Shown: positions 1 through 53,688 of the stretch, piece after piece
How positions within the stretch are numbered: the first letter of the stretch is position 1
How the letters are laid out: each line of letters opens with the position of its first letter
NCBI GenBank assembly: GCA_944372445.1
Contig: CALVZE010000003.1
Span: 67,816-121,503 of the forward strand
Direction of reading: 5' to 3'
DNA length: 53,688 nucleotides
Source of the DNA: an uncultured Clostridia bacterium
GTDB lineage: Bacteria; Bacillota; Clostridia; Christensenellales; UBA1242
The notes under the pieces: generated by a model
What the model was told of the DNA's origin: nothing
What the model saw: the letters and a program-made list of their open reading frames with translations, nothing else
Database searches by the model: none
Made by a program: the position numbers and the translations under genes

Positions 1-322
1 GGAAAAATTAAATAAGGCAAAAGCTGAGAAAAGGCGTGTGATAGCTGTTGGGACAACCTCCGTCAGAGTGCTTGAAAGTGCAAGCGATGACAACGGAAGA
101 ATAAAAAGCGTTAAAAAAGAAACAAACATTTTTATCTATCCGCCTTATAAGTTTAAATTTGTTGATGCACTTATCACAAATTTCCACCTGCCAGAATCGA
201 CTCTCATTATGCTTGTTTCTGCTTTTATTGGCGATATAGATAAAACGCTTATGCTATATCGCCACGCCGTCAACGAAAAATACCGATTTTTTAGTTTTGG
301 CGATGCAATGTTTATTGAATAA
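1..322 (+). CDS. queA: S-adenosylmethionine:tRNA ribosyltransferase-isomerase, 3' end (5' truncated by window)
   Basis: [25 protein letters not shown] and [12 protein letters not shown] are QueA C-terminal motifs; frame open to the window start; adjacent to tgt. Confidence 0.96.
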
Positions 323-323
323 T

Positions 324-372
324 ACTCTATATATAGTGTAGTATGCAATAAACATAACACTAAATATGATAT
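324..372. repeat. NrdR-box-like dispersed repeat, copy 1
   Basis: ACTCTATATATAGTGT (324-339), linker AGTATGCAATAAA, weaker second box ACACTAAATATG at 357; a 22-nt stretch recurs exactly in reverse complement at ~25109-25130. Confidence 0.6.
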
Positions 373-460
373 TTTGTCTTATTGAATTTGCTTATTGAAG
401 AAGATAAAAAATAGTTTATAAAGCTTTATATTTTATGTTCAAAAAAGATTGTTTTTTTAA

Positions 461-1591
<1,131 letters not shown>

Positions 1592-1618
1592 TTTTCTAAA
1601 TTTTAAGTTAATAAAAAT

Positions 1619-1639
1619 GCATGGCGACATGCTTTTTTT
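1619..1639 (+). terminator. Intrinsic terminator after tgt
   Basis: GCATG-gcga-CATGC followed by T7. Confidence 0.6.
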
Positions 1640-1815
1640 AAAATTTGATTGGAATACGACCTTTTTTTACAAAATTGACAAAATTAGACATTCTTCGCTA
1701 AAAATATTTGTGCATAACATTTGCTTTTTATTTTTCCATGTGTTACAATAGTGTCGGTATATCAATATTAGGTATATTATACAATTAATTTATGAAAATA
1801 AAAGGGAGAAAAATT

Positions 1816-3084
1816 ATGCATGAATTTACTTTGAAAGACAACATTGCAACTCTTAAAATTAAGGTTTCATCAAAAGAATGGGAGGAAAAACTTCAAGAGG
1901 CATACGAGGCAAATAAGGGAAGATTTGCTATCACTGGTTTCAGAAAGGGGCATGCACCTAGAAAAGTGATTGAAAAAACCTATGGCGATGATATCTTCTA
2001 TGAGGATGCCGTTCAAAATATTGCCAACACTGAAATGATTGACTTTGTTACTAAAAATTCCAAAATGGAGCCTTTGCAAGCACCAAATATCACAAATGTG
2101 GTTATGGACAATGAAGGGTTAAAGTTTGATTTAACCTTTGAAATCATGCCAGAAATTAAGCTTTGCAAATATACAGGCTTAGAATTTAAAAAACTTTCAA
2201 CAAAGGTTACAGACGAGGACATCAATCACGAAATAGAACACCTATTAAATGACAACGCAACATTTAAAGATGTAGACAGAGAAACAAAGAATGGCGACCA
2301 AGTTGTGATTGATTTTGTTGGCTATGTTGACGGCAAGCCATTTGAAGGTGGAAGAGCTGAGAATTTTCCACTAGACCTAGGCTCACACACTTTCGTTGAA
2401 GGCTTTGAAGAGCAACTTGTTGGAAAGAAAAAGGGCGAAGATGTTAAGGTTGACATCAAATTTCCAGAAAACTATGTTGAATATTTGGCAGGCAAAAGCG
2501 GTTATTTTGATGTAAAAATCAAAGAGGTTAGAGAAAAAACTTTGCCAACTCTCGATGACAAATTTATTTCTAATGCGACAGAATATGAGAACTTAGAAGA
2601 GTATAAAAAACATTTACAAGAGCATATTCAATCTATGAAGGAAGATAGGTCAATTGCAAGATTAAAAGCTGATATTTATGAATATCTTCTTAAAAATATA
2701 AAAGTTGTTGCACCTAAGTTTATGGTGGACAACGAAGTCCGTTCCGAAATGCATGAAATTGAAGAGAGAGCAAAGAGTTTCGGTATGACGGCTGAGCAGT
2801 ATTTTGATTCTGTCAAGGTGCCTATGGAAGAATATAGGCAGATGTGCGAAGGGCGTGCTAGCCGTTCAATTAGAATGCACTACATCTTTGAGCAATTTTT
2901 CGACGAGTTAAATATTACCGCATATGAGGAAGAAATTAATGCTCAAATTGATAAAATGAAGCTTAGTCGAGAGAACGAAAATGCAAGACTTCAAGCAATT
3001 CATATTGTTAAGGTAAACAAGGTGTTTGATTATCTTTGCAAGAATAACAAACTTGTTGAAGTTGACACTGTTGAAGAGTTATAA
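1816..3084 (+). CDS. tig: Trigger factor
   Basis: GFRKGHAP ribosome-binding motif; FKBP domain (IDFVGYVDGKPFEGG, GFEEQLVG); GGGAG RBS favours ATG 1816 over 1792; tig-clpP-clpX synteny. Confidence 0.95.
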   Translation: MHEFTLKDNIATLKIKVSSKEWEEKLQEAYEANKGRFAITGFRKGHAPRKVIEKTYGDDIFYEDAVQNIANTEMIDFVTKNSKMEPLQAPNITNVVMDNEGLKFDLTFEIMPEIKLCKYTGLEFKKLSTKVTDEDINHEIEHLLNDNATFKDVDRETKNGDQVVIDFVGYVDGKPFEGGRAENFPLDLGSHTFVEGFEEQLVGKKKGEDVKVDIKFPENYVEYLAGKSGYFDVKIKEVREKTLPTLDDKFISNATEYENLEEYKKHLQEHIQSMKEDRSIARLKADIYEYLLKNIKVVAPKFMVDNEVRSEMHEIEERAKSFGMTAEQYFDSVKVPMEEYRQMCEGRASRSIRMHYIFEQFFDELNITAYEEEINAQIDKMKLSRENENARLQAIHIVKVNKVFDYLCKNNKLVEVDTVEEL

Positions 3085-3177
3085 TTTTAACTTTAAAATA
3101 AATTTTAATAATAATTGTTATTAATGTTTCAGATAAAATTTTATAACTCTTTTAAAATTTAATTAGGAGGTAAATTT

Positions 3178-3765
3178 ATGTTGATACCTATGGTTGTTGA
3201 CCAAACAGGAGCAAATGAAAGGTCTTATGATATTTATTCAAGACTACTAGAAGATAGAATTATCTTCTTGGCAGGCGAAATTACAGATGATAGTGCAAAT
3301 TCAATCATTGCACAATTAATTTATCTCGAAGGAAAAAATCCAGATAAGGACATTTTCATATATATTAATAGCCCGGGCGGTTCTGTGAGTGCTGGCATGG
3401 CAATCTATGATACCATGAACTATATAAAATGTGATGTTTCCACCATTTGCGTCGGTCTTGCGGCGTCTATGGGCGCTTTCCTATTGTCAAGTGGCGCAAA
3501 AGGAAAGAGATTTGCTCTTCCAAACAGCGAAATTATGATACATCAACCACTTGGTGGCGCGCAAGGTCAAGCAAGCGATATTGAAATTCAGGCACGCCAT
3601 ATTCAAAACATCAAAGCAAAATTAAACAAAATTTTAAGTGAAAACACCGGCAAGCCTCTTGATGTTATAGAAAAGGATACGGATAGAGATAACTACATGA
3701 CACCAGAAGAAGCGAAAGAGTATGGTTTAATTGATAATATTTTTAAGACAAGAAAGGCAAACTAA
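3178..3765 (+). CDS. clpP: ATP-dependent Clp protease proteolytic subunit
   Basis: [35 protein letters not shown]; AGGAGG RBS. Confidence 0.98.
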
Positions 3766-3817
3766 TTTTAAACAATACTTTTGTTTTTAAAGATTTGTTG
3801 AAGAGTAAAGGAGTTGT

Positions 3818-5098
3818 ATGAAAGATATTGAAATGTATTGCTCTTTTTGTGGAAAGCCACAAAGTAGCGCCAAAAAACTGATTGCAAGCCCTAACGGTGA
3901 CGCGTATATTTGTGACGATTGTGTCAGGATTTGTCTTGATATTGTCAAACAAGACAGCTTAAAGATTAAAGTGTATAAAGACCTTGAAATTCCTTCTCCT
4001 AAGGAAATAAAAAAGCAACTTGATAATTATGTGATAGGTCAGGACCAGGCAAAGAAAGTGCTTTCGGTCGCTGTTTTTAATCACTATAAACGAATTAATT
4101 ATAACAACCATCTTAAACTTGATGGCAAGAAAAAGAAAAGCGAAAGTAATGTTGAACTCGAAAAAAGCAATATTCTGATGATAGGACCAACAGGGTCTGG
4201 AAAAACTCTTCTTGTTAAAACTTTGGCAAAAATACTAGATGTTCCTTTTGCGGTTGCCGATGCTACAACCTTGACAGAAGCAGGCTATGTTGGCGAAGAT
4301 GTTGAAAATGTCCTTTTAAAACTCATCCAAAATGCCGATTATGACATTACGCGTGCCGAGAGAGGTATCATTTATATTGACGAAATAGATAAGATTTCAA
4401 GAAAAAGTGAAAATCGCTCTATAACTCGTGATGTCGGTGGTGAAGGAGTGCAACAAGCCTTACTTAAAATCATTGAAAGCACAATAGCCTCAGTGCCTCC
4501 ACAGGGTGGCAGAAAACATCCTCATCAAGAGATGCTTCAAATCGACACAACAAATATTCTTTTCATTTGCGGAGGGGCATTTGTTGGCTTAGACGATATT
4601 ATCTATAAGAGAATGGCATCCTCAGCACTTGGCTTCAATGCTGAAATCAAAAATTCCTCCGAAAGAGCTAAAATCAACTATTCGCAAGATGTTCAGCCAG
4701 ATGATTTAATAAAGTTTGGTTTAATTCCTGAGTTTGTGGGAAGATTGCCGATAATTACAGGGCTAGATAACTTAGATGCCACTGCCTTAGAAAAAATCTT
4801 GGTCGAACCAAAAAATAGTTTGATTAAGCAATATACTGAGCTTTTCAAAATGGACGGCTTTGAGCTGGAATTTGAAAAAGAGGCAATAGGTTATGTGGCT
4901 AACAAGGCGTTGGAACTTAAAACGGGGGCAAGAGGAATTAGAACTATTATGGAAACACGCATGACCGAACTTATGTATGATTTACCTGACCCTAAGGTGT
5001 ATGAAAAAGTCATAATCACAAAAGACTTTATGGAAAAGGGAGCAGAACCTAAGCTGATTCGAAGAGTGGAAACTGAACCTAAGGAAAGTGTTGGTTAA
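3818..5098 (+). CDS. clpX: Clp protease ATP-binding subunit ClpX
   Basis: CSFC...CDDC zinc finger, [22 protein letters not shown] loop, TGARG. Confidence 0.98.
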
Positions 5099-5105
5099 GT
5101 TTTAG

Positions 5106-5221
5106 GGCGGGCGAAAAAGCGCCTATTGGCGCTTAGTGCGCAGTCGCGCACGAAAATTTTACTTACAATTTTGAAATAAAAAACAAAAAGTGTTTAAAAG
5201 TAAAATTTTCTTTCGCCCGCC
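5106..5221. repeat. Structured four-way-junction element, copy A (candidate ncRNA, ssDNA motif or MITE)
   Basis: Outer stem GGCGGGCGAAA/TTTCGCCCGCC, hairpins AAGCGCC-tatt-GGCGCTT and GTGCGC-agtc-GCGCAC, third arm GAAAATTTTACTT/AAGTAAAATTTTC. Confidence 0.8.
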
Positions 5222-5319
5222 AATTACAAAATATAATATATTTAAGATAAATACAATTATTTAACTTCATTTAATAAATAGATTTAAAAACAAATTTTTA
5301 AAAATGTTTGTCAAAATAG

Positions 5320-5348
5320 TTGACATGCATAAAATATTGTGCTATAAT
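5320..5348 (+). promoter_or_regulatory. Sigma-A promoter of infC operon
   Basis: TTGACA (5320-5325), 17-nt spacer, TATAAT (5343-5348) with extended TG. Confidence 0.9.
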
Positions 5349-5359
5349 CACAAGCGTAT

Positions 5360-5462
5360 GAAAGTAGAAGTTCCCTTCTCACCTGTCGAATTTTGTTTTG
5401 ACATGGTCACAAAATTTAATAATGATTTATTATATTTTGGTAGGGAGCATTCTTTCTGCCAA
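5360..5462 (+). ncRNA. Ribosomal protein L20 leader
   Basis: AGTAGAAGTTCCCTTCTCACCTG ... GGTAGGGAGCATTCTTTCTG between the promoter and infC-rpmI-rplT; resembles the Firmicutes L20 leader. Confidence 0.75.
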
Positions 5463-5488
5463 AATTTTTTTTAAAGGAGATTACGACA

Positions 5489-6004
5489 ATTTTTAAGGAA
5501 CAATTAACGAACGAACAAATCACTGCCAAAGAGGTAAGACTTATAGGCGAAAACGGTGAGCAATTAGGTGTTATGCCTATTGAAAAAGCAAGACAAATCG
5601 CAGATAATGAAGGACTTGATTTAGTTTTGATGTCAGGCAATTCAAATCCTGCTGTTTGCAAAGTTATGGATTATGGCAAATATCGTTTTGACAGCATTAA
5701 GCGAGAAAAAGAACTCAAAAAAAATCAAAAGATAGTTGAGCTTAAAGAGATACAGCTCACTATGCGCATTGATCAATATCATATCAATTTCAAGCTTAAA
5801 AATGCACAAAAGATTTTGCAAGACGGTGACAAAGTTAAAGTGTCGCTCAGAATGAAAGGTCGTGAACAGGCGTATTCAAAAAATGCTGTTGAGGTTGTTG
5901 AAAACTTTGTTAACGCGCTTAGTGAATTTGGCTCAGTTGATAAAAAGCCAGAGATTGTTGGAAGAAATGTAATCGTTGTAATCAATCCAAAAAAGACAAA
6001 ATAA
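5489..6004 (+). CDS. infC: Translation initiation factor IF-3 (ATT start)
   Basis: Frame open upstream of ATG 5573, giving NEQITAKEVRLIGENGEQLG; AAGGAG at 5474-5479 precedes in-frame ATT at 5489; VCKVMDYGKYRF. Confidence 0.95.
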   Translation: MFKEQLTNEQITAKEVRLIGENGEQLGVMPIEKARQIADNEGLDLVLMSGNSNPAVCKVMDYGKYRFDSIKREKELKKNQKIVELKEIQLTMRIDQYHINFKLKNAQKILQDGDKVKVSLRMKGREQAYSKNAVEVVENFVNALSEFGSVDKKPEIVGRNVIVVINPKKTK

Positions 6005-6017
6005 AAGGAGAAAAGTT

Positions 6018-6212
6018 ATGCCTAAGCAAAAAACACACAGTGGTGTAAAGAAGCGTTTTTCACTCACTGCAACAGGAAAAGTTAAGTATGCAAGACCTGG
6101 CAAAGGTCACTTCTTAACAGTAAAAAACAAAAATCGCAAGAGAAAACTTAGAAAGGGGTCTTATATTGCTGGAAAGAACGCAGACAACATTAAGACACTT
6201 CTTTGCAAGTAA
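6018..6212 (+). CDS. rpmI: 50S ribosomal protein L35
   Basis: MPKQKTHSGVKKRF; operon position. Confidence 0.97.
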   Translation: MPKQKTHSGVKKRFSLTATGKVKYARPGKGHFLTVKNKNRKRKLRKGSYIAGKNADNIKTLLCK

Positions 6213-6224
6213 TGGAGGGGTAGT

Positions 6225-6572
6225 ATGAGAATTAAAAGAGGTGTAAACGCAGTTAAAAAGCGTAGAAAAATCTTAAAATCTGCCAAAGGTTATTTTGGTG
6301 CGAAGAGCAAGCTTTATAGAACCGCAAGAGAGCAAGTTATGAAATCTGGTCAATATGCATATATTGGCAGAAAACAAAAGAAAAGAGATTTCCGCGCTCT
6401 TTGGATAACAAGAATTAATGCTGGATGCCGTCAAAATGATATTTCTTATTCAAGATTTATCTCTGGACTTAAAAAAGCAAATGTAGCATTAAACAGAAAG
6501 GTGCTTGCCGATATCGCTGTTCGCGAACCAGAAACTTTTGCTAAACTTGTAGAAACAGCAAAGAAGGCTTAA
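6225..6572 (+). CDS. rplT: 50S ribosomal protein L20
   Basis: [31 protein letters not shown]. Confidence 0.98.
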
Positions 6573-7294
6573 TGGAAAGGGCGAGCAAGGAATTAATTTC
6601 TAACTTAAAAAAGCAAAAACGCGAAAAGTCTTTGCTTTTTTTAGATAATGTTAAAATAATTAAGGATGCTCTACCACACATTAATGTTAAGCTGATTTTA
6701 ACCACTGTTGAAACGCTACCTTTTGATGTAGGCGATATCAAAGTTTATAAAACTGACGCAAAAACTATTGAAATGCTTGCAGATACTGTCACACCGCAAG
6801 GCGTGCTTTGTGTGGCTGAGTTTAAAAAACAAGACAAAGCTGTTCCAAATGGCAATTTTTTGGTGCTTGACACTCTTCAAGACCCGGGAAATGTCGGAAC
6901 GCTTATAAGAACAAGTGTTGCCTGCGATTTTGGTGCGGTATTCTTGGTGGACTGCGTGCATGTCACAAATCCAAAGCTTATAAGAAGCTCGGTGGGTGCT
7001 GTCTTTAATCAGAAAATTTACGAAATGTCAAAAGAGGAATTTATTAAATTTGCAACCTTAAATAATTTACCTCTTGCAAAATGTGACATGAACGGCGAAA
7101 ATATTTTTACAAAGAAATTTGAAAAGCCTATTGGAATTGTTGTTGGCAATGAAGGGCAAGGCGTAAGTGAGGAGATCTCCAAACTTTCTAAAATTTCTCT
7201 TTCCATACCTATGAAAGGCAATATTGAAAGTTTAAATGCGGGTGTCAGCGGGTCAATAATAATGTATCAAATAGCCAAAGAAAATTTAATTTAG
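6572..7294 (+). CDS. TrmH/SpoU family RNA methyltransferase
   Basis: LQDPGNVGTLIRT, VGNEGQG, IPM..IESLNA SPOUT motifs. Confidence 0.92.
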   Translation: MERASKELISNLKKQKREKSLLFLDNVKIIKDALPHINVKLILTTVETLPFDVGDIKVYKTDAKTIEMLADTVTPQGVLCVAEFKKQDKAVPNGNFLVLDTLQDPGNVGTLIRTSVACDFGAVFLVDCVHVTNPKLIRSSVGAVFNQKIYEMSKEEFIKFATLNNLPLAKCDMNGENIFTKKFEKPIGIVVGNEGQGVSEEISKLSKISLSIPMKGNIESLNAGVSGSIIMYQIAKENLI

Positions 7295-7304
7295 GAGGTG
7301 TAAT

Positions 7305-8030
7305 ATGTCAGGTCACTCAAAATGGCATAATATTCAAGCGCGTAAGGGCAAGTCCGATGCTGCGCGCGGAAAAATCTTTACAAAGATTGGACGCGAAATC
7401 GCTGTATGCGTTAAAGCAGGTGGACCTGACCCGAACACTAACAGTAAACTTCGTGACATTATTGCAAAGGCAAAGCAAAACAATATGCCTAGCGATAACA
7501 TCGAGCGCTCAATTAAAAAGGCGTCTGGTGAACTAAGCGGAATTAACTATGAAGCTATAACCTATGAAGGTTATGGAGTTGGTGGTTCTGCGGTTATTGT
7601 TGAATGTCTAACGGACAATAAAAATAGAACTGCAGGTGATGTTCGTCATGCTTTTGATAAACATGGTGGAAGTTTAGGCTCATCTAACTGCGTTTCCTAT
7701 CTTTTTAACAGAAAAGGAATTGTTATTGTTTCTGATGTTAAAGATATAGACGCTCTTATGATGGACGCTCTTGACTTAGGCGCTGTCGATGTTGTTGAAG
7801 ATGAAGAACTTGTGCAGGTTATAACAGAGCCAAATGAACATGTCGCTATGGAAGAGGCTCTGACAAAAAAAGGCTATAACGTTGTTTCGGCAGATACCGA
7901 ACTTGTGCCTGACAATTATGTTGATTTAAGCGAGGAGCAACTCGGCAAATTCAATCGCATGATTGATGCACTTGAAGATTTGGACGATGTTCAAGAAGTT
8001 TTTCATAATGTAAATTTGCAAGATGAATAA
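7305..8030 (+). CDS. yebC: YebC/PmpR family protein
   Basis: MSGHSKWHNI, YEGYG, LTDNKNRT, DLDDVQEVFHN. Confidence 0.96.
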   Translation: MSGHSKWHNIQARKGKSDAARGKIFTKIGREIAVCVKAGGPDPNTNSKLRDIIAKAKQNNMPSDNIERSIKKASGELSGINYEAITYEGYGVGGSAVIVECLTDNKNRTAGDVRHAFDKHGGSLGSSNCVSYLFNRKGIVIVSDVKDIDALMMDALDLGAVDVVEDEELVQVITEPNEHVAMEEALTKKGYNVVSADTELVPDNYVDLSEEQLGKFNRMIDALEDLDDVQEVFHNVNLQDE

Positions 8031-8048
8031 TTTATTCATCTTTTTTTT
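8020..8048 (+). terminator. Intrinsic terminator after yebC
   Basis: AAGATGAATA / TATTCATCTT hairpin followed by a T run. Confidence 0.75.
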
Positions 8049-8064
8049 ATTATGCCGTATATAT

Positions 8065-8172
8065 GGTGGTCGCATGCTCGAAAATTCGAGCCTCGGCGAA
8101 GCCGAGAAAATTTTAGCTCAATCCGTTTTCTTGTTAAATAGCGCGCAGGGCTAAAATTTTTATGCGACCACC
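8065..8172. repeat. Structured four-way-junction element, copy B
   Basis: Outer stem GGTGGTCGCAT/ATGCGACCACC, hairpins GCTCGA-aaat-TCGAGC and CTCGGC-gaa-GCCGAG, third arm AAAATTTTAGC/GCTAAAATTTT. Confidence 0.8.
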
Positions 8173-8192
8173 CTCAAACATCTTAAAATAGT

Positions 8193-8221
8193 TTGACAAA
8201 ATATGAAAAAAAGTTTAAACT
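8193..8221 (+). promoter_or_regulatory. Sigma-A promoter of rny
   Basis: TTGACA, 17-nt spacer, TAAACT. Confidence 0.7.
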
Positions 8222-8273
8222 AAAAATGTGTGAAAGTATTTTCACATAAAAATTAAAAGGAGTAAATGCGAAA

Positions 8274-9857
8274 ATGGGAGGATTATTATTAAATGTCACT
8301 CCTGCAATCGCATCTGTGATAGCAATAGTTTGTCTAATTGCGGGACTTTTGATTGGTGGCGGAGCTATTCTTCTTTATACCAACAAAAAAATGCAAAAAA
8401 ATAAATCAAATGCTGTTAAAATTATTGAAGATGCGTATGCAGAAGCAAAGACAATAAAAAAAGAGGCCCTACTAGAAAGTAGAGAGCAATCACAAAAGAT
8501 AAAAGACGAAGTAGAGCAAGAGGTAAGAAACAGGCGTCAAGAAGTAACAAAGCTTGAAGAGCGCCTAAATCAACGCGAAGAGTTTATTGAAAAGAAAGAA
8601 CTTTCGCTTGATAAAAGAACAGAACAACTAGAAGACGACAAAAAAGAAATTTCTGAAATCAAACAAAATCTTGAAAAAGAGAAAGAAAATTTAAACAGTC
8701 TTAAAGCTCAGGCTATGGAAGAGATTGAAAAAGTGGCAAAAATGAGCAAGCAAGAGGCTGTTGATATGCTTGTAAATACCATGCGCGAAGATGCTCAAAA
8801 GGAAGCCGCAGTCATCGTTAAAAAGATTGAAGAGGATGCAAGAGAGAACGGCGAAGCAAAAGCGCGCGAGATAATCGGACAAGCTCTTCAAAAATGTGCA
8901 ACAGAAACCACGCAAGAGATGACAGTGTCTGTTGTAACTCTTCCAAATGATGAAATGAAGGGCAGAATAATCGGTCGTGAGGGCAGAAACATCAGGGCAA
9001 TTGAAGCTGCGACGGGAGTGGAACTCATTGTCGATGACACACCAGAAACGATAACAATTTCTGGCTTTGACCCAATTAGAAGAGAGGTGGCAAGGCTTTC
9101 ACTAGAAAAGCTCATAACTGATGGTCGCATTCATCCAACGCGCATCGAAGAGATAGTTGAAAAGATGCAACGCGAAGTTGACAAAACGATAAAGCAAGCG
9201 GGCGATGAAGCATGCAACGAAACAGGAATATTTAATTTAAACGGAGAGCTTGTTAAAATTTTAGGTAGATTAAAATATAGAACAAGTTACGGGCAAAATG
9301 TTTTAAAACACTCCATTGAAACATCAATAATTGCAGGACTACTCGCTTCGGAAATGGGCGCTAATGTGAAGATAGCTAAGCGCGGAGGCTTATTACATGA
9401 TATAGGCAAAGCGCTTGACCAAGAACTAGAAGGGACACATGTTCAAATCGGCGTAGAGCTTGCAAGAAAATATGGTGAAAGCGAAGAGGTCGTTCACTGC
9501 ATAGAGGCTCACCACTTTAATGTCGAGTTTAAAACAATTGAAGCAGTCATTGTTCAAGTAGCAGATGCTATATCTTCATCAAGACCGGGAGCAAGGCGTG
9601 ATTCGTTTGAAAACTATATCAAAAGGTTACAACAACTTGAAGAAATCGCCAACAGCTTCAAAGGTGTTGAAAAATCTTTTGCTGTTCAAGCGGGCAGAGA
9701 AGTGCGCATAATTGTGAAGCCAGAAGAAATTTCTGACAGTCAAGCTATGTTTATGGCAAAAGAAATCGCAACAAAAATTGAGAACGAAATGCAATATCCA
9801 GGACATATTAAGGTCAATGTTATAAGGGAAAGCAGATTTGTTGAAACAGCTAAATAA
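8274..9857 (+). CDS. rny: Ribonuclease Y
   Basis: N-terminal TM segment, coiled coil, KH domain (MKGRIIGREGRNIR), HD domain (LLHDIGK), RPGARR. Confidence 0.97.
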   Translation: MGGLLLNVTPAIASVIAIVCLIAGLLIGGGAILLYTNKKMQKNKSNAVKIIEDAYAEAKTIKKEALLESREQSQKIKDEVEQEVRNRRQEVTKLEERLNQREEFIEKKELSLDKRTEQLEDDKKEISEIKQNLEKEKENLNSLKAQAMEEIEKVAKMSKQEAVDMLVNTMREDAQKEAAVIVKKIEEDARENGEAKAREIIGQALQKCATETTQEMTVSVVTLPNDEMKGRIIGREGRNIRAIEAATGVELIVDDTPETITISGFDPIRREVARLSLEKLITDGRIHPTRIEEIVEKMQREVDKTIKQAGDEACNETGIFNLNGELVKILGRLKYRTSYGQNVLKHSIETSIIAGLLASEMGANVKIAKRGGLLHDIGKALDQELEGTHVQIGVELARKYGESEEVVHCIEAHHFNVEFKTIEAVIVQVADAISSSRPGARRDSFENYIKRLQQLEEIANSFKGVEKSFAVQAGREVRIIVKPEEISDSQAMFMAKEIATKIENEMQYPGHIKVNVIRESRFVETAK

Positions 9858-9959
9858 TAGATTTTTTGCTAGATTATGGCATATCAATATATGTAGGTGA
9901 ATGCAAAAAGAATAATTGATTTTTGTAGTTCGCTTGTATTAATAAATAGGAGAAGTTAT

Positions 9960-10430
9960 ATGTTTAAATTGAAGCAAAAACAAAATAATGTAGAAATCGA
10001 AAATGAAGAAAATGCTAGAAATGTTGAAAAGCAAAATACGGAACAAAATGCAGAACAAGGCACAGAGCAAAATCAACCTTTGTCGGAAGCAAAATCACCA
10101 ACTGTAAGTATCCAAAGTGTTGAAGAGGACAATAAGAAAAAAGGTAAGGATGAAAAGAAAGTCATAAAATGGGGACCAAACAGAGTTTTGCAGTGCTTTG
10201 CGTACTTTTCCGTTGCTCTTATAGCCATTGCCATGATTCTTAGGCTTATCTTTAAAAATCAACCTGACATTGCGATTTATATGCAAGGTGTAGGCGAGTG
10301 CTTAGCATATATCGTCTGCATTTGGCTTGGCTTTTATTTTACGAGAAAGCGCGGAAATATTTGGTGGTTAGTTGGCTGGATTATAGCATCAGTTATACTT
10401 GTTATTTTCTATATTTTTGCAATTGTTTAA
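9960..10430 (+). CDS. Hypothetical membrane protein (low-complexity N-terminus, about 3 TM segments)
   Basis: AGGAG RBS before ATG 9960; hydrophobic segments in the C-terminal half. Confidence 0.7.
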   Translation: MFKLKQKQNNVEIENEENARNVEKQNTEQNAEQGTEQNQPLSEAKSPTVSIQSVEEDNKKKGKDEKKVIKWGPNRVLQCFAYFSVALIAIAMILRLIFKNQPDIAIYMQGVGECLAYIVCIWLGFYFTRKRGNIWWLVGWIIASVILVIFYIFAIV

Positions 10431-10568
10431 ATATAAAAGATTAAATGGTTCAATTATAACTACTAACGCTCAAACATAACAAGTTGTATCATTAAAATTT
10501 AACTATCAGCCTTATTCAAATGTTTCGCGCTAGCTTGAACTTTAAAATTTTATACTCAAAAGGAAAAT

Positions 10569-10952
10569 ATGAAAAAGAAAAATATCGTTTATATCATTAG
10601 TGCTGTGATAATAGTGTTATGTATAATATTTGCATTGCTCATAGATGTGTGGGCAAGTTTTTCATATTTTGTGCTATCTTTAATGACGATTTTGACATTG
10701 GTTTGGGCGGGTTACTTAATTTATAATTATGTAACTGACTTTAAAAAGCAACTAGATGATGATTTTGCTTATTATAAGGCAGAAAAAATCAATTCTACAA
10801 GTGTTACATCAGACGAATTTGAGAAAAATGAGCAAACTTATAGAAAGGAATTTAATAAGTCGGCAAGAAAAACTAAGTTTTTAGAAATTTGCAAAATTAT
10901 ACTTTGCTTTGGCTTTGCAGGTTTATTTATATTCGCAATGTTTGTAGCTTGA
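10569..10952 (+). CDS. Hypothetical membrane protein
   Basis: AAGGA RBS; three hydrophobic segments. Confidence 0.7.
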   Translation: MKKKNIVYIISAVIIVLCIIFALLIDVWASFSYFVLSLMTILTLVWAGYLIYNYVTDFKKQLDDDFAYYKAEKINSTSVTSDEFEKNEQTYRKEFNKSARKTKFLEICKIILCFGFAGLFIFAMFVA

Positions 10953-10981
10953 TATATAAATTTTATAAAGGAGGAAAAATT

Positions 10982-11914
10982 ATGATAAAATTCGGGGGGG
11001 GGAAAAAATCTCAGCACTTAAATTATGATATTTGTGTTATCGGTGGTTGTTCTATTGATTTGACCTATTATGAAGATGGTAGTGAAGAAACTTTTTTTGG
11101 TGGTAAAGCGTCAAATCAAGCCGTGGCAAGTGCTAGGTCAGGCGCTAAAACTTGTATAATAACCAAATTAGGTAAGGACGAATATTGCCAACCGATAATA
11201 GAAAATCTAAAAAATAATGGCGTTGATGTTTTTGCTACCATAACTAGTTTAGCAAAAAACGATGTATCAAAAATTTATATTAAAAATGGTGACAATACCA
11301 TTGAGCGCCATAGCGAAATGATTAAAAAGTTTGATAAAAAACTTATTGATAAATATAAAGATGTAATTTTATCATCAAAATTTATAGTTATTCAAAATAA
11401 AGCGCCACATTCTTTTACTAAGAATTTGGTCGAATTTTGTAATGAACATGGAAAACAAATTGTTTTAACACCTTCCAATCCTTCACAGCTTTCAATTAAA
11501 GATAGTGATAATTTAAAATTGATAAATAAAATTTCATATATTTGCGCCAATGAAAAGGAAACAAAAATCGTTTTTAATAGCGAAAATATAGAAGAAATCG
11601 TTAAAACATATCCTAACAAACTTATAACAACGCTAGGAGCAAAAGGACTAATATATAGTGACGGTAACAAAATTATTAAATTACCTGCTATAAAAATAAA
11701 AAATGTAATTGACACAACAGGGGCAGGGGATACCTTTTGTGGCAACTTTGTTGCGAACCTTGTAAAAGGGGACAATATTCATAATGCGATAGCAAAAGCG
11801 CAATATGCTTCTGCTTATAAAATTCAATTTAAATCAGCTCAGGCTGGTATGCCAACAAAACAAGAACTTGAAAAGTTTGTTAGAGGTTGCCATGAAAATA
11901 GAACAAAGATTTAA
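10982..11914 (+). CDS. PfkB/ribokinase family carbohydrate kinase
   Basis: GGKASNQAVA, ANEKE, TLGAKG, DTTGAGDTF; AGGAGG RBS before ATG 10982. Confidence 0.92.
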   Translation: MIKFGGGKKSQHLNYDICVIGGCSIDLTYYEDGSEETFFGGKASNQAVASARSGAKTCIITKLGKDEYCQPIIENLKNNGVDVFATITSLAKNDVSKIYIKNGDNTIERHSEMIKKFDKKLIDKYKDVILSSKFIVIQNKAPHSFTKNLVEFCNEHGKQIVLTPSNPSQLSIKDSDNLKLINKISYICANEKETKIVFNSENIEEIVKTYPNKLITTLGAKGLIYSDGNKIIKLPAIKIKNVIDTTGAGDTFCGNFVANLVKGDNIHNAIAKAQYASAYKIQFKSAQAGMPTKQELEKFVRGCHENRTKI

Positions 11915-12665
11915 ATACGAAAAGGAGTTACTTTTAGCAAAAAAGCTTATAGTGAAATGTTATAAACAAAGCACAAAAAATATACATATGAAGATTAAGG
12001 TTAAAGATGATAAATCATTAGTTTCGAATGTTGATATAAACTTAGAAAAATCATTAATCTCTGCTATCAGAAAGGTCTATAAAGGCGATAATTTTTTAAC
12101 AGAGGAAACTTCAAATAATACTGATTTGTCGAATAGGACATGGGTAATTGACCCAATAGACGGCACAGCTTTCTTTGTTAGAAATTGCCAGTTTTATAGC
12201 GTTCAATTAGCTTTTTATGATGAAGGCGAAACACAATTTTCTATTATTTATCTTCCAAAATGTCACGATATATATGTCGCAATCAGGGGAGTAGGAGCAT
12301 TTTTAAATAACAAAAAAATCCCATCTCGTCAAAGGGATGTGTCGTTTGAAAGATGTAATGTTGCTGTTTGTGGAGCCCCATCAAAATGGGATAACGAAAT
12401 AACAGAAAAAATAGAAAAAATATATAATTATGAAAAATATGAGTATCAATCTCCGAAATTTTTGTTAATAAATTCATCTGGTTACACTTATACGCTTTTA
12501 GCAAGCGGGGTGGTGGATTTTTTCTTTCAAACTGTTAAAACTAAATGGGACTATATGCCAGGGGACTTGTTAGCCAAAGAATTATCTGCAAAATGTTACT
12601 ATATAAATGGTGTGAGATTTTATTCATTTTGCCCGCAATTAGATACATTTTTAAATTTAGAATAG
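11892..12665 (+). CDS. Inositol monophosphatase family protein
   Basis: LTEE, WVIDPIDGT and WD motifs; GAGG RBS before ATG 11892. Confidence 0.9.
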   Translation: MKIEQRFKYEKELLLAKKLIVKCYKQSTKNIHMKIKVKDDKSLVSNVDINLEKSLISAIRKVYKGDNFLTEETSNNTDLSNRTWVIDPIDGTAFFVRNCQFYSVQLAFYDEGETQFSIIYLPKCHDIYVAIRGVGAFLNNKKIPSRQRDVSFERCNVAVCGAPSKWDNEITEKIEKIYNYEKYEYQSPKFLLINSSGYTYTLLASGVVDFFFQTVKTKWDYMPGDLLAKELSAKCYYINGVRFYSFCPQLDTFLNLE

Positions 12666-12848
12666 ATAAAATATCTTGAAAAACATGATATAATTAAGGT
12701 GATAAAATTGGCTAAAATATGAGGAAAAGTCATAATAAATTTATAGTTTGCTATATAAATAACTAATAAAATATCGTCAAAAGTCATCTGATTTTGTTGG
12801 TGGCAACACATCTTATCTATTCGCAAAAGACAGGTTTTGCGAATAGAT

Positions 12849-12896
12849 AGATTATATTTGGAGTGGTATGCAATAAAATAACACAAAATCTTGTAG
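12849..12896. repeat. NrdR-box-like dispersed repeat, copy 2
   Basis: TATATTTGGAGTGGTATGCAATAAAATAACACAAAATCTTGTAG aligns with 329-370. Confidence 0.55.
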
Positions 12897-13187
12897 TATT
12901 ATGCATTTTTCTTATATAATAAACTTTTTTATGTTAAAATGATTTAAAACAAATTTTTATTAATAAAGACGAATAATTCCTTATACTAATTCTTATAAAT
13001 TTCCATATTTTTTTCTAAAAACAATTCGTATATTTTTTAATTTAATTGACGAACTATCAAGGAATTGCTATGTAATCTTTTGTATAGAATTTAGGATAGT
13101 TTGGTAGAACATTATTGTGGACTTTTTGATAAATTTGATGATAAAAATCACATAAATACAACTTAAAACATCTATCTATCATTTGTA

Positions 13188-13224
13188 TTGCATAATACTA
13201 TGAGCAATTTGCATAATACTATGA
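13188..13224. repeat. Tandem direct repeat TTGCATAATACTATGA x2, period 21 nt
   Basis: Exact 16-mers at 13188-13203 and 13209-13224. Confidence 0.85.
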
Positions 13225-13285
13225 AAATTTGATTAGTTGTCCCCCAAAAAATTTTAAGGTAGGGAAAATTTTAACAAAACACACA

Positions 13286-13319
13286 AAAAAAATCGGCTTG
13301 AAATTCAAGCTGATTTTTT
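13286..13319 (-). terminator. Terminator after iscU (potentially bidirectional)
   Basis: A run, ATCGGCTTGA-aat-TCAAGCTGAT, T run. Confidence 0.75.
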
Positions 13320-13731
13320 AATCTATATTTGTTTCTTTTAAAGCTTTTTTTGCTTCTTTTTCTTTTCGTTTATAAAAGTCGTCAATGGCACTTTGTATTG
13401 TTTCTTCTGCCATAACTGAACAGTAAGCTTTTTTGTCTGGAAGCTCGCCAATGATATTTATAACATCTTGATTTGAAATGGAGAGAGCCTCTTCAATCGT
13501 CTTTCCTTTAACTAAATCGCATGTAACATCAGCTGAAACAATAGAAGCACAGCAACCAAAAGTTTTAAATTTGGCATTTTCAATAACATTTTTATCATTG
13601 ATTTTGAGATATAATCTTGTTAAATCAGTGCAATTATCTTTTACAACTTCACCTATGGCATTTGCACCATGCATGCCCCCTGCATTTGTTGGATATTGAA
13701 ATCTTTCCATAATATATCTGTTATAATACAT
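13318..13731 (-). CDS. iscU: Fe-S cluster scaffold IscU/NifU-N family
   Basis: F..P.NAG, C.D, KFKTFGC, GKTIEEA, LPDKKAYCS; downstream of iscS. Confidence 0.88.
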   Translation of the reverse strand: MYYNRYIMERFQYPTNAGGMHGANAIGEVVKDNCTDLTRLYLKINDKNVIENAKFKTFGCCASIVSADVTCDLVKGKTIEEALSISNQDVINIIGELPDKKAYCSVMAEETIQSAIDDFYKRKEKEAKKALKETNID

Positions 13732-13734
13732 AGT

Positions 13735-14907
13735 CTATATCCTCCCTGCTTGAATTGGTGATATTGCTCTAAGTTTTGCAACAGCCTTTGCAAGCTCTTC
13801 CACCACATAGTCAACATCGGCTTTACTTATATTTGTTCCGAAAGAAAATCTAATAGAGCCTTGTGCAATATCTTTCGGCAAGTGCATAGCTTCAAGAACA
13901 TGAGATGGAAGTAATGATTTAGAAGTGCAAGCCGAACCTGTTGAAACACAAATACCCGAAAGGTCAAGAAGCATCAAAAGTGCCTCGCCTTCAATTCCAT
14001 AGAAAGAAATATTCACTATGGCGTTTGATTTTTGATAAGGATGACCGTTTATTTGATAATATTCCACTTTTTCTGCTAATTTTTCAAGAAAATAATCACG
14101 GATTATCTTTAATTTTCTATTTGTAATAATATAGTTCTTTGTGGCAAGCTCAACAGCTTTACCTAGCCCCGCAATTCCTGGAACATTTTCAGTTCCTGAG
14201 CGCATATTTCTTTCTTGATTGCCTCCGTATGTTATCGGTTCAAATTTAATTCCAGATTTAACATAAAGTGCACCTACGCCTTTTGGACCATGAATTTTAT
14301 GAGCTGATAAACTTAAAAGGTCAATCTCCATATCTTGAACATCAATTTTAACTTGCCCTATCGCCTGCACTGCGTCTGTATGGAAGAAAATGCCATAATC
14401 ATGAGCAATTTTAGCGATTGATTTGATGTTTTGTATGGTGCCGACTTCGTTATTGACAGACATTATTGAAATTAAAATGGTATCTTTTCTTATTGAATGA
14501 AGAAGGTCAGGCAAACTTACAAGTCCGCTTTTATCAACAGGAAGATATGTCACCTCATATCCCTCTTTTTCTAGTTGTTTGCATGCGTTTAAAACAGCAT
14601 GGTGTTCGATTTGACTGGTGATAATGTGTTTACCTTTCTCAGCATACGCATGTGCTACGCCCAAAATGGCTAAGTTGTCCGCCTCTGTTCCACCGCTAGT
14701 AAAATAAATTTCGGTTGATTTTTGTGCGTTTATGCCCTCTCTAATTCTGTCGCGTGCTTTATCTACAATGCTCATTGCTGTGCGACCAAAACTATGAATG
14801 GAGCCTGCATTGCCATATAAAACATTAAAGCAAGGCATCATCTCATTTAATACCTCTTGTGAAACATAAGTTGTAGAAGCATTATCTAAATAAATCTTTC
14901 TATCCAT
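13735..14907 (-). CDS. iscS: Cysteine desulfurase IscS/NifS
   Basis: IYLDNAST, FTSGGTE, EHHAV, HTDAVQ, SAHKIHGPKG, STGSAC. Confidence 0.95.
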   Translation of the reverse strand: MDRKIYLDNASTTYVSQEVLNEMMPCFNVLYGNAGSIHSFGRTAMSIVDKARDRIREGINAQKSTEIYFTSGGTEADNLAILGVAHAYAEKGKHIITSQIEHHAVLNACKQLEKEGYEVTYLPVDKSGLVSLPDLLHSIRKDTILISIMSVNNEVGTIQNIKSIAKIAHDYGIFFHTDAVQAIGQVKIDVQDMEIDLLSLSAHKIHGPKGVGALYVKSGIKFEPITYGGNQERNMRSGTENVPGIAGLGKAVELATKNYIITNRKLKIIRDYFLEKLAEKVEYYQINGHPYQKSNAIVNISFYGIEGEALLMLLDLSGICVSTGSACTSKSLLPSHVLEAMHLPKDIAQGSIRFSFGTNISKADVDYVVEELAKAVAKLRAISPIQAGRI

Positions 14908-15109
14908 TTCATCCTCTTTTAAGTTGTCTTTCTAACTAAATTTTATCACGCTTTAAGTAAAAAGTCAATACTAAACATAAATAATTTACGCGTAGAATCA
15001 AGGGCTAAACATGACAAAATCACATTTTAGCCTAAATATTAAGTTATTTTAGAAGTGCGATTATTAAAATTTTGTTAAAAATAGTGTTTTTAATAAAAAA
15101 AGCAGAATT

Positions 15110-15418
15110 TTACATTAAACTTTGAATTTTAGAAATAAGCATGTCCTTGCTTACAAGTCCTACTTGTTTTCCGACCATTTCGCCATTTTTAAAGAAAAAC
15201 ACGCATGGAATACTCATGACACCAAATTCTCTCGCCAAATTTTCTTCGTCATCGACATTTACCTTATATATTTCGACTTTATCGCCCAAATCTTCTTTGA
15301 CTTCGTCTAAAATAGGCGAAAGCATGCGACACGGTCCGCACCAATTAGCAAAAAAATCAACCACAACAAAGCCTTTGCCTGTTTTTTCTTTGAAGTTCTT
15401 TTCGTTTAGAAGTTCCAT
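15110..15418 (-). CDS. trxA: Thioredoxin
   Basis: WCGPC motif. Confidence 0.97.
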   Translation of the reverse strand: MELLNEKNFKEKTGKGFVVVDFFANWCGPCRMLSPILDEVKEDLGDKVEIYKVNVDDEENLAREFGVMSIPCVFFFKNGEMVGKQVGLVSKDMLISKIQSLM

Positions 15419-15499
15419 ATATCTCTCCTTTAAAATTTAATTTTAATTTATTGCCTGTAAATAATGTTTGCATACTCACTTGTAACAAAACTACAATAA

Positions 15500-16168
15500 T
15501 TATTTTATGATTTCATTGACAACATAAGCGCAAATAGTTAAGCCACACATATTAGGATAATAAGCAATACTACCAACCGGTGTTTTCTTTTCAGCTTCGC
15601 TACTGCACGCTACAACATTAAGATTTTTTACGCCACGCTCTCTCAAAAGTTTACGCATTACTTTTGCAAGTCCGTCATTTGAAGTTTTATAGATGTCCAA
15701 AATCTTGAAATTTGGCAAATCATATCTATTGCCTGCGCCCATAGCAGAAATTATAGGTATTTCCTTTTTATAGCAATAGTCACATAATTCCACTTTATCT
15801 TTAACGCTGTCGATTGCATCTATTACAAAGGTGTTTTTTAAAATAAGACTCTGAATATTGTCCTTTGTTAATTTCGCTGTAATCGCCTCTACTACGCAAT
15901 TAGGATTGATATCTGAAATCATATCGCGAATCACATCTGTTTTGAATTTGCCAACGGTTTTAATATTTGCAACCACCTGCCTATTGATGTTTGTTTCATC
16001 AACTTTATCAAAATCCACAAGCCTCAGTTTTCCAACGCCACATCTAGCAAGCATGATAGCAGTTATTCCGCCAACTCCACCTAGTCCTATTACAGTGACA
16101 AAACTCTTCTTTAACTTTTCAAGTTTTTCTTTACCGAGTAGCAGTTCGGTTCTATCAGTCCACATCAT
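15500..16168 (-). CDS. tcdA: tRNA threonylcarbamoyladenosine dehydratase (ThiF/E1-like)
   Basis: GLGGVG, DFDKV..TNINRQ, DAID, SAMGAG, LAKVMRKLLR. Confidence 0.88.
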   Translation of the reverse strand: MMWTDRTELLLGKEKLEKLKKSFVTVIGLGGVGGITAIMLARCGVGKLRLVDFDKVDETNINRQVVANIKTVGKFKTDVIRDMISDINPNCVVEAITAKLTKDNIQSLILKNTFVIDAIDSVKDKVELCDYCYKKEIPIISAMGAGNRYDLPNFKILDIYKTSNDGLAKVMRKLLRERGVKNLNVVACSSEAEKKTPVGSIAYYPNMCGLTICAYVVNEIIK

Positions 16169-16174
16169 TGCCTC

Positions 16175-17470
16175 TTATAAAACATATTTTTTAAGGTCAA
16201 ATTTTTGATTTTTGTCTTTAAATGTCTTTTGAACATACTCTCGGTCGATTGTAACCTTTGTCATTGGATGTTCCCCTGTTGCATTAAAGGATATGTCTTC
16301 AAGTAATGCTTCCATAATGGTGTGAAGTCTACGCGCGCCTAAATCTTCACTCGTTTCATTTTCATGAGCGGCAAGTGTAGCTATCTCATCAAGTGCATCG
16401 TCTTTAAATTCAAGCTCAATATTGTCAACTTTTAAAAGATTAGCGTATTGCAAAGTTACTGCATTCTTTGGAGCGGTTAAAATTTTCTTAAAATCTTTTT
16501 GTGTTAAGCTTTCAAGTTCCACTCGAATAGGAAAACGACCTTGAAGCTCTGGTATCATATCTTCCATTTTAGCAACATGGAATGCTCCCGCTGCAATAAA
16601 GAGAATAAAGTCAGTTTTAACATTGCCGTATTTTGTTGGCACCGTGCTACCCTCAACGATTGGAAGAATATCTCTTTGCACTCCCTCTCTTGAAACATCA
16701 GCGCTGTTTGTTGCCTGACTTTTGCCGATGATTTTGTCGATTTCGTCTATGAAAATAATCCCCTGCTCTTCTGCAAGAGAAATAGCCTCTTCGTTGACAT
16801 TGTCCATGTCAATCACCTTTTCCGTCTCCTCTTGCAAGAGTAATTCACGCGCATGACGAACGCTCATCTTCTTTTTCTTGTGTTTTGGTGGTTGAAGCCC
16901 GTCAAACATAGAGCCTAAATTGATTTCATTTCCGCCAAAAGCCATAATAGGTTTTGGATTGTCTAAGACGCTTACTTCAACAATTTCATCCTCGCATTTT
17001 CCAGAATGGAGTTCGTTTTCAAGGTCATCGCGTTTTACTTCAACGGTGGTCACCCGCCTATTTTGATATATGGCATCAATAAGCTTATTTTCCACAATAG
17101 GCATAACCTTATTCTCAACCTCTTTTTTCTTTTGGTCTTTAACCATGCGAACGGCAACTTCTACCAAATCTCTGACCATGCTTTCAACATCCCTGCCGAC
17201 ATAGCCGACCTCAGTATATTTTGTTGCTTCAACCTTGACAAACGGAGCGCCAACAAGCTTTGCAAGACGCCTTGCTATCTCCGTTTTACCAACACCTGTT
17301 GGTCCACGCATAACGATATTTTTTGGAGTGATTTCATCTCTAATTTCTGCTGGCAAATGGCTTCGGCGGTATCTATTTCTAAGTGCGACTGCAACCGCGC
17401 GTTTAGCTTTGCTTTGACCCACGATGTATTTATCAAGTTCATTGACGATTTGTTTTGGTGTGTAATTCAT
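16175..17470 (-). CDS. hslU: HslU (ClpY) ATPase subunit
   Basis: GPTGVGKTEIARRLA, EATKYTEVGYVGRDV, REGVQRD, GARRLHT. Confidence 0.97.
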   Translation of the reverse strand: MNYTPKQIVNELDKYIVGQSKAKRAVAVALRNRYRRSHLPAEIRDEITPKNIVMRGPTGVGKTEIARRLAKLVGAPFVKVEATKYTEVGYVGRDVESMVRDLVEVAVRMVKDQKKKEVENKVMPIVENKLIDAIYQNRRVTTVEVKRDDLENELHSGKCEDEIVEVSVLDNPKPIMAFGGNEINLGSMFDGLQPPKHKKKKMSVRHARELLLQEETEKVIDMDNVNEEAISLAEEQGIIFIDEIDKIIGKSQATNSADVSREGVQRDILPIVEGSTVPTKYGNVKTDFILFIAAGAFHVAKMEDMIPELQGRFPIRVELESLTQKDFKKILTAPKNAVTLQYANLLKVDNIELEFKDDALDEIATLAAHENETSEDLGARRLHTIMEALLEDISFNATGEHPMTKVTIDREYVQKTFKDKNQKFDLKKYVL

Positions 17471-17533
17471 ATCTTTTTCCCCTTTTTATAATTTTTAGCA
17501 ATCATGTTTTTTTAAATAATAAAATAATGGTTA

Positions 17534-18073
17534 TTAAAGCTCTTCCACAATGATGTTGTCATTTGTAAACACGCAAATCTCACTTGCTATTTTAAGAGCT
17601 TTCATTGCAATTTCTTTTGCTGAGAAATCGGTGTTTTGCATTAGAGCCTTTCCAGCAGCAAGCGCGTAATTTCCACCAGAACCGATAGCGCAAACATCGT
17701 CTTGTGGCTCAATCACATTTCCTGTGCCGTCTAAAATTAAAATTTGGTCTTTGTCTGCAACAATCATAAGTGCTTCAAGCTGTTTCATAATTTTGTTTGT
17801 TCTCCAAAGCTGAGCAAGTTCAACAGCACTACGCATTAAATTGCCGGCAAATTTGTTTAACATTTCTTCAAAACGCTCGCTGAGAGCAAAAGCATCGGCA
17901 ACAGAACCTGCAAAGCCGATGACAACCTGATTATTAAAAATTCTTCTAACTTTGCGCGCATTATTTTTAAATATGATGCTGTTTTGCATGGTGACCTGTC
18001 CGTCACCTGCAACTGCGATTTTGCCATTTCTCTTAACGGCGCAAATGGTTGTTCCTCTGAAAATACTTTCCAT
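17534..18073 (-). CDS. hslV: HslV (ClpQ) protease subunit
   Basis: [35 protein letters not shown]. Confidence 0.97.
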
Positions 18074-19223
18074 AATAGTTCTCCTTAAATTCTAAGACAG
18101 CCTCATTTTTAAAAATTAGACTATCATTCTTTTTTATTATATCATAGTTTAAGTTTAAAAGCATATGATTTAACACACTTTTTTGTAATAATTTTTCGAT
18201 TATGAACTTTGTGCAGGAATTTTCTGGATAATCTTGTAAATTTCTTCCCTCTGCCATATTCATTAAATTGAAGGCAAGATAGTTTGCCACAAGCAAATTT
18301 TCATGCACGCCCCCTATACCTAAGAAGCTTCCGCCAACAAAGAGGTTATGATAATTTTTAACCTGCAAATATTTATTTAAACAAGCACTTGAATGCAAAT
18401 AGGTGCGTTTATAGAGTTTGCTAAATTCAGCGATATTCGCGCCATTAAAAGCACTTATATCATACAAAAGTTTCTTTTGTTCATTGTCGCTTAGAGCAGA
18501 ATAAAAATCACAAAGTATATAGTCGCCGTTCTCTTTTTTTAGCCTTATTGAGGCGTAAGGTCTAGAATTATCATAACAAGGTCGCAAAAATGTTCTTAGG
18601 GAGTTGTTTTCTGCTCGTTTTTCTATGCTTATTTCGTTTAAAAGATTTGAATTATCATAAAAATTACGATATTTCTTTAAGTTGTCGCACAGCAGAATAA
18701 ATTCCTCCTCGCTTAAATTTACGTGATAAAAATCATCATGGTCATGATGTAGATTTTTAATATCAATATACGCCATTTTTAAAGGTGCAGGATGAAAATA
18801 TTCCACCTTGTTTTCGCCGATATATTTCGACAAATTGTCAATTAATAGTTTGGTGGTGTTATTTCCTGTTGTAATTAAAGAAAGTTCGTTTAAATTAAGT
18901 TCGTTAATCTCTGCATCAATGAAAGAAACATTAGGAAAATTTTTAAGCGAGGTTTCCATGATTTTCACAAAATCGTGGTCGATGTTTTCTAAATTTACGC
19001 CTAACCTTTTTGCAGTTAGGTATGTTGGACTGTTCCATGCAGATAGTTCTTCTTGCATTTCTTTCTTAAAAGGTAACGACTTTTCTATTTGGCACATCAA
19101 GGGTTGTTCATGGTTAAAAACATGCACAACAAAGCCATTCCTTGCAAGAATATAGGCTATCTCAATTCCTACAAGTCCTCCGCCTATTATTTTTATATAT
19201 TTTCGCTTAACCTCGCCCGTCAA
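18033..19223 (-). CDS. Highly divergent TrmFO/Gid-like flavoprotein
   Basis: [13 protein letters not shown] dinucleotide-binding motif, [20 protein letters not shown]; lies between topA and hslV, where trmFO usually sits. Confidence 0.65.
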
Positions 19224-21301
19224 GCGTTATTTACCTCATTTGGCTTAACATATTTACAGCTTGAACACTTAATAGTCTTGCCCTTTTTAATAAGATAATT
19301 GCCACAGTCTGGACATTTTTCGCCTGTTGGAATATCCCAGCTCATAAAGTTGCACCCATCTCTATCTTCGCAGGCATAAAAAGTCTTTCCTCTTTTCGTT
19401 TTTAGAGCAAAAACTTTTTTCCCGCAATTAGGACAAATTCCAACACTCTTTTTTTCTTCTTTTGCCTCATATGGCATGATGTTTCGACACTTAGGGAAAT
19501 TTGAACACCCTAAAAATTTGCCAAATCTTCCCTCTCGAAGAAGCATCTTATGTCCGCATTTGTCACAAACAATGTCAGTTTCAATCGGTTCTTTTTTCAT
19601 GGTTACAGAAGAAGCGTCTGCCTTTTCAAGTAAGCCCTTAAAGCCATTCCAAAAGCTAGATACAACATCATGCCAATCGTCCTTGTTTTCAGCAATATCG
19701 TCAAGCCTGTTTTCCATGTGTGCCGTAAATTTGACATTGATGACGCCACTGAAAAATTTTTCAAGGTATTCAGTGATTTTCCTGCCAAGCTCTGTCGGAA
19801 CAAGATATTTGCCTTCTTTTTCACAATAGCTTCTAGCAGTTAAAATTGTGATGGTGGCAGCATAAGTTGCAGGACGACCAATACCTTTTTCTTCCATTGC
19901 CTTTACAAGGCTCGCCTCGGTGTATCTTACAGGAGGCTTTGTGAACTTCTGCTCTTCCTTAATGTCTTTGACAATAAGCTTTTCTCCCTCGGTTAAAGCT
20001 GGAAGCTTACTAATCTCCTGCTTTTTCTCTTTATCTTCGTCCACAAATTCTTTATAAACAGCAGTATAACCAGCAAACTCCAAAGTTCTTCCGCTCGCTT
20101 TGAAGTTATATCCGCCCGCATCAATGTTCACCGCGACATTACTGTATTCCGCCTCAATCATTTGGCTTGCTAAAAAGCGTTCATAGATGAGTTTATACAG
20201 CCTATAATTGTCCTTTGTTAAGCTGTCTTGAACCATTTCAGGCGTGATTTGCATCGAAATAGGACGAATAGCCTCGTGAGCATCCTGAGCGTTTTTCTTA
20301 GTCACATAGATATTTGGCTTTTCAGGCAGATAATCTTTGCCATATTTATTTGCAATAAAATCTCGGCAAGCTTTTTGCGCTTCCTCAGAAACACGCGTTG
20401 AGTCTGTTCTTATATATGTGATAAGTGCAATTTTACCCTCGCCCTTAACCTCAACACCTTCGTATAGTTCCTGTGCGGAAGCTGTTGTCTTTTTCAAACT
20501 CATGCCAAGCTTATTTAACGCATCTTGTTGCATGGTGCTTGTGGTAAATGGTGCAGGAGCATGCGATTTTGTCTTACTCTTTTTGATGCTTTCGACAACA
20601 AACTCGCTGTTTTTGATAACTTTAAGAGCTTCATCGACCTTTTGCCTATTTTCAAGTTTGATTTTTTTGTTTTTATAGGTTTGCAAAGTCGATTTAAACG
20701 CGATATTCGACTTTTCGTGAAAAGCAGTTACCGTCCAATATTCTTCTGGCTTAAAGTTTTCAATTTCCTTTTCTCTGTCAACAACAAGTTTTAAAGCCAC
20801 CGACTGCACCCTTCCCGCCGAAAGTTTTGGTGCCACCTTTTTGGAGATGATAGGTGAAAGTTTATAACCCACAATCCTGTCCATCACACGGCGTGCTTGC
20901 TGAGCGTTAACCAAGTTTAAATCAATTTCCCTAGGGCTTTTTAAAGCCTTTTGAACGGCATTTTTTGAAATTTCATTATACTGTATTCGACACTTTTTGT
21001 TTGTGTCTAAGTTTAAAACATTTGCAATATGCCATGCAATAGCCTCCCCTTCGCGATCGGGGTCGGTTGCAAGCAAAACTTCTTCCGCTTTGTCGGCTTT
21101 ATGTTTAAGCTCGCTTATAAGTTCCTTTTTATCTGGCTTATTTTCATAATGAGGTTCAAAATTATTATTAATATCTATGGCAAAACTTTTTACAGGCAAA
21201 TCTCTTATATGCCCCTTTGTGGCAAATACCTCATAACCTTGACCAAGATATTTTTTCAATGTTTCTCTTTTTGCTGGTGCTTCAATTACAACAAGTTTCA
21301 A
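19220..21301 (-). CDS. topA: DNA topoisomerase I
   Basis: ATDPDREGE, SAGRVQS, ITYIRTD, QDAHEAIRP, GIGRPATY, C-terminal zinc ribbons. Confidence 0.98.
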   Translation of the reverse strand: MKLVVIEAPAKRETLKKYLGQGYEVFATKGHIRDLPVKSFAIDINNNFEPHYENKPDKKELISELKHKADKAEEVLLATDPDREGEAIAWHIANVLNLDTNKKCRIQYNEISKNAVQKALKSPREIDLNLVNAQQARRVMDRIVGYKLSPIISKKVAPKLSAGRVQSVALKLVVDREKEIENFKPEEYWTVTAFHEKSNIAFKSTLQTYKNKKIKLENRQKVDEALKVIKNSEFVVESIKKSKTKSHAPAPFTTSTMQQDALNKLGMSLKKTTASAQELYEGVEVKGEGKIALITYIRTDSTRVSEEAQKACRDFIANKYGKDYLPEKPNIYVTKKNAQDAHEAIRPISMQITPEMVQDSLTKDNYRLYKLIYERFLASQMIEAEYSNVAVNIDAGGYNFKASGRTLEFAGYTAVYKEFVDEDKEKKQEISKLPALTEGEKLIVKDIKEEQKFTKPPVRYTEASLVKAMEEKGIGRPATYAATITILTARSYCEKEGKYLVPTELGRKITEYLEKFFSGVINVKFTAHMENRLDDIAENKDDWHDVVSSFWNGFKGLLEKADASSVTMKKEPIETDIVCDKCGHKMLLREGRFGKFLGCSNFPKCRNIMPYEAKEEKKSVGICPNCGKKVFALKTKRGKTFYACEDRDGCNFMSWDIPTGEKCPDCGNYLIKKGKTIKCSSCKYVKPNEVNNA

Positions 21302-21316
21302 AATGAATTCTCCTTT

Positions 21317-22390
21317 TTAACTTAACATGAATGTTTTAGCTGGCATCCTTTTTATTAAACCACGAATTTCAAGCGTTGTCAAACAACTGTTTAAAATATT
21401 TGTTGGAAGAAGAGAGTTTTTTGCAAGTTCATCAAAGTCCTGTTCCCCGTTTTTCAACAAGTTCAAGATGATTTGTTCATCCATATTAACTTCCACCGTT
21501 TTATTTACCTTATTAGGATTGTTTAGGTTATATCTTGCTAAAATATCCTCTGGTTCAAGCACACATTCAGCTTGTGCCGAACGAATGAGAGAGTTTGGAA
21601 GTTCACTTTTAGCTGAATTTATATTTCCCGGCACAGCAAACACATCTCGTCCATAGTCAAGAGCAAATTCTTTTGTGTGTATTGTTCCGCTCTTTTTACC
21701 CGCTTCCGTAATTAAAGTGCCAAGAGACAGTCCTGCGATTATGCGATTGCGATTAGGAAAGGTGTATTTAGTCGGTTTCGCAAACGGCGGATACTCACTG
21801 ATAAGCAAGCCTTTTTCTGCAATCTCATTTGCAAGATTTGTGTTGGCCTCAGGATAAATATGGTTTAATCCGCCTCCTAGAACAGCAATAGTCTTTCCGC
21901 CCTCTTCAAGTGCTTTCCTATGCGAAATAGCGTCAACTCCATACGCAAGTCCGCTCACAACCACAAGCCCAGCACTTGCAAGCACGCCAGCAAACTTTTC
22001 AGTTACATACCTTCCATAATTTGATGGCATACGCGTTCCAACCATAGAGATAGCGTCTTGGTTTAGAAGTGAAATATCGCCTTTGCAATATAAAAGCATA
22101 GGAGCGTCATCTAGATATCTAAGTTTTTCTGGATATTCCGCGTCCATAATTGTGATTACTTTAATGTTGTCCTTTTCAAGATTAGCTAAATATGACCTAA
22201 AAAGCCTATCATCGCTTTTATTAGCAAGATTGGTGTATTCATTTGTAGATAAAAGTTTGCTAATCTCTTTATTATCTACAATTTTCTTAATATCTTCAAT
22301 TTCTTCTCGTTCTACTATATCCATAATCTTCGCTAACTTTTTATTAGGTATTTCGACTAAGGATAAAAAGGTTAAAATGTTTTTGTTCAT
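21317..22390 (-). CDS. dprA: DNA-processing protein DprA
   Basis: VGTR, VSGLAYGVD, FPNRNRIIAGLS, EAGKKSG, GRDVFAVPG; C-terminal winged helix. Confidence 0.96.
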   Translation of the reverse strand: MNKNILTFLSLVEIPNKKLAKIMDIVEREEIEDIKKIVDNKEISKLLSTNEYTNLANKSDDRLFRSYLANLEKDNIKVITIMDAEYPEKLRYLDDAPMLLYCKGDISLLNQDAISMVGTRMPSNYGRYVTEKFAGVLASAGLVVVSGLAYGVDAISHRKALEEGGKTIAVLGGGLNHIYPEANTNLANEIAEKGLLISEYPPFAKPTKYTFPNRNRIIAGLSLGTLITEAGKKSGTIHTKEFALDYGRDVFAVPGNINSAKSELPNSLIRSAQAECVLEPEDILARYNLNNPNKVNKTVEVNMDEQIILNLLKNGEQDFDELAKNSLLPTNILNSCLTTLEIRGLIKRMPAKTFMLS

Positions 22391-22451
22391 AGCTTCCTTT
22401 TAAAGATAGCGATTTTTTATTCACATTGTCAAGCGATTTTATAAAATTTAT

Positions 22452-23993
22452 TTATGCGTTAAAATACTTTCTATCAAGTCCGCGATAGGAAATTGCTTCC
22501 GCTATATGTGCTGGAAGAATATTCTCCTCGCCTGCAAGGTCAGCAATCGTTCGAGCAACCTTTAATATTCTATCATGCGCCCTTGCACTTAATTTTAAGT
22601 TTGTAAAGGCATAGGACATAATTTGTTGACATTCTGGTGAAAGCTTACAAAACTTCTTAGTCTGAGGCACACTCATCTTTGCGTTACAAAACACTTTGCT
22701 ATCTTTGAAGCGTTCTAATTGTAATGCTCTTGCCTTATCCACTCTCTCTTTTATTTTGCTTGTTGGCTCTTCCTTGTTTTCATCGTTAAGCTCTTTATAT
22801 GTTATATTGTCAACTTCCACATGTATGTCAATTCTGTCCATAATAGGTCCTGAGAGCTTTGACAAATATCTATGTATCTGCGTTGGCGAGCAAGTGCATT
22901 CTCTATCCTTAGAGCCATAGTTACCGCATGGACACGGGTTCATGGAAGCGATAAGTGTGAAAGAGGCAGGATATGTTATCGTCTGCTGTGCGCGTGCCAC
23001 TGTGATATATCCATCTTCAAGTGGCTGACGGAGAGTCTCTATTAGATTTCTAGAATATTCAGGAAATTCATCTAAAAACAGCACCCCATTATGCGCGAGA
23101 CTTATCTCGCCAGGCTTACTATGCACACCTCCACCTGTAAGGCTAATAGCGGTTGCAGTATGGTGCGGAGTTCTAAATGGTCGCTCAGTGATTATGCCTT
23201 GCTTCAAATCTAGTTCGCCGGCGATAGAATGTATCTTTGTGACCTCCAACGCCTCGTCAAAGGTAAGATTTGGTAATATTCCAGAAAAGCACTTGGCAAG
23301 CATACTTTTACCGCTTCCAGGAGGACCAATCATAAGAACATTATGCCCGCCCGCCGCAGCAATTTCAAGCGCGCGCTTAGCCATACGCTGACCTTTCACA
23401 TTTTCAAAATCAAGCTTGTTTGTGTTTGATAGTGAAATTTCTTCAAACCGCATAGTGTTAACTTTAAAAGCATCCTTTTCAACTTCATTATTTAAAAAGC
23501 CTACAACCTCTCTTAAATTATCAAAAGCATAGCAGTCTATGTTAGATATAAAGCTTGCCTCTTTTGCGTTTTCTTTTGGTATAATGAAATTTTTATAGCC
23601 AAGAGAGCGAGCAGAAATCAGCATAGGCAGAACGCCTCTGACCTTTTTTATTCGTCCGTCAAGCGAAAGTTCTCCCAAAAAGATGTAATGTTTATAGTCC
23701 TTTTTAAGTAACTGCTCGGAAGCGGAAAGAATGCCGATAGCAATGCCTAAATCATATACCGGTCCTTCCTTTTTTATGTCTGCTGGCGCCAAGTTTATGG
23801 TATAATGTTTTAAAGGAAATTCAAAGCCACTGTTACGAATAGCTGATTTCACACGCTCTTTTGCCTCTTTAACGGCAGTATCGCCAAGCCCCACCAAATC
23901 TATATGTGGAAGTCCACCCATAATATCAGTTTCAATTTCCACCAAAAATCCCTCAATTCCCGTCAAGCCAAAGCTCATAAGTTTAGACAACAT
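22452..23993 (-). CDS. comM: YifB/ComM Mg-chelatase-like AAA ATPase
   Basis: INLAPAD, GPPGSGKSM, PFRTPHH, LAHNGVLFLDE, MNPCPCG, ARTIADL; GGAGG RBS favours ATG 23993. Confidence 0.93.
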   Translation of the reverse strand: MLSKLMSFGLTGIEGFLVEIETDIMGGLPHIDLVGLGDTAVKEAKERVKSAIRNSGFEFPLKHYTINLAPADIKKEGPVYDLGIAIGILSASEQLLKKDYKHYIFLGELSLDGRIKKVRGVLPMLISARSLGYKNFIIPKENAKEASFISNIDCYAFDNLREVVGFLNNEVEKDAFKVNTMRFEEISLSNTNKLDFENVKGQRMAKRALEIAAAGGHNVLMIGPPGSGKSMLAKCFSGILPNLTFDEALEVTKIHSIAGELDLKQGIITERPFRTPHHTATAISLTGGGVHSKPGEISLAHNGVLFLDEFPEYSRNLIETLRQPLEDGYITVARAQQTITYPASFTLIASMNPCPCGNYGSKDRECTCSPTQIHRYLSKLSGPIMDRIDIHVEVDNITYKELNDENKEEPTSKIKERVDKARALQLERFKDSKVFCNAKMSVPQTKKFCKLSPECQQIMSYAFTNLKLSARAHDRILKVARTIADLAGEENILPAHIAEAISYRGLDRKYFNA

Positions 23994-24284
23994 ATCTTCC
24001 TCCGTAACAACTTTCTTATGTTTTGTAATTTTTGTCATACAAAAGACGACAAAGTTACAATAACAAAAACTAAATCAAAATCCTTTTCATTATATCATCT
24101 TTTATCTTTTAAGCAAAACTTTTTAAACAAATATTATAAAAAAGAAACACACTTAAACAAAATACAACATCATTCGACTTTTTTTAAAGATATTTTATGA
24201 GATTTTTAACAACCTTTATCGAAACACTTTGATTTTATTTTAAAGCGTGCTATCATATATGTGTTTTCAAAAAAGAGGTGAAAA

Positions 24285-25016
24285 ATGAAAAAGACAGCAA
24301 TAATTACAGGTGCATCTGGCGACATAGGAAAAGCTATCGCAGAGAAGTTTGCAAAGCTTAACTATAACCTTGCCTTATGCTCAAATAGGAACAATGTTGA
24401 ATACGATGACGACTTAAAATCTAAGTATAAAATCGAAGTTAAAAACTACAAAATGGACATTGCTGATTTTAAACAAGTGGAAACGGTATTCAACAAGATA
24501 TTTAGTGATTTCGATGCAGTGAATGTTTTAGTTGCTAATGCAGGAATAAGCGAAAAGCGTAAACTTATAATTGATGTCACAAACGAAGAAATTGATGACT
24601 TAATCGACACAAATCTGAAAGGCAGTATTGTATGCTCGCGTGAATTTGTAAAGCATGTCATGGACAAAGGTGGAAAAATCATTTTAATCGGCTCATTTGT
24701 GGCAAACTATGGTTGTGCATGTGAAAGTGTATATAGCGCAAGTAAAGCTGGACTAATTGGACTATGTAAGTCGCTAGCAAATGAGTTAGGTAATTTTGAT
24801 ATAACTGTCAACATGGTAAATCCTGGCTTTATCAACACAAAGATGAACAACAACCTCACAAGTGCAGAAAAAGAAGATATTGAAAATATGACTCCGCTTA
24901 TGCGCCTTGGTGAGGCTGTTGATGTTTCCGAAGCGGTGGCTTTTCTAGCAGAAGATAGCGGAAATTTCGTGACAGGTCAAGCTATTAATATTGATGGCGG
25001 TTATATACCTTTATAA
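24285..25016 (+). CDS. SDR family oxidoreductase (FabG/YmfI-like)
   Basis: TGASGDIG, ANAG, YSASK, PGFINT, TGQAINIDGG. Confidence 0.92.
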   Translation: MKKTAIITGASGDIGKAIAEKFAKLNYNLALCSNRNNVEYDDDLKSKYKIEVKNYKMDIADFKQVETVFNKIFSDFDAVNVLVANAGISEKRKLIIDVTNEEIDDLIDTNLKGSIVCSREFVKHVMDKGGKIILIGSFVANYGCACESVYSASKAGLIGLCKSLANELGNFDITVNMVNPGFINTKMNNNLTSAEKEDIENMTPLMRLGEAVDVSEAVAFLAEDSGNFVTGQAINIDGGYIPL

Positions 25017-25106
25017 GCAAAGCAACAATTTTTTACGCAAATTTTAATAAAATAGAAGTTTTCCAAACCACATATTTACATCAAAATTTTGCATAATTGT
25101 ATTTTA

Positions 25107-25137
25107 TATATTGCATACTACACTATATATTGTGGTG
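25107..25137. repeat. NrdR-box-like dispersed repeat, copy 3 (inverted)
   Basis: TATTGCATACTACACTATATAT is the exact reverse complement of 329-350. Confidence 0.65.
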
Positions 25138-25275
25138 TTATGTATAAACAAGAAAGATTTATATAGCGTTTTTTAAGATTTTGTAAAAACCTAGTTGAAA
25201 TATATAAAATTTGATTGCATTAATTTTTGAAATATGTTACAATAAGCATGTTTTAAAAACAAAAGGAGAAAAATT

Positions 25276-26445
25276 ATGAGTAAACAACAAGTTATATACG
25301 AAGGATTGACTCCTGCACAACAGAAGAGTTTCAATCTTATCCAATCCGTCGGAATATATGAATTAAGAGCGCTTGCAAGAGTGTTTGGCGAGCCGTCACC
25401 TACCACGCTTAGAAGAAATGAGCAAATAAAATATATTATGGATGTTATTATTTCTGGAAAAGATTTAAATCCTATTCCTCTTCGTCAAGGAAGACCTTAT
25501 AAGGAACTTTCAAACATTGAACCGATACTTGAAGAGCTTTCCGAAATCACAGGTAAAGATTATACTTTAAAGAAAAATCAAGAAAAAACGGCAAAAACCT
25601 ATGGCAAAGTTTTCGCTTTCAAACAAGTTGAACAAAAGACTGTTGAGCAAAAACTTTTTCCTATCAAGGTTAAAGGCGTTGTGCTTGTCAATCAGGATAA
25701 GTCGCTGTATCTTTTAAATGAGAACAGCTCTCTTCCTGTGCTTATTAAGAATTTTGATAAAGTCAATGAATTTGACTATATAACAGGCAGTGCTGTTATC
25801 ATGAATGACAGTCACGAATATATACTTGACAACATCGAAACAATCAATTTTGTAGATTACAAAGATTATGCACCAAAGAACATCGAATTTACTCCTACCC
25901 TTCCTTCAACTAGTGTTAAGGTTGGAAAGTCGGAAATTAAACTTGGCAGTCGATATCTATTAAATCAAGCTAAGCTCACAGAGCCTAATCTCAAAACCTT
26001 ACTTGCAGTTTTGAAGAAAAATCATATTTTCACTATCGCTCTTGCCAGCAATGTGCTTTATGAAGATTACATAGCACTTTCTTCTATGGGCTTTGACAAT
26101 ATGTTTTTGTTGAAATATGATGATGAGCCAAAAGTTTATGATGACAAGGTAAATATGTTCATTGAAAATATAAAACGCCTTCAAGCAGTTGGCACCAATG
26201 TTGCCATTTTTGTGCAAGACGTTGTAACAATCGCTCATACGCTTGACGCGAATTATAAAAATTCACCTAAAACATACTTTAACCATACAGAAGAGACAGC
26301 AAGCACCATAAAAGAAATTGTTATGCTTGCAAAAAGCAATATGGAAAACAACACCACCCTCTTTATCACTAACGATGAAAGCGATAATTTGGATGCATTA
26401 TACTCCACTTGCATCAGCAAAGTTTCCAACAAAGTTCAACTTTAA
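25276..26445 (+). CDS. Degenerate Rho-like protein (Rho N-terminal domain, no intact Walker A)
   Basis: IYELRALARVFG...QIKYI resembles Rho_N; IKLGSRYLL, VAIFVQDVVTIAH and KEIVMLAKS align loosely with Rho ATPase segments; AAGGAG RBS. Confidence 0.55.
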   Translation: MSKQQVIYEGLTPAQQKSFNLIQSVGIYELRALARVFGEPSPTTLRRNEQIKYIMDVIISGKDLNPIPLRQGRPYKELSNIEPILEELSEITGKDYTLKKNQEKTAKTYGKVFAFKQVEQKTVEQKLFPIKVKGVVLVNQDKSLYLLNENSSLPVLIKNFDKVNEFDYITGSAVIMNDSHEYILDNIETINFVDYKDYAPKNIEFTPTLPSTSVKVGKSEIKLGSRYLLNQAKLTEPNLKTLLAVLKKNHIFTIALASNVLYEDYIALSSMGFDNMFLLKYDDEPKVYDDKVNMFIENIKRLQAVGTNVAIFVQDVVTIAHTLDANYKNSPKTYFNHTEETASTIKEIVMLAKSNMENNTTLFITNDESDNLDALYSTCISKVSNKVQL

Positions 26446-26519
26446 TAAACTTAAATTTGTTATAATTAAAGCGCGCCTTATGGTGCGTTTTATTGTTAAG
26501 CTCACAATGGTGATTTTGT

Positions 26520-26548
26520 TTGACATCCTTAGTTTTTTTTCATATAAT
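26520..26548 (+). promoter_or_regulatory. Sigma-A promoter of lgt
   Basis: TTGACA, 17-nt spacer, TATAAT. Confidence 0.85.
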
Positions 26549-26563
26549 ATCACAAGGTGAGTT

Positions 26564-27406
26564 ATGCTTTTATTTAACAATAGTTTTGAAATTTTTGGCC
26601 TAACTATAAATTATTATGGTCTTATAAGCGCTCTAGGTTATCTTGTCGGTGTGATTGTCTCCTGTTTTTATGCTAAAAAGAGAGGTTTTAAAGCGGATGA
26701 CATAATTACGCTAGCCTGCTTTGTCATTCCTCTTGCAATAATAGGCGCAAGAATTTATTATGTTCTCTTTTCACTTGACGAATTCACAAATTTTTGGGAT
26801 GTCTTTAAAATTTGGGAAGGAGGACTAGGCTTTTATGGTGGCTTAATCGGTGGAGCGCTCGGCGTTGTGCTATATTGTGTGATATTCAAAAAGAATTTTT
26901 TAAAACTTGCCGATGTTGTTGTTGCAGGGCTTATTCTCGGACAAGGAATAGGCAGATGGGGAAATTTTGTCAATCAGGAAGCTTTTGGTTATTATATTGA
27001 CAACACAAATATGCAATGGTTTCCTTTTGGTGTCTATATTGAACATTGTCATCAACCTGGTTGCACCTGCCCTGGATATGGCTGGCACCTAGCAACTTTC
27101 TTCTATGAATTTATGAACAACCTAATTATTTTCATCGTTTTAAGCCTTCTTCTCTTTAAGGTGAAATTTAAAAATGACGGTATGGTCGCAAGTTGCTATT
27201 TAATTATGTATGGCTTCTGTCGTTTCATTGTGGAAGGTCTTAGAATGGACAGTCTTTATCTTGGACCATTTAGAATATCTCAACTTTTAAGCATAGTTTT
27301 TATCCTCTGTGGCATCGCCTATATTGTCTTTTGCGTGGTTAAAAATAAGCGTAAGAAAACGCCTGATGAGATTATACGAGATGTTTTAAAAAATGATTTA
27401 AAATAA
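26564..27406 (+). CDS. lgt: Prolipoprotein diacylglyceryl transferase
   Basis: YYGL, GARIYYV, IWEGGL.FYGG, GRWGNFVNQEAFG, H.TFFYE, RFIVEGLR.D. Confidence 0.96.
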   Translation: MLLFNNSFEIFGLTINYYGLISALGYLVGVIVSCFYAKKRGFKADDIITLACFVIPLAIIGARIYYVLFSLDEFTNFWDVFKIWEGGLGFYGGLIGGALGVVLYCVIFKKNFLKLADVVVAGLILGQGIGRWGNFVNQEAFGYYIDNTNMQWFPFGVYIEHCHQPGCTCPGYGWHLATFFYEFMNNLIIFIVLSLLLFKVKFKNDGMVASCYLIMYGFCRFIVEGLRMDSLYLGPFRISQLLSIVFILCGIAYIVFCVVKNKRKKTPDEIIRDVLKNDLK

Positions 27407-27436
27407 AATGCTTGTCATTTTTGAGTAAAAAAACGA

Positions 27437-28051
27437 GTGATTAGTGATTTGATGAAAAGCAAATCACGAAATGAAGTGCAGTTTGCGACGTGGCTAATAA
27501 TTTTAATGCGAATACTAACGCCTATTTTGAGAGATAATTTAATTATGCGAGGAAGAATAGGTAGCATAAAAAAGTCTAACTTATTGAGCGCCGTTCTCAT
27601 AACCTTTCTCATTGTTTTTGTCGCTTTTATAGTTTTAAACATATTCTTGTTTAGCAGTTATAAAACAGTTTGGTTCTATGCATTTTGCACGCTTATAGGA
27701 CTGTATGAAATATTAAAAAGTAGATTTTTTAAATTGGATAGCGCCTTTTACTTTGGCTGTTCAATTCTGTTTGTTGGCATAAGTGGATTTACCTACACCT
27801 TCACAAACACCTTAGATTATTTAAGCATATACCTCCTATCAAGTTTTGCCTTGGCTTCTATACTATCTTTCTTGGTTTGCGGTCAAAAATTCCACCTGGT
27901 TATCTTTTATTCGCTATTTTTCGTGCTTATTTTCGAGCTTTTATACAAATTAAATTTGATAACTTACACTATTTCTATTGCAATTTGCCTATCATTTTTG
28001 TTATTATTAATAGTGATAATAACTGTGAGTTTTTTGTGTAGTAAAAAATAA
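27437..28051 (+). CDS. Hypothetical polytopic membrane protein (true start probably later, e.g. 27545)
   Basis: About 6 hydrophobic segments. Confidence 0.6.
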   Translation: MISDLMKSKSRNEVQFATWLIILMRILTPILRDNLIMRGRIGSIKKSNLLSAVLITFLIVFVAFIVLNIFLFSSYKTVWFYAFCTLIGLYEILKSRFFKLDSAFYFGCSILFVGISGFTYTFTNTLDYLSIYLLSSFALASILSFLVCGQKFHLVIFYSLFFVLIFELLYKLNLITYTISIAICLSFLLLLIVIITVSFLCSKK

Positions 28052-28065
28052 AAGGAGTGCTTAAA

Positions 28066-28842
28066 ATGAATTTCAAAGAACAATTTAATGGCTACAACAA
28101 GCAAGAAGTCGATGCGTATATCGAGCGTTTAAAGGCTAGTTATGAATCCAAACTGATGGACGAAAAATTGAAAACGCTAGAAAGCGAAAGACGCCTGTTA
28201 AACTTCAAAAATCAACACACCGAACTTGCTCATAAGGAAAAGAGTATTTTAGAAGCACTTGATGTGCTTGAAAAGGCAAAAAAATTTCAAGAAGAAGGCA
28301 CACGCAGTTTTTATTCACTTGTGTTTGACAAACTGAAACTTTTGGTTCACGAACTTGATATGCGTTTTCCAAACATGCGCCGAAACACCGAATACAACAA
28401 AATCTTGCAAGAACTTTACAGCCTTATCACAGATTATAAAGACAAGTTTATTCCTGAAAATTATATCAATAGTCCTATCAATTCTTCTAATGACAGTATG
28501 CGCCTATTGTTAAACAAAATGCAAGAGTATAAAGCGCCTAAAAAGGAAGTTAAAGAGGTTAAAGTAAACACCAACAACATTTCTGACACGACAAAATATA
28601 CCAACTTTTATAAAAGAAATAGTTTTGTTTTTAAACCAAAAGAAACTTCTCAAAATAAATCCACCAATATGGATAAAGTTATAAATGAAAGAATACTTCC
28701 AAACGAAACAAAATATCCTAAAAGCGAAAGCGGTTTTAGTTTTGAAGAAGCCTTGCATCCCAAGGTTGGCTTAGAAGAAATCATGAAAGCGTTTGACTTT
28801 TATAATGAAAATAAGAAAAATAACCAAAGCGGACAAAATTAG
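28066..28842 (+). CDS. DivIVA-domain coiled-coil protein
   Basis: FKEQFNGYNKQEVDAYIERL motif; AAGGAG RBS. Confidence 0.75.
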   Translation: MNFKEQFNGYNKQEVDAYIERLKASYESKLMDEKLKTLESERRLLNFKNQHTELAHKEKSILEALDVLEKAKKFQEEGTRSFYSLVFDKLKLLVHELDMRFPNMRRNTEYNKILQELYSLITDYKDKFIPENYINSPINSSNDSMRLLLNKMQEYKAPKKEVKEVKVNTNNISDTTKYTNFYKRNSFVFKPKETSQNKSTNMDKVINERILPNETKYPKSESGFSFEEALHPKVGLEEIMKAFDFYNENKKNNQSGQN

Positions 28843-29027
28843 TCCGTTTTTTTATATCTTCAACCGATATTTATTTAGAAATCTTTAACAATTTTGTTTC
28901 TAAGGTTGAAAAAATGATGGCAATGGTATAAAATATTAGATATAGGCTGTTATTAAAAATATATATATTTACAGCTTGCGTCATATATTTTTACATTATT
29001 TAAACAAAAATTAAATAGGAGAAACCT

Positions 29028-31094
29028 ATGGAAGATATGTTAAAAATCATCAACGTCAATAAGATATATAAAATTAATAAATATGAAAATTTCCAAGCTC
29101 TACATAATATAAACGTTTCCTTTAAAAGTGGAGAGCTTGTGTCTATTGTTGGTGAAAGCGGAAGTGGTAAATCCACACTTATGAACCTAATCGGTGGACT
29201 TGACTCTGATTTTACAGGCAATATTATAGCCTGCGACCAAGATTTAAGCAAACTCTCTGACAAAGAACTTGATAAGTATAGAAAAGATAAAGTGGGATTT
29301 GTTTTTCAATCTTTTAATCTTATATCTCACCTATCAATACTTGACAATGTCACCTTAGCTTTGACGCTTTCTAATGTCAGTGAAAAAGAAAAGATAGAGC
29401 GTGCCACAAATATGCTTAAACTTGTTGGACTAGAAACACAAATAAAGAAAAAACCGACTCAACTTTCCGGCGGACAAAAACAGCGTGTGGCTATCGCCCG
29501 AGCTTTAATCAATAATCCAGACATCATCATTGCTGACGAGCCGACAGGTGCGCTTGATACTTCCACAACCATGCAAATACTGAAAATCTTGAAAGAAATA
29601 GCAGACAGTGGAAAACTTGTAATTATGGTTACACACTCAGAAAAAGTCGCCTCAATTTCCTCACGCGTTGTCGAAATTTCTGACGGAAGAATTGTCAGCG
29701 ATAAACAAAATAATAAATATAAGAAAGAAAAAGCTAAGATTTTTAGGGAAAATATAGAGCCAAAAAAGACGAAAAAGCCTATAAAACAAAATTTGTCATA
29801 CCTTTCAGCGATAAAATTATCGCTACACAACATGTTGGCAAGCAAAACGAAAAATTTACTTATGGCTTTTGGTGTGGCAATAGGAATTGGTAGTTTACTT
29901 CTCATGCTTTGTTTTAGCTCTGGCATTACGGACTACATCAACAACACCATGAAATCCTACTCTGACCCAACGATAGTTACAATATCAAAACAAAGCAAAA
30001 GCATAACTGACATACCACTTTTTGACGCCGAGGGAACCGAGATAACTAAGCTCAAAGATGATATAAATAAATATTTAGAGGAAAATGGTTATAACTACGA
30101 ATTAACAGATGAAAATTTAACTCCTGGATTTAACATAATGACTATGCTAGGACCTGTGTCGGCGTATTTAGAATATGATTTTAACAAAGACGGCGAAATT
30201 ACAGATGATGAAAAACTTAATATTTATTACCTTTACACCACCCCGCCATACTACTCAGACAGGAATTTGGTTGAAGGAGAAATGTCAACAAGCTCAGGCG
30301 GAGTTATGCTCACACCTGCCGTATATAGTTTTTTTGGCGAGGAAACGCCTATCGGCAAAAAGATTGACTTTTATGTAGATATAAACTTGCCAGATTTCGA
30401 CCAAGAGATACCTATCAATCAAGTGGAAATCACAGGCATCGTCGACACTTCCGTGATGAGCGGATTTCCTGTAATTTATATAGATTATGACTTCTTTATG
30501 TCATATTACGATGACTATTCTACACCGCAACCAACCACCTACTACATTCAAACAATGATTGATAGTAATGACTTAACAGAATCGGAAGCCAAAGAGATTG
30601 CCAGTGCCATAAACCGCTATATCTCCACGCTTGATGGTTACACCGGTTCTATTGAAGAGAGTTTAGCAAATATGTTTAAAAGCATGGCAAGCACAATCGG
30701 CACCTCTCTTGTAATTCTTTCAATTATCTCGCTTGTGGTGTCCGCAATAATGATTTTGGTTGTGATGTATATGAGCGTCAGTGAACGCACAAAAGAAATC
30801 GGCGTGTTGAAGTCAATAGGCGCAAGAAAAAAAGATATACATCGTATTTTCTCCTCTGAAAGTTTCCTCGTTGGCTTACTTAGTGGTATTTGCGGTCTTA
30901 TTGTCGCCGGCGTGCTTCTTGTTATAATTTACATCGTGCTAATACATCTTGTTGGCATCGCCCCACTTTCGTTTAAATGGTATTATGTCTTTATAGCTCT
31001 CGGCGTTTCAGTCATCATCAGCATACTCAGCGGACTTTATCCTGCAAGTAAAGCCGCCCGCCTTGACCCTGTGGAATCACTTAGACGCGAATAA
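29028..31094 (+). CDS. Fused ABC ATPase/FtsX permease (MacB-like)
   Basis: GESGSGKS, LSGGQ, IIIADEP, VTH, SVSERTKEIGVLKSIGA, PASKAARLDPVESLR. Confidence 0.93.
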   Translation: MEDMLKIINVNKIYKINKYENFQALHNINVSFKSGELVSIVGESGSGKSTLMNLIGGLDSDFTGNIIACDQDLSKLSDKELDKYRKDKVGFVFQSFNLISHLSILDNVTLALTLSNVSEKEKIERATNMLKLVGLETQIKKKPTQLSGGQKQRVAIARALINNPDIIIADEPTGALDTSTTMQILKILKEIADSGKLVIMVTHSEKVASISSRVVEISDGRIVSDKQNNKYKKEKAKIFRENIEPKKTKKPIKQNLSYLSAIKLSLHNMLASKTKNLLMAFGVAIGIGSLLLMLCFSSGITDYINNTMKSYSDPTIVTISKQSKSITDIPLFDAEGTEITKLKDDINKYLEENGYNYELTDENLTPGFNIMTMLGPVSAYLEYDFNKDGEITDDEKLNIYYLYTTPPYYSDRNLVEGEMSTSSGGVMLTPAVYSFFGEETPIGKKIDFYVDINLPDFDQEIPINQVEITGIVDTSVMSGFPVIYIDYDFFMSYYDDYSTPQPTTYYIQTMIDSNDLTESEAKEIASAINRYISTLDGYTGSIEESLANMFKSMASTIGTSLVILSIISLVVSAIMILVVMYMSVSERTKEIGVLKSIGARKKDIHRIFSSESFLVGLLSGICGLIVAGVLLVIIYIVLIHLVGIAPLSFKWYYVFIALGVSVIISILSGLYPASKAARLDPVESLRRE

Positions 31095-31201
31095 ACCAAA
31101 CACTGTTTGGATTATGTGATATTTCGTTAAAACAACAAAATATAATACCAAATTTAATTCAAAATCTCTTTTAGTAAATTTAAACATAATAAGAGGAAAC
31201 T

Positions 31202-31924
31202 ATGATTAAAGAATTTTTAACTGAAAATGCCGAGGAAAATCTAAAACATTTCCATGAAAAACTAATCTACACTAAACTTCCTATATATGGCATACGAACA
31301 GAAAAGTTAAGAAAGTTTGCATGTTTGCTAGCAAAAAATGAAATTAGATTAGACGATATTGAAAACACTTCACACGAGGAAATTCTTTTAAAAGGATTTG
31401 TGCTTTCTAAACAAAAATGGACAGACGTAGAAATCATCAAAGCCTTTGAAGAGTTTAACTCCTGCATCGATAATTGGGCAACCTGTGATATGATAACATC
31501 TTCCTTGAAGAGATTAAAAACAGAAAACGGCAGGAGATATTTTCTCTCACTTTTAAACAACACGAACCTATATAAAAAACGAATAGGAATAATAGGACTA
31601 ATGTCGTTCTTTTTGAATGATGAAAATTTGGAAGAGATTATAAGTTCTCTTGTTTCACTTTCAAACACCCTATCATCTAAAACAAATTATTCAAATAATG
31701 GAACAACAGAAGAAAAAATCAAAAATTTAAGTGAATATTATGTAAAAATGGCAATAAGTTGGTATCTATGCTCACTTATTTGCAAAAATTTCGAATATGG
31801 CAAACAAGCACTTCAAAAGTTTTCCGATAAATTAATTCGCAATAAAGCAATCTCAAAGTGTCACGATTCATTCCGCCTGTCGCCCGACCAAAAAGAGGAG
31901 TTAAAAAAATTTAAGTATATATAA
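31202..31924 (+). CDS. DNA alkylation repair protein (AlkD-like)
   Basis: YGIR, IDNWATCD, YYVKMAISW, IRNKAISK..DS.R. Confidence 0.8.
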   Translation: MIKEFLTENAEENLKHFHEKLIYTKLPIYGIRTEKLRKFACLLAKNEIRLDDIENTSHEEILLKGFVLSKQKWTDVEIIKAFEEFNSCIDNWATCDMITSSLKRLKTENGRRYFLSLLNNTNLYKKRIGIIGLMSFFLNDENLEEIISSLVSLSNTLSSKTNYSNNGTTEEKIKNLSEYYVKMAISWYLCSLICKNFEYGKQALQKFSDKLIRNKAISKCHDSFRLSPDQKEELKKFKYI

Positions 31925-32092
31925 AATGATAAAATTTTCACTTTTATTAAAAAATTTCTAAAAAAATAGCTAGGTTTAGCTGTTTTTTATTAACACGATT
32001 ATATTCACCAATATATGGTAGCCCATAATTATTTTTTCTTTGTTAAACAAAAATAGCTCCTCCGTCATAGACTTTATTTGTAAGGAGGAAAA

Positions 32093-33121
32093 ATGAAAAT
32101 TTGGAAAAGACTAACAGTGTTTTGCTTAGCGTTACTTATGGTGACAGTCAGCGGTTTGCTTTTCGGTTGTAACAAAAAGGACTACAATAAGATTGAGTTA
32201 AACGAAGTCACTCACAGCATCTTCTATGCCCCGCTTTATGTTGCTATAAACAATGGCTACTTTGAAGACGAAGGGCTTGAAGTTTCTCTTACAAATGGTG
32301 GCGGTTCAAACACTTCTATGAGCGCGCTTCTTTCAGGCTCAGCGGACATGATTTTGGCAGGTCCAGAAACAGCAGTTTACACAAATCAACAAGGAGTGTC
32401 AAACGCCCCTGTTGTGTTCGGGCAACTTACACAATGCGATGGCTCCTTTATCGTTTCGAAAGAAGCTGTCGAAGATTTTAGCCTTGAAGATATGGTTGGA
32501 GAAACCATAATCGGCGGAAGAGCTGGCGGACTTCCTGCAATGACTCTTCAATATATTATTGAAGCAAACGGTTATGAAATAGGCACAGGTGCCGACCAAA
32601 TAAATTTAAGAACCGATGTCGCTTTTGACCTCACTGCAAGCGTTTGGGAAAATGATAGCACAGTGAAATACTGCACCCTCTTTGAACCAACAGCAACAAA
32701 TGTTGTAAATTCAATTGAAGGCTCTGAAATTGTTGCAAGCTTAGGTGAACTTTCTGGCTCGATACCATACACCTGCTTCATTGCTCGCGAAAATTATATT
32801 AAGGACCATAGCGATGTTGTTGAAAAATTCTTAACAGCAGTAAAGCGCGCTTACAATTATATTGCCACCAACGATTCCTATGCTGTTGCACAAGCACTTT
32901 TGCCATCCTTTGATGGAAATACCGTAGAAGAGTTACAAGTGGCAGTCGAGCAGTATGTTCTAATTAATGCATGGAGCAATGATATGATAATGTCGAGTGA
33001 GAGCTTCGACAACCTTATGAATGTTATGCTAAATGCTGATGTCATAACAGAAAAATCAGTTTTCTCAGAAGTTGTTGACAACACATTTGCTCAAAAATTG
33101 CTTAAAGAAAATGTAGCCTAA
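32093..33121 (+). CDS. NMT1/SsuA-type ABC substrate-binding lipoprotein
   Basis: Lipobox LFGC; EVTHSIFYAPLYVA...GYFEDEGL; FEP. Confidence 0.85.
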   Translation: MKIWKRLTVFCLALLMVTVSGLLFGCNKKDYNKIELNEVTHSIFYAPLYVAINNGYFEDEGLEVSLTNGGGSNTSMSALLSGSADMILAGPETAVYTNQQGVSNAPVVFGQLTQCDGSFIVSKEAVEDFSLEDMVGETIIGGRAGGLPAMTLQYIIEANGYEIGTGADQINLRTDVAFDLTASVWENDSTVKYCTLFEPTATNVVNSIEGSEIVASLGELSGSIPYTCFIARENYIKDHSDVVEKFLTAVKRAYNYIATNDSYAVAQALLPSFDGNTVEELQVAVEQYVLINAWSNDMIMSSESFDNLMNVMLNADVITEKSVFSEVVDNTFAQKLLKENVA

Positions 33122-33147
33122 AATAAGATTAAAATTTTATTTCTTAC

Positions 33148-33208
33148 AAAAAAATCACTATTTTGCTGATAAATTTGATTAAAAATCAAAAAAAATAGTG
33201 ATTTTTTT
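33148..33208. terminator. Inverted repeat / bidirectional terminator between convergent genes
   Basis: AAAAAATCACTATTTT ... AAAATAGTGATTTTTT. Confidence 0.6.
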
Positions 33209-33443
33209 ATATTTTTATCTTATGTTGCAAAAAAGCGAGTTAACTTTTTCATAAAACTTGTAAAAGCCATATTCTCCTGCTCAGGATGACAAATACAAAT
33301 CTGTTATGATAACCACCGTTTAAAAATGCGATTAAGGTTTTTAAATCTCAATCGCATAATGTCTTCTAGTCGAAACATCTCAGAAAACCGGCTTGTATTA
33401 GACAAGCTCAAGATGACGGATGCGCACTGCACTCTCATAGAAT

Positions 33444-35222
33444 TTAAACTAATTTTTCCATAATTTTAATGTAGTCTTTGCAATAAGCAAAAACATCATC
33501 ATAAATTTCCTCACTTTCAAGGTTACATCCGCAACGCTTTAAAAGCGTGATAGGACTAGCAGTTGAGCCGGACGAAAGGAACTTTTTATATTGTTCAACT
33601 GCGCCTTCATTTTTCTTTAATATGTTTCTTGCGATATTTATTGCTGAAATCATACCGGTGGCATAATTATATACATAAAAGTGAGAATAGAAGTGTGGTA
33701 TGCGCGCCCATTCATATTTCATTTCGTCTAACTGCTCAACCTTATCACCGTGGTAAAAATCATTTAATTCCTTATATTTATTGCACATACTTTCTCTTGT
33801 GAGCGCCTCGCCTTTTTCGTAAGAAGAGTGAGCCCATTCTTCAAATTCGCTAAACATGGACTGTCTGAAAATTGTGGAGCGCACTTCTGTGAGAAAATAA
33901 TCGCAATAATACTTCTTTTCTTCATTATTCTTTGCGTTTTTAAGAAGATAGTCGAGAAGAAGCATTTCATTTGTAATACTTGCCACCTCTGCCACAAAGA
34001 TAACATAACCCGCCGTTTGAATAGGCTGATGCGTGTTAGAATAATAGGAATGCATAGCGTGTCCTAACTCATGAGCAAGCGTAAACACGGAAGATAAATT
34101 TCCTTCAAAATTACATAAGACAACAGGAGTCGCTCCATAACAACCCCATGAAAAAGCTCCGCTGTCTTTGTTTAAGTTTGGATAGACATCAATCCAGCGC
34201 TCCTTAACCGCCCTATCAATCAATGCAACATAGTCATCGCCAAGCACGCTTAATGCCTTTTTAATTAATTCTATCGCCTCTTCATAGGTAAACTTTTGCT
34301 TTGGCATACTTGAAATTGGTGCAAATGTGTCATATATTGCCACTTTGTCAAGATTTAAGGCTTTTCTTTTAATTTCATAAAAATCTTGAAGAATTTTTAT
34401 GTTTTCACGCACCTTCTTTAAGAGCATATAGTAAGCTTTTTCGCTTGCTTCCTCGCCATAAATCTTTTTTGCAAGTGCGGACTTATAGTTTCTAATTTTG
34501 GCAAAAGTGCAAACTTCTTTAACATCGCTTGCATAATTATTTGCGATAAAATTGATAAATTCGCCAAACTTTCCGTTCATACGCTTATACGCATTTTTTC
34601 TTAAAGTTCTATCTTCGCTTTCTGCATAGACTGTAAAATTTGACTGATTAAAAGGATGTTTATTTTTGTATTTATCTTCAATTTCTCCAAAGTCCAAGTC
34701 CACATCGGCGAACTTATCAAAATTATCAGTAAATCCTCCTAAAAATGTGCCTAACTTAGAAATCAAAAGTTCTTCTTTTTTTGATAAAATATGTTTTTTA
34801 GCGCGTCTAATAGCTTCAAACATGCGTTTATAATTTTTAAAGCGCTTATTTTTTTGCAAGATTTTAAGTTTTTCATCAGAAAACTCTGCCATTTCCACTT
34901 CAATATAAGAAGTAAGGCTATAAAACTGAGTGCTTAGCGTGTTAAGTTTTTCACACATTTCATTTGCCTTTGTATCGCTGTTGTCAACTCGTTTCGAAAG
35001 CTCGCTATATAAGGTCAAAAAGCCAAACTCTTTATTAAACGCACAATCTTTTTCTAAACATTCAAAAAGCATATCGTCTTCGTCAAGTTTGCCTTCGTAT
35101 TTTGATATACTTTTAATATCTTTTTCAAGTTTTTTCATGCGTTTATAAAAATCGTCATCATTTTTACAAAATTTGGTTATGTCCCACTTATATTTCTCTT
35201 CAATTTCGCTTCTCTTTTTCAT
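33444..35222 (-). CDS. pepF: Oligoendopeptidase F (M3B)
   Basis: RSEIEEKYKWD, WIDV, K.SGAFS, TLAHELGHAMHS, FVAEVAS, WARIPHFY. Confidence 0.95.
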   Translation of the reverse strand: MKKRSEIEEKYKWDITKFCKNDDDFYKRMKKLEKDIKSISKYEGKLDEDDMLFECLEKDCAFNKEFGFLTLYSELSKRVDNSDTKANEMCEKLNTLSTQFYSLTSYIEVEMAEFSDEKLKILQKNKRFKNYKRMFEAIRRAKKHILSKKEELLISKLGTFLGGFTDNFDKFADVDLDFGEIEDKYKNKHPFNQSNFTVYAESEDRTLRKNAYKRMNGKFGEFINFIANNYASDVKEVCTFAKIRNYKSALAKKIYGEEASEKAYYMLLKKVRENIKILQDFYEIKRKALNLDKVAIYDTFAPISSMPKQKFTYEEAIELIKKALSVLGDDYVALIDRAVKERWIDVYPNLNKDSGAFSWGCYGATPVVLCNFEGNLSSVFTLAHELGHAMHSYYSNTHQPIQTAGYVIFVAEVASITNEMLLLDYLLKNAKNNEEKKYYCDYFLTEVRSTIFRQSMFSEFEEWAHSSYEKGEALTRESMCNKYKELNDFYHGDKVEQLDEMKYEWARIPHFYSHFYVYNYATGMISAINIARNILKKNEGAVEQYKKFLSSGSTASPITLLKRCGCNLESEEIYDDVFAYCKDYIKIMEKLV

Positions 35223-35223
35223 A

Positions 35224-35922
35224 TTACCTCACAAAATACTTATCCATTTTAAATCTTTTCCAAGGTTCTTTTGAAGTGTCAGGACAAGCCATAAACACCA
35301 TTTTATCTTTTGTGGTAGGATGTGTGAAAGAGAGTTTTCCAGCCCACAGTCCTAAATTTTTGGATGACATATTTTTATTTTTACCATATTTTGCATCGCC
35401 ATACAATGGATAGCCAAAGGAAGAAAGTTGCACGCGTATTTGGTGACTACGCCCGGTCAGTATTCTCACTTCAAGCAAGCTCATCTCCCCGTCATTTTCA
35501 AGTTCCTTATAGTTTAGCTCTGCCTTTTTTGCTCCGTTGGTTAGCATAGGAACAACTTTGACGATATTTTCTTTTTCATTTTTTTCAAGGTAATTTATAA
35601 GTGTTTTATTTTTTTCTCTAACTATCTTTGTAGTTACCGCATAATAAACTTTCTCAACCTCGTGACTTGCAAACTCCTCTGACAAACGCTTAGCCGACTT
35701 TGAATTTCGTGCAAACACCATAATTCCACCCGTAGGTCTGTCCAGCCTATGCACCAGCCCTATATACGCCTCGCCAGGCTTATTATATTTTTCTTTAATA
35801 TATGCTTTCACCATGGTGAGCATGTCTATATCTTTACTGTTATCGCTCTGCGTAGGCACATTCTGAGGTTTTAAAACAACCACTATTTGATTATCTTCAT
35901 AAAGCACATTTAATTTTTCCAT
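35224..35922 (-). CDS. RluA family pseudouridine synthase
   Basis: LYEDN, VHRLDRPTGG, TGRSHQIRVQ, GDAKYG; start at MEKL 35922. Confidence 0.93.
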   Translation of the reverse strand: MEKLNVLYEDNQIVVVLKPQNVPTQSDNSKDIDMLTMVKAYIKEKYNKPGEAYIGLVHRLDRPTGGIMVFARNSKSAKRLSEEFASHEVEKVYYAVTTKIVREKNKTLINYLEKNEKENIVKVVPMLTNGAKKAELNYKELENDGEMSLLEVRILTGRSHQIRVQLSSFGYPLYGDAKYGKNKNMSSKNLGLWAGKLSFTHPTTKDKMVFMACPDTSKEPWKRFKMDKYFVR

Positions 35923-36758
35923 ATTTTCACCCCTGTCGCGCCACATGGCAAAATATAATCTTCACAAGTAATTAGCCCTATCTCATCCGCTTCAACGTTA
36001 TCTTTTCCAAAAATCCCTTTAAGAAGATTGGCAATGACCGTTGGTTGGAGTCCTGTCGTGTAGGAATTGATAAGCACAAAAAGCGGATTTTTAGACAACA
36101 CTTTTTTTGTAAGTTCCACAAAATCGGCAAGATTATCTTCAAGCTTCCACATTTCACCATTCGGACCTCTACCATAGCTTGGCGGGTCCATGATGATAGC
36201 ATCATAGAAATTCCCACGCCTTATCTCTCGCTCAATAAACTTTTGACAATCATCAACAATAAAACGAATGTTTGATATGTTGTTGAGCTTGGCGTTTTCT
36301 TTTGCTCGTTCCACCATGCCCTTCGAAGCGTCCACATGCGTAACGATGGCTCCCGCCTTAGATAGCGCCACAGAAGCACCGCCTGTATAAGCAAAGAGGT
36401 TTAATATTTTTATCTCTCTTTTGCTGTCTTTAACAAGCTTTTGCATTAATTCCCAATTTACCGCTTGCTCTGGGAAGATGCCGGTGTGTTTAAAGCCCAT
36501 AGGCTTAACAATAAATTTTAAATCTTTCCATGAAATTAGCCAGTTGTCAGGCAAACTTTTGTTATAATGCCAAAGCCCACCGCCTTCGCGTTTCTCATAA
36601 TACGCATCGACATCCTTTCGTTTAAATAGGTCGCTTTTAGCGTGCCAAATAACCTGCGGGTCAGGACGAAGCAAACTAAACTTACCCCAAGTTTCCAGCT
36701 TGTAGCCATCCCCTGTCGAAATCACTTTATAATCTTTCCAACTATCACAAACTCTCAT
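35910..36758 (-). CDS. Class I SAM-dependent methyltransferase (RlmI/RlmK-like)
   Basis: RPDPQ, FKHTGIFPEQA.NW, LNLFAYTG, HVDAS, DPPSY. Confidence 0.88.
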   Translation of the reverse strand: MRVCDSWKDYKVISTGDGYKLETWGKFSLLRPDPQVIWHAKSDLFKRKDVDAYYEKREGGGLWHYNKSLPDNWLISWKDLKFIVKPMGFKHTGIFPEQAVNWELMQKLVKDSKREIKILNLFAYTGGASVALSKAGAIVTHVDASKGMVERAKENAKLNNISNIRFIVDDCQKFIEREIRRGNFYDAIIMDPPSYGRGPNGEMWKLEDNLADFVELTKKVLSKNPLFVLINSYTTGLQPTVIANLLKGIFGKDNVEADEIGLITCEDYILPCGATGVKIWKN

Positions 36759-36791
36759 AAAATTCCTTTTTATTTGTTTTGTAGCTTGATT

Positions 36792-39700
36792 TTAAACTCT
36801 TTCAATATTAACAGTTATAGCTTTTCCATCAACTTCAAAATTGAATGAGTGCGTTCCGTTTGCTCCTTTTTTAACCCTATCAGACAAGGTTCCTTTCTTG
36901 ACAACATCGGAATACTTCAAAATTAAATCAACAAGTTTTTCGTCACCGCTCACTTCAATTTGGATATGATTTACCACTTCAAAATCGCTCTCCTTACGGA
37001 AATTTTGGACTTTACTAATAAATTCTTTTATAGTTCCTTTTTCAATCAATTCTTCGGTGAGTTTAGTTTCCAAAACGACGGTTATATCTCCATTAGTTTC
37101 ACTTGCAAACCCGTCTTTGTTTTTAAGTCCAATAAGTAAATCAGCCTCAGTAAGCTCAACCGCTTCCCCGTTAACTTTAAACTTCAAACTCTCGCCGTGT
37201 CTTACCTTATTTACCGCTTCCACAGAATTTTCTTTTGATAAATATTCCTTAATTCCACCTAAAAGTTTTCCATATTTTGGACCAACCGTTCGAAGTTGTG
37301 GTTTAAGTTCATAGGAAACATACTCATCAGCATTATGCAAAATTTCAAGTTCCTCAACATTAAGTTCGTCCTTAACAAGTTCTTGAAGTTCTTCATCAAG
37401 TTTAAGTTCTTTTGATGAGCAGACAATCACTTTTGAAAGTGGTTGGCGATTTTTAACATTGCTAGCACTTCTGCAAGCTCTTCCAAGAAGCACAATATCA
37501 AGAACCTTAGCCATACCTTCATTTAAACTTGCGTCAATCAAACTTTCATCACACTCAGGGAATTTACAGAAGTGGACACTTATAGGAGCGTTAGCGTCTA
37601 AGCTTCTCACAAGATTTTGATAAATTTCTTCTGCAATAAATGGCACAAAAGGAGCTATAAGTTTTGACAGACCCACCAAAACTTCATAGAGTGTCTTATA
37701 GGCTGAAATCTTATCGTCATTTTCTTCGCTCCCCCAGAATCTTTCACGAGAGCGTCTTATATACCAGTTTGAAAGCCTATCCACAAACTCACTGATAGCT
37801 CTTGTAGGAGTTTGAAGTTCATATTTATCTAATGAGTCATCAACGAGCTTAATTAAAGCATGAAAATCCGAAAGTAACCACTTGTCTAAAAAAGAAAGCT
37901 TGCAGTCTTTTAAATGGTATTTAGTCGGGTCAATCTTATCAATTTCAGCATAAAGCACATAGAAACAATAAACATTCCAAAGAGTTCCCATAAACTTTCT
38001 TTGAAGGTCAACTAAATTTTCTTCAATGAAAGGAAGTCCTTGCGCTGGACTGCAACTTGAAAAGAAATACCACCTTACGCCGTCAGCGCCATATTTTGAT
38101 AAAACATACCAAGGGTCAACACCATTTTTTAAACTCTTACTCATTTTAAGTCCGTTTTTGTCAAGAACAAGCCCTAAAACATTGCACGCCTTAAATGGTG
38201 CTTTTCCAAACACAGCAGTATTAACAGATAGTAGTGTGTTAAACCATCCACGAGTTTGGTCAATGGCTTCGCTGATATAATCTGCACAAAATGCTTTTTT
38301 GAAAGTTTCTTGATTTTCAAAAGGATAATGATATTGAGCAAATGGCATAGAGCCACTATCAAACCAGCAATCCATAACTTCAGGAGTTCTTCTCATTTCC
38401 TTTCCACACTTAGGACAAGGAAAAGTGATTTTATCAAGTGTTGGCTTGTGGAGGTCAAGTTCTTCTGTCACACCAGAAAGTTCTCTTAACTCTTTTACAC
38501 TGCCAATCACATGAATATGACCATTTTCGCATTTCCAGAAAGGAAGCGGTGTTCCCCAATAACGATTTCTTGAAATATTCCAATCGATGTTATTTGCAAG
38601 GAAATTGCCCATTCTTCCATTTTTAATATAGTCAGGAATCCAATTAATCTCTTGATTATTCTCAACAAGTTGTTCTCTTATCGCTGTTGTCTTAACAAAC
38701 CAAGCGTCTTGTGCGTAATATAAAAGAGGACTTTTGCAACGCCAACAATGAGGATAAGAGTGTTCTATAGGTTGAACTTTGAAAAGTTTATCTTCCTCTT
38801 CCAACTTTTTAATTATCAACTTGTCCGCATCTTTAACAAACATACCAGCGAAATCTGTTTCTTTGGTCATGTTGCCTTCGCTATCTACAAGCTGAACGAA
38901 ATCTAAGCCGTATTTAATGCCAACCTTGTAGTCATCTTCACCAAATGCCGGAGCGATATGAACAATGCCCGTTCCGTCTTCGGTTGTAACATAATCAGCG
39001 CATGTCACAATGTAACCCTTTTTCACTTTATCTTTAACATAATCAAAAAGTGGAGCATAGCGATGATTTTCAAACTCCTTCCCTTTCTTTGTGTAAACCT
39101 TTTTAAAGCTTCCTTCTTCAAAAAGAGTAGGAATAAGTTTGTCAAGCATGATGTAGTTTTTGCCATCAAAGAAAAGTTTTGTGTATTCCTCTTCTGGATT
39201 CATACAAAGAGCAATGTTTGACGGCAAAGTCCAAGGTGTTGTCGTCCAAACAAGAAAATAGGTGTTGTCTTCATCTAGACTTTTCATTTTAACATAGACA
39301 GATTTTTCTTTCAAAATCTTATAGTTATCGCCGTTTTCAAGCTCCGCTTTTGAAAGAGAAGTTCCGCATCGTGGGCAATACGGCACAACCTTGTGTCCTT
39401 GATAAATAAGTCCTTTTTTGTCCATTTCTTTTAAAGCCCAAAAGACGCTTTCAATATAAGAATTATCATAAGTGATATAAGGATGTTCCATATCCACCCA
39501 ATAGCCCACCTTGTCAGTTAAGTCTTCCCACATTGCCTTATACTTCCACACAGAATTTTTGCAGTGCTCAATAAATTTGTCAATGCCATAGTTTTCAATA
39601 TCTTTCTTTCCATTGAAGCCAAGTTCTTTTTCAACTTCCACTTCAACAGGAAGACCGTGTGTGTCCCAGCCAGCCTTACGATAGATATAATAACCCTTCA

Positions 39701-39923
39701 TTGACTTATAACGAGGAATAACATCCTTCATAGCGCGAGTTAGAACATGTCCAATATGAGGCTTTCCGTTCGCCGTAGGTGGTCCATCATGCAAAACAAA
39801 AGTTTTGTCACTGTTTTCATTAAATTTAAGTGCTTTGTCAATAATTTTATTTTCCTTCCAAAATTTCAAGACTTTTTCTTCATTACCCACAAAATCTAGT
39901 TTTGAATCAACCTTTCTATACAT
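36792..39923 (-). CDS. ileS: Isoleucine--tRNA ligase (IleRS2 type)
   Basis: DGPPTANG, HIGH, GWDTHGLP, WTTTPWT, KMSKS; long C-terminus; GGAGG RBS before ATG 39923. Confidence 0.97.
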   Translation of the reverse strand: MYRKVDSKLDFVGNEEKVLKFWKENKIIDKALKFNENSDKTFVLHDGPPTANGKPHIGHVLTRAMKDVIPRYKSMKGYYIYRKAGWDTHGLPVEVEVEKELGFNGKKDIENYGIDKFIEHCKNSVWKYKAMWEDLTDKVGYWVDMEHPYITYDNSYIESVFWALKEMDKKGLIYQGHKVVPYCPRCGTSLSKAELENGDNYKILKEKSVYVKMKSLDEDNTYFLVWTTTPWTLPSNIALCMNPEEEYTKLFFDGKNYIMLDKLIPTLFEEGSFKKVYTKKGKEFENHRYAPLFDYVKDKVKKGYIVTCADYVTTEDGTGIVHIAPAFGEDDYKVGIKYGLDFVQLVDSEGNMTKETDFAGMFVKDADKLIIKKLEEEDKLFKVQPIEHSYPHCWRCKSPLLYYAQDAWFVKTTAIREQLVENNQEINWIPDYIKNGRMGNFLANNIDWNISRNRYWGTPLPFWKCENGHIHVIGSVKELRELSGVTEELDLHKPTLDKITFPCPKCGKEMRRTPEVMDCWFDSGSMPFAQYHYPFENQETFKKAFCADYISEAIDQTRGWFNTLLSVNTAVFGKAPFKACNVLGLVLDKNGLKMSKSLKNGVDPWYVLSKYGADGVRWYFFSSCSPAQGLPFIEENLVDLQRKFMGTLWNVYCFYVLYAEIDKIDPTKYHLKDCKLSFLDKWLLSDFHALIKLVDDSLDKYELQTPTRAISEFVDRLSNWYIRRSRERFWGSEENDDKISAYKTLYEVLVGLSKLIAPFVPFIAEEIYQNLVRSLDANAPISVHFCKFPECDESLIDASLNEGMAKVLDIVLLGRACRSASNVKNRQPLSKVIVCSSKELKLDEELQELVKDELNVEELEILHNADEYVSYELKPQLRTVGPKYGKLLGGIKEYLSKENSVEAVNKVRHGESLKFKVNGEAVELTEADLLIGLKNKDGFASETNGDITVVLETKLTEELIEKGTIKEFISKVQNFRKESDFEVVNHIQIEVSGDEKLVDLILKYSDVVKKGTLSDRVKKGANGTHSFNFEVDGKAITVNIERV

Positions 39924-39936
39924 ATATACCTCCATA

Positions 39937-40165
39937 AAAAAATTCTTAGCAAAACAAGACTTCGCTAAGAAGATTAAACCACTTGTTTTACTCGTGAGCT
40001 AGCACTCACTTCTTCTATCACGGGAAGTCCCGTCTAAGCTTACTAAAATTTTCAGCCAGAAGCTCGAAAAGTGATAACCTTAACCATCTTCATATTGCCT
40101 TACACCAAACGGCAACTCTCTGTAATGACAAATGGAAAGATGTTGTCTTTTCTCAAACGCCTTTA
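39937..40165 (-). ncRNA. T-box riboswitch (Ile)
   Basis: On the minus strand: AGAGA and GGTG stem-I motifs, specifier ATC at 40075-40073, AGTA, antiterminator AAAACAAG-TGGT...CTTGTTTT, terminator TTCTTAGC/GCTAAGAA plus T run. Confidence 0.85.
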
Positions 40166-40209
40166 AATATAATTTAGAAAACAAACACAAAAATTGTTTT
40201 CCTTGTTTA

Positions 40210-40238
40210 AGTATAACGATTATAAACTAAATTGTCAA
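40210..40238 (-). promoter_or_regulatory. Sigma-A promoter of the ileS leader
   Basis: TTGACA (40238-40233), 17-nt spacer, TATACT (40215-40210). Confidence 0.8.
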
Positions 40239-40248
40239 CAAAAATTTA

Positions 40249-40980
40249 TCAATAATTTTCAAGAATACTATTCATCTTAATAACATCAGTGCCTGTTATA
40301 ATTCCAAGAGGCTTTTCCTTTGCTCCGCCGTTCTTTGTAACAAGAATAGCAAGAAGTTTAGAATTGTTATGGAAGAATTCCAGCGCTTCTTCCACCGTCA
40401 AGTCTTTGTTTGCAAAAACGTAATAATTGCTATTTTCAATCTTAGAGAGCATATCTTCAATTTTTACGTTATCTAAAAAGACATCCGCCTTTCCACCTGT
40501 AATTAAAAATTTACCTAGCGCATCTAAAATCTTCTGCCCGTTAGCCACGCCTATTATCTCTCCTGAATTATCAAAAACAGGAATGTTTGAATAATTTGAA
40601 GAGGCAATTAAAATGATAGCTTCACGCATGGATTTTCCACTTGAAAGCGTGAGAACATCACGCCTACACACCGTTTCAAGTGCCTTTGGTGGAGCCGTCA
40701 AAAGCCTTTCAATTTTTTCAATCTGCTCCACAACTTCATAGTGTGGTTCTGCCATTATGTAATCTTCATTTCCGTGAACGATGGCATTTCTTAGCCTGCC
40801 AAAATCAATTAAATCGTCCTCATATTTTCTGACGATATAGTTTAGAGCCACGCTACGCCTAATAAGTTCTGAAAAGCCCATGCTTCTGTTTAAGTTATAT
40901 CTTGTTCTAATGGTATAATCTATATTATTATACGATTGCAAAAAACGCTGTGCATTTGATAAATCTTTTTTTTCTTTCAT
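40249..40980 (-). CDS. CBS-domain protein
   Basis: LRNAIVH N-terminal domain; YSNIPVFD and PLGIITGTD CBS pair. Confidence 0.8.
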   Translation of the reverse strand: MKEKKDLSNAQRFLQSYNNIDYTIRTRYNLNRSMGFSELIRRSVALNYIVRKYEDDLIDFGRLRNAIVHGNEDYIMAEPHYEVVEQIEKIERLLTAPPKALETVCRRDVLTLSSGKSMREAIILIASSNYSNIPVFDNSGEIIGVANGQKILDALGKFLITGGKADVFLDNVKIEDMLSKIENSNYYVFANKDLTVEEALEFFHNNSKLLAILVTKNGGAKEKPLGIITGTDVIKMNSILENY

Positions 40981-41155
40981 GTTTCACCTTTTAGAATTAT
41001 TGCGCATAAAATGCTTAACAAGGTTATTATACCTTTTTTTTGTAAAAAAGAAAAACAAATTGAAGATAAATCTAAAAATTTTAAAAAAATCGACAATTTT
41101 TAGCATTTTTCATATTTTTTGCAAGATTGAAAAGTGAAAAGCATATATATAAAGC

Positions 41156-41827
41156 GTGAGAAAACTTTGCTATTTACAGCGTAAATCCAGAAAAAGACGG
41201 AGGATAATAGCAATTTTGCTTTTGTGTCTAATTATCACCTCAATTTTATTGTATGTGTTTTGTATTATAAATCCTGTTGTCAAAGAGGCAACTTGGGCAT
41301 CTATCTATTCACTTTCGACCTCCGCGGTGAGCGATGCTGTTTATGATGTCATAGCCGAACAAAATGTTAAATATGAAGATTTAGTTGAACTTTCTTATGA
41401 TAATAATGGCGACATAACGCTTGTGTCGATAGACACTGTGCTTGTCAACAATCTTGCGCGACGATTTTATCAAGTGGCACAAGTTTATCTTGACCAAATG
41501 GGAAAAAACGGAATTGATATTGCGATTGGCACCTTCACAGGCTTACCTTTTCTTGTGGGAATAGGACCAACAGTCAATATCAAATTTGTGCAAATAGGCG
41601 CCATGACCTCATGTTTCAAAAGCAAGTTTACTAGCGCTGGCGTCAACCAAACAAATCATTCTTTATATATAGAGCTACATGCCAGCGTCAGCTTAGTGCT
41701 TCCAACATATTCTTCAACAGTTGACAGTGTCACTGAATTTCTTGTAACAGAGAGTGTTATTGTTGGAGATGTGCCAGATGTATATTTTGGTTCAGATAAC
41801 ATTGTGACCCTTGCGCCAAGCAGTTGA
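41156..41827 (+). CDS. yunB: Sporulation protein YunB
   Basis: N-terminal TM segment, IAIGTFTG...GP, F.SAGVNQT.H, ESVIVGDVP. Confidence 0.88.
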   Translation: MRKLCYLQRKSRKRRRIIAILLLCLIITSILLYVFCIINPVVKEATWASIYSLSTSAVSDAVYDVIAEQNVKYEDLVELSYDNNGDITLVSIDTVLVNNLARRFYQVAQVYLDQMGKNGIDIAIGTFTGLPFLVGIGPTVNIKFVQIGAMTSCFKSKFTSAGVNQTNHSLYIELHASVSLVLPTYSSTVDSVTEFLVTESVIVGDVPDVYFGSDNIVTLAPSS

Positions 41828-41919
41828 CAAATTATTCAAAATAATGCACTAAAATTATAAAAAGTAAAACGAAAAACATCGAATTTTAATCTTTTCTTTA
41901 ATAAATTTTTTAATAAATT

Positions 41920-41968
41920 AAACAATATATGGTGTAGTATGCATTAAATACTACACCATATATTTACT
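41920..41968. repeat. NrdR-box-like dispersed repeat, copy 4, forming a perfect 17-bp inverted repeat
   Basis: AATATATGGTGTAGTAT-gcattaa-ATACTACACCATATATT between convergent yunB and spoVAE. Confidence 0.7.
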
Positions 41969-42332
41969 TTTTTGTGTGCGAGTGAAAAATCAATGCAAAG
42001 ATGAAAGCGAAGACAATCGCCGCGGCAATCCCTCCTGCCGTTGCGGTAAGTCCACCCGTAAAAATACCTAGTAATCCTTGCGACTTCACTGCTCCGATTG
42101 CCCCTTTGGCAAGTGACGCGCCAAAGCCGATAATAGGAACATTGATGCCAGCCCCTGCAAAGTCGGAAATATACTTAAAAACGCCGACCGCTTCTAAAAA
42201 CACACCGATAAGCACAAATGTGACAAGTATGCGCGCGGAGGTGATGTTGGTTGTGATTATCAATATCTCGCCAATCATGCACACCAATCCGCCTATAATA
42301 AATACCCATAAATAATCAATAAACATCTCCAT
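41964..42332 (-). CDS. spoVAE: Stage V sporulation protein AE (SpoVAC/AEb family)
   Basis: FIIGGLVCMIGEIL, ARILVTFV, FAGAG..VPI.GFG.SLAKG, GIAAAIVF; follows spoVAD; GGGAG RBS before ATG 42332. Confidence 0.9.
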   Translation of the reverse strand: MEMFIDYLWVFIIGGLVCMIGEILIITTNITSARILVTFVLIGVFLEAVGVFKYISDFAGAGINVPIIGFGASLAKGAIGAVKSQGLLGIFTGGLTATAGGIAAAIVFAFIFALIFHSHTKK

Positions 42333-42433
42333 AAATAACTCCCACAATAATAAAACTTAGAACTTCTTTTGTTTCGTTGGAAAAAACAAATTTGGTTTCC
42401 AAAAGCTGATTATATTATATAGCCTCAAACTAA

Positions 42434-42828
42434 CTATTCCTCACACGCTTCAATAACAATAGCATGACAAACACCAGGAATACTTTCTCCTTGTTGTGTA
42501 GAGGTGGTGCTGAGCAATGCACCTGTTGGCATAAAGAGAACTCTTTTATACTGTCCGTCTTGTAATTTTTTCATGATGTAAGAATTAAACACAGTCGCCG
42601 AGCAACCACACCCTGATGCACCGCATAGTGTATTTTGGTCGCGCCTAAAATACATCTGCCCGCAATCACCATAATTCAATCCAAGTTTTACGCCTTTGTC
42701 CTCCATAAGGTCGACAAGTATTTCACTGCCAAGCTTGCCCAAATCGCCCGTTGCAATAAGGTCATAGTCATCTGGTGTTGTTTTAGAATTTTCAAAGTGT
42801 GCAAGCATAGTTTCAGCACAACTAGGTG
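42434..42828 (-). pseudogene. spoVAD: 3' fragment of spoVAD, interrupted by an integrative element
   Basis: YDLIATGDLGKLG, DCG, GASGCGCSA, TGALLS, QGESIPG..HA are SpoVAD C-terminal motifs; similarity starts abruptly at P-S-C-A-E-T (normally ...GAAMAPAA.DT), with AT-rich non-homologous DNA upstream. Confidence 0.92.
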
Positions 42829-42918
42829 GGATTGTCAAGTATGGACCATAAAATTTTTAAAAAAATATAAATTTATAACCAAATTAACATAAAATAGCCA
42901 CTTTTTATTCCAAAATGA

Positions 42919-44571
42919 CTATTTTATGCAGTTTTCGTCTAAATACATATTTATCTTTTCAAACTCATCTTTGAAATTGAATTTTACTTCAATATGCTTG
43001 TTTTCATATATCAAAATTCTCTCGATGAGTTCATTTGCCATCTCTTTTGTAAGAGATGTAAAACCTTTGTATTTAGCAAAAGTGGTTATAAATTTATTAT
43101 TCTCAAATTCGACATTTTTATTTATATTACTACAAATCGCAATCAATTGATTTTCAAGCAAGTTTATCTTTTGCGTGGCAATATCTCTCTGTTTAAGATA
43201 ATCATTCTCAGTTATCTCCCCTGACTTAAACTTTATATACAAGACAGTTAGGCTATCTTTAAGAGATTTGAGTTCGTTATCTAATTTTATATGCTCTTTC
43301 TCAATGTTGCTACTTACATTTGATTTTTTTAAATTTATTATTTGGATTATATGTTGTATGTTAACTGAAATATCAATATATTTTTTTACAATATCAAAAA
43401 CAAGTTTTTCTAATACATCATTTCTAATCGAGTGTTTTGTGCAAACTTTACCTTTTGTCATCATATATGTTGGACATCTATAATAATACTTTCCTAGTAA
43501 ACTTTTTTCATTACAAATGCAAGTTTGAAGCACTTTCCCACAATCACCACATCTTACAAGTCCACCTAATATATATGTTCGAAAAGGTTTAATATATTTT
43601 GTTCTATTATTTTCTAATCTAAATTGCACTTTATCAAAATCTTCTCTTGAAATGATTGCTTCGTGTGTGTTTGGAACTATACACCATTCTTCACTTGATT
43701 TCTTTATGATTTTATGATTTCGATAACTTATTGTTCCTCTTGTCCCTTGCACCATATCTCCAACATACATTCTATTAGATAATATCCTTTGAACAGCTGA
43801 CGCAGTCCAAATATGGTATTTACTTTGATGTGGATTTTTATATTTATATCCTTTTGATTTTTTATATTCAAATGGAGTTAATATTTCATTGTCATTCAAG
43901 AATTTTGCAATCGCGCTTAAACTACTGCCATTTAAGAACATTTTATAAATAATTTTAACAACTTGGCTTGCCTCAACATCTATAACAAGTTTATGCCTAT
44001 CTTCTTTACTTTTTTCATATCCATAACAAGCAAAAGAACCTATAAATAAACCTTGTCTCATATAGGATTTTTGAGCAGTCTTTACTTTGATAGATAAATC
44101 TCTAACATATTCGTCATTCATTATATTTTTAAAAGGCACCAATAGTCCATTTACTGAGTTTGGGTCAAGAAAGGTATCTACATTATCTAATAGAGAAATA
44201 AATCTAACCTTTAAAATAGGAAAGATGACTTCTATATAATTGCTACTTTCTATTGTGTTTCTGCCAAATCGTGACAAATCCTTTACAATAACACAATCAA
44301 TGTCCCCTGTCTTAATCTTGGCAAGCATTCTTTGAAAATCAGGTCTATCAAAATTTGTTCCAGAATATCCTTCATCTATATAAAAATCATCAATTTGAAT
44401 ATCGGGATTTTGTGCGACAAATTTATTTAGCAAGGCTCTTTGCGATGAAATACTATCACTTTCGTTTTTAACTACATCGTCTTCTCTTGAAAGTCTTAAA
44501 TAAAGCCCTGCTTTCCAAATTTTTTCTTCTTGTATTTTTGCAAGATTGTTGTATCTACTAACTCGGCTCAT
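42919..44571 (-). CDS. Large serine recombinase
   Basis: YLRLSRED catalytic Ser, DEGYSGTNFDRP, VKDLSRFGRN, recombinase domain, CGDCG zinc ribbon, coiled coil. Confidence 0.95.
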   Translation of the reverse strand: MSRVSRYNNLAKIQEEKIWKAGLYLRLSREDDVVKNESDSISSQRALLNKFVAQNPDIQIDDFYIDEGYSGTNFDRPDFQRMLAKIKTGDIDCVIVKDLSRFGRNTIESSNYIEVIFPILKVRFISLLDNVDTFLDPNSVNGLLVPFKNIMNDEYVRDLSIKVKTAQKSYMRQGLFIGSFACYGYEKSKEDRHKLVIDVEASQVVKIIYKMFLNGSSLSAIAKFLNDNEILTPFEYKKSKGYKYKNPHQSKYHIWTASAVQRILSNRMYVGDMVQGTRGTISYRNHKIIKKSSEEWCIVPNTHEAIISREDFDKVQFRLENNRTKYIKPFRTYILGGLVRCGDCGKVLQTCICNEKSLLGKYYYRCPTYMMTKGKVCTKHSIRNDVLEKLVFDIVKKYIDISVNIQHIIQIINLKKSNVSSNIEKEHIKLDNELKSLKDSLTVLYIKFKSGEITENDYLKQRDIATQKINLLENQLIAICSNINKNVEFENNKFITTFAKYKGFTSLTKEMANELIERILIYENKHIEVKFNFKDEFEKINMYLDENCIK

Positions 44572-44578
44572 ATCTCAC

Positions 44579-46276
44579 CTACATAGATAAGGCAATTTGT
44601 GCCTGTTGATATTTTTTCTCTTGTATATATACTTGCCTGTTCAGTTCAATATATTGAAGAGCGTTCATATATTCATCTCTAAATTTAACTTCCACTTCAA
44701 TCTTGCCACCCTCGTATATATAAATATTATTAATAAGCTCGACAACAACATCTCTTGTTAGTTCTGTTATGTTTTGATATTTTTTAAAGTTTTCAATAAA
44801 CCTATTTTCAGTCGTTAGTCCATTTTTTATCGCTTCTTTTTGTAATATCAAATTTTCAATAGCACTTAAAATCTCTTCTTTCTTCTGTGAGTATTTGTCT
44901 TTCATAGAAAGATACATATCCTGCGTGATAAATCCTTTTTTCCAATCTGGATACAAATCTTCAAGCAGTCTATTTATATCATCTCTTTCTGCATATTTCG
45001 ATTTTAACATCTTATCAATTTTTGCCGTCTCTTTTGTCCGTTCTTCACTTCTATTTATGAAATCAATAAGGCTATCCATCGTTATTGCAATATTTACATA
45101 CTGCTTTATCACAGCAAAAACCGCTTCCTTGATTTTATCAACTTGAACTGCGTGTTTTGTGCACGCTTTGCGTCCAGATTTTTTAAAAGTGCTACAAATA
45201 TAATAGTAATACTCTTTGTAAGGCTGATGAATATGCTTTTTATTCATACCCCGCCTACAATCTCCACACTTGCAAAAACCTGACAATAAGTCTAATTGTT
45301 TGGTGCTTGTGCAAACTCTTGTATCTCTTGCAAGTAATGATTGCACTTTTTCAAAATCTTCTCTTGAAATAATAGGTTCGTGCGTGTTTGGCACAATTAT
45401 TCGTTTGTCTTTATCAACTTTTCGGCAAATTTTAACTTTATAACTAACTATCTCTGCTTGCTTTTGCACCATATCTCCAACATACATTTGATTTGTTAAG
45501 ATACGTTTTATTCCAAGTGAGTCCCATTTAGGGTTTCCAGTTGTAGAAAAATGTCTATCTTTATATCCTTTACTTCTTTTATATTCACTTGGAGTTAAAT
45601 AATTATTGTCATTCATATAAATTGCTATTGAACGAATTGTGGCGCCTTCTAAAAACATTTTATATATCATTCTTACATTATCAGCAGCCTCTTCATCAAC
45701 AATGAGTTTATGCTTATCATTTGGGTCTTTAATATATCCATAGCAAGCAAATGAACCTATATATTGCCCATTTTCTCTTTTAATCGTAAGAGAACTTCTA
45801 ATCTTCATAGAAATATCACGACAATATTCATCATTGAGCAAGTTTTTAAAAGGAACTATTACATTATTTATAGACTGCGGATTTAAAAAACTATCTATTT
45901 GGTCATTTATAGCAATAAATCTCACTTTCAACATTGGAAAAACGATTTCGATATACTTACTTGTTTCAATATGATTTCTTCCAAGTCTTGATAAGTCTTT
46001 TACAATAACACAATCAACCTTATTCGCTCTTATGTCATTAAACATTCTTTCAAAACTATCACGATTAAAATTTGTGCCAGTATAACCATCGTCTATATAC
46101 TCGTCATAAAGTTTAAGGTCTGGGTTTTTCAACAAAAAATTACGCAACATCTCTCTTTGAGATTTTACGCTCTCACTTTCCATTTTATCACCGTCTTCAC
46201 GAGATAAACGTATATACAAAGCAGTATTCCAAATTTTACCGCTTACTTTATTTTCAAAAACATTTTCCATAAGCAT
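44579..46276 (-). CDS. Large serine recombinase
   Basis: YIRLSRED, DDGYTGTNFNR, VKDLSRLGRN, THEPIIS, CGDC zinc ribbon. Confidence 0.95.
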   Translation of the reverse strand: MLMENVFENKVSGKIWNTALYIRLSREDGDKMESESVKSQREMLRNFLLKNPDLKLYDEYIDDGYTGTNFNRDSFERMFNDIRANKVDCVIVKDLSRLGRNHIETSKYIEIVFPMLKVRFIAINDQIDSFLNPQSINNVIVPFKNLLNDEYCRDISMKIRSSLTIKRENGQYIGSFACYGYIKDPNDKHKLIVDEEAADNVRMIYKMFLEGATIRSIAIYMNDNNYLTPSEYKRSKGYKDRHFSTTGNPKWDSLGIKRILTNQMYVGDMVQKQAEIVSYKVKICRKVDKDKRIIVPNTHEPIISREDFEKVQSLLARDTRVCTSTKQLDLLSGFCKCGDCRRGMNKKHIHQPYKEYYYYICSTFKKSGRKACTKHAVQVDKIKEAVFAVIKQYVNIAITMDSLIDFINRSEERTKETAKIDKMLKSKYAERDDINRLLEDLYPDWKKGFITQDMYLSMKDKYSQKKEEILSAIENLILQKEAIKNGLTTENRFIENFKKYQNITELTRDVVVELINNIYIYEGGKIEVEVKFRDEYMNALQYIELNRQVYIQEKKYQQAQIALSM

Positions 46277-46377
46277 ATCTCCTCATAATAAAATTGAGAT
46301 GATATGCCGTGAATATCTAATACGATATTATTATAACACATCATCTCAAAAATATACAGTGATTTTTAAAATTTATC

Positions 46378-46659
46378 TTAATTTCCTATCTTTGCAAGTA
46401 AAATTTTTTCCATTTTATCTTGAAAACTCTTATTTGTGTCAGCAAATTTTACTTTAACAACCAAATCACCAACCTTAAAAAGATAGGGATTTTTTATCTT
46501 TTCAATAAAGTCAATTAACTTTTCGTGTTTACTTTTTGATGTGTCGATATTTATATCTCTAATATCAACCAAACTATTTGTATTACAAGTTTTAAAATCT
46601 TGATTTTTCATTTCATTTAATTCATTTAATGTTATCATACTCAAATTTTTGACATACAA
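46378..46659 (-). CDS. Small recombinase-associated protein (DUF6870-like)
   Basis: LVDIRDINID...IKNPYLFKVGD.VVKVKF, as recalled for small genes preceding clostridial serine recombinase clusters. Confidence 0.7.
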   Translation of the reverse strand: MYVKNLSMITLNELNEMKNQDFKTCNTNSLVDIRDINIDTSKSKHEKLIDFIEKIKNPYLFKVGDLVVKVKFADTNKSFQDKMEKILLAKIGN

Positions 46660-46719
46660 AATTTTTTTTATTCCAAAAAGAATTATCGAAATAAAAAGAA
46701 TTATGTCAAATCCTCCCCA

Positions 46720-47115
46720 TCATAGTTCACTTGCTTTTAAATTTTCTATATCATCTTTAATCTTTTCAGTTAAATCATAAACAAGACTTTCTAAATCACC
46801 ATCTGTGACGTTGGCAAGATTGTTATAACCATCTAACTTGTAAATATCATCACTGTAAGTATCTGCTACAAAACAGCGAACTCTATCCACTCCATCTTTT
46901 GCAGCAGCTTTAAGCCAATAATCTACATCATCATCGTCTAATATATCCGAAATTTCTCTTATATCATCATAGTAATCTGTGCTATGTTCTGCGTCAAAAT
47001 CCTCTATAAGATTCTTTATGTTCTCAAAAACATCTTTCTTGCATTTAGTATCTATATCTTTTACTTCTTCTTTCAATAAATTTATTAATTTCTTTCTTGC
47101 GTATATTTCATTCAT
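46720..47115 (-). CDS. Acidic hypothetical protein
   Basis: AAGGAG RBS; DGYNNL.N motif; ends SEL. Confidence 0.7.
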   Translation of the reverse strand: MNEIYARKKLINLLKEEVKDIDTKCKKDVFENIKNLIEDFDAEHSTDYYDDIREISDILDDDDVDYWLKAAAKDGVDRVRCFVADTYSDDIYKLDGYNNLANVTDGDLESLVYDLTEKIKDDIENLKASEL

Positions 47116-48208
47116 TATTGTCTCCTTTTAGATAAGGTATCAATCTTTCTGCCACTCTTTTTATCATAAGTGGTGGGACACTCATTCCACACACATAGGC
47201 AATATTATCTAAACTCTCCGACAGAAAGTTAAAATCCTGTGGAAAGGTTGAAATTGACACAATATCTTGTTTAGATAAGAATTTTTTATCGCACCACCTT
47301 ATGTTATTACAATGGGCAGTTATTGTTGGTGCAACCTGATCGTCATAAACAAAGCAGTAATTAAAAAAAGAACTCTTGTTTCTAAGTTTTCTACAAGCGT
47401 TCTCTAAATTGCGATCTCCATATTTGGCATTATCTATAAGTTTTTTAAGATTATCTGTTATTCCTCTTTCGCTTCCATCTTTTGACTTAATTTTACTAAA
47501 TGTAATAGGTCTATAAAGAAAAGACATATTCAGTTTATTCAAATCGACATCTAAGCGTGTCGCAATAAAAAATACTCTATGTCTTTTCTGTGGTATTCCT
47601 ATTTGTTCACCTTTAAGAAGCCAATGTTTTACCTTGTATCCGATATTATGAAAATGTTTATAGATATTTTGAACATATCTCCAAGCATTTCCCTTTGTAA
47701 GTCCTTCGACATTTTCCATAACAACAAACTTTGGTTTAAGCTTTTTAACAGTTTCTATAAACACAAAAGACAAATCGTCTAACGTCTGTTCTTTTTGTCC
47801 TTCTCTAAATTTCTTTTTCTTCCCCCAAGTTTTTTCTCGCAAACCTGCCATTGAAAATGTAGTGCAAGGTGGACTTCCATCAAGTATATCTAACTCAAAC
47901 AATTCCTTTGGTAAATCTTTATTAGGAATTTTATTGAAATCTCGAATATCCATCACAAAGTTTAATTTAGGGTTATGGTTGGCAAGATATATCTCATTCA
48001 TTCGTTTGTCAATTTCAAGGCAACCAACAACATCATATCCTGCCAACTTATATCCCATAGTGGAGCCTCCTCCACAAGCAAATGTGCTAAATACTTTTAA
48101 CCCATTGTTTTTCGGATAATCTTTAAAATGCCAATACCAATCATTACTATCTTTTTCTTTATAACAATCAAAGTCACTACCAAGCATATCAAACATTGAT
48201 TGTTGCAT
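47108..48208 (-). CDS. DNA (cytosine-5) methyltransferase
   Basis: FACGGG, DGSPPC..FS, ENV, Q.R.RVF, FPQDF, GMSVPP. Confidence 0.93.
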   Translation of the reverse strand: MQQSMFDMLGSDFDCYKEKDSNDWYWHFKDYPKNNGLKVFSTFACGGGSTMGYKLAGYDVVGCLEIDKRMNEIYLANHNPKLNFVMDIRDFNKIPNKDLPKELFELDILDGSPPCTTFSMAGLREKTWGKKKKFREGQKEQTLDDLSFVFIETVKKLKPKFVVMENVEGLTKGNAWRYVQNIYKHFHNIGYKVKHWLLKGEQIGIPQKRHRVFFIATRLDVDLNKLNMSFLYRPITFSKIKSKDGSERGITDNLKKLIDNAKYGDRNLENACRKLRNKSSFFNYCFVYDDQVAPTITAHCNNIRWCDKKFLSKQDIVSISTFPQDFNFLSESLDNIAYVCGMSVPPLMIKRVAERLIPYLKGDNNE

Positions 48209-48218
48209 AGTAGTCCCC

Positions 48219-49184
48219 TTAACTCATTTCTTCTTCGTTAACTTTTTTCATCGCCCTTTTCACAATATTTTCTATGCAGGATTTAAAGTTTTCTTCATCT
48301 TTGACGAATGCTTCGTTTACATCTTTATAATCAACACTATTATAAGTAAGATATTTAATTTTGTTTTGTTTGAAAAATTTGATAACATCTTCCGTTGCTT
48401 TTTCGCCAGCTTCATCATTATCAAAAGCAGTGATATAAATTTTTTTCTTGTTTAACTCCAAATTTTTAAACTTAGATAAATTGCTCACACTCCCAAGTGC
48501 TATTGCATTAGCACCAACACTTTCTAAACTCAAACAATCAAACTCACCTTCGGTAATAAAACAAAATGGTTTATCATTATATAATGCTTCTTTGTTAAAA
48601 ATATCAGTATGATGACTTTTTGTTTTATAGTATCTCAACTCATTATTTGATGTATCTATGTTGCGTGCTGTAAACCCATTTTTTGAAATTGGGATTATAA
48701 TTGCTTTGAGAGTCTTATTGCCAAAATTAAACTCATTGTAGCCTAAATTAAATCTTTTTGCTGTTTTTTCATCAATTTTTCTACCTAAAAGATAATTTTT
48801 TGCACTTTTTTCTTTATCTAAATTTTTAGTCCAAATTTTATATGCCCTTGAATAATCTTTCTCTTTTTGATTGTTTTCTTTATTTTTTTCTTTTGTGAAC
48901 TCTTTTATTGTTCTTAAAGTTTGACCCATTTTATAATATTGCAATGCCCTTTTAAAAGCCTCTTTGTTATCAACATTTTCAAGTATTGCAATACAATCAA
49001 ACAAGTTATATGTTTCACCACAACCAAAACAATAAACTTTGTTATCATCATAATATTTCATTGAAGCATTGCTATCATTGTGATTGGGATTTATACATCG
49101 AAACATTCGACTTGTATTTATTCCGTGACTTTCAAGATAATTTCTTAAATTAGATTTGAGATACTCATATTCAATATCTTCCAC
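48219..49184 (-). CDS. DNA primase-like protein (zinc finger + TOPRIM)
   Basis: C.NP.H.D...CFGC; ITEGEFD..S; AFDNDEAG; KDVNE. Confidence 0.88.
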   Translation of the reverse strand: MEDIEYEYLKSNLRNYLESHGINTSRMFRCINPNHNDSNASMKYYDDNKVYCFGCGETYNLFDCIAILENVDNKEAFKRALQYYKMGQTLRTIKEFTKEKNKENNQKEKDYSRAYKIWTKNLDKEKSAKNYLLGRKIDEKTAKRFNLGYNEFNFGNKTLKAIIIPISKNGFTARNIDTSNNELRYYKTKSHHTDIFNKEALYNDKPFCFITEGEFDCLSLESVGANAIALGSVSNLSKFKNLELNKKKIYITAFDNDEAGEKATEDVIKFFKQNKIKYLTYNSVDYKDVNEAFVKDEENFKSCIENIVKRAMKKVNEEEMS

Positions 49185-49190
49185 AATAAT

Positions 49191-49511
49191 TTACATTTCC
49201 TCACTGCTTAATTTCTTGTATCTATCTTGAATATCATAGTAAATAAATTCTCTCAAATCATCTTGCGTCAAGTCATATTCTGTTTTCATAAATCTATAAT
49301 ACAAATCTTCTACAATTTCTTTTTTTGCAAAATCTCTTCTCATATAACTTTTGCCATAGTTTACAAGGAAATTATAAAATTCTTCGTGTGCGTGAATTTG
49401 ATAAAAACTTTCGTATAATTCTTCTGCTGGAAGTTTTTTCATTTGCATTTTATATTTTTCGTGTTCTCTATCAAGTTCTCTCACGAACTCTCTATACTCA
49501 TCTTCTAACAT
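49191..49511 (-). CDS. Hypothetical protein (DUF3848-like)
   Basis: GGAG RBS before ATG 49511; helical acidic protein ending SEEM; family call tentative. Confidence 0.65.
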   Translation of the reverse strand: MLEDEYREFVRELDREHEKYKMQMKKLPAEELYESFYQIHAHEEFYNFLVNYGKSYMRRDFAKKEIVEDLYYRFMKTEYDLTQDDLREFIYYDIQDRYKKLSSEEM

Positions 49512-49512
49512 A

Positions 49513-49884
49513 TTACATCTCCGAGTCATATTTTTTATTTTTAGATTTTCGGCTATTTGCTTTATATTCAGCTATCTCTTTCAAAATTCTTTGTGTGTTT
49601 TTATATTTCTCTTTGTTGTAATATTCTTGCTTTTTGATATATTTATCTAAATCCTTCATATCCTTTTTTTCAAGTTTATACTTAATGCCACAATCACAAG
49701 AGATAAATTGCAATCCGCAAGCGGGACAGCGCTCAATATCGCACATATCTAAATGTTTTTCTCCAACGTGAACACCGCAATCTCCACAAGTTGGGTTTTC
49801 TTCATCTCCTACCCAATCTTCGTCCTCATCACCAAATAGTATTGGATCATAAAGTTTGCCTTTAATCAAGTATTTTACCGACAT
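49513..49884 (-). CDS. Cys-rich zinc-binding hypothetical protein
   Basis: CGDCGV...H..CD.ERCPACG.QFISCDC; ends DSEM. Confidence 0.8.
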   Translation of the reverse strand: MSVKYLIKGKLYDPILFGDEDEDWVGDEENPTCGDCGVHVGEKHLDMCDIERCPACGLQFISCDCGIKYKLEKKDMKDLDKYIKKQEYYNKEKYKNTQRILKEIAEYKANSRKSKNKKYDSEM

Positions 49885-49893
49885 AATTTCCTC

Positions 49894-50667
49894 CTACATT
49901 TCTTCATCACACTGATTATATTCATAAGCATGGGTTTTCTTATTAAAAGAATAATATCTTTTAGAATCAGGCCAAAGTTCAAAACCTTTTTCATAAGCTT
50001 CTTTGCTGCCTTCATCAAAAATGAGTTCTTTTGTGCAATCACCATTTTCAAACTCATATTCACCACAAAGAACACAAATTTGTTCTTCAGCAAATTCATA
50101 TTCAAATAAGTTTTGTGGAAACATAGAAGATAATTTCAGCATAAGTTCTGGAACAGGACTCCAAGCTGTGTCAAATAAAATTACATTATCTTCTATTTCT
50201 GTTTCGTGTGCATTCCACTTGGTCCCCCAATTTCGAATACTCCAATCATACCAATCCACTACACCATAATTTAAAATGTTATCTAGTGCCATTTTGCCAT
50301 AATTCAAAACTGATTGTTCGTTCTCAAATCTTTTCTTTCCTTTCCAATCTTTTTCTTCTGCAATTTCTTTTAATTTCTCTTTAAATTCATCGTCTTTCAT
50401 TCCGATATAATTTTCACCAATTGAAACAATAATCGATATATATTTTTTAAACTCATCTGTCTTTTTTATTGAGTTCATAAAAAGATTTATATATGTTGGA
50501 ACTCGTGAAGAAGATTCCATTTTCGCTATACTTTCTGGCATAGGCGTGATTTTGTTAAAATCCAAAACCACTTTATGTTCTTCGTTGTCAAATGTTGTGA
50601 TTTGATGTAGAACTTCTTTATATTGTGGACCTCGAATTGTTAAACGATTTCTTACCCAATTTGGCAT
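49894..50667 (-). CDS. DUF1281/YubB/Api92-like ferredoxin-fold protein
   Basis: MPNWVRN.L, LDFNKI.PMP, WYDW...NWGTKWNA, FDTAWSP; ends DEEM. Confidence 0.8.
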   Translation of the reverse strand: MPNWVRNRLTIRGPQYKEVLHQITTFDNEEHKVVLDFNKITPMPESIAKMESSSRVPTYINLFMNSIKKTDEFKKYISIIVSIGENYIGMKDDEFKEKLKEIAEEKDWKGKKRFENEQSVLNYGKMALDNILNYGVVDWYDWSIRNWGTKWNAHETEIEDNVILFDTAWSPVPELMLKLSSMFPQNLFEYEFAEEQICVLCGEYEFENGDCTKELIFDEGSKEAYEKGFELWPDSKRYYSFNKKTHAYEYNQCDEEM

Positions 50668-50676
50668 AATTCCCTC

Positions 50677-51198
50677 CTACATTTCTTCTTGTGCTTGTCG
50701 CTTCTTCTCTGCTTGTAATGTTGCTTCTGTCCAAAATCCGTAAAAATCTTTTGGTCGTTTTATCCCTAATTGCTTATATTCTTTATCTAACCCTTTTTGC
50801 ACTTCTTTGAAATCATCAAATGGATATTCAGCATATATCCATTTGTCTTTATCGTTAAATATATAGATATACTCAATCCAACCCCATTTTTTAAGTTCTT
50901 TTAAAGAACAGATACTTGCTTCTTGGTCAGTTTCTCCCCTATCTCTTCCATAAGCAACCACAACATCATCTTGTCTTTGACTATAATCAAATGAATGTGG
51001 TTTACTTGGATCTGGATTAACCTTTTCACATAGACAAGAAATATTTCCAAGATTTAAAAGTTCTTCAATCTTTTTTCTATCTTTATAATGGTCAATAAGC
51101 ATTGCGCCATTATAGGTTAAATAACCATCACTATGACAATAAATTGCTTTATATTTATCGTCACCAATCTTTTCACAAATCAAACTTCTTGTTGACAT
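50677..51198 (-). CDS. Conserved phage/ICE hypothetical protein
   Basis: MSTRS.I...IYCHSDGY....G..L..HY, AYGRDRGE, EYIYIF; ends QEEM. Confidence 0.8.
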   Translation of the reverse strand: MSTRSLICEKIGDDKYKAIYCHSDGYLTYNGAMLIDHYKDRKKIEELLNLGNISCLCEKVNPDPSKPHSFDYSQRQDDVVVAYGRDRGETDQEASICSLKELKKWGWIEYIYIFNDKDKWIYAEYPFDDFKEVQKGLDKEYKQLGIKRPKDFYGFWTEATLQAEKKRQAQEEM

Positions 51199-51207
51199 AA
51201 ATCCCCC

Positions 51208-52104
51208 CTAAATTAAGCTATATTTTCCTGCATATAAATTCCACGGTTCTGTATTTAGATAATAATCTAATAACTCTTGATAAACATAAATTGACTCCAA
51301 GTTAGGACATCTTGAAAATGGTTGATAAGAAGTAGTAAAATTTGCTGACACCTCATTCTTTGATAGGAATGTCACCTGTTTTAAGTTATCACAACCATTA
51401 AATGTGCCAAGAGTCATCTTTTTTAGACTTGATGATAACTCAACTTCTTCAAGATTTTTGCAATTAAAAAAAGCATAAGGGTCTATTTGTTCGACTGTGC
51501 TAGGCAAAATTAGCGACTTTATATTTGTTCCCCAAAATGCACTGTCGCCTATTCTTTTAAGTCCCTCACTAAATTCTATTATTTCTAAATTTGAACAATC
51601 TCTAAAAGCAAACAGTTCTATTGTTTCTATTGTTTTTGGTAAAATGACTTGTTTTATTTTTTTATTGTTTTGAAAAACACTATTTGAAATACTTGTTATT
51701 TTTACATCTCTTCCTTCAATAAAAGTAGGTGTATCTATTGAGTATTCATAAGTCCAAGGATATAATTGATTATATATCATTTCATAAAAATCATAATATC
51801 CATTAGCACCAGTGGTATAATGTTCTTGTAAAAATTGAAAAGCCTCTGCTCTATCATTAAATGTAATAATTCCACTATAATTTTCAGTATCACCAAATGA
51901 ATATGAACTTGGAATTTCTACTATTTCTTTATCACCATTATACTCAACTATTTTGCTTCCATTAAATACAAATCCTTCTACGGATATTAATGGCTCTTGT
52001 TTTTCAAAACTAACTCTTTGGGTAAGTGCAAATATAAAAAGAATTAAAACTCCAATAATTAAAAACAAAACTCCCCAAGATATTGTTGATTTGCTTTTAC
52101 TCAT
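51208..52104 (-). CDS. Membrane-anchored BspA-type leucine-rich repeat protein
   Basis: N-terminal TM segment; repeats LPKTIETIELFAFRDCSNL and LPSTVEQIDPYAFFNCKNL. Confidence 0.88.
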   Translation of the reverse strand: MSKSKSTISWGVLFLIIGVLILFIFALTQRVSFEKQEPLISVEGFVFNGSKIVEYNGDKEIVEIPSSYSFGDTENYSGIITFNDRAEAFQFLQEHYTTGANGYYDFYEMIYNQLYPWTYEYSIDTPTFIEGRDVKITSISNSVFQNNKKIKQVILPKTIETIELFAFRDCSNLEIIEFSEGLKRIGDSAFWGTNIKSLILPSTVEQIDPYAFFNCKNLEEVELSSSLKKMTLGTFNGCDNLKQVTFLSKNEVSANFTTSYQPFSRCPNLESIYVYQELLDYYLNTEPWNLYAGKYSLI

Positions 52105-52697
52105 AAGTAGTTTTCTTCCTGTTTAAGCAATGTGTCAAACAAAAAATCATAACTATGTTCACTTCGTTCCTTCATTTCACCAATCATTTCTTTTAAAGTA
52201 GTAAATTCAAATACACCCATACATTCTATGAGTTCATCATTTTGGTCTGTAATATCAAAAGCATAGTATTGTGGAATACCACGAAGCCATCTATCATATT
52301 CTTCAACTTCTGTTTCAATTAAAGCGCGACAAGTATCATAACTTCCAATATCATCTGCCATATTGTGTTCTCTTAATGTTTCTTTTAAAATATAAGCATA
52401 TCCAACTTGTCCACTATCCCAATGATCGTGAAAATCGTGCACTGACATCGCTAGTCCAGAATGGTCAAGAAGATAAAGTGGCATAATACAAGCCACTTTA
52501 TCTTTATTTTTGTTATACCATTCATTAAACTCGCTTGGAGTTTTGAAATTATGTTTGTCGCCTAGTTGATATCTTCTATGAAAACAAATCATTTTCGACA
52601 TATTTGTATCTTTATAATATTCTCTTGGATCCTCAATATCATCTTCAAAAACTGTTAAAGTCAAACCTTTCCTTTTAATTGACATTCTGTTTTCCAT
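52101..52697 (-). CDS. Conserved phage/ICE hypothetical protein
   Basis: EDPRE, CFHRRYQLGD, PLYLLDHSGL, WDSGQVG, YD.WLRG; GGAG RBS before ATG 52697. Confidence 0.8.
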   Translation of the reverse strand: MENRMSIKRKGLTLTVFEDDIEDPREYYKDTNMSKMICFHRRYQLGDKHNFKTPSEFNEWYNKNKDKVACIMPLYLLDHSGLAMSVHDFHDHWDSGQVGYAYILKETLREHNMADDIGSYDTCRALIETEVEEYDRWLRGIPQYYAFDITDQNDELIECMGVFEFTTLKEMIGEMKERSEHSYDFLFDTLLKQEENYL

Positions 52698-52698
52698 A

Positions 52699-53127
52699 TC
52701 ACATCTCCGAGATAGATTTATTAAGATATTTTTCGCTTTTCTTATACATTTTTGGAACCAATTGAAAGTAATCTCTATATAAATCGGCTTCTTTTGGCAA
52801 TTCAAAGGTCTTTATATATCTTCTACAAATTTTTATTTGGTCGTCAGTTAGACTTATATTATCTCCCGTATCGGAATCATATCCCACCATATAGCAAGTG
52901 CCTTTAACACAATCTCCAGTGCCTGCTATCCAAATATTGCCCGGTTCGTGATTTAACATTGCTTCATCGTTTGCGTAGATATCAATATCATCTGTCCCCG
53001 GCATTTCAATAAGTTCAATATGTCCCCCAACAATCTTTTGAAATGTTTCCAATGTATCATCTATTTCTTCAATAGTTGGCTCTTTCCCGGGTTCTTTAAT
53101 TAACACTCTTATTTTGTCCTTGTTCAT
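52699..53127 (-). CDS. DUF3846-like protein
   Basis: VLIKEPGKEP, LETFQKIVGGHIE, ANDEA, SLTDDQI; ends ISEM. Confidence 0.8.
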   Translation of the reverse strand: MNKDKIRVLIKEPGKEPTIEEIDDTLETFQKIVGGHIELIEMPGTDDIDIYANDEAMLNHEPGNIWIAGTGDCVKGTCYMVGYDSDTGDNISLTDDQIKICRRYIKTFELPKEADLYRDYFQLVPKMYKKSEKYLNKSISEM

Positions 53128-53350
53128 TTGTTTTCCTCCAATTCAGAAAATCTTTGTATTTCATAAGTTCCCAATTACTTGAATAAAAAGCTTGCTGTAT
53201 TGATACAGCTAAAATTGGTCTGATTTCTTTTTTTTCATCATAATTCTTTAAATCATCTCTAATTGCTCTAAGTTTATCAAGCAAATCTTTCTTTGAAGAA
53301 TAGTCTATATCTTGCAAAACAAACGCAAGTTCTCCACCAATATTTAACAT
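53096..53350 (-). CDS. Hypothetical protein
   Basis: GGAG RBS before ATG 53350; fills the gap in a coupled gene array. Confidence 0.6.
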   Translation of the reverse strand: MLNIGGELAFVLQDIDYSSKKDLLDKLRAIRDDLKNYDEKKEIRPILAVSIQQAFYSSNWELMKYKDFLNWRKTNEQGQNKSVN

Positions 53351-53351
53351 A

Positions 53352-53688
53352 TTACTCCACCTCACTTTCGTTTGTCTTTTTCTTGTTCTTTGCAGTTCTT
53401 TTGGGTTTTTCATTTTCTTCAACCTTCACTTCTACCGCGACTTTTTCTTTAACTTCTTCTTTTGTTTCAGTCTTTTCTTTCGCAAGATTTCTTACTGCAT
53501 ATTCGACAGAATTTTCAACATTTGCAATTATTTGCTTTGAAGCTGAGCGTATTTTCTGCAAGTTCGACTTAAACAAATTCAAATCTTCATCAGACCAGTT
53601 TTGAATTTCATCAAAATTAAATTCTGGCAAATCAAGTCCAAGTTTTGAGTTTACGGCATAAATGGTTCCGGCAATTTCAATATCTCGG
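53352..53688 (-). CDS. Hypothetical protein, 5' truncated by the window
   Basis: Frame open from the window edge (RDIEIAGTIYAVNSKLGLDLPEF...); K/E-rich tail ending SEVE. Confidence 0.7.
   Translation of the reverse strand, partial: RDIEIAGTIYAVNSKLGLDLPEFNFDEIQNWSDEDLNLFKSNLQKIRSASKQIIANVENSVEYAVRNLAKEKTETKEEVKEKVAVEVKVEENEKPKRTAKNKKKTNESEVE

Follow-up and report, generated by a model that had tools for sequence, protein, structure and literature searches.

An apparently undescribed family of GC-rich four-way-junction repeats in the intergenic spacers of a chicken-gut Clostridia genus

Two intergenic elements, A and B, in a 53,688-nt stretch of DNA from an uncultured Clostridia bacterium (the whole stretch is referred to here as the window) are true copies of a small, apparently undescribed GC-rich DNA repeat family in a chicken-gut Clostridia genus. 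The four-armed shape and the ends stay fixed while the inner hairpins change sequence, and the elements behave as DNA repeats: between relatives, orthologous spacers have gained or lost a copy or carry it flipped. With a confidence somewhat better than even, we read them as lineage-restricted, noncoding, nested-palindrome repeats of the MITE/REP kind that are probably co-transcribed and would most likely act as 3'-end stabilizers. The evidence on the folded form that matters, single-stranded DNA or RNA, points both ways. The family is a variation on known palindromic intergenic repeats and not a new principle.

The two junctions and their surroundings

Sequence and both RNA and DNA folds agree that A and B are near-perfect four-way junctions, as the preliminary description had proposed (Table 1). 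The RNA fold of A has an 11-bp closing stem and a single unpaired A between the two short hairpins, with a minimum free energy of -57.4 kcal/mol (z -8.26) that 0 of 200 shuffles equaled; the reverse strand folds nearly as well (-56.9), and with DNA parameters the identical junction is the minimum-energy fold (-44.0, z -9.9). The junction of B has one unpaired T. Its RNA fold reaches -52.5 (z -7.12; 0 of 200 shuffles as good), the reverse strand again folds nearly as well (-48.2), and the identical junction is once more the minimum-energy fold with DNA parameters (-32.9, z -6.7).

Table 1. Coordinates in the window of copies A and B, their helices and the adjacent genes
Feature	Positions	Strand	Basis
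clpX, stop codon 7 nt before A	3818..5098	+	ORF; Pfam AAA_2, zf-C4_ClpX
Copy A, complete four-way-junction element, GGGCGGGCGAAAG-terminus family	5106..5221	+	RNA and DNA folds; best match to models R1, R2
A closing stem P1, 5' strand GGCGGGCGAAA, pairs with 5211-5221	5106..5116	+	RNA fold
A hairpin P2, 7 bp, loop TATT	5117..5134	+	RNA fold
A hairpin P3, 6 bp, loop AGTC, fastest-changing part	5136..5151	+	RNA fold
A long arm P4, 13 bp starting GAAAATTTTA, 33-nt loop	5152..5210	+	RNA fold, motif search
A closing stem P1, 3' strand TTTCGCCCGCC	5211..5221	+	RNA fold, termini comparison
yebC/TACO1-family gene upstream of B	7305..8030	+	Pfam PF01709, PF20772
AT-rich hairpin and T-run, likely yebC terminator, between yebC and B	8020..8049	+	Fold: 10-bp stem, z -3.4
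Copy B, complete four-way-junction element, diverged termini GGTGGTCGCAT...ATGCGACCACC	8065..8172	+	RNA and DNA folds
B closing stem P1, 11 bp, 5' strand, pairs with 8162-8172	8065..8075	+	RNA fold
B hairpin P2, 6 bp, loop AAAT	8076..8091	+	RNA fold
B hairpin P3, 6 bp, loop GAA	8092..8106	+	RNA fold
B long arm P4, 13 bp starting AAAATTTTA, one G-U pair, 28-nt loop	8107..8160	+	RNA fold, motif search
rny (RNase Y), starts 101 nt after B	8274..9857	+	Pfam RNase_Y_N, KH, HD

Both copies had been described as lying just after a stop codon and ahead of a promoter, and this placement held. The spacing is 7 nt for A and 34 nt for B, the latter counted from the yebC stop codon, and sigma-70-like promoter matches follow on the 3' side of each (12/12 at 5320-5348 for A; 10/12 at 8193-8221 for B). 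The elements are also more elaborate than terminators, given that no T-run follows the closing stems (AATTACAA follows A and CTCAAACA follows B) and that a consensus terminator scan lists neither copy. A separate terminator for yebC upstream of B, likewise suggested at the outset, is likely in view of the fold and T-run at 8020-8049; the scan does not list this hairpin because it has fewer than three G-C pairs.

Rfam returned no match in the window at the gathering score. Below that score, the only match at A was a plant miRNA model (E 0.42), there was none at B, and the loci of the other copies matched 5S rRNA and tRNA only. This result is consistent with the possible novelty suggested for the elements, and full-text literature searches found no description of these repeats.

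Copies, termini and range of the family

The genome of this window, G000 (1.12 Mb, 99.74% complete), holds at least nine elements of the four-way-junction kind. Five of them, A and B together with three from other contigs, form one family with conserved termini, exact or degenerate. The consensus of the termini is GGGCGGGCGAAAG...CTTTCGCCCGCCC, the long arm begins GAAAATTTT, the unit is 108-135 bp long, and a terminal inverted repeat of 10-13 bp makes up the closing stem. Counting exact and degenerate forms, these termini occur at the five G000 loci and in at least nine other genomes, and the 5' terminus of the A closing stem itself recurs at other loci and in other genomes. The motif GAAAATTTTA...TAAAATTTT was found at A and B only, a match count that 0 of 100 window shuffles reached. 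The further copies in G000 and its relatives bear out the proposal of an undescribed structured repeat family, REP/MITE-like or located in 3' UTRs.

Model R2 detects the family in 13 of the 151 genomes of the genus, with at most six copies detected per genome. B scores 44.9 bits to the single-sequence model R1, which recovered all copies when run unfiltered on their loci. A search with the terminus pattern gave 25 matches in 10 of the 151 genomes (two in G000, five each in G075 and G150, two each in G138 and G140, and one each in five genomes), compared to two genomes for a reversed control pattern. All matches that were folded formed four-way junctions (10 from seven relatives and five of G075, 15/15, and also two in G000); three other G150 matches and the G131 match, which resembles coding sequence, were left out of folding. 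The copies within G138 have a common P2 stem, as do those within G140. MAFFT applied to seven copies gave a mean column identity of 40% with the helices out of register, and sequence alignment alone therefore cannot define the family. A candidate on contig 25 (C25:16-129) was dropped, as it had no four-way-junction fold and a z of only -3.0.

A scan of all species' genomes with the 11-mer termini yielded 53 loci, seven of them from Candidatus Caccovivens or uncultured Clostridia and 33 from one Halothiobacillaceae assembly. We folded three of these 33 along with 14 single matches from other phyla and found no tidy three-hairpin junction among them, so an extension of the family beyond the genus was rejected. 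A metagenome scan with ClpX found no close relative (best identity, 68%). DNA contigs from two other studies cover A and B with few changes. Neither copy had informative coverage in the RNA-type runs X16 and X18.

Turnover of sequence, position and orientation

The covariation first noted between A and B extends to 14 aligned members, in which 97.6% of 500 pair cells were paired compared to 64.8 ± 1.5 in shuffles (0 of 500 reached the observed value) and 36 to 49% in slid-alignment controls. Both sides had changed in 33 of the 37 pairs. The inner hairpins vary between copies yet remain perfectly paired, and the stems are about 98% Watson-Crick. Sequence is conserved in the closing stem and the arm base only; no loop or junction nucleotides are conserved. 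PMC8794818 describes template switching as able both to generate perfect stems and to preserve them.

Orthologues of A stand after clpX in the relatives G152 and G075. Relative to G152, the P2 stem is kept and its loop altered, and the P4 arm and loop are nearly identical; estimated by eye from the alignment, about half of the bases between the start of the P2 loop and the end of P3 have changed and the flanking spacer is about 95% identical. No element comparable to A was found at the clpX loci of the first 29 relatives examined, nor was there one after clpX in G046. In G152 (91-92% DNA identity), 28 nt stand in place of B, and G085 has a positional orthologue of B with typical termini about 100 nt upstream of rny. 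The sister element between rpsL and rpsG, present in 3 of 30 spacers, is inverted in G075 and G046, with its three hairpins in reverse order and the interior turned around between conserved closing-stem arms. Presence and absence at orthologous spacers, a comparison raised in the preliminary description, thus differ for A, B and the rpsL-rpsG element. Gene order is fluid in the genus: G085 has the order of G000, and G075 has clpX-A-infC...yebC without rny. In four relatives clpX is followed directly by rny, and we considered whether A and B mark the borders of a block that has moved, but with these other gene orders the idea gained no specific support.

In G000, six of seven elements follow a co-oriented gene, at distances from its stop codon that range from a 13-nt overlap to 34 nt; several elements begin no more than 8 nt from a stop codon, and one is inside the rpsL-rpsG operon. 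The orientation of 24 elements relative to genes was sense for 14, antisense for five and unclassifiable for five. G-U pairs in the core helices numbered 16 of 821 on the mRNA-sense strand versus 4 of 798 on the opposite strand, with a sense-strand excess in 11 elements, an opposite excess in two and a tie in nine; this asymmetry (20 pairs, related sequences) could partly reflect strand-biased C-to-T mutation. None of the seven G000 elements tested contained an internal terminator-like hairpin. The terminator scan did detect such a hairpin inside the long arm of the G075 orthologue of the contig-33 copy, and the G150 copies also seem to hold one, judged by eye from folds that the scan did not flag. 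With a terminator inside the long arm, the full junction of these G075 and G150 copies could not form in terminated RNA.

Candidate explanations and relation to known repeats

REP elements are co-transcribed and can protect upstream mRNA, and in E. coli they form a barrier to 3'-to-5' exonucleases or an insulator between cistrons. We hypothesize that the elements were duplicated to new sites and inserted directly behind the stop codons or terminators of housekeeping genes. The G000 copies have no internal terminator and are therefore probably transcribed with the upstream gene. In the transcript, the very stable four-way junction would, like REP elements, most likely serve as an exonuclease barrier or a cistron insulator. 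The two short GC-rich hairpins between the fixed parts are free in sequence provided that pairing stays; perfect pairing would probably be maintained by selection on the sense-strand fold, with help from template switching between hairpin arms at replication. Transposition of the elements is putative, with at most six copies detected per genome, no target duplication and no RAYT gene.

Alternatively, and with the probability clearly against it, the four-way junction could itself be the functional unit of a dedicated cis-acting RNA motif in 3' UTRs or between cistrons, spread by duplication and possibly bound as a platform by an RNase, a ribosomal protein or some other protein that binds RNA. 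The strong covariation in the 14 aligned members, the preference of G-U pairs for the sense strand and the consistent siting beside stop codons are all in keeping with this idea, as is the retention of orthologues across species whose clpX genes differ at 25% of third codon positions or whose DNA identity is about 80%; the rpsL-rpsG copy, moreover, sits where an r-protein feedback site is plausible. However, the loops and junction are not conserved, one locus has its arms in opposite order in close relatives, both orientations relative to genes occur, B is dispensable in G152, the neighboring genes are functionally unrelated, and no Rfam family matches.

It is about as doubtful that the elements are purely DNA-level nested palindromes, folding as cruciforms or as single-stranded DNA at replication, kept by template switching, spread and removed by host recombination, and without an RNA role. 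Both strands do fold almost equally and DNA parameters return identical junctions, and the largely Watson-Crick stems, the flipped arm order, the two orientations, the inversion between closing-stem arms and the loss of the whole element in G152 would all be expected. Architecturally similar structures after 5S rRNA and tRNA genes, furthermore, have the gene's terminator within the long-arm loop, so that terminated RNA could not form them. Against this, the G-U wobbles favor the mRNA-sense strand, also in copies with reversed arm order, most copies have the better fold on the sense strand, and the tight placement against stop codons points to a constraint linked to RNA or translation.

A bolder proposal, which we hold to be quite improbable, is a self-maintaining folded-DNA parasite or tool without a dedicated transposase. 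The perfectly stacked four-way junction would mimic a Holliday junction, and the host's junction-processing and template-switching enzymes would therefore copy, flip, excise and rewrite the element, while the host would gain a portable mRNA 3'-end cap from the fold of the sense transcript. If true, shape and not sequence would define such a mobile element. Least credible by far is that the elements are chance hairpins with no relation to one another, or intrinsic terminators that happen to be unusually elaborate: both copies lie downstream of genes, and a GC-rich hairpin within an AT-rich spacer is what a terminator typically looks like, but the G000 elements tested have z scores of -6 to -10 with 0 of 200 shuffles folding as well, the termini and arm motif recur across loci and genomes, T-runs are missing past the closing stem, yebC has its own hairpin and T-run before B, and one copy is within an operon.

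As for the favored MITE/REP-like reading, the likeness to the REP, BIME and REPIN sequences of proteobacteria lies in GC-rich extragenic palindromes that stand behind genes in either orientation and are gained and lost between relatives (see PMC3116915 and PMC3733652). REPs are short imperfect palindromes, 20-40 bp long and headed by GTAG or CGTC (see PMC3733652), whereas the elements here start GGGCGGGC. REP is a single palindrome and REPIN one long hairpin, whereas the present family is built of closed three-hairpin junctions of 108-135 nt with a 13-bp terminal repeat. Unlike in REP/REPIN-RAYT systems, there is no RAYT gene, and copies number at most about 10 per genome. The suggested link to HUH/RAYT genes was not sustained, as the transposase search (PF01797) had no match in G000, a 99.7%-complete genome, and matched 6 of 14 control genomes.

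MITEs that fold into stable structures, such as Correia/NEMIS, ERIC, RUP, BOX and bcr1, are similarly about 100-150 bp long, noncoding and intergenic, with terminal inverted repeats, presence/absence differences and likely co-transcription (see PMC3184786 and PMC10969869). The present elements differ in that they have no target-site duplication (no consistent direct repeat was seen in the flanks of 23 elements) and in that the interior is conserved in shape only. No parent insertion sequence was seen among 24 matches of the 12-mer terminus in 154 genomes, which included no far-apart pair that could flank a gene; the paired termini of the pattern search are 100-138 nt apart, and the transposase search covered PF01797. 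ARAGORN placed 32 tRNA genes in the genome; none lies on the contig of the window, so neither copy is recognized as a tRNA-like cloverleaf. We also rejected an origin of the termini from a tRNA 3' end, as 0 of the 32 had a matching end. The GC clusters and double-hairpin elements of fungal mitochondrial genomes resemble the family as GC-rich palindromic modules scattered in AT-rich spacers and are considered mobile (see PMC4478555), but they are organellar, have other sequences and folds, and are not known to include a four-way junction with fixed termini.

If our reading holds, small-genome gut Clostridia carry uncatalogued structured intergenic repeats of the REP/MITE kind. These matter for annotation because they resemble RNA genes or terminators. 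They adjoin essential genes (clpX, infC, rny, rpsL, rpsG and tRNA synthetases) whose mRNA stability they may set. Their fixed termini, fast inner hairpins and in-place inversion also offer a natural experiment on helix perfection versus sequence turnover that can be followed between related species.

Three minor observations were made along the way. In the 638 kb of metagenome scanned with ClpX, the element descriptor had one weak GC-rich match. The DNA contigs of runs X3 and X9 have one additional C behind position 8167, in the closing stem of B. On neighboring genes, the X18 RNA-type contigs are about 8-10% different and may belong to a relative.

Fold, placement and copies in the genome

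The sequence of elements A and B agrees with the preliminary description, which had assigned both the same near-perfect four-way junction, and RNA folding returned a closed junction for each. The outer stem (P1) is 11 bp, the two short hairpins (P2 and P3) are 6-7 bp with loops of 3-4 nt, and the long arm (P4) is 13 bp, begins (G)AAAATTTTA and ends in a ~30-nt loop, with one unpaired junction base in each element. A folds at -57.4 kcal/mol (z -8.3) and B at -52.5 kcal/mol (z -7.1), and 0 of 200 shuffles folded as well in either case. DNA energy parameters gave identical folds (z -9.9 for A and -6.7 for B), and the complementary strands of both fold nearly equally. The reported placement behind stop codons also held: A starts 7 nt after the stop of clpX and B 34 nt after that of yebC, which, as had been noted, has its own likely terminator (an AT-rich hairpin and T-run) ahead of B. 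No T-run directly follows A or B. DNA contigs from two other studies span both elements, and chicken-gut runs contain DNA near-identical to the window. The within-species differences listed concern A's long-arm loop and B's closing stem, where sequencing runs X3 and X9 have an extra C at window position 8167, on the 3' strand; another 215 differences lie beyond those listed. No matching 5'-strand insertion is among these differences, and a one-base bulge would thus be expected in B's stem in the X3 and X9 strains.

The suggestion that A and B belong to a structured repeat family was borne out by further copies in G000, the genome holding the window (1,124,571 bp, 37 contigs, 35.7% G+C, 99.74% complete). 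Both strands were scanned with a custom descriptor that requires a perfectly paired outer stem (7 bp or more) enclosing a third arm and two short hairpins. As a measure of background, this descriptor gave one weak match in unrelated Clostridia-like metagenome loci totalling 638 kb. Its six top matches in G000 were A, B and copies on contigs 13, 33, 26 and 2. The copy on contig 7, identified as a four-way junction by its fold, scores only 23 with the descriptor owing to an interior loop in the outer stem. All five additional copies are four-way junctions (z -6.0 to -10.1). A second scan, in which 3,164 windows were folded around 791 GC-rich seeds, added a contig-4 copy and one overlapping tRNA-Asn, giving at least nine in G000 with A and B. 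For six of the seven copies scored, the position ranges from 13 nt of overlap with a co-oriented gene to 34 nt past its stop codon; the copy linked to 5S rRNA is the sole exception.

Elements, copies and neighbouring features (G000, genome holding the window; G008, a relative in the same genus; L numbers, fetched loci; genes are Pfam neighbours for A, B and the further copies)
Feature	Location	Positions	Adjacent genes
A	G000, window	5106-5221	clpX; infC
B	G000, window	8065-8172	yebC; rny
Further copy	G000		acetyltransferase; DUF4011 helicase
Further copy	G000		O-methyltransferase; gene without assigned function
Further copy	G000		class-I tRNA synthetase; alaS
Further copy	G000		rpsL; rpsG
Further copy	G000		release factor; convergent pilin-like gene
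Probable L20 leader	G000, window	5356-5477 (+)	ahead of infC-rpmI-rplT
5S-linked structure	G000, contig 13 (L001)	1-220	behind 5S rRNA
tRNA-linked structure	G000, contig 13 (L007)	5427-5570	behind tRNA
tRNA-linked structure	G008 (L129)	3523-3636	behind tRNA
Second repeat family	G000, contig 1	3407-3597; 107885-108130	
Second repeat family	G000, contig 2	17645-17818; 27967-28163	
Second repeat family	G000, contigs 25, 27, 29, 35, 37		
Second repeat family	G000, flanks of contig-4 element (L174)	2501-2556; 2825-2890	

The possibility that the motif is undescribed was in keeping with a search of the whole window against Rfam 15, which gave zero matches at the gathering score; permissive settings yielded one plant miRNA model for A (E 0.42) and none for B. 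Rfam matches at the loci of the other G000 copies were 5S rRNA and tRNA only, and ARAGORN predicted zero tRNA on the window's contig. No description of a four-way-junction repeat in Clostridia was found in the portions available of the REP, REPIN, MITE and template-switching literature. A feature distinct from A, ahead of infC, matches RF00558 over its full length at 41.8 bits (E 3.9e-06; gathering score 58.7, not reached) and is probably a divergent but real ribosomal protein L20 leader.

Definition and range of the family

The elements form a repeat family whose primary sequences do not align (40% column identity). The constant parts, as shown by orthologues in the relative G075, are the termini GGGCGGGC(GAAAG)...(CTTTC)GCCCGCCC and the long-arm base GAAAATTTT. 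In G000 the termini are exact in A and the contig-2 copy; in B, the contig-33 copy and the contig-7 copy they are degenerate yet paired. The pattern GGCGGGC-N85-130-GCCCGCC had 25 matches in 10 of 151 genus genomes, and the reversed control pattern matched in 2 genomes. All 15 matches folded (10 in seven relatives and 5 of G075) gave the same four-way junction, a set that leaves out three matches in G150 and the single match in G131, which resembles coding sequence. Trained on 14 members, a covariance model placed the family in at least 13 of the 151 genomes, with up to 6 matches found per genome; range and copy counts are lower bounds, since 25 candidates per genome were scored.

The claim that the stems covary was upheld. 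With 14 elements aligned on the basis of the model, standard pairs fill 97.6% of 500 pair cells, compared to 64.8 +/- 1.5 for shuffles (0 of 500 reached the observed value) and 36-49% when partners were slid by 1-3 columns. Both sides had changed in 33 of 37 pairs, among them all pairs of P2 and P3, in an alignment of related sequences that was fitted to the model structure.

Searched in one genome per prokaryote species, the 11-mer termini gave 53 loci, of which 7 belong to Candidatus Caccovivens faecavium or uncultured Clostridia and 33 to one Halothiobacillaceae assembly; the remainder are single matches in other phyla. None of the outsiders folded (3 of the 33 Halothiobacillaceae copies and 14 single matches) formed a tidy junction. 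The Halothiobacillaceae loci (L266-L317) are an unrelated, high-copy gammaproteobacterial repeat of ~105 nt whose 11-nt terminal inverted repeat, GGCGGGCGAAA...TTTCGCCCGCC, is identical to that of the family; this may be a coincidence or a shared recognition sequence.

Dynamics among relatives and possible role

Presence at orthologous spacers differs between relatives, and the elements change at the DNA level. B is missing entirely from G152, where its site is 28 nt versus 140 in G000, and A is absent after clpX in some relatives. A follows clpX in G152 and G075, with DNA identity to G000 of 91% (at this locus) and ~80%, respectively; 24.6% of clpX third codon positions differ between G152 and G000. 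In that pair the closing stem of A is identical, the long arm and loop are nearly so, and the flanking spacer is ~95% identical, but from the P2 loop through P3 about half of the positions differ (the last two judged by eye); P3 in G152 is a perfect hairpin despite the sequence change. No A-like element follows clpX in the loci of the first 29 relatives, some cut by contig ends, and these loci carry plain terminators. G138 has an element behind the yebC terminator, and G085 has one with typical termini ~100 nt upstream of rny, the DNA match extending into the 3' part of this element; B's odd termini differ from those of these two on both stem strands. G075 has orthologues of the contig-33, contig-2 and contig-7 copies in which the termini are unchanged and the inner hairpins differ, and paralogues within G138 and within G140 share the same P2 stem. 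The rpsL-rpsG element, with termini of another type, is common to G000, G075 and G046 and missing from 27 of 30 genus spacers (all folded and read by eye), several of which hold different inserts. Its three hairpins run in reverse order in G075 and G046 compared to G000, and the interior between the closing-stem arms was therefore inverted.

We lean towards considering the elements a nested-palindrome repeat of the MITE/REP kind that is dispersed as DNA, co-transcribed and probably involved in 3'-end protection or insulation. The comparisons above show that the elements are a repeat family whose members come, go and invert as DNA. The part played in RNA is inferred: the repeat would be carried into the transcript of the upstream gene, where its very stable fold would probably block 3' exonucleases or insulate neighbouring cistrons. 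Template switching during replication, able to create and repair perfect stems according to the available text of PMC8794818, could plausibly help to keep the stems perfect. The supposed link to an HUH/RAYT gene was not supported, given that no gene for RAYT, the transposase of REP/REPIN systems, was found in G000; neither a target duplication flanking the elements nor, in 24 occurrences of the 12-mer terminus over 154 genomes, a parent element carrying a gene was found.

A dedicated RNA motif, which we regard as doubtful, is one rival. Several signs, which also bear on the repeat that we favour, point to selection on the sense RNA. Across the four core helices, 16 of 821 pairs are G-U on the mRNA-sense strand versus 4 of 798 on the other (sense excess in 11 elements, opposite in 2, ties in 9), a bias also seen in one copy with reversed arm order; given the small counts and the non-independence of kin, this asymmetry is suggestive. 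The sense strand is also more stable in most copies, the elements adjoin stop codons, one lies within the rpsL-rpsG operon, and 0 of 7 G000 copies contain an internal terminator. Pointing to a DNA-level nature are the near-perfect Watson-Crick stems, the almost equal folding of the two strands, inversion in place, loss of the entire element and the occurrence of both orientations relative to flanking genes: the order short-short-long reads in the sense direction in 14 of 24 elements and in reverse in 5, with 5 unclassifiable (by locus, 6 sense, 2 reverse and 1 mixed). A structure acting solely as DNA would share these properties and leave the sense-strand signs aside, and we judge it unlikely. 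Chance origin and a function of the elements as terminators were excluded. Beside the co-transcribed repeat that we favour stands a variant in G150 (L243, L252) and G075 (L218), in which an A-run, hairpin and T-run within the long arm resemble a bidirectional or sense terminator, flagged by a terminator scan in G075 and seen by eye in the folds, without a scan flag, in G150; these copies may double as portable terminators.

Similar structures and neighbouring repeats in the genus

A structure of the same architecture stands behind 5S rRNA in 18 of 31 genus genomes (L140-L169 besides that of G000). An inverted copy downstream pairs with the last ~25 nt of the 5S, and the rrn terminator lies inside the long-arm loop. 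The downstream strand is broken up by two variable hairpins (often GCACAC..GTGTGC and GTTTTGC..GCAAAAC), which are absent in five species that have the long hairpin. Behind two tRNA genes there is likewise an inverted copy of a stretch of the tRNA, either internal or 3', interrupted by two GC-rich hairpins where the anticodon loop or T-loop would be; part of the tRNA thus belongs to the resulting four-way junction.

A second, sequence-conserved repeat family has many copies in G000, often near contig ends, with a core like GCGACCAA.CGCA..TCGC....GTTGGCGA.TTGGTCGC and further conserved blocks. In G075, 26 places match parts of it, and related inserts occur in the rpsL-rpsG spacers of G053, G068 and G042. 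This spacer (L176-L205) is normally compact and, across the genus, a hot spot for inserts of different kinds; in G056 it holds another closed three-hairpin element, AT-rich with a 13-bp outer stem. Gene order is fluid in the genus: rny directly follows clpX in four relatives (G003, G020, G008 and G019; L013-L016), and an infC-rpmI-rplT-methyltransferase-yebC block lies between the two genes in G000 and G085, bracketed by A and B in G000.

What the first reader, a model, noticed from the sequence alone, without database searches (positions are those of the whole stretch)
42434..53688. Serine-recombinase element interrupting spoVAD: candidate new skin-like intervening element, in a forespore gene
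Seen: only the last ~131 codons of spoVAD are present, with no internal stops. Homology begins at ...CA CCT AGT (~42828), inside the conserved GAAMAP motif, and two large serine recombinase genes lie ~90 bp away. Established: skin (sigK), SPbeta (spsM) and elements in spoVFB, spoVR and gerE use serine recombinases to excise during sporulation and rebuild mother-cell genes, whereas spoVA is a forespore-expressed dipicolinate-uptake operon. Inference: rebuilding spoVAD would need excision in the spore (germline) chromosome, so the element would have to persist as a circle or reintegrate; the encoded primase fits that. Alternatively it simply disables spore maturation. I do not recall a described spoVAD-intervening element.
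Basis: partly seen in the sequence, partly recalled or inferred. Interest (0 to 1): 0.88.

Follow-up and report, generated by a model that had tools for sequence, protein, structure and literature searches.

The report
Conjugative element splitting spore gene spoVAD
A 56-kb conjugative element carrying serine recombinases sits inside the spore gene spoVAD, and related recombinase elements occupy the same codon in dozens of gut Clostridia, which would be the first such interrupting element in a gene that works inside the future spore.

Summary
Window 42434-42838 (-) encodes only the last ~131 codons of spoVAD, and two large serine recombinase (LSR) genes lie 90 bp away.

The 5' part lies intact on another contig, C2. 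The two contigs abut, giving a ~56-kb integrative conjugative element (relaxase, coupling protein, VirB4, pilin, defence genes), not a prophage. In-silico excision at a 6-bp core restores a 335-codon spoVAD with no gaps against congeners. The genome has no second copy.

A metagenome contig of the same species carries the uninterrupted gene, so the insertion is polymorphic.

The wider result: 26 of the 80 nearest LSR loci have a spoVAD 3' half starting at the same codon, with conserved att arms, on elements of 3.4-56 kb. Nine clear cases occur among 331 spoVAD-bearing genomes of the order.

In one species pair, element and host co-diverged (dS ~0.8) while both gene halves (dN/dS 0.01-0.04), the LSR and the att arms stayed constrained.

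A small DUF6870 protein upstream of the LSR is predicted to bind it and is a candidate directionality factor.

The timing and cell compartment of excision are not shown. I found no publication on this.

The parts
41964..42347 (-). spoVAE/EB, last gene of the spoVAC-AD-AE operon (host flank)
   Evidence: Pfam SpoVAC_SpoVAEB 1.3e-29
42434..42828 (-). 3' part of spoVAD (residues ~205-335 of the rejoined protein) with its stop codon
   Evidence: Pfam SpoVAD positions 202-329, E 8.7e-51. In-silico rejoin gives 335 aa, gapless against congeners at 71-75% identity.
42823..42828 (-). common core CACCTA shared by attL (C2:80950-80955) and attR; the crossover lies within it
   Evidence: Direct reading. 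Contigs carrying the uninterrupted gene match the window up to 42828 and then run into the spoVAD 5' sequence.
42829..42851 (-). element-side arm of attR, ending in TTATGGTCC (42843-42851). This is the inverted repeat of GGACCATAA at the other element end (C2:80970-80978).
   Evidence: The same arm pattern (TATGGTnn..TTGACA..CCCC) occurs at 26 other loci.
42919..44571 (-). LSR1, large serine recombinase (550 aa), next to attR
   Evidence: Pfam Resolvase, Recombinase, Zn_ribbon_recom, DUF4368. In the tree it groups with the second LSR of tandem pairs in L025/L026.
44579..46276 (-). LSR2, large serine recombinase (565 aa), probable spoVAD-site integrase
   Evidence: Pfam as above. It is 50% identical to the single LSR of the G031 spoVAD element, against 42% for LSR1. 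It is sister to the spoVAD-associated clades.
46378..46659 (-). DUF6870 protein (93 aa), candidate recombination directionality factor or LSR partner
   Evidence: Pfam DUF6870 1.8e-28. A homologue lies 100-450 nt upstream of the LSR in about 45 of 80 loci. Predicted complex with LSR2: ipSAE 0.72, best control 0.18.
46720..47115 (-). 131-aa acidic protein, no family
   Evidence: No Pfam hit
47108..48208 (-). C-5 cytosine DNA methyltransferase
   Evidence: Pfam DNA_methylase 2.1e-46
48219..49184 (-). DnaG-like primase (CHC2 zinc finger + Toprim)
   Evidence: Pfam Toprim_2 5.3e-15, Zn_ribbon_DnaG 6.8e-06
49191..53688 (-). further element genes up to the contig end: weak DUF3848 match, DUF1281_C/Api92-like, BspA-type LRR protein (51208-52104), DUF3846 and unknowns. 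The last ORF continues in frame on contig C2.
   Evidence: Pfam.
41156..41827 (+). yunB-like sporulation gene (host flank)
   Evidence: Pfam Spore_YunB 9.4e-26

Best explanation
Window 42829-53688 is the right-hand 10.9 kb of a ~56-kb integrative conjugative element (ICE). A large serine recombinase inserted it into spoVAD at the codons for the conserved ...NMGAAMAP|S... motif. The other 45 kb of the element, the 5' 206 codons of spoVAD and spoVAC lie on contig C2. LSR recombination between attL and attR would remove the element as a circle and restore a 335-codon spoVAD inside the spoVAC-AD-AE operon. The sites share the core CACCTA, and the element ends carry 9-bp inverted arms.

The recombination module is an LSR plus a small DUF6870 protein predicted to clamp the LSR's C-terminal DUF4368 region. 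It belongs to a lineage that sits at exactly this codon in many Clostridia, on elements from 3.4 kb (LSR plus one or two genes) to 56 kb.

Shown: the anatomy, the in-silico restoration, the recurrence of the site, the co-divergence of one such element with its host, and purifying selection on both gene halves, the LSR and the att arms.

Inferred: these hosts still need SpoVAD and regain it by excision controlled by a directionality factor when the gene is needed, that is during sporulation. spoVA is a sigma-G (forespore) operon, so the germline copy must either re-integrate after germination (an LSR alone catalyses attP x attB) or excision must be a reversible, population-level switch. For the ICE in this window the same reaction also serves conjugative transfer.
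For: - Halves and uniqueness: the 5' half is at C2:80352-81029 (300.8 bits), the 3' half at C3:110264-110644 (169.9 bits), and there is no other copy above threshold.
- Contig join: the C2 end and the reverse complement of the C3 end share 8 bp, and an ORF runs across them.
- ICE genes: MobL relaxase 1.4e-26, T4SS-DNA_transf 1.1e-50, T4SS pilin, VirB4-like TraG P-loop/DUF87, LexA-like repressor, SNF2, N6_N4 methylase, ResIII+RE_endonuc.
- Restoration: the in-silico product is 335 aa and gapless against 9 congeners at 71-75% identity.
- Same-site splits, order sample: 9 clear cases among 331 spoVAD-bearing genomes.
- Same-site splits, LSR loci: 26 of the 80 nearest LSR loci have a 3' half; it starts at residue 204-206 in 25 of them and at 177 in L055. 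Six loci hold both halves, 3.4-9.8 kb apart.
- Att arms are conserved across these loci.
- In the LSR tree, spoVAD-linked LSRs form deep, long-branched clades (13 label changes against 23.9 in shuffles, 0 of 500 shuffles as low).
- L032 vs L035: dS is 0.72-1.1 in host flanks, 0.77-0.96 in cargo and 1.0 in the LSR. dN/dS is 0.040 for the 5' half, 0.012 for the 3' half and 0.099 for the LSR.
- L032 vs L035 att arms: 44/45 and 26/27 bases identical by my count from the printed alignments, against 152/248 in a control spacer.
- All six split species compared show dN/dS 0.01-0.19 for both halves.
- Complex model of DUF6870 with LSR2: score 0.72, best control 0.18. That mark is reached by 58 of 80 solved complexes and 2 of 110 mismatched pairs. 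Runs agree in at least 86% of contacts and partner pLDDT is at least 71.
- spoVAC-AD-AE is in the sigma-G regulon in C. difficile (PMC3789822, passages).
- In C. difficile skin, a constitutive LSR plus a 72-aa compartment-specific RDF gives developmental excision (PMC5025042, passages).
Against: - There is no direct evidence of excision in any condition. The uninterrupted allele seen in run X5 (depth 32.8, element bins near 0) and the branch at 42828 in X1 (host side 14.6, element side 6.16) fit strain polymorphism as well as excision.
- All runs were contigs, not reads.
- Strict-consensus scans found a sigma-G-like promoter in 1 of 25 spoVAD-linked loci and none for sigma F, E or K. Sigma-A-like promoters are common.
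- The element here has full transfer machinery, so it needs no developmental role.
- The co-divergence evidence comes from small cargo elements in another family, not from this ICE.
- Within genus g8 only 3 of 9 spoVAD-bearing species are split, so gains and losses are frequent.
- Forespore excision would threaten germline retention, and re-integration is conjecture.
- DUF6870 also accompanies LSRs not linked to spoVAD, so it need not be sporulation-specific.
Confidence: 0.55

Rival explanations
1. Plain insertional knockout. The ICE uses the conserved spoVAD motif only as a reliable landing site found in many hosts. It excises only at low frequency for transfer. Carrier cells make dipicolinate-poor spores or sporulate poorly, a cost tolerated in the gut. 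The intact halves in this genome reflect a recent insertion.
For: The insertion is polymorphic in the species. An uninterrupted allele occurs in X5 at depth 32.8 with no element cover, and there is a branch at the junction in X1. The conjugation set is complete. No sporulation promoter was found. Gains and losses are frequent among species of one genus. A C. perfringens spoVA mutant still forms spores, though with reduced viability (statement in PMC3789822).
Against: In L032/L035 the element is as old as the species split (dS ~0.8), yet both halves have dN/dS 0.01-0.04 and no stop. Six split species all show dN/dS of 0.19 or less. Elements of 3.4-10 kb without any transfer gene keep the LSR and att arms under constraint. 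A dead gene would decay.
Confidence: 0.3
2. The split gene works without excision. The N-terminal fragment (206 residues plus a 6-8 residue element-encoded tail) and a C-terminal fragment assemble into a functional SpoVAD. The C-terminal fragment would start at the conserved in-frame TTG of the attR arm and be transcribed by read-through from the LSR gene. Purifying selection on both halves would then need no DNA rearrangement.
For: An in-frame TTG (in TTGACA) precedes the 3' half at most loci. In the six two-half loci and G031, all element genes but one per locus (in L036, L039, L034, G031) point the same way as the operon. In G000 all but one of the called ORFs do. dN/dS cannot tell this from excision.
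Against: The break lies inside the most conserved motif of the protein (NMGAAMAP, invariant in the 12 relatives), not at a linker. The TTG is part of the recombinase-binding arm and has no clear ribosome-binding site. The LSR and both att arms are themselves under constraint, which this model does not explain. Read-through across 21-56 kb elements is unlikely.
Confidence: 0.08
3. Assembly or binning artefact: the two halves come from different strains or the junction is chimeric.
For: The halves lie on different contigs of a metagenome-assembled genome. The contig join rests on 8 bp. X1, the run whose contig crosses attR, may be the source sample.
Against: An ORF runs in frame across the join. 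The two element ends form matching inverted arms around one core. The same junction architecture is seen on single contigs in G031, G275, L032, L034, L035, L036, L039 and L045. A congener, G015, has a nearly identical attR.
Confidence: 0.02

Closest known systems
skin elements in sigK (B. subtilis SpoIVCA; C. difficile CD1231 + RDF CD1234)
   Same: An LSR-bearing element splits a sporulation gene, precise excision restores the frame, and the att sites have inverted arms. The C. difficile model has a constitutive LSR with a small separate RDF that sets the cell type (PMC5025042, passages). That matches the sigma-A-like promoters before the LSR and the separate small DUF6870 gene seen here.
   Different: sigK is a mother-cell gene whose chromosome is discarded. 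spoVAD is sigma-G/forespore, so excision would touch the germline. The element here is a conjugative element. Excision timing is not shown. It was not tested whether CD1234 belongs to DUF6870.
gin element in gerE of B. cereus ATCC 10987 (GirC + GirX)
   Same: A non-phage intervening element with several serine recombinase genes (three there, two here) plus a small accessory factor (PMC5595907, abstract and passages).
   Different: gerE is a mother-cell gene. gin is 28.6 kb and no conjugation genes are described for it. Rearrangement was shown experimentally there, not here.
SPbeta in spsM, vfbin in spoVFB, vrin in spoVR, yin in yabG
   Same: Mobile or ex-mobile elements in sporulation genes that are excised by LSR plus RDF (PMC4191935 passages; PMC10747680 search listing only).
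   Different: All are described as mother-cell genes, and excision there is mother-cell specific so that the spore keeps the element. None of these papers holds the term spoVA.
DUF4368-type LSRs of clostridial mobile elements (TnpX/TndX kind; names recalled, not from a call)
   Same: Same domain set: Resolvase, Recombinase, Zn ribbon, DUF4368. The non-spoVAD sister clade shows near-identical LSRs in different genera, as broad-host-range transposons do.
   Different: Durrant et al. report DUF4368 in 63% of a 'multi-targeting' clade and in 0.73% of site-specific LSRs (PMC10083194 passages). The lineage here is strictly site-specific for one codon of one gene.
Active lysogeny / phage regulatory switch (Listeria comK prophage; recalled, not from a call)
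   Same: A possible working model: reversible excision restores a host gene when it is needed and the element re-integrates without being lost.
   Different: That case is a prophage and a tyrosine-type system in a non-sporulating context. Nothing of the kind is shown here.

Membership tests
Sporulation gene-intervening element (skin-like) | Interrupts the coding frame of a sporulation-specific gene | tested here: met
   spoVAD is split at profile position ~202-206.
Sporulation gene-intervening element (skin-like) | Carries a serine recombinase and att sites with a common core and inverted repeats at its ends | tested here: met
   Two LSRs, core CACCTA and 9-bp inverted arms.
Sporulation gene-intervening element (skin-like) | Precise excision restores a full-length functional frame | tested here: met
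   In silico only: 335 aa, gapless against congeners. An uninterrupted allele exists in nature.
Sporulation gene-intervening element (skin-like) | Excision occurs during sporulation, in a defined compartment | not testable with these tools
   Only metagenome contigs were available. No culture data.
Sporulation gene-intervening element (skin-like) | Recombinase or RDF under a sporulation sigma factor | tested here: inconclusive
   Strict consensus scan: sigma-G-like promoter in 1 of 25 loci, none for F, E or K. Consensus sequences for these taxa are unknown.
Sporulation gene-intervening element (skin-like) | Host gene halves kept functional over evolutionary time | tested here: met
   Shown for relatives, not this ICE: dN/dS 0.01-0.19 in six split species, and co-divergence of L032 and L035.
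Integrative conjugative element | Relaxase, type IV coupling protein, VirB4-type ATPase, plus an integrase, within one bounded element | tested here: met
   MobL, T4SS-DNA_transf/TraG-D_C, TraG P-loop/DUF87, T4SS pilin, LSRs. Bounds come from attL and attR.
Integrative conjugative element | Excised circular form and transfer | not testable with these tools
   No attP junction was seen in the four runs laid.
Large serine recombinase | Resolvase catalytic domain with conserved serine, recombinase domain, zinc ribbon and a coiled-coil region | tested here: met
   Pfam hits. The YxRLSxxD motif serine (S25 of LSR2) is invariant in 16 sequences.
SpoVAD (PF07451) | Full-length match to the family profile | tested here: met
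   The two pieces cover positions 3-229 and 202-329. Rejoined length is 335 aa.
Recombination directionality factor (for DUF6870) | Small element-encoded protein that binds the LSR and switches it to attL x attR | tested here: inconclusive
   Conserved position upstream of the LSR. Predicted binding 0.72 against control 0.18. No structural relative (0 PDB matches at E<=0.001). Activity not testable here.

The most novel reading that the evidence does not exclude
The LSR + DUF6870 modules make spoVAD a programmed, reversible split gene in the germline compartment. The element is cut out in the forespore (or just before septation) so that the sigma-G spoVA operon can be read. It then rides through dormancy as a non-replicating circle, with no cell division to dilute it, and is put back into spoVAD by the LSR alone at outgrowth. 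This would be the first developmental DNA rearrangement in bacteria that acts on the heritable chromosome rather than on a discarded mother-cell copy, and DUF6870 would be a new RDF family acting through the DUF4368 domain.
Probability: 0.2. Interest if true: 0.95.

Novelty: new variant of a known kind. Interest (0 to 1): 0.8.

Why it matters
Every described sporulation gene-intervening element (sigK, spsM, spoVFB, spoVR, gerE, yabG) sits in a mother-cell gene. That explains how the element survives: only the doomed mother-cell chromosome is rearranged.

A recurrent, site-specific and in part vertically inherited element in spoVAD, a forespore gene, breaks that rule. It forces one of three answers, each testable:
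- reversible excision in the germline;
- a population-level on/off switch for dipicolinate loading and spore heat resistance;
- a functional split protein.

The elements are common in gut Clostridia: 9 clear cases among 331 spoVAD-bearing genomes in one order, and others in MAGs labelled Oscillospiraceae, Acutalibacteraceae and Lachnospiraceae. They may therefore affect spore-mediated transmission of commensals.

One cultured type strain, Agathobaculum butyriciproducens DSM 100391, carries the arrangement, so the question can be settled at the bench.

The lineage also offers site-specific LSRs inside the DUF4368 clade, which is otherwise reported as multi-targeting, with a candidate cognate partner protein.

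Tried and rejected
- Prophage reading rejected. No capsid, terminase or tail family appeared in the 39 ORFs of the element and its flanks that I scanned against Pfam. Conjugation genes were found instead. PHROGs was not run.
- 'Two-match' spoVAD genomes of family f36. Three of 16 were examined (G146, G060, G301) and each has one open frame with an in-frame insertion at profile ~174-176, not a split. The other 13 were assumed alike and not checked.
- G068, G062, G122, G217, G232, G042, G200, G314, G017, G018 and G022 break at contig ends or other positions and were not counted as same-site splits. G160 and G415 (low scores) were not examined.
- Degenerate attR pattern search in 401 genomes of the class: 5 hits with one mismatch, none near spoVAD or an LSR. 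These are chance matches. The pattern also missed G000 and G031, so the search says nothing about frequency.
- Sporulation promoter regex scan: no support.
- DUF6870 fold search against the PDB: 0 matches at E<=0.001.
- Test whether the GlmS carried by the L032-type elements is the only copy: each of 4 genomes has a second GlmS at 41-47% identity, so the cargo is accessory.
- Read laying: no contig showed an attP junction. Several loose ends at 42849/42850 differ between runs and lie in an AT-rich stretch, so I treat them as unrelated organisms. Parts without cover are not interpreted.
- Supplements of Durrant et al. 2022 and of the Abe and Serrano papers were closed. Their target-gene tables might list SpoVAD, which bears on the novelty claim.


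Full report
**Observation.** The window's minus strand holds a 134-codon ORF (42434..42838). It matches Pfam SpoVAD over profile positions 202-329 of 329 (E 8.7e-51) without internal stops. spoVAE/EB follows at 41964..42347. About 90 bp beyond the point where homology stops lie two tandem large serine recombinase (LSR) genes, at 42919..44571 (550 aa) and 44579..46276 (565 aa). Each has Resolvase, Recombinase, Zn_ribbon_recom and DUF4368 domains. GC content falls from ~0.36-0.41 in the host flank to 0.26-0.34 in the element.

**The other half and the whole element.**
- The window is the end of contig C3 of a 1.12-Mb, 37-contig genome rated 99.7% complete.
- A profile search of the whole genome finds the 5' part of spoVAD at C2:80352-81029 (300.8 bits), preceded by spoVAC. 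It finds the 3' part in the window and nothing else above threshold.
- The end of C2 and the reverse complement of the end of C3 share 8 bp, and a 325-codon ORF runs across the join.
- Joined, the element is 55,985 bp. All but one of its called ORFs point the same way as the operon.
- Pfam scans show a conjugative element, not a phage: MobL relaxase, VirD4-type coupling protein, T4SS pilin and a VirB4-like ATPase.
- Further genes are a LexA-like repressor and a sigma-70 region-4 protein; a defence block of SNF2 helicase, N6/N4 methylase, ResIII+RE_endonuc and DEAD helicase; and a 1573-aa BspA/Listeria-Bacteroides-repeat surface protein.
- The window part holds a primase, a C5 methylase, DUF3846, DUF1281_C and the LSRs.

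**Junctions.**
- attL reads host ...ATGGCACC then TAAAATGG..., ending in GGACCATAA. attR reads TTATGGTCC...CCCACC then TAGTTG... host.
- The two share the core CACCTA (window 42823-42828; C2:80950-80955).
- The element ends carry 9-bp inverted arms placed symmetrically about the core, as expected for an LSR attP.
It aligns without gaps to the intact SpoVAD of nine congeners at 71-75% identity.
- Of 24 further genomes of the genus, 19 have one full-length spoVAD. Of the other five, four are cut at contig ends (G017, G018, G022) or show only a same-site 3' half (G015), and G010 is full length on the profile but aligned with one gap.

**Population data.**
- Twenty public runs from 12 studies hold the stretch, mostly chicken gut metagenomes, all kept as contigs.
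- In run X5 a 1029-nt contig (depth 32.8, 7 differences) follows the host side up to 42828 and then runs on for 112 nt. That sequence encodes ...DVNNMGAAM, the spoVAD 5' part, so this is an uninterrupted allele. Most element bins have no cover there.
- In X1 the host-side contig (depth 14.6) stops exactly at 42828. A separate contig (depth 6.16) starts 30 nt before it and continues into the element. This is the signature of a branch, so both forms probably coexist.
- The insertion is therefore polymorphic. These data cannot separate strain mixture from excision.

**Recurrence of the site.**
- Among 331 spoVAD-bearing genomes sampled from the order, I verified splits at the same profile position (about 200-206) in G000, G031, G275, G411, G351, G396, G242, G273 and G379. 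G083 and G310 are likely cases. G015 and G035 come from the relatives' sample.
- These genomes fall in five coded families (seven with the two likely cases). None has a further spoVAD copy.
- A scan of species-representative genomes with an LSR alignment returned 80 loci.
- 26 of them carry a spoVAD 3' half. It starts at residue 204-206 in 25 of them (at residue 177 in L055) and lies 25 to ~6,500 nt downstream of the LSR. Six loci hold both halves, 3.4 to 9.8 kb apart. Two hold only a 5' half and one holds an intact gene.
- L064 and L065 are identical and count once.
- Record titles name MAGs labelled Christensenella, Christensenellaceae, Borkfalkiaceae, Oscillospiraceae, Acutalibacteraceae, Intestinimonas, Oscillibacter, Faecousia and Lachnospiraceae, plus the cultured Agathobaculum butyriciproducens DSM 100391. 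In that strain the halves lie on two contigs, and the LSR frame and a DUF6870-like gene are open.
- The element-side arms are conserved throughout: TATGGTnn...TTGACA...CCCC at attR and ...TATAATAnnACCATAA at attL.
- The smallest elements hold only the LSR, a small upstream ORF and one other gene. Others carry UDP-GlcNAc/polysaccharide genes (GlmM and GlmS paralogues). G031 and G275 carry ~21 kb of largely unrelated cargo.

**LSR phylogeny.**
- In a quick maximum-likelihood tree of 81 LSRs, the spoVAD-linked ones form several deep, long-branched clades. A derived clade of 38 LSRs with very short branches is never linked to spoVAD and includes identical proteins in different genera.
- The label needs 13 changes against 23.9 in shuffles, and 0 of 500 shuffles were as low.
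- G000 LSR2 groups with the first LSR of the tandem pairs in L025 and L026 and lies beside the spoVAD clades. LSR1 groups with their second LSR.
- LSR2 is 50% identical to the single LSR of G031, against 42% for LSR1. I take LSR2 as the probable spoVAD integrase, which is an inference.

**Selection.**
- L032 and L035 share flanks and an 8.3-kb element in perfect synteny.
- Synonymous divergence is 0.72-1.1 in host flanks, 0.77-0.96 in cargo genes and 1.0 in the LSR. The element therefore predates the split of the two species.
- The spoVAD halves nevertheless have dN/dS 0.040 and 0.012, the LSR 0.099 and the DUF6870 gene 0.136.
- By my count from the printed alignments, the att arms keep 44/45 and 26/27 bases. 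A control spacer keeps 152/248.
- All 15 pairs among six split species give dN/dS 0.01-0.19 for both halves, similar to intact congeners at 0.01-0.14.
- A gene that was simply dead would not behave so.

**Candidate directionality factor.**
- A DUF6870 protein (window 46378..46659, Pfam 1.8e-28) or a homologue lies just upstream of the LSR in about 45 of 80 loci.
- Sigma-A-like promoters often stand between it and the LSR.
- Its predicted fold (pLDDT 85) has no solved relative.
- A complex model with LSR2 residues 180-565 scores 0.72 against 0.18 for the best of three controls. That mark is reached by 58 of 80 solved complexes and 2 of 110 mismatched pairs. The runs agree in at least 86% of contacts and partner pLDDT is at least 71.
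- The contacts are LSR residues 377-406, just after the zinc ribbon, and 493-550, the DUF4368 region.
- This supports binding but does not show it. No paper mentions DUF6870.

**Known biology and literature.**
- In C. difficile, spoVAC-AD-AE belongs to the sigma-G regulon and SpoVA is made in the forespore (PMC3789822, passages).
- Described intervening elements sit in sigK, spsM, spoVFB, spoVR, gerE and yabG. Excision of SPbeta and skin is confined to the mother cell, so the spore keeps the element (PMC4191935, PMC5025042 and PMC5595907 passages; PMC10747680 listing).
- Searches found no paper for spoVAD with 'intervening element' (0 papers) or with 'serine recombinase' (0 papers). Among the papers listed by the broader term sets, only one unrelated paper holds spoVAD and none describes such an element.
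- Durrant et al. place DUF4368 LSRs mainly in a multi-targeting clade. The lineage here is site-specific.

**Verdict.** The window holds the end of a conjugative element integrated by an LSR into a conserved codon of spoVAD. It is a member of a widespread, previously undescribed set of spoVAD-intervening elements. Restoration by excision is well supported as a capacity. At family level it is supported as a necessity. Its timing, its compartment and the fate of the germline copy are open.

**Host sporulation genes.** The host keeps Spo0A, SpoIVA, YunB and SpoVAC/AE. A Gpr-like match is partial and no alpha/beta SASP was found.

Noticed in passing
G000 contigs C1:3893-4192, C1:83128-83436, C16:1617-1922, C32:7202-7504: Besides the full Spo0A (C1:12398-12706, 248-aa frame), the 1.1-Mb genome has four short ORFs (132-159 aa) that match only the Spo0A C-terminal DNA-binding domain (E 7.6e-25 to 5.8e-15).
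   Followed up: no
G146:C2:175187-176359, G060:C1:31792-33015, G301:C41:807-1976: In one family of the order (f36), spoVAD is a single longer ORF (399-427 aa) with an in-frame insertion at profile position ~174-176. Sixteen genomes of that family showed the same two-match pattern in the survey.
   Followed up: partly
L032:3600-9389, L035:3649-9438, L034:2170-7963, L039:4377-9586: The small spoVAD elements of one clade carry a conserved cargo: a 219-aa protein, GlmM and GlmS paralogues and a 609-aa membrane protein. This suggests amino-sugar/polysaccharide synthesis. Each genome has a second GlmS elsewhere.
   Followed up: partly
L032:3343-3599 vs L035:3396-3648: The spacer between attL and the first cargo gene is 86% identical (224/261) between two species whose other spacers are ~61% identical. 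It may hold a conserved leader or regulatory RNA.
   Followed up: no
L100:1688-3945: An LSR frame that stops after ~400 residues, lacking the coiled-coil and DUF4368 part, lies directly upstream of an apparently intact spoVAD, with a DUF6870-like ORF before it. It may be a remnant or an assembly collapse of two forms.
   Followed up: no
L056 (Sporomusa ovata) and L059 (Caproicibacter fermentans); L086/L087; L092/L093: Identical LSR proteins occur in different genera in the clade not linked to spoVAD, a sign of very recent horizontal spread of those elements.
   Followed up: no
G000 C2:93085-107275: The ICE carries a defence-like block: DUF6339, SNF2 helicase, N6/N4 methylase, a ResIII helicase with a C-terminal RE_endonuc domain, a small FtsK-gamma protein and a DEAD helicase with DUF559. 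It was not classified against PADLOC.
   Followed up: no
G000 C2:81645-86366 and window 51208-52104: The ICE encodes two BspA-type leucine-rich-repeat proteins. One is 1573 aa and has Listeria-Bacteroides repeats. They are likely surface proteins.
   Followed up: no
window 40249-40980 (-): A 243-aa host protein with two CBS domains has a weak N-terminal RiboL-PSP HEPN match (E 0.008, below cut-off).
   Followed up: no
G000 whole genome: No alpha/beta-type SASP (PF00269) was found in a genome rated 99.7% complete that otherwise keeps Spo0A, SpoIVA, SpoVA and YunB.
   Followed up: no

Follow-up and report, generated by a model that had tools for sequence, protein, structure and literature searches.

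A Glu-Met tail on unrelated proteins of a conjugative element from Clostridia, a candidate signal for type IV secretion

To our knowledge, the choice of protein substrates by Gram-positive conjugation machines is essentially unknown. The DNA analyzed here (the window, a stretch of 53,688 nt from an uncultured Clostridia bacterium) contains part of a mobile element in which several unrelated proteins terminate in nearly the same residues. Why should they share an ending? An earlier note on this sequence had described the ending as an (S/E)-E-M motif and had suggested a translocation or degradation tag on early anti-defence and establishment proteins.

Proteins which carry the tail

Eight genes in the window carry the tail, and 14 carrier families are found across 80 related loci. 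The carriers in the window are the following:

50677..51198, minus strand: 173-aa orphan protein (family 0); tail ..KKRQAQEEM, last five codons 50680-50694
49894..50667, minus strand: Api92-like / DUF1281_C protein, 257 aa (Pfam); tail ..NQCDEEM, codons 49897-49911
49513..49884, minus strand: Cys-rich 123-aa protein (family 8); tail ..RKSKNKKYDSEM, codons 49516-49530
49191..49511, minus strand: DUF3848-like 106-aa protein (Pfam; family 32); tail ..KKLSSEEM, codons 49194-49208
52699..53127, minus strand: DUF3846 protein, 142 aa (Pfam); tail ..LNKSISEM, codons 52702-52716
48219..49184, minus strand: Zn-ribbon/Toprim primase, 321 aa (Pfam; family 22); tail ..VNEEEMS, with Met second-to-last, codons 48222-48239
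52101..52697, minus strand: 198-aa orphan (family 3); tail ..KQEENYL, last codon TTA inside an ATGA overlap with the next gene
46720..47115, minus strand: 131-aa acidic orphan (family 29); tail ..NLKASEL, a Leu variant

Other genes of the element in the window are:

44579..46270, minus strand: large serine recombinase 1 (Pfam); end ..QAQIALSM, a doubtful member
42919..44571, minus strand: large serine recombinase 2 (Pfam), a non-carrier; end ..DENCIK; it marks the end of the element beside a split spoVAD
47108..48208, minus strand: C-5 cytosine methyltransferase (Pfam), a non-carrier; end ..KGDNNE
51208..52104, minus strand: BspA-type LRR protein with an N-terminal membrane segment (Pfam), a non-carrier; end ..KYSLI
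53352..53687, minus strand: C-terminal part of a protein of about 329 aa (family 2), in a gene cut by the contig end; end ..NESEVE, a non-carrier here
53096-53350: 84-aa gene, missed by the earlier note; end ..KSVN

The C-termini which the earlier note had quoted are all present (KASEL at 46720, NEEEMS at 48219, SSEEM at 49191, YDSEM at 49513, CDEEM at 49894, AQEEM at 50677, SISEM at 52699 and ESEVE at 53352), as are the basic patches which precede some of them (KKRQAQ, RKSKNKK and KNKKK). Its definition of the motif has to be amended: The constant part of the tail is the C-terminal Met (or Leu), mostly preceded by Glu and never by Lys or Arg. A stretch rich in Lys and Arg, approximately 6–12 residues from the end, is followed by 3–5 residues free of them (often Asp/Glu, Ser or Ala), usually a Glu, and the terminal Met with its free carboxylate. 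Some lineages tolerate 1–3 additional residues.

This layout is found in a profile of 162 non-redundant tails. Lys and Arg make up 30–36% of the residues at -12..-6, compared with 11–16% in controls (25–36% over the wider range -14..-6), and 0–4% at -4..-1. Glu has maxima at -2, where it is found in 54% of the tails, and at -4, where Asp or Glu is found in 39%. The mean net charge changes from +0.8 at -16..-7 to -0.85 at -6..-1.

The terminal Met is retained while the length and sequence of the tail vary widely among homologues. For example, family 0 ends in Met in 88 of its 120 best homologues, and in 49 of 78 from related loci. Among the 120 best homologues of the Api92-like protein, 53 end in Met and 47 in Glu (mostly ..ME), and a Met is found within the last three residues in 111. 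In related loci, Met ends 25 of 27 Cys-rich proteins, across many different downstream junctions, and 23 of 31 DUF3846 proteins. It ends 5 of 12 DUF3848-like proteins, the remainder being ..EEMS or ..EEML, and 8 of 17 Toprim primases, the remainder being ..EME, ..EMC or ..EMS. The 198-aa orphan ends in Leu because its ATGA overlap rules out Met; in its family of 37 members, 20 end in Met and 16 in Leu. The family of the 131-aa orphan has 14 members, six ending in Met and four in Leu, and sister loci have ..KQEEM or ..KQSEM at the equivalent place. Family 2 ends in Met in 7/38 cases.

Distribution in the genome and in related loci

The earlier note had proposed a tabulation of last residues in the element and its relatives against the chromosome. 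Our gene set, obtained with an ORF-based gene finder made for this analysis, contains 958 genes in an assembly of 1.12 Mb. EM endings are found in 5/15 element genes of the window and in 7/943 genes in the rest of the genome, and Met endings in 6/15 and 21/943 (one-sided Fisher test, p = 3.4e-7 for EM and 1.2e-6 for Met). At least three of the seven outside genes sit in other mobile elements: Two encode tyrosine integrases of such elements (C14, C20), and a third has a homologue in a related locus (L058). As the note had observed, no backbone gene in the window ends in EM (0/40), and tig and hslV both terminate in ..VEEL; a single backbone gene ends in Met (1/40, thioredoxin, ..QSLM).

The remainder of the same element, 32 genes on contig C2, comprises the type IV secretion (T4SS) module, the relaxase and large surface proteins. 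It includes the coupling protein (T4CP), VirB4, the T4SS pilin and the MobL relaxase; TrbL has been found in related loci only. None of these 32 genes ends in Met.

Met is the commonest last residue in the 80 related loci (296 of 1324 genes, 22%), with 294/1238 on the operon strand and 2/86 on the other strand. All these loci were gathered through family 0, so a single group of elements has been sampled. Met endings are frequent in the MobL relaxase (12/22, plus six with ..KMG), the tyrosine integrase (15/23, ..EM), the NrS-1-type primase-polymerase (11/15), the pentapeptide protein (14/22) and the Api92-like protein (16/29). They are rare or absent in the machine parts of the T4SS (VirB4 1/54, TrbL 0/21, T4CP 0/20, pilin 2/16), and in DUF3852 (1/20), the N6 methylase (0/13), the RHH protein (0/23), the cytosine methyltransferase (0/25) and the LRR protein (0/25); these carrier and non-carrier sets were drawn from the same data, and their choice leaves only comparisons within a class unaffected. 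Not every protein useful in a recipient has the tail, since it is missing from the soluble methylases, the RHH accessory protein and the regulators. Different families of one locus tend to agree in their class of tail (0.571, compared with 0.449 +/- 0.016 after shuffling); no shuffle in 2000 reaches the observed value, a count which is not a probability because the loci are related.

The statement that the LRR protein, the methyltransferase and the recombinases lack the tail is thus correct only for the first two. One of the two serine recombinases ends in ..LSM, in a family where only 2/11 members end in Met, and the tyrosine integrases of sister elements carry the tail. In large databases this integrase ends in Met in 116/120 cases, all at least 68% identical. 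The relaxase, which the note had singled out as a check, gives a divided answer: It carries the tail in sister elements, but this element's own relaxase terminates in ..EEGVISESL, without the EM extension. Among full-length cluster representatives of the relaxase, Met ends 23 of the 52 closest and none of the 61 more distant ones. Where present, the tail is an add-on of 8–14 residues past the conserved ..EEG[VI]I.. end.

Tails, gene junctions and composition

Could the tail be a by-product of base composition or of the junctions between genes? An AT-rich element, rich in Glu and Lys, might have several EM ends by accident: Glu accounts for 7.8% of residues, and genome-wide the proteins end most often in E or K. 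Nevertheless, Met makes up only 2.2% of residues, ends 2.2% of the proteins encoded outside the element, and is conserved across hundreds of homologues. With the enrichment in this genome and in the 80 loci, an origin by chance is refuted, and we regard it as extremely improbable. The junctions deserve more attention. According to this explanation the final ATG and the codons for Glu would be nucleotide-level features (overlap with a ribosome binding site, termination-reinitiation, or strings left by cassette shuffling), and the peptide would have no role. In fact, the final codons TCG GAG ATG at 49513 and 52699 contain a GGAG, 7 nt before the next ATG, which doubles as the ribosome binding site of the next gene. 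Two pairs of junctions in the window have nearly identical DNA strings (49524-49509 with 52710-52695, and 50688-50665 with 49905-49882). Terminal Met is commonest at gaps of 6–12 nt (122/241) and rare at overlaps (23/326); at ATGA overlaps the rarity follows from the genetic code, because the third base of the last codon is fixed as A. Coupled junctions are mildly enriched in GAG (26/81, compared with 18% in gene bodies). Given the peak at 6–12 nt and the mild enrichment in GAG, the tail may have a secondary translational role at some junctions.

As an explanation of the tail itself, the junctions largely fail, as the earlier note had argued from the separate ribosome binding sites which we also find after the stop codon at 49894 and 50677 (AGGAGG) and at 48219 (AAGGGGA). 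With gaps of 0–25 nt, 152/201 genes in carrier families end in Met, but 0/185 in equally coupled non-carrier families. Carriers without tight coupling keep the Met: 27/51 with gaps above 40 nt, 5/14 at convergent junctions and 9/14 at locus ends. The tail also stays on operon-terminal integrases and relaxases followed by terminator-like hairpins, with ends ..DFEM, ..DMEM or ..GLKM. The distance from the terminal ATG to the next start ranges from 1 to more than 1000 nt. Met may be replaced by Leu codons which are not start codons; when an ATGA overlap leaves no room for Met, Leu ends 9/16 carriers compared with 8/31 non-carriers. The synonymous codons of Glu at -2 are both used (78 GAA and 30 GAG), and in uncoupled genes (23 and 4) in a proportion similar to that of gene bodies. 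We therefore consider it very unlikely that the tail is a junction feature without a peptide role. The comparison of these sequences indicates that the Glu-Met tail is a selected protein-level feature, common to unrelated proteins of the element.

A possible address for conjugative transfer

Several soluble proteins which are unrelated but encoded together with one T4SS have the tail at their very C-terminus. It is absent from the machine components, from membrane and secreted proteins, and from homologues in elements without a T4SS: Of four records of DUF3846 proteins from bona fide phages (three lineages, a small sample), none carries it, and 0/21 neighbouring coding sequences end in Met. 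A translocation tag would fit this pattern, in which the relaxases, integrases and primases of sister elements have the tail while machine parts, membrane proteins and methylases do not.

Known signals resemble the tail in part. Substrates of the Agrobacterium VirB/VirD4 system (VirE2, VirF and VirD2) reportedly have a positively charged C-terminal transport signal (Vergunst et al. 2005). In signals of this type, Arg residues are spaced over roughly the last 20 positions, whose net charge is positive. Both signals are short, unstructured or helical, located at the extreme C-terminus and provided with a basic cluster; both are found on unrelated proteins including relaxases (here those of sister elements), and a VirD4-type protein would be the reader here too. 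However, the tail is found with a monoderm conjugative T4SS, its motif is far crisper, and it closes with four acidic or neutral residues, of which Met is the last, the basic residues being 6–12 from the end. Its charge profile does not agree with a positive-charge signal. The E-block of Legionella Dot/Icm substrates is a Glu-rich C-terminal signal, with a hydrophobic residue near the end, which is read by DotM of the coupling complex. It also places acidic and hydrophobic residues near the C-terminus of many unrelated substrates of one T4SS, but it lies approximately 10–17 residues from the end, where our tails are rich in Lys and Arg, their Glu being at -2 and -4. Dot/Icm is moreover a type IVB system by which a diderm pathogen exports effectors, while the tail is found in a conjugative element of gut Clostridia.

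The Sog and TraC primases are transferred in conjugation. More generally, Gram-negative conjugative T4SSs of F-type, IncN and IncP co-transfer many plasmid proteins, partly by means of C-terminal signals; the cargo of pED208 includes ParA, ParB, SSB, PsiB, PsiA and others (PMC8406263, PMC11288057). There too, establishment and maintenance proteins, primases among them, ride with the DNA, and C-terminal segments can hold the signal. These tested systems are all Gram-negative, and their signals are heterogeneous (positive, hydrophobic or internal) and without a consensus, unlike the single ending shared here by at least 12 families. We know of no T4SS signal with a terminal Glu-Met: The known C-terminal ones are positive, hydrophobic, or rich in Glu farther from the end. 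A literature search found no printed description of such a tail, and the accessible parts of a 2025 review of T4SSs and of papers on protein transfer by the F plasmid give no consensus signal for monoderm systems.

The same data, a selected tail on DNA-processing proteins, could also correspond to a handle with a use other than export. It might be a degradation or unfolding tag for a host AAA+ protease, which would keep establishment proteins short-lived, or a peptide by which the proteins dock to a shared hub, for example a relaxosome scaffold, the host SSB, the clamp or a chaperone of the element. The carriers are all soluble and could need a timed removal. In an AlphaFold2 model of the family 0 protein (pLDDT 95.5), the tail is predicted to close the helix 158-172, rather than to form a floppy linker. 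ClpX recognizes short C-terminal motifs (..LAA in ssrA, ..RRKKAI in MuA) with non-polar residues at the last two or three positions. The tail is likewise short and ends in a hydrophobic residue with a free carboxylate, and the MuA signal resembles it in having basic residues ahead and in belonging to a DNA-transposition protein. Nevertheless, acidic residues near the C-terminus block the recognition of ssrA-type tags by ClpX, and Glu at -2 with Asp or Glu at -4 is the opposite of what ClpX tolerates, so a degron of the ssrA or MuA type does not agree with the tail. Host proteases are common to all the elements in a cell, yet the endings follow the element family and not the host, and phage homologues in similar hosts have no tail. 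Export accounts better for the presence on relaxases and the confinement to T4SS elements. A non-export handle, for degradation or docking, is thus less likely than translocation but keeps an appreciable probability. The anti-defence role proposed in the earlier note is conjectural for every carrier.

On balance we favour, by a modest degree, the reading of the tail as a C-terminal recognition signal for the T4SS of the element; the reader protein and the transfer itself we infer. The label would be put on soluble proteins whose place of action is the DNA being transferred or the cell that receives it: the relaxase, the integrase, primases, the pentapeptide-repeat protein, DUF3846, the Api92-like protein and several orphans. 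It would be read by the substrate receptor of the Gram-positive T4SS, either the coupling protein of VirD4 type or an adaptor which binds to that protein, and the receptor would hand the labelled proteins to the recipient along with the single-stranded DNA. As they would travel with the DNA, they would be on hand before the genes of the element are expressed in that cell. Leu would stand in where Met is not encodable. Element families differ in their endings (-EM here, -MEL and -ER elsewhere), which would prevent co-resident elements from loading one another's cargo.

A tail so easily read from the sequence, common to relaxases, integrases, primases and about a dozen families of orphans, would open the question of substrate choice to direct tests. 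From it one could predict the orphan leading-region proteins which work in the recipient, and it would offer a handle to study or block establishment when genes are transferred among gut Clostridia. A broader proposal, to which we give somewhat less than an even chance, is that monoderm conjugative elements mark a whole transferome with a C-terminal postcode, at least ten proteins (relaxase, integrase, primases and probable anti-defence proteins) being sent with the DNA. In that case, the sequence of any Gram-positive conjugative element could reveal which proteins it injects. The dialects -EM, -MEL and -ER would co-evolve with the coupling protein and keep co-resident elements orthogonal. Other endings are indeed found in other elements. 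An ICE-like region of Vescimonas has ..DMEL, ..EIEL or ..SEEL in 4/17 coding sequences, and a T4SS element whose VirB4 and T4CP each show approximately 25% identity has ..ER in 6/18 genes, including DUF3846 and a primase.

The conjugative element and its surroundings

One end of a conjugative element takes up the final 10.8 kb of the window (42919-53688, minus strand). The end of the window is also the end of its contig, and the remainder of the element is found at the end of contig C2 of the same genome. This second part contains a LexA-like repressor, a sigma/HTH pair, a MobL relaxase, a VirD4-type coupling protein, a 1488-aa surface protein, a pilin and VirB4, with very large proteins further upstream. 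The genes in the window are the following.

Genes of the element in the window (all on the minus strand)
42919-46276, two large serine recombinases in tandem
DUF6870 protein
131-aa orphan
C-5 methylase
Zn-ribbon/Toprim primase
DUF3848-like protein
Cys-rich protein
Api92-like (DUF1281_C) protein
50677-51198, 173-aa orphan (family 0)
BspA-type LRR protein
198-aa orphan
DUF3846 protein
84-aa orphan
protein of ~329 aa, last in the window, at the contig end (cut end only)

The element splits spoVAD. The C-terminal half of this gene (window 42434-42838, Pfam positions 202-329) adjoins the two recombinases, and its N-terminal half (C2:80352-81029, positions 3-229) lies ~45 kb before the end of contig C2, which gives the element a size of at least ~56 kb. 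It may be excised like other intervening elements of sporulation genes.

Two other features of this genome should be mentioned. An S24 peptidase LexA-like repressor, an HTH protein and a small sigma-70 region-4 protein (G000:C2:109887-111954; L081:3788-5852) are located just upstream of the relaxase and coupling protein genes, they are likely an SOS-linked regulatory module of the element. An ORF scan of contig C1 also detects one open reading frame 12,714 codons long (G000:C1:27255-65399, minus strand), weakly similar to the Listeria-Bacteroides-repeat surface proteins of related elements.

Terminal methionine in the element and its relatives

An earlier note on this DNA had proposed that unrelated proteins of the element share a C-terminal (S/E)-E-M tag. 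The eight C-termini it quoted are all correct when read from the sequence, and so are the ribosome binding sites it placed at the tail junctions. We have called 958 genes in the 1.12-Mb assembly with our own ad hoc ORF-based finder, which uses codon log-odds and an SD score; C-terminus calls depend only on the chosen frame. Database homologues of the three families we have searched have the same kind of ending. In the element part of the window, 6/15 genes end in Met and 5/15 in Glu-Met; in the rest of the genome, 21/943 and 7/943 (Fisher one-sided, p = 1.2e-6 and 3.4e-7). At least 3 of the 7 Glu-Met cases elsewhere in the genome are mobile-element genes, including two tyrosine integrases (..KKDFEM and ..EEDMEM). 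None of the 40 backbone genes in the window ends in Glu-Met, as had been claimed, and both tig and hslV end in ..VEEL. No terminal Met is found in the 32 element genes on contig C2.

Family 0, whose tail is ..KKRQAQEEM, gives 665 hits at E ≤ 0.001. The terminal Met is kept in 88 of its 120 best homologues, despite tails of varied length and sequence: ..QEGEM, ..QDTEM, ..EPTVLM, ..SEAVM, ..NMEQM. The AF2 model of this protein (pLDDT 95.5, pTM 0.90) places the tail at the end of a predicted C-terminal helix, residues 158-172. It has no match in the PDB with E ≤ 0.001 (Foldseek), and the protein has no Pfam family.

Genes were then called in 80 related loci, each taken with flanks of up to 10 kb. 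Met is the commonest last residue (296/1324 genes): it is found in 294/1238 genes on the operon strand vs 2/86 on the other strand.

The relaxase of the element itself does not carry the tail, it ends in ..EEGVISESL. A search with it gave 150 cluster representatives, 113 of them full length: terminal Met is found in 23 of the 52 closest (22 with Glu-Met) and in none of the 61 more distant. In these carriers, the tail is an extension of 8-14 residues beyond the conserved ..EEG[VI]I.. end, so it looks like a module which has been gained and lost. No match to the relaxase is found among PLSDB plasmids (tblastn, E ≤ 1e-10), thus our search has brought up no model plasmid from a cultured organism. 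For one tyrosine integrase of this genome, the 120 best homologues end in Met in 116 cases and in Glu-Met in 114; with identities to the query of 68% or more throughout, they are not independent cases.

We have compared 162 non-redundant Met-ending tails of carrier families, in which a terminal Met is frequent, with members of non-carrier families. Lys/Arg amounts to 30-36% at positions -12 to -6 vs 11-16% in the controls, and is nearly excluded (0-4%) at -4 to -1. Asp/Glu is found in 39% of the tails at -4, Glu in 54% at -2. Some lineages keep Met and replace Glu (..EVVM, ..QAYM, ..PHCM), others have one to three residues beyond Met (..EME, ..EMS, ..EMG, ..EMEAS). The primase in the window, ..EEEMS, is of this last kind. 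Among 120 homologues of the Api92-like protein, 53 end in Met and 47 in Glu (mostly ..ME), with a Met within the last three residues in 111.

Protein families and gene junctions

In the 80 loci, terminal Met is commonest when the next start lies 6-12 nt past the stop (122/241) and rare at gene overlaps (23/326), which at first sight favours a junction effect. This impression was dropped after clustering the proteins (single-linkage BLASTP): the trait goes with protein families.

Terminal Met in protein families of the 80 loci (both sets are drawn from these same data, so the overall frequencies are circular; comparisons across junction classes are not)
Carrier families
Family 0: 49/78
194-aa orphan: 20/37, and 16 with Leu
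DUF3846: 23/31
Api92-like: 16/29
Cys-rich protein: 25/27
Tyrosine integrase: 15/23
MobL relaxase: 12/22, and 6 with ..KMG
Pentapeptide-repeat protein: 14/22
Toprim primase: 8/17
NrS-1-type primase-polymerase: 11/15
Two small families: 6/6 each
Non-carrier families
VirB4: 1/54
TrbL: 0/21
Coupling protein: 0/20
Pilin: 2/16
DUF3852: 1/20
LRR protein: 0/25
Both methylases: 0/25 and 0/13
RHH protein: 0/23
DUF3991-Toprim: 0/17
Several further orphans

Non-carrier genes are packed as tightly as carrier genes. With gaps of 0-25 nt, Met ends 152/201 carrier-family genes vs 0/185 non-carrier-family genes. Carriers also keep it with more than 40 nt to the next gene (27/51, and 7 with Leu), before a convergent gene (5/14) or at the end of a locus, with no next gene (9/14). 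Integrases and many relaxases close their operons, with terminator-like hairpins behind them, and still end in ..DFEM, ..DMEM, ..PIEM or ..GLKM. ATGA overlaps force an A at the end of the last codon, which makes Met impossible: Leu is found there in 9/16 carriers vs 8/31 non-carriers, and ..EENYL (TTA-TGA) in the window is a case of this type. Both Glu codons precede the Met (GAA 78, GAG 30). Uncoupled genes have 23 GAA and 4 GAG, near the 18% GAG of gene bodies; at coupled junctions, where the next start is close behind the stop, GAG rises to 26/81, and overlap with the ribosome binding site explains that part. As an explanation of the tail, we consider an artefact of the junctions alone very improbable and largely excluded.

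Other candidates have been rejected. Recoding of the stop codon, or read-through in frame into the next gene, does not fit: each of the three stop codons is found behind the Met, and only at some junctions is the downstream start in frame. The terminal ATG is not a fixed-distance part of the next initiation region: the distance varies.

Two pairs of near-identical junction strings are found on the minus strand of the window: 49524-49509 with 52710-52695 (16 nt) and 50688-50665 with 49905-49882 (24 nt), each with one difference. They belong to unrelated gene pairs and run from the tail codons over the stop and the ribosome binding site to the next start. Cassette shuffling by recombination at such joints could account for them, or the same combination of tail and ribosome binding site may simply have arisen by convergence.

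Other elements, phages and the possible role of the tail

True phages have DUF3846 proteins as well (Faecalibacterium phage FP_oengus, Bacillus phages 035JT001 and 055SW001, Ruminococcus phage NatCom_23091). The ends of these proteins are ..EDNAK, ..WGYDA, ..WRYDA and ..IVIRD, and none of the 21 CDS read around them has a terminal Met. Seven PLSDB records match DUF3846, all typed as non-mobilizable. Of the two we have read, C. perfringens pJFP838A has no tail (0/22 CDS), and the other is the Vescimonas region described next. Other conjugative elements have endings of their own. An ICE-like region of another type in Vescimonas has an -EL variant in 4/17 CDS: DUF3849 and a protein annotated as MutS (both ..DMEL), an ArdA-annotated protein containing DUF3846 (..EIEL) and MobC (..SEEL). 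In MT835766, whose VirB4 and coupling protein are only about 25% identical to those of this element family, 6/18 genes end in ..ER (..SYER, ..SFER, ..DMER, ..EQER, ..DAER, ..DMER), DUF3846 and a primase among them. Within the 80 loci, agreement in tail class between families of the same locus is 0.571 vs 0.449 ± 0.016 when shuffled; 0/2000 shuffles reach the observed value, a description and not a probability, since the loci are related to one another.

The carriers form a coherent set, which includes the relaxase, an obligatory T4SS substrate. The primases and the integrase are enzymes which the incoming single strand requires while none of its genes can yet be expressed, and small soluble proteins of the leading-region kind are also among the carriers. 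Machine parts, membrane and surface proteins, regulators and methylases have no tail. This coherent set, the element-specific endings and the phages without tails fit a C-terminal recognition signal for the T4SS of the element itself, the reading towards which we lean, with some reserve. The earlier note had also considered degradation. A handle for a protease or another hub is a less probable reading, though one of some weight: it accounts less well for endings which go with the element and not with the host. Residues 100-720 of the coupling protein, modelled in complex with the 54 C-terminal residues of family 0, gave a score of 0.00, which speaks neither for nor against binding. Two unannotated proteins of 467 and 172 aa, encoded beside VirB4, are candidate adaptors.

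C-terminal T4SS signals are of a known kind. Passages in two papers (PMC8406263, PMC11288057) describe co-transfer of many plasmid proteins by Gram-negative conjugation systems, with signals, either C-terminal or internal, which have no consensus. We have found no description of a Glu-Met-COOH tail common to a dozen families in conjugative elements of monoderms in the main texts of the openly accessible literature, and no such signal appears in the parts of a 2025 review reached by term searches. A literature search for DUF3846 gave one cyanophage paper, unrelated.

Some of these records deserve a comment. MT835766.1 (L093) and MT835596.1 (L091), from human faeces, are deposited as "UNVERIFIED: Bacteriophage sp.". 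They contain T4SS genes (VirB4, coupling protein, TrbL, DUF3852, DUF7768) and are fragments of conjugative elements, not phages. The ArdA-annotated protein of Vescimonas fastidiosa pMM35_01 (L088, 627426-629198) has 590 aa, matches DUF3846 and ends in ..KGEIEL; its neighbours are annotated as DUF3849, topoisomerase 3 and a "transposon-transfer assisting" protein.
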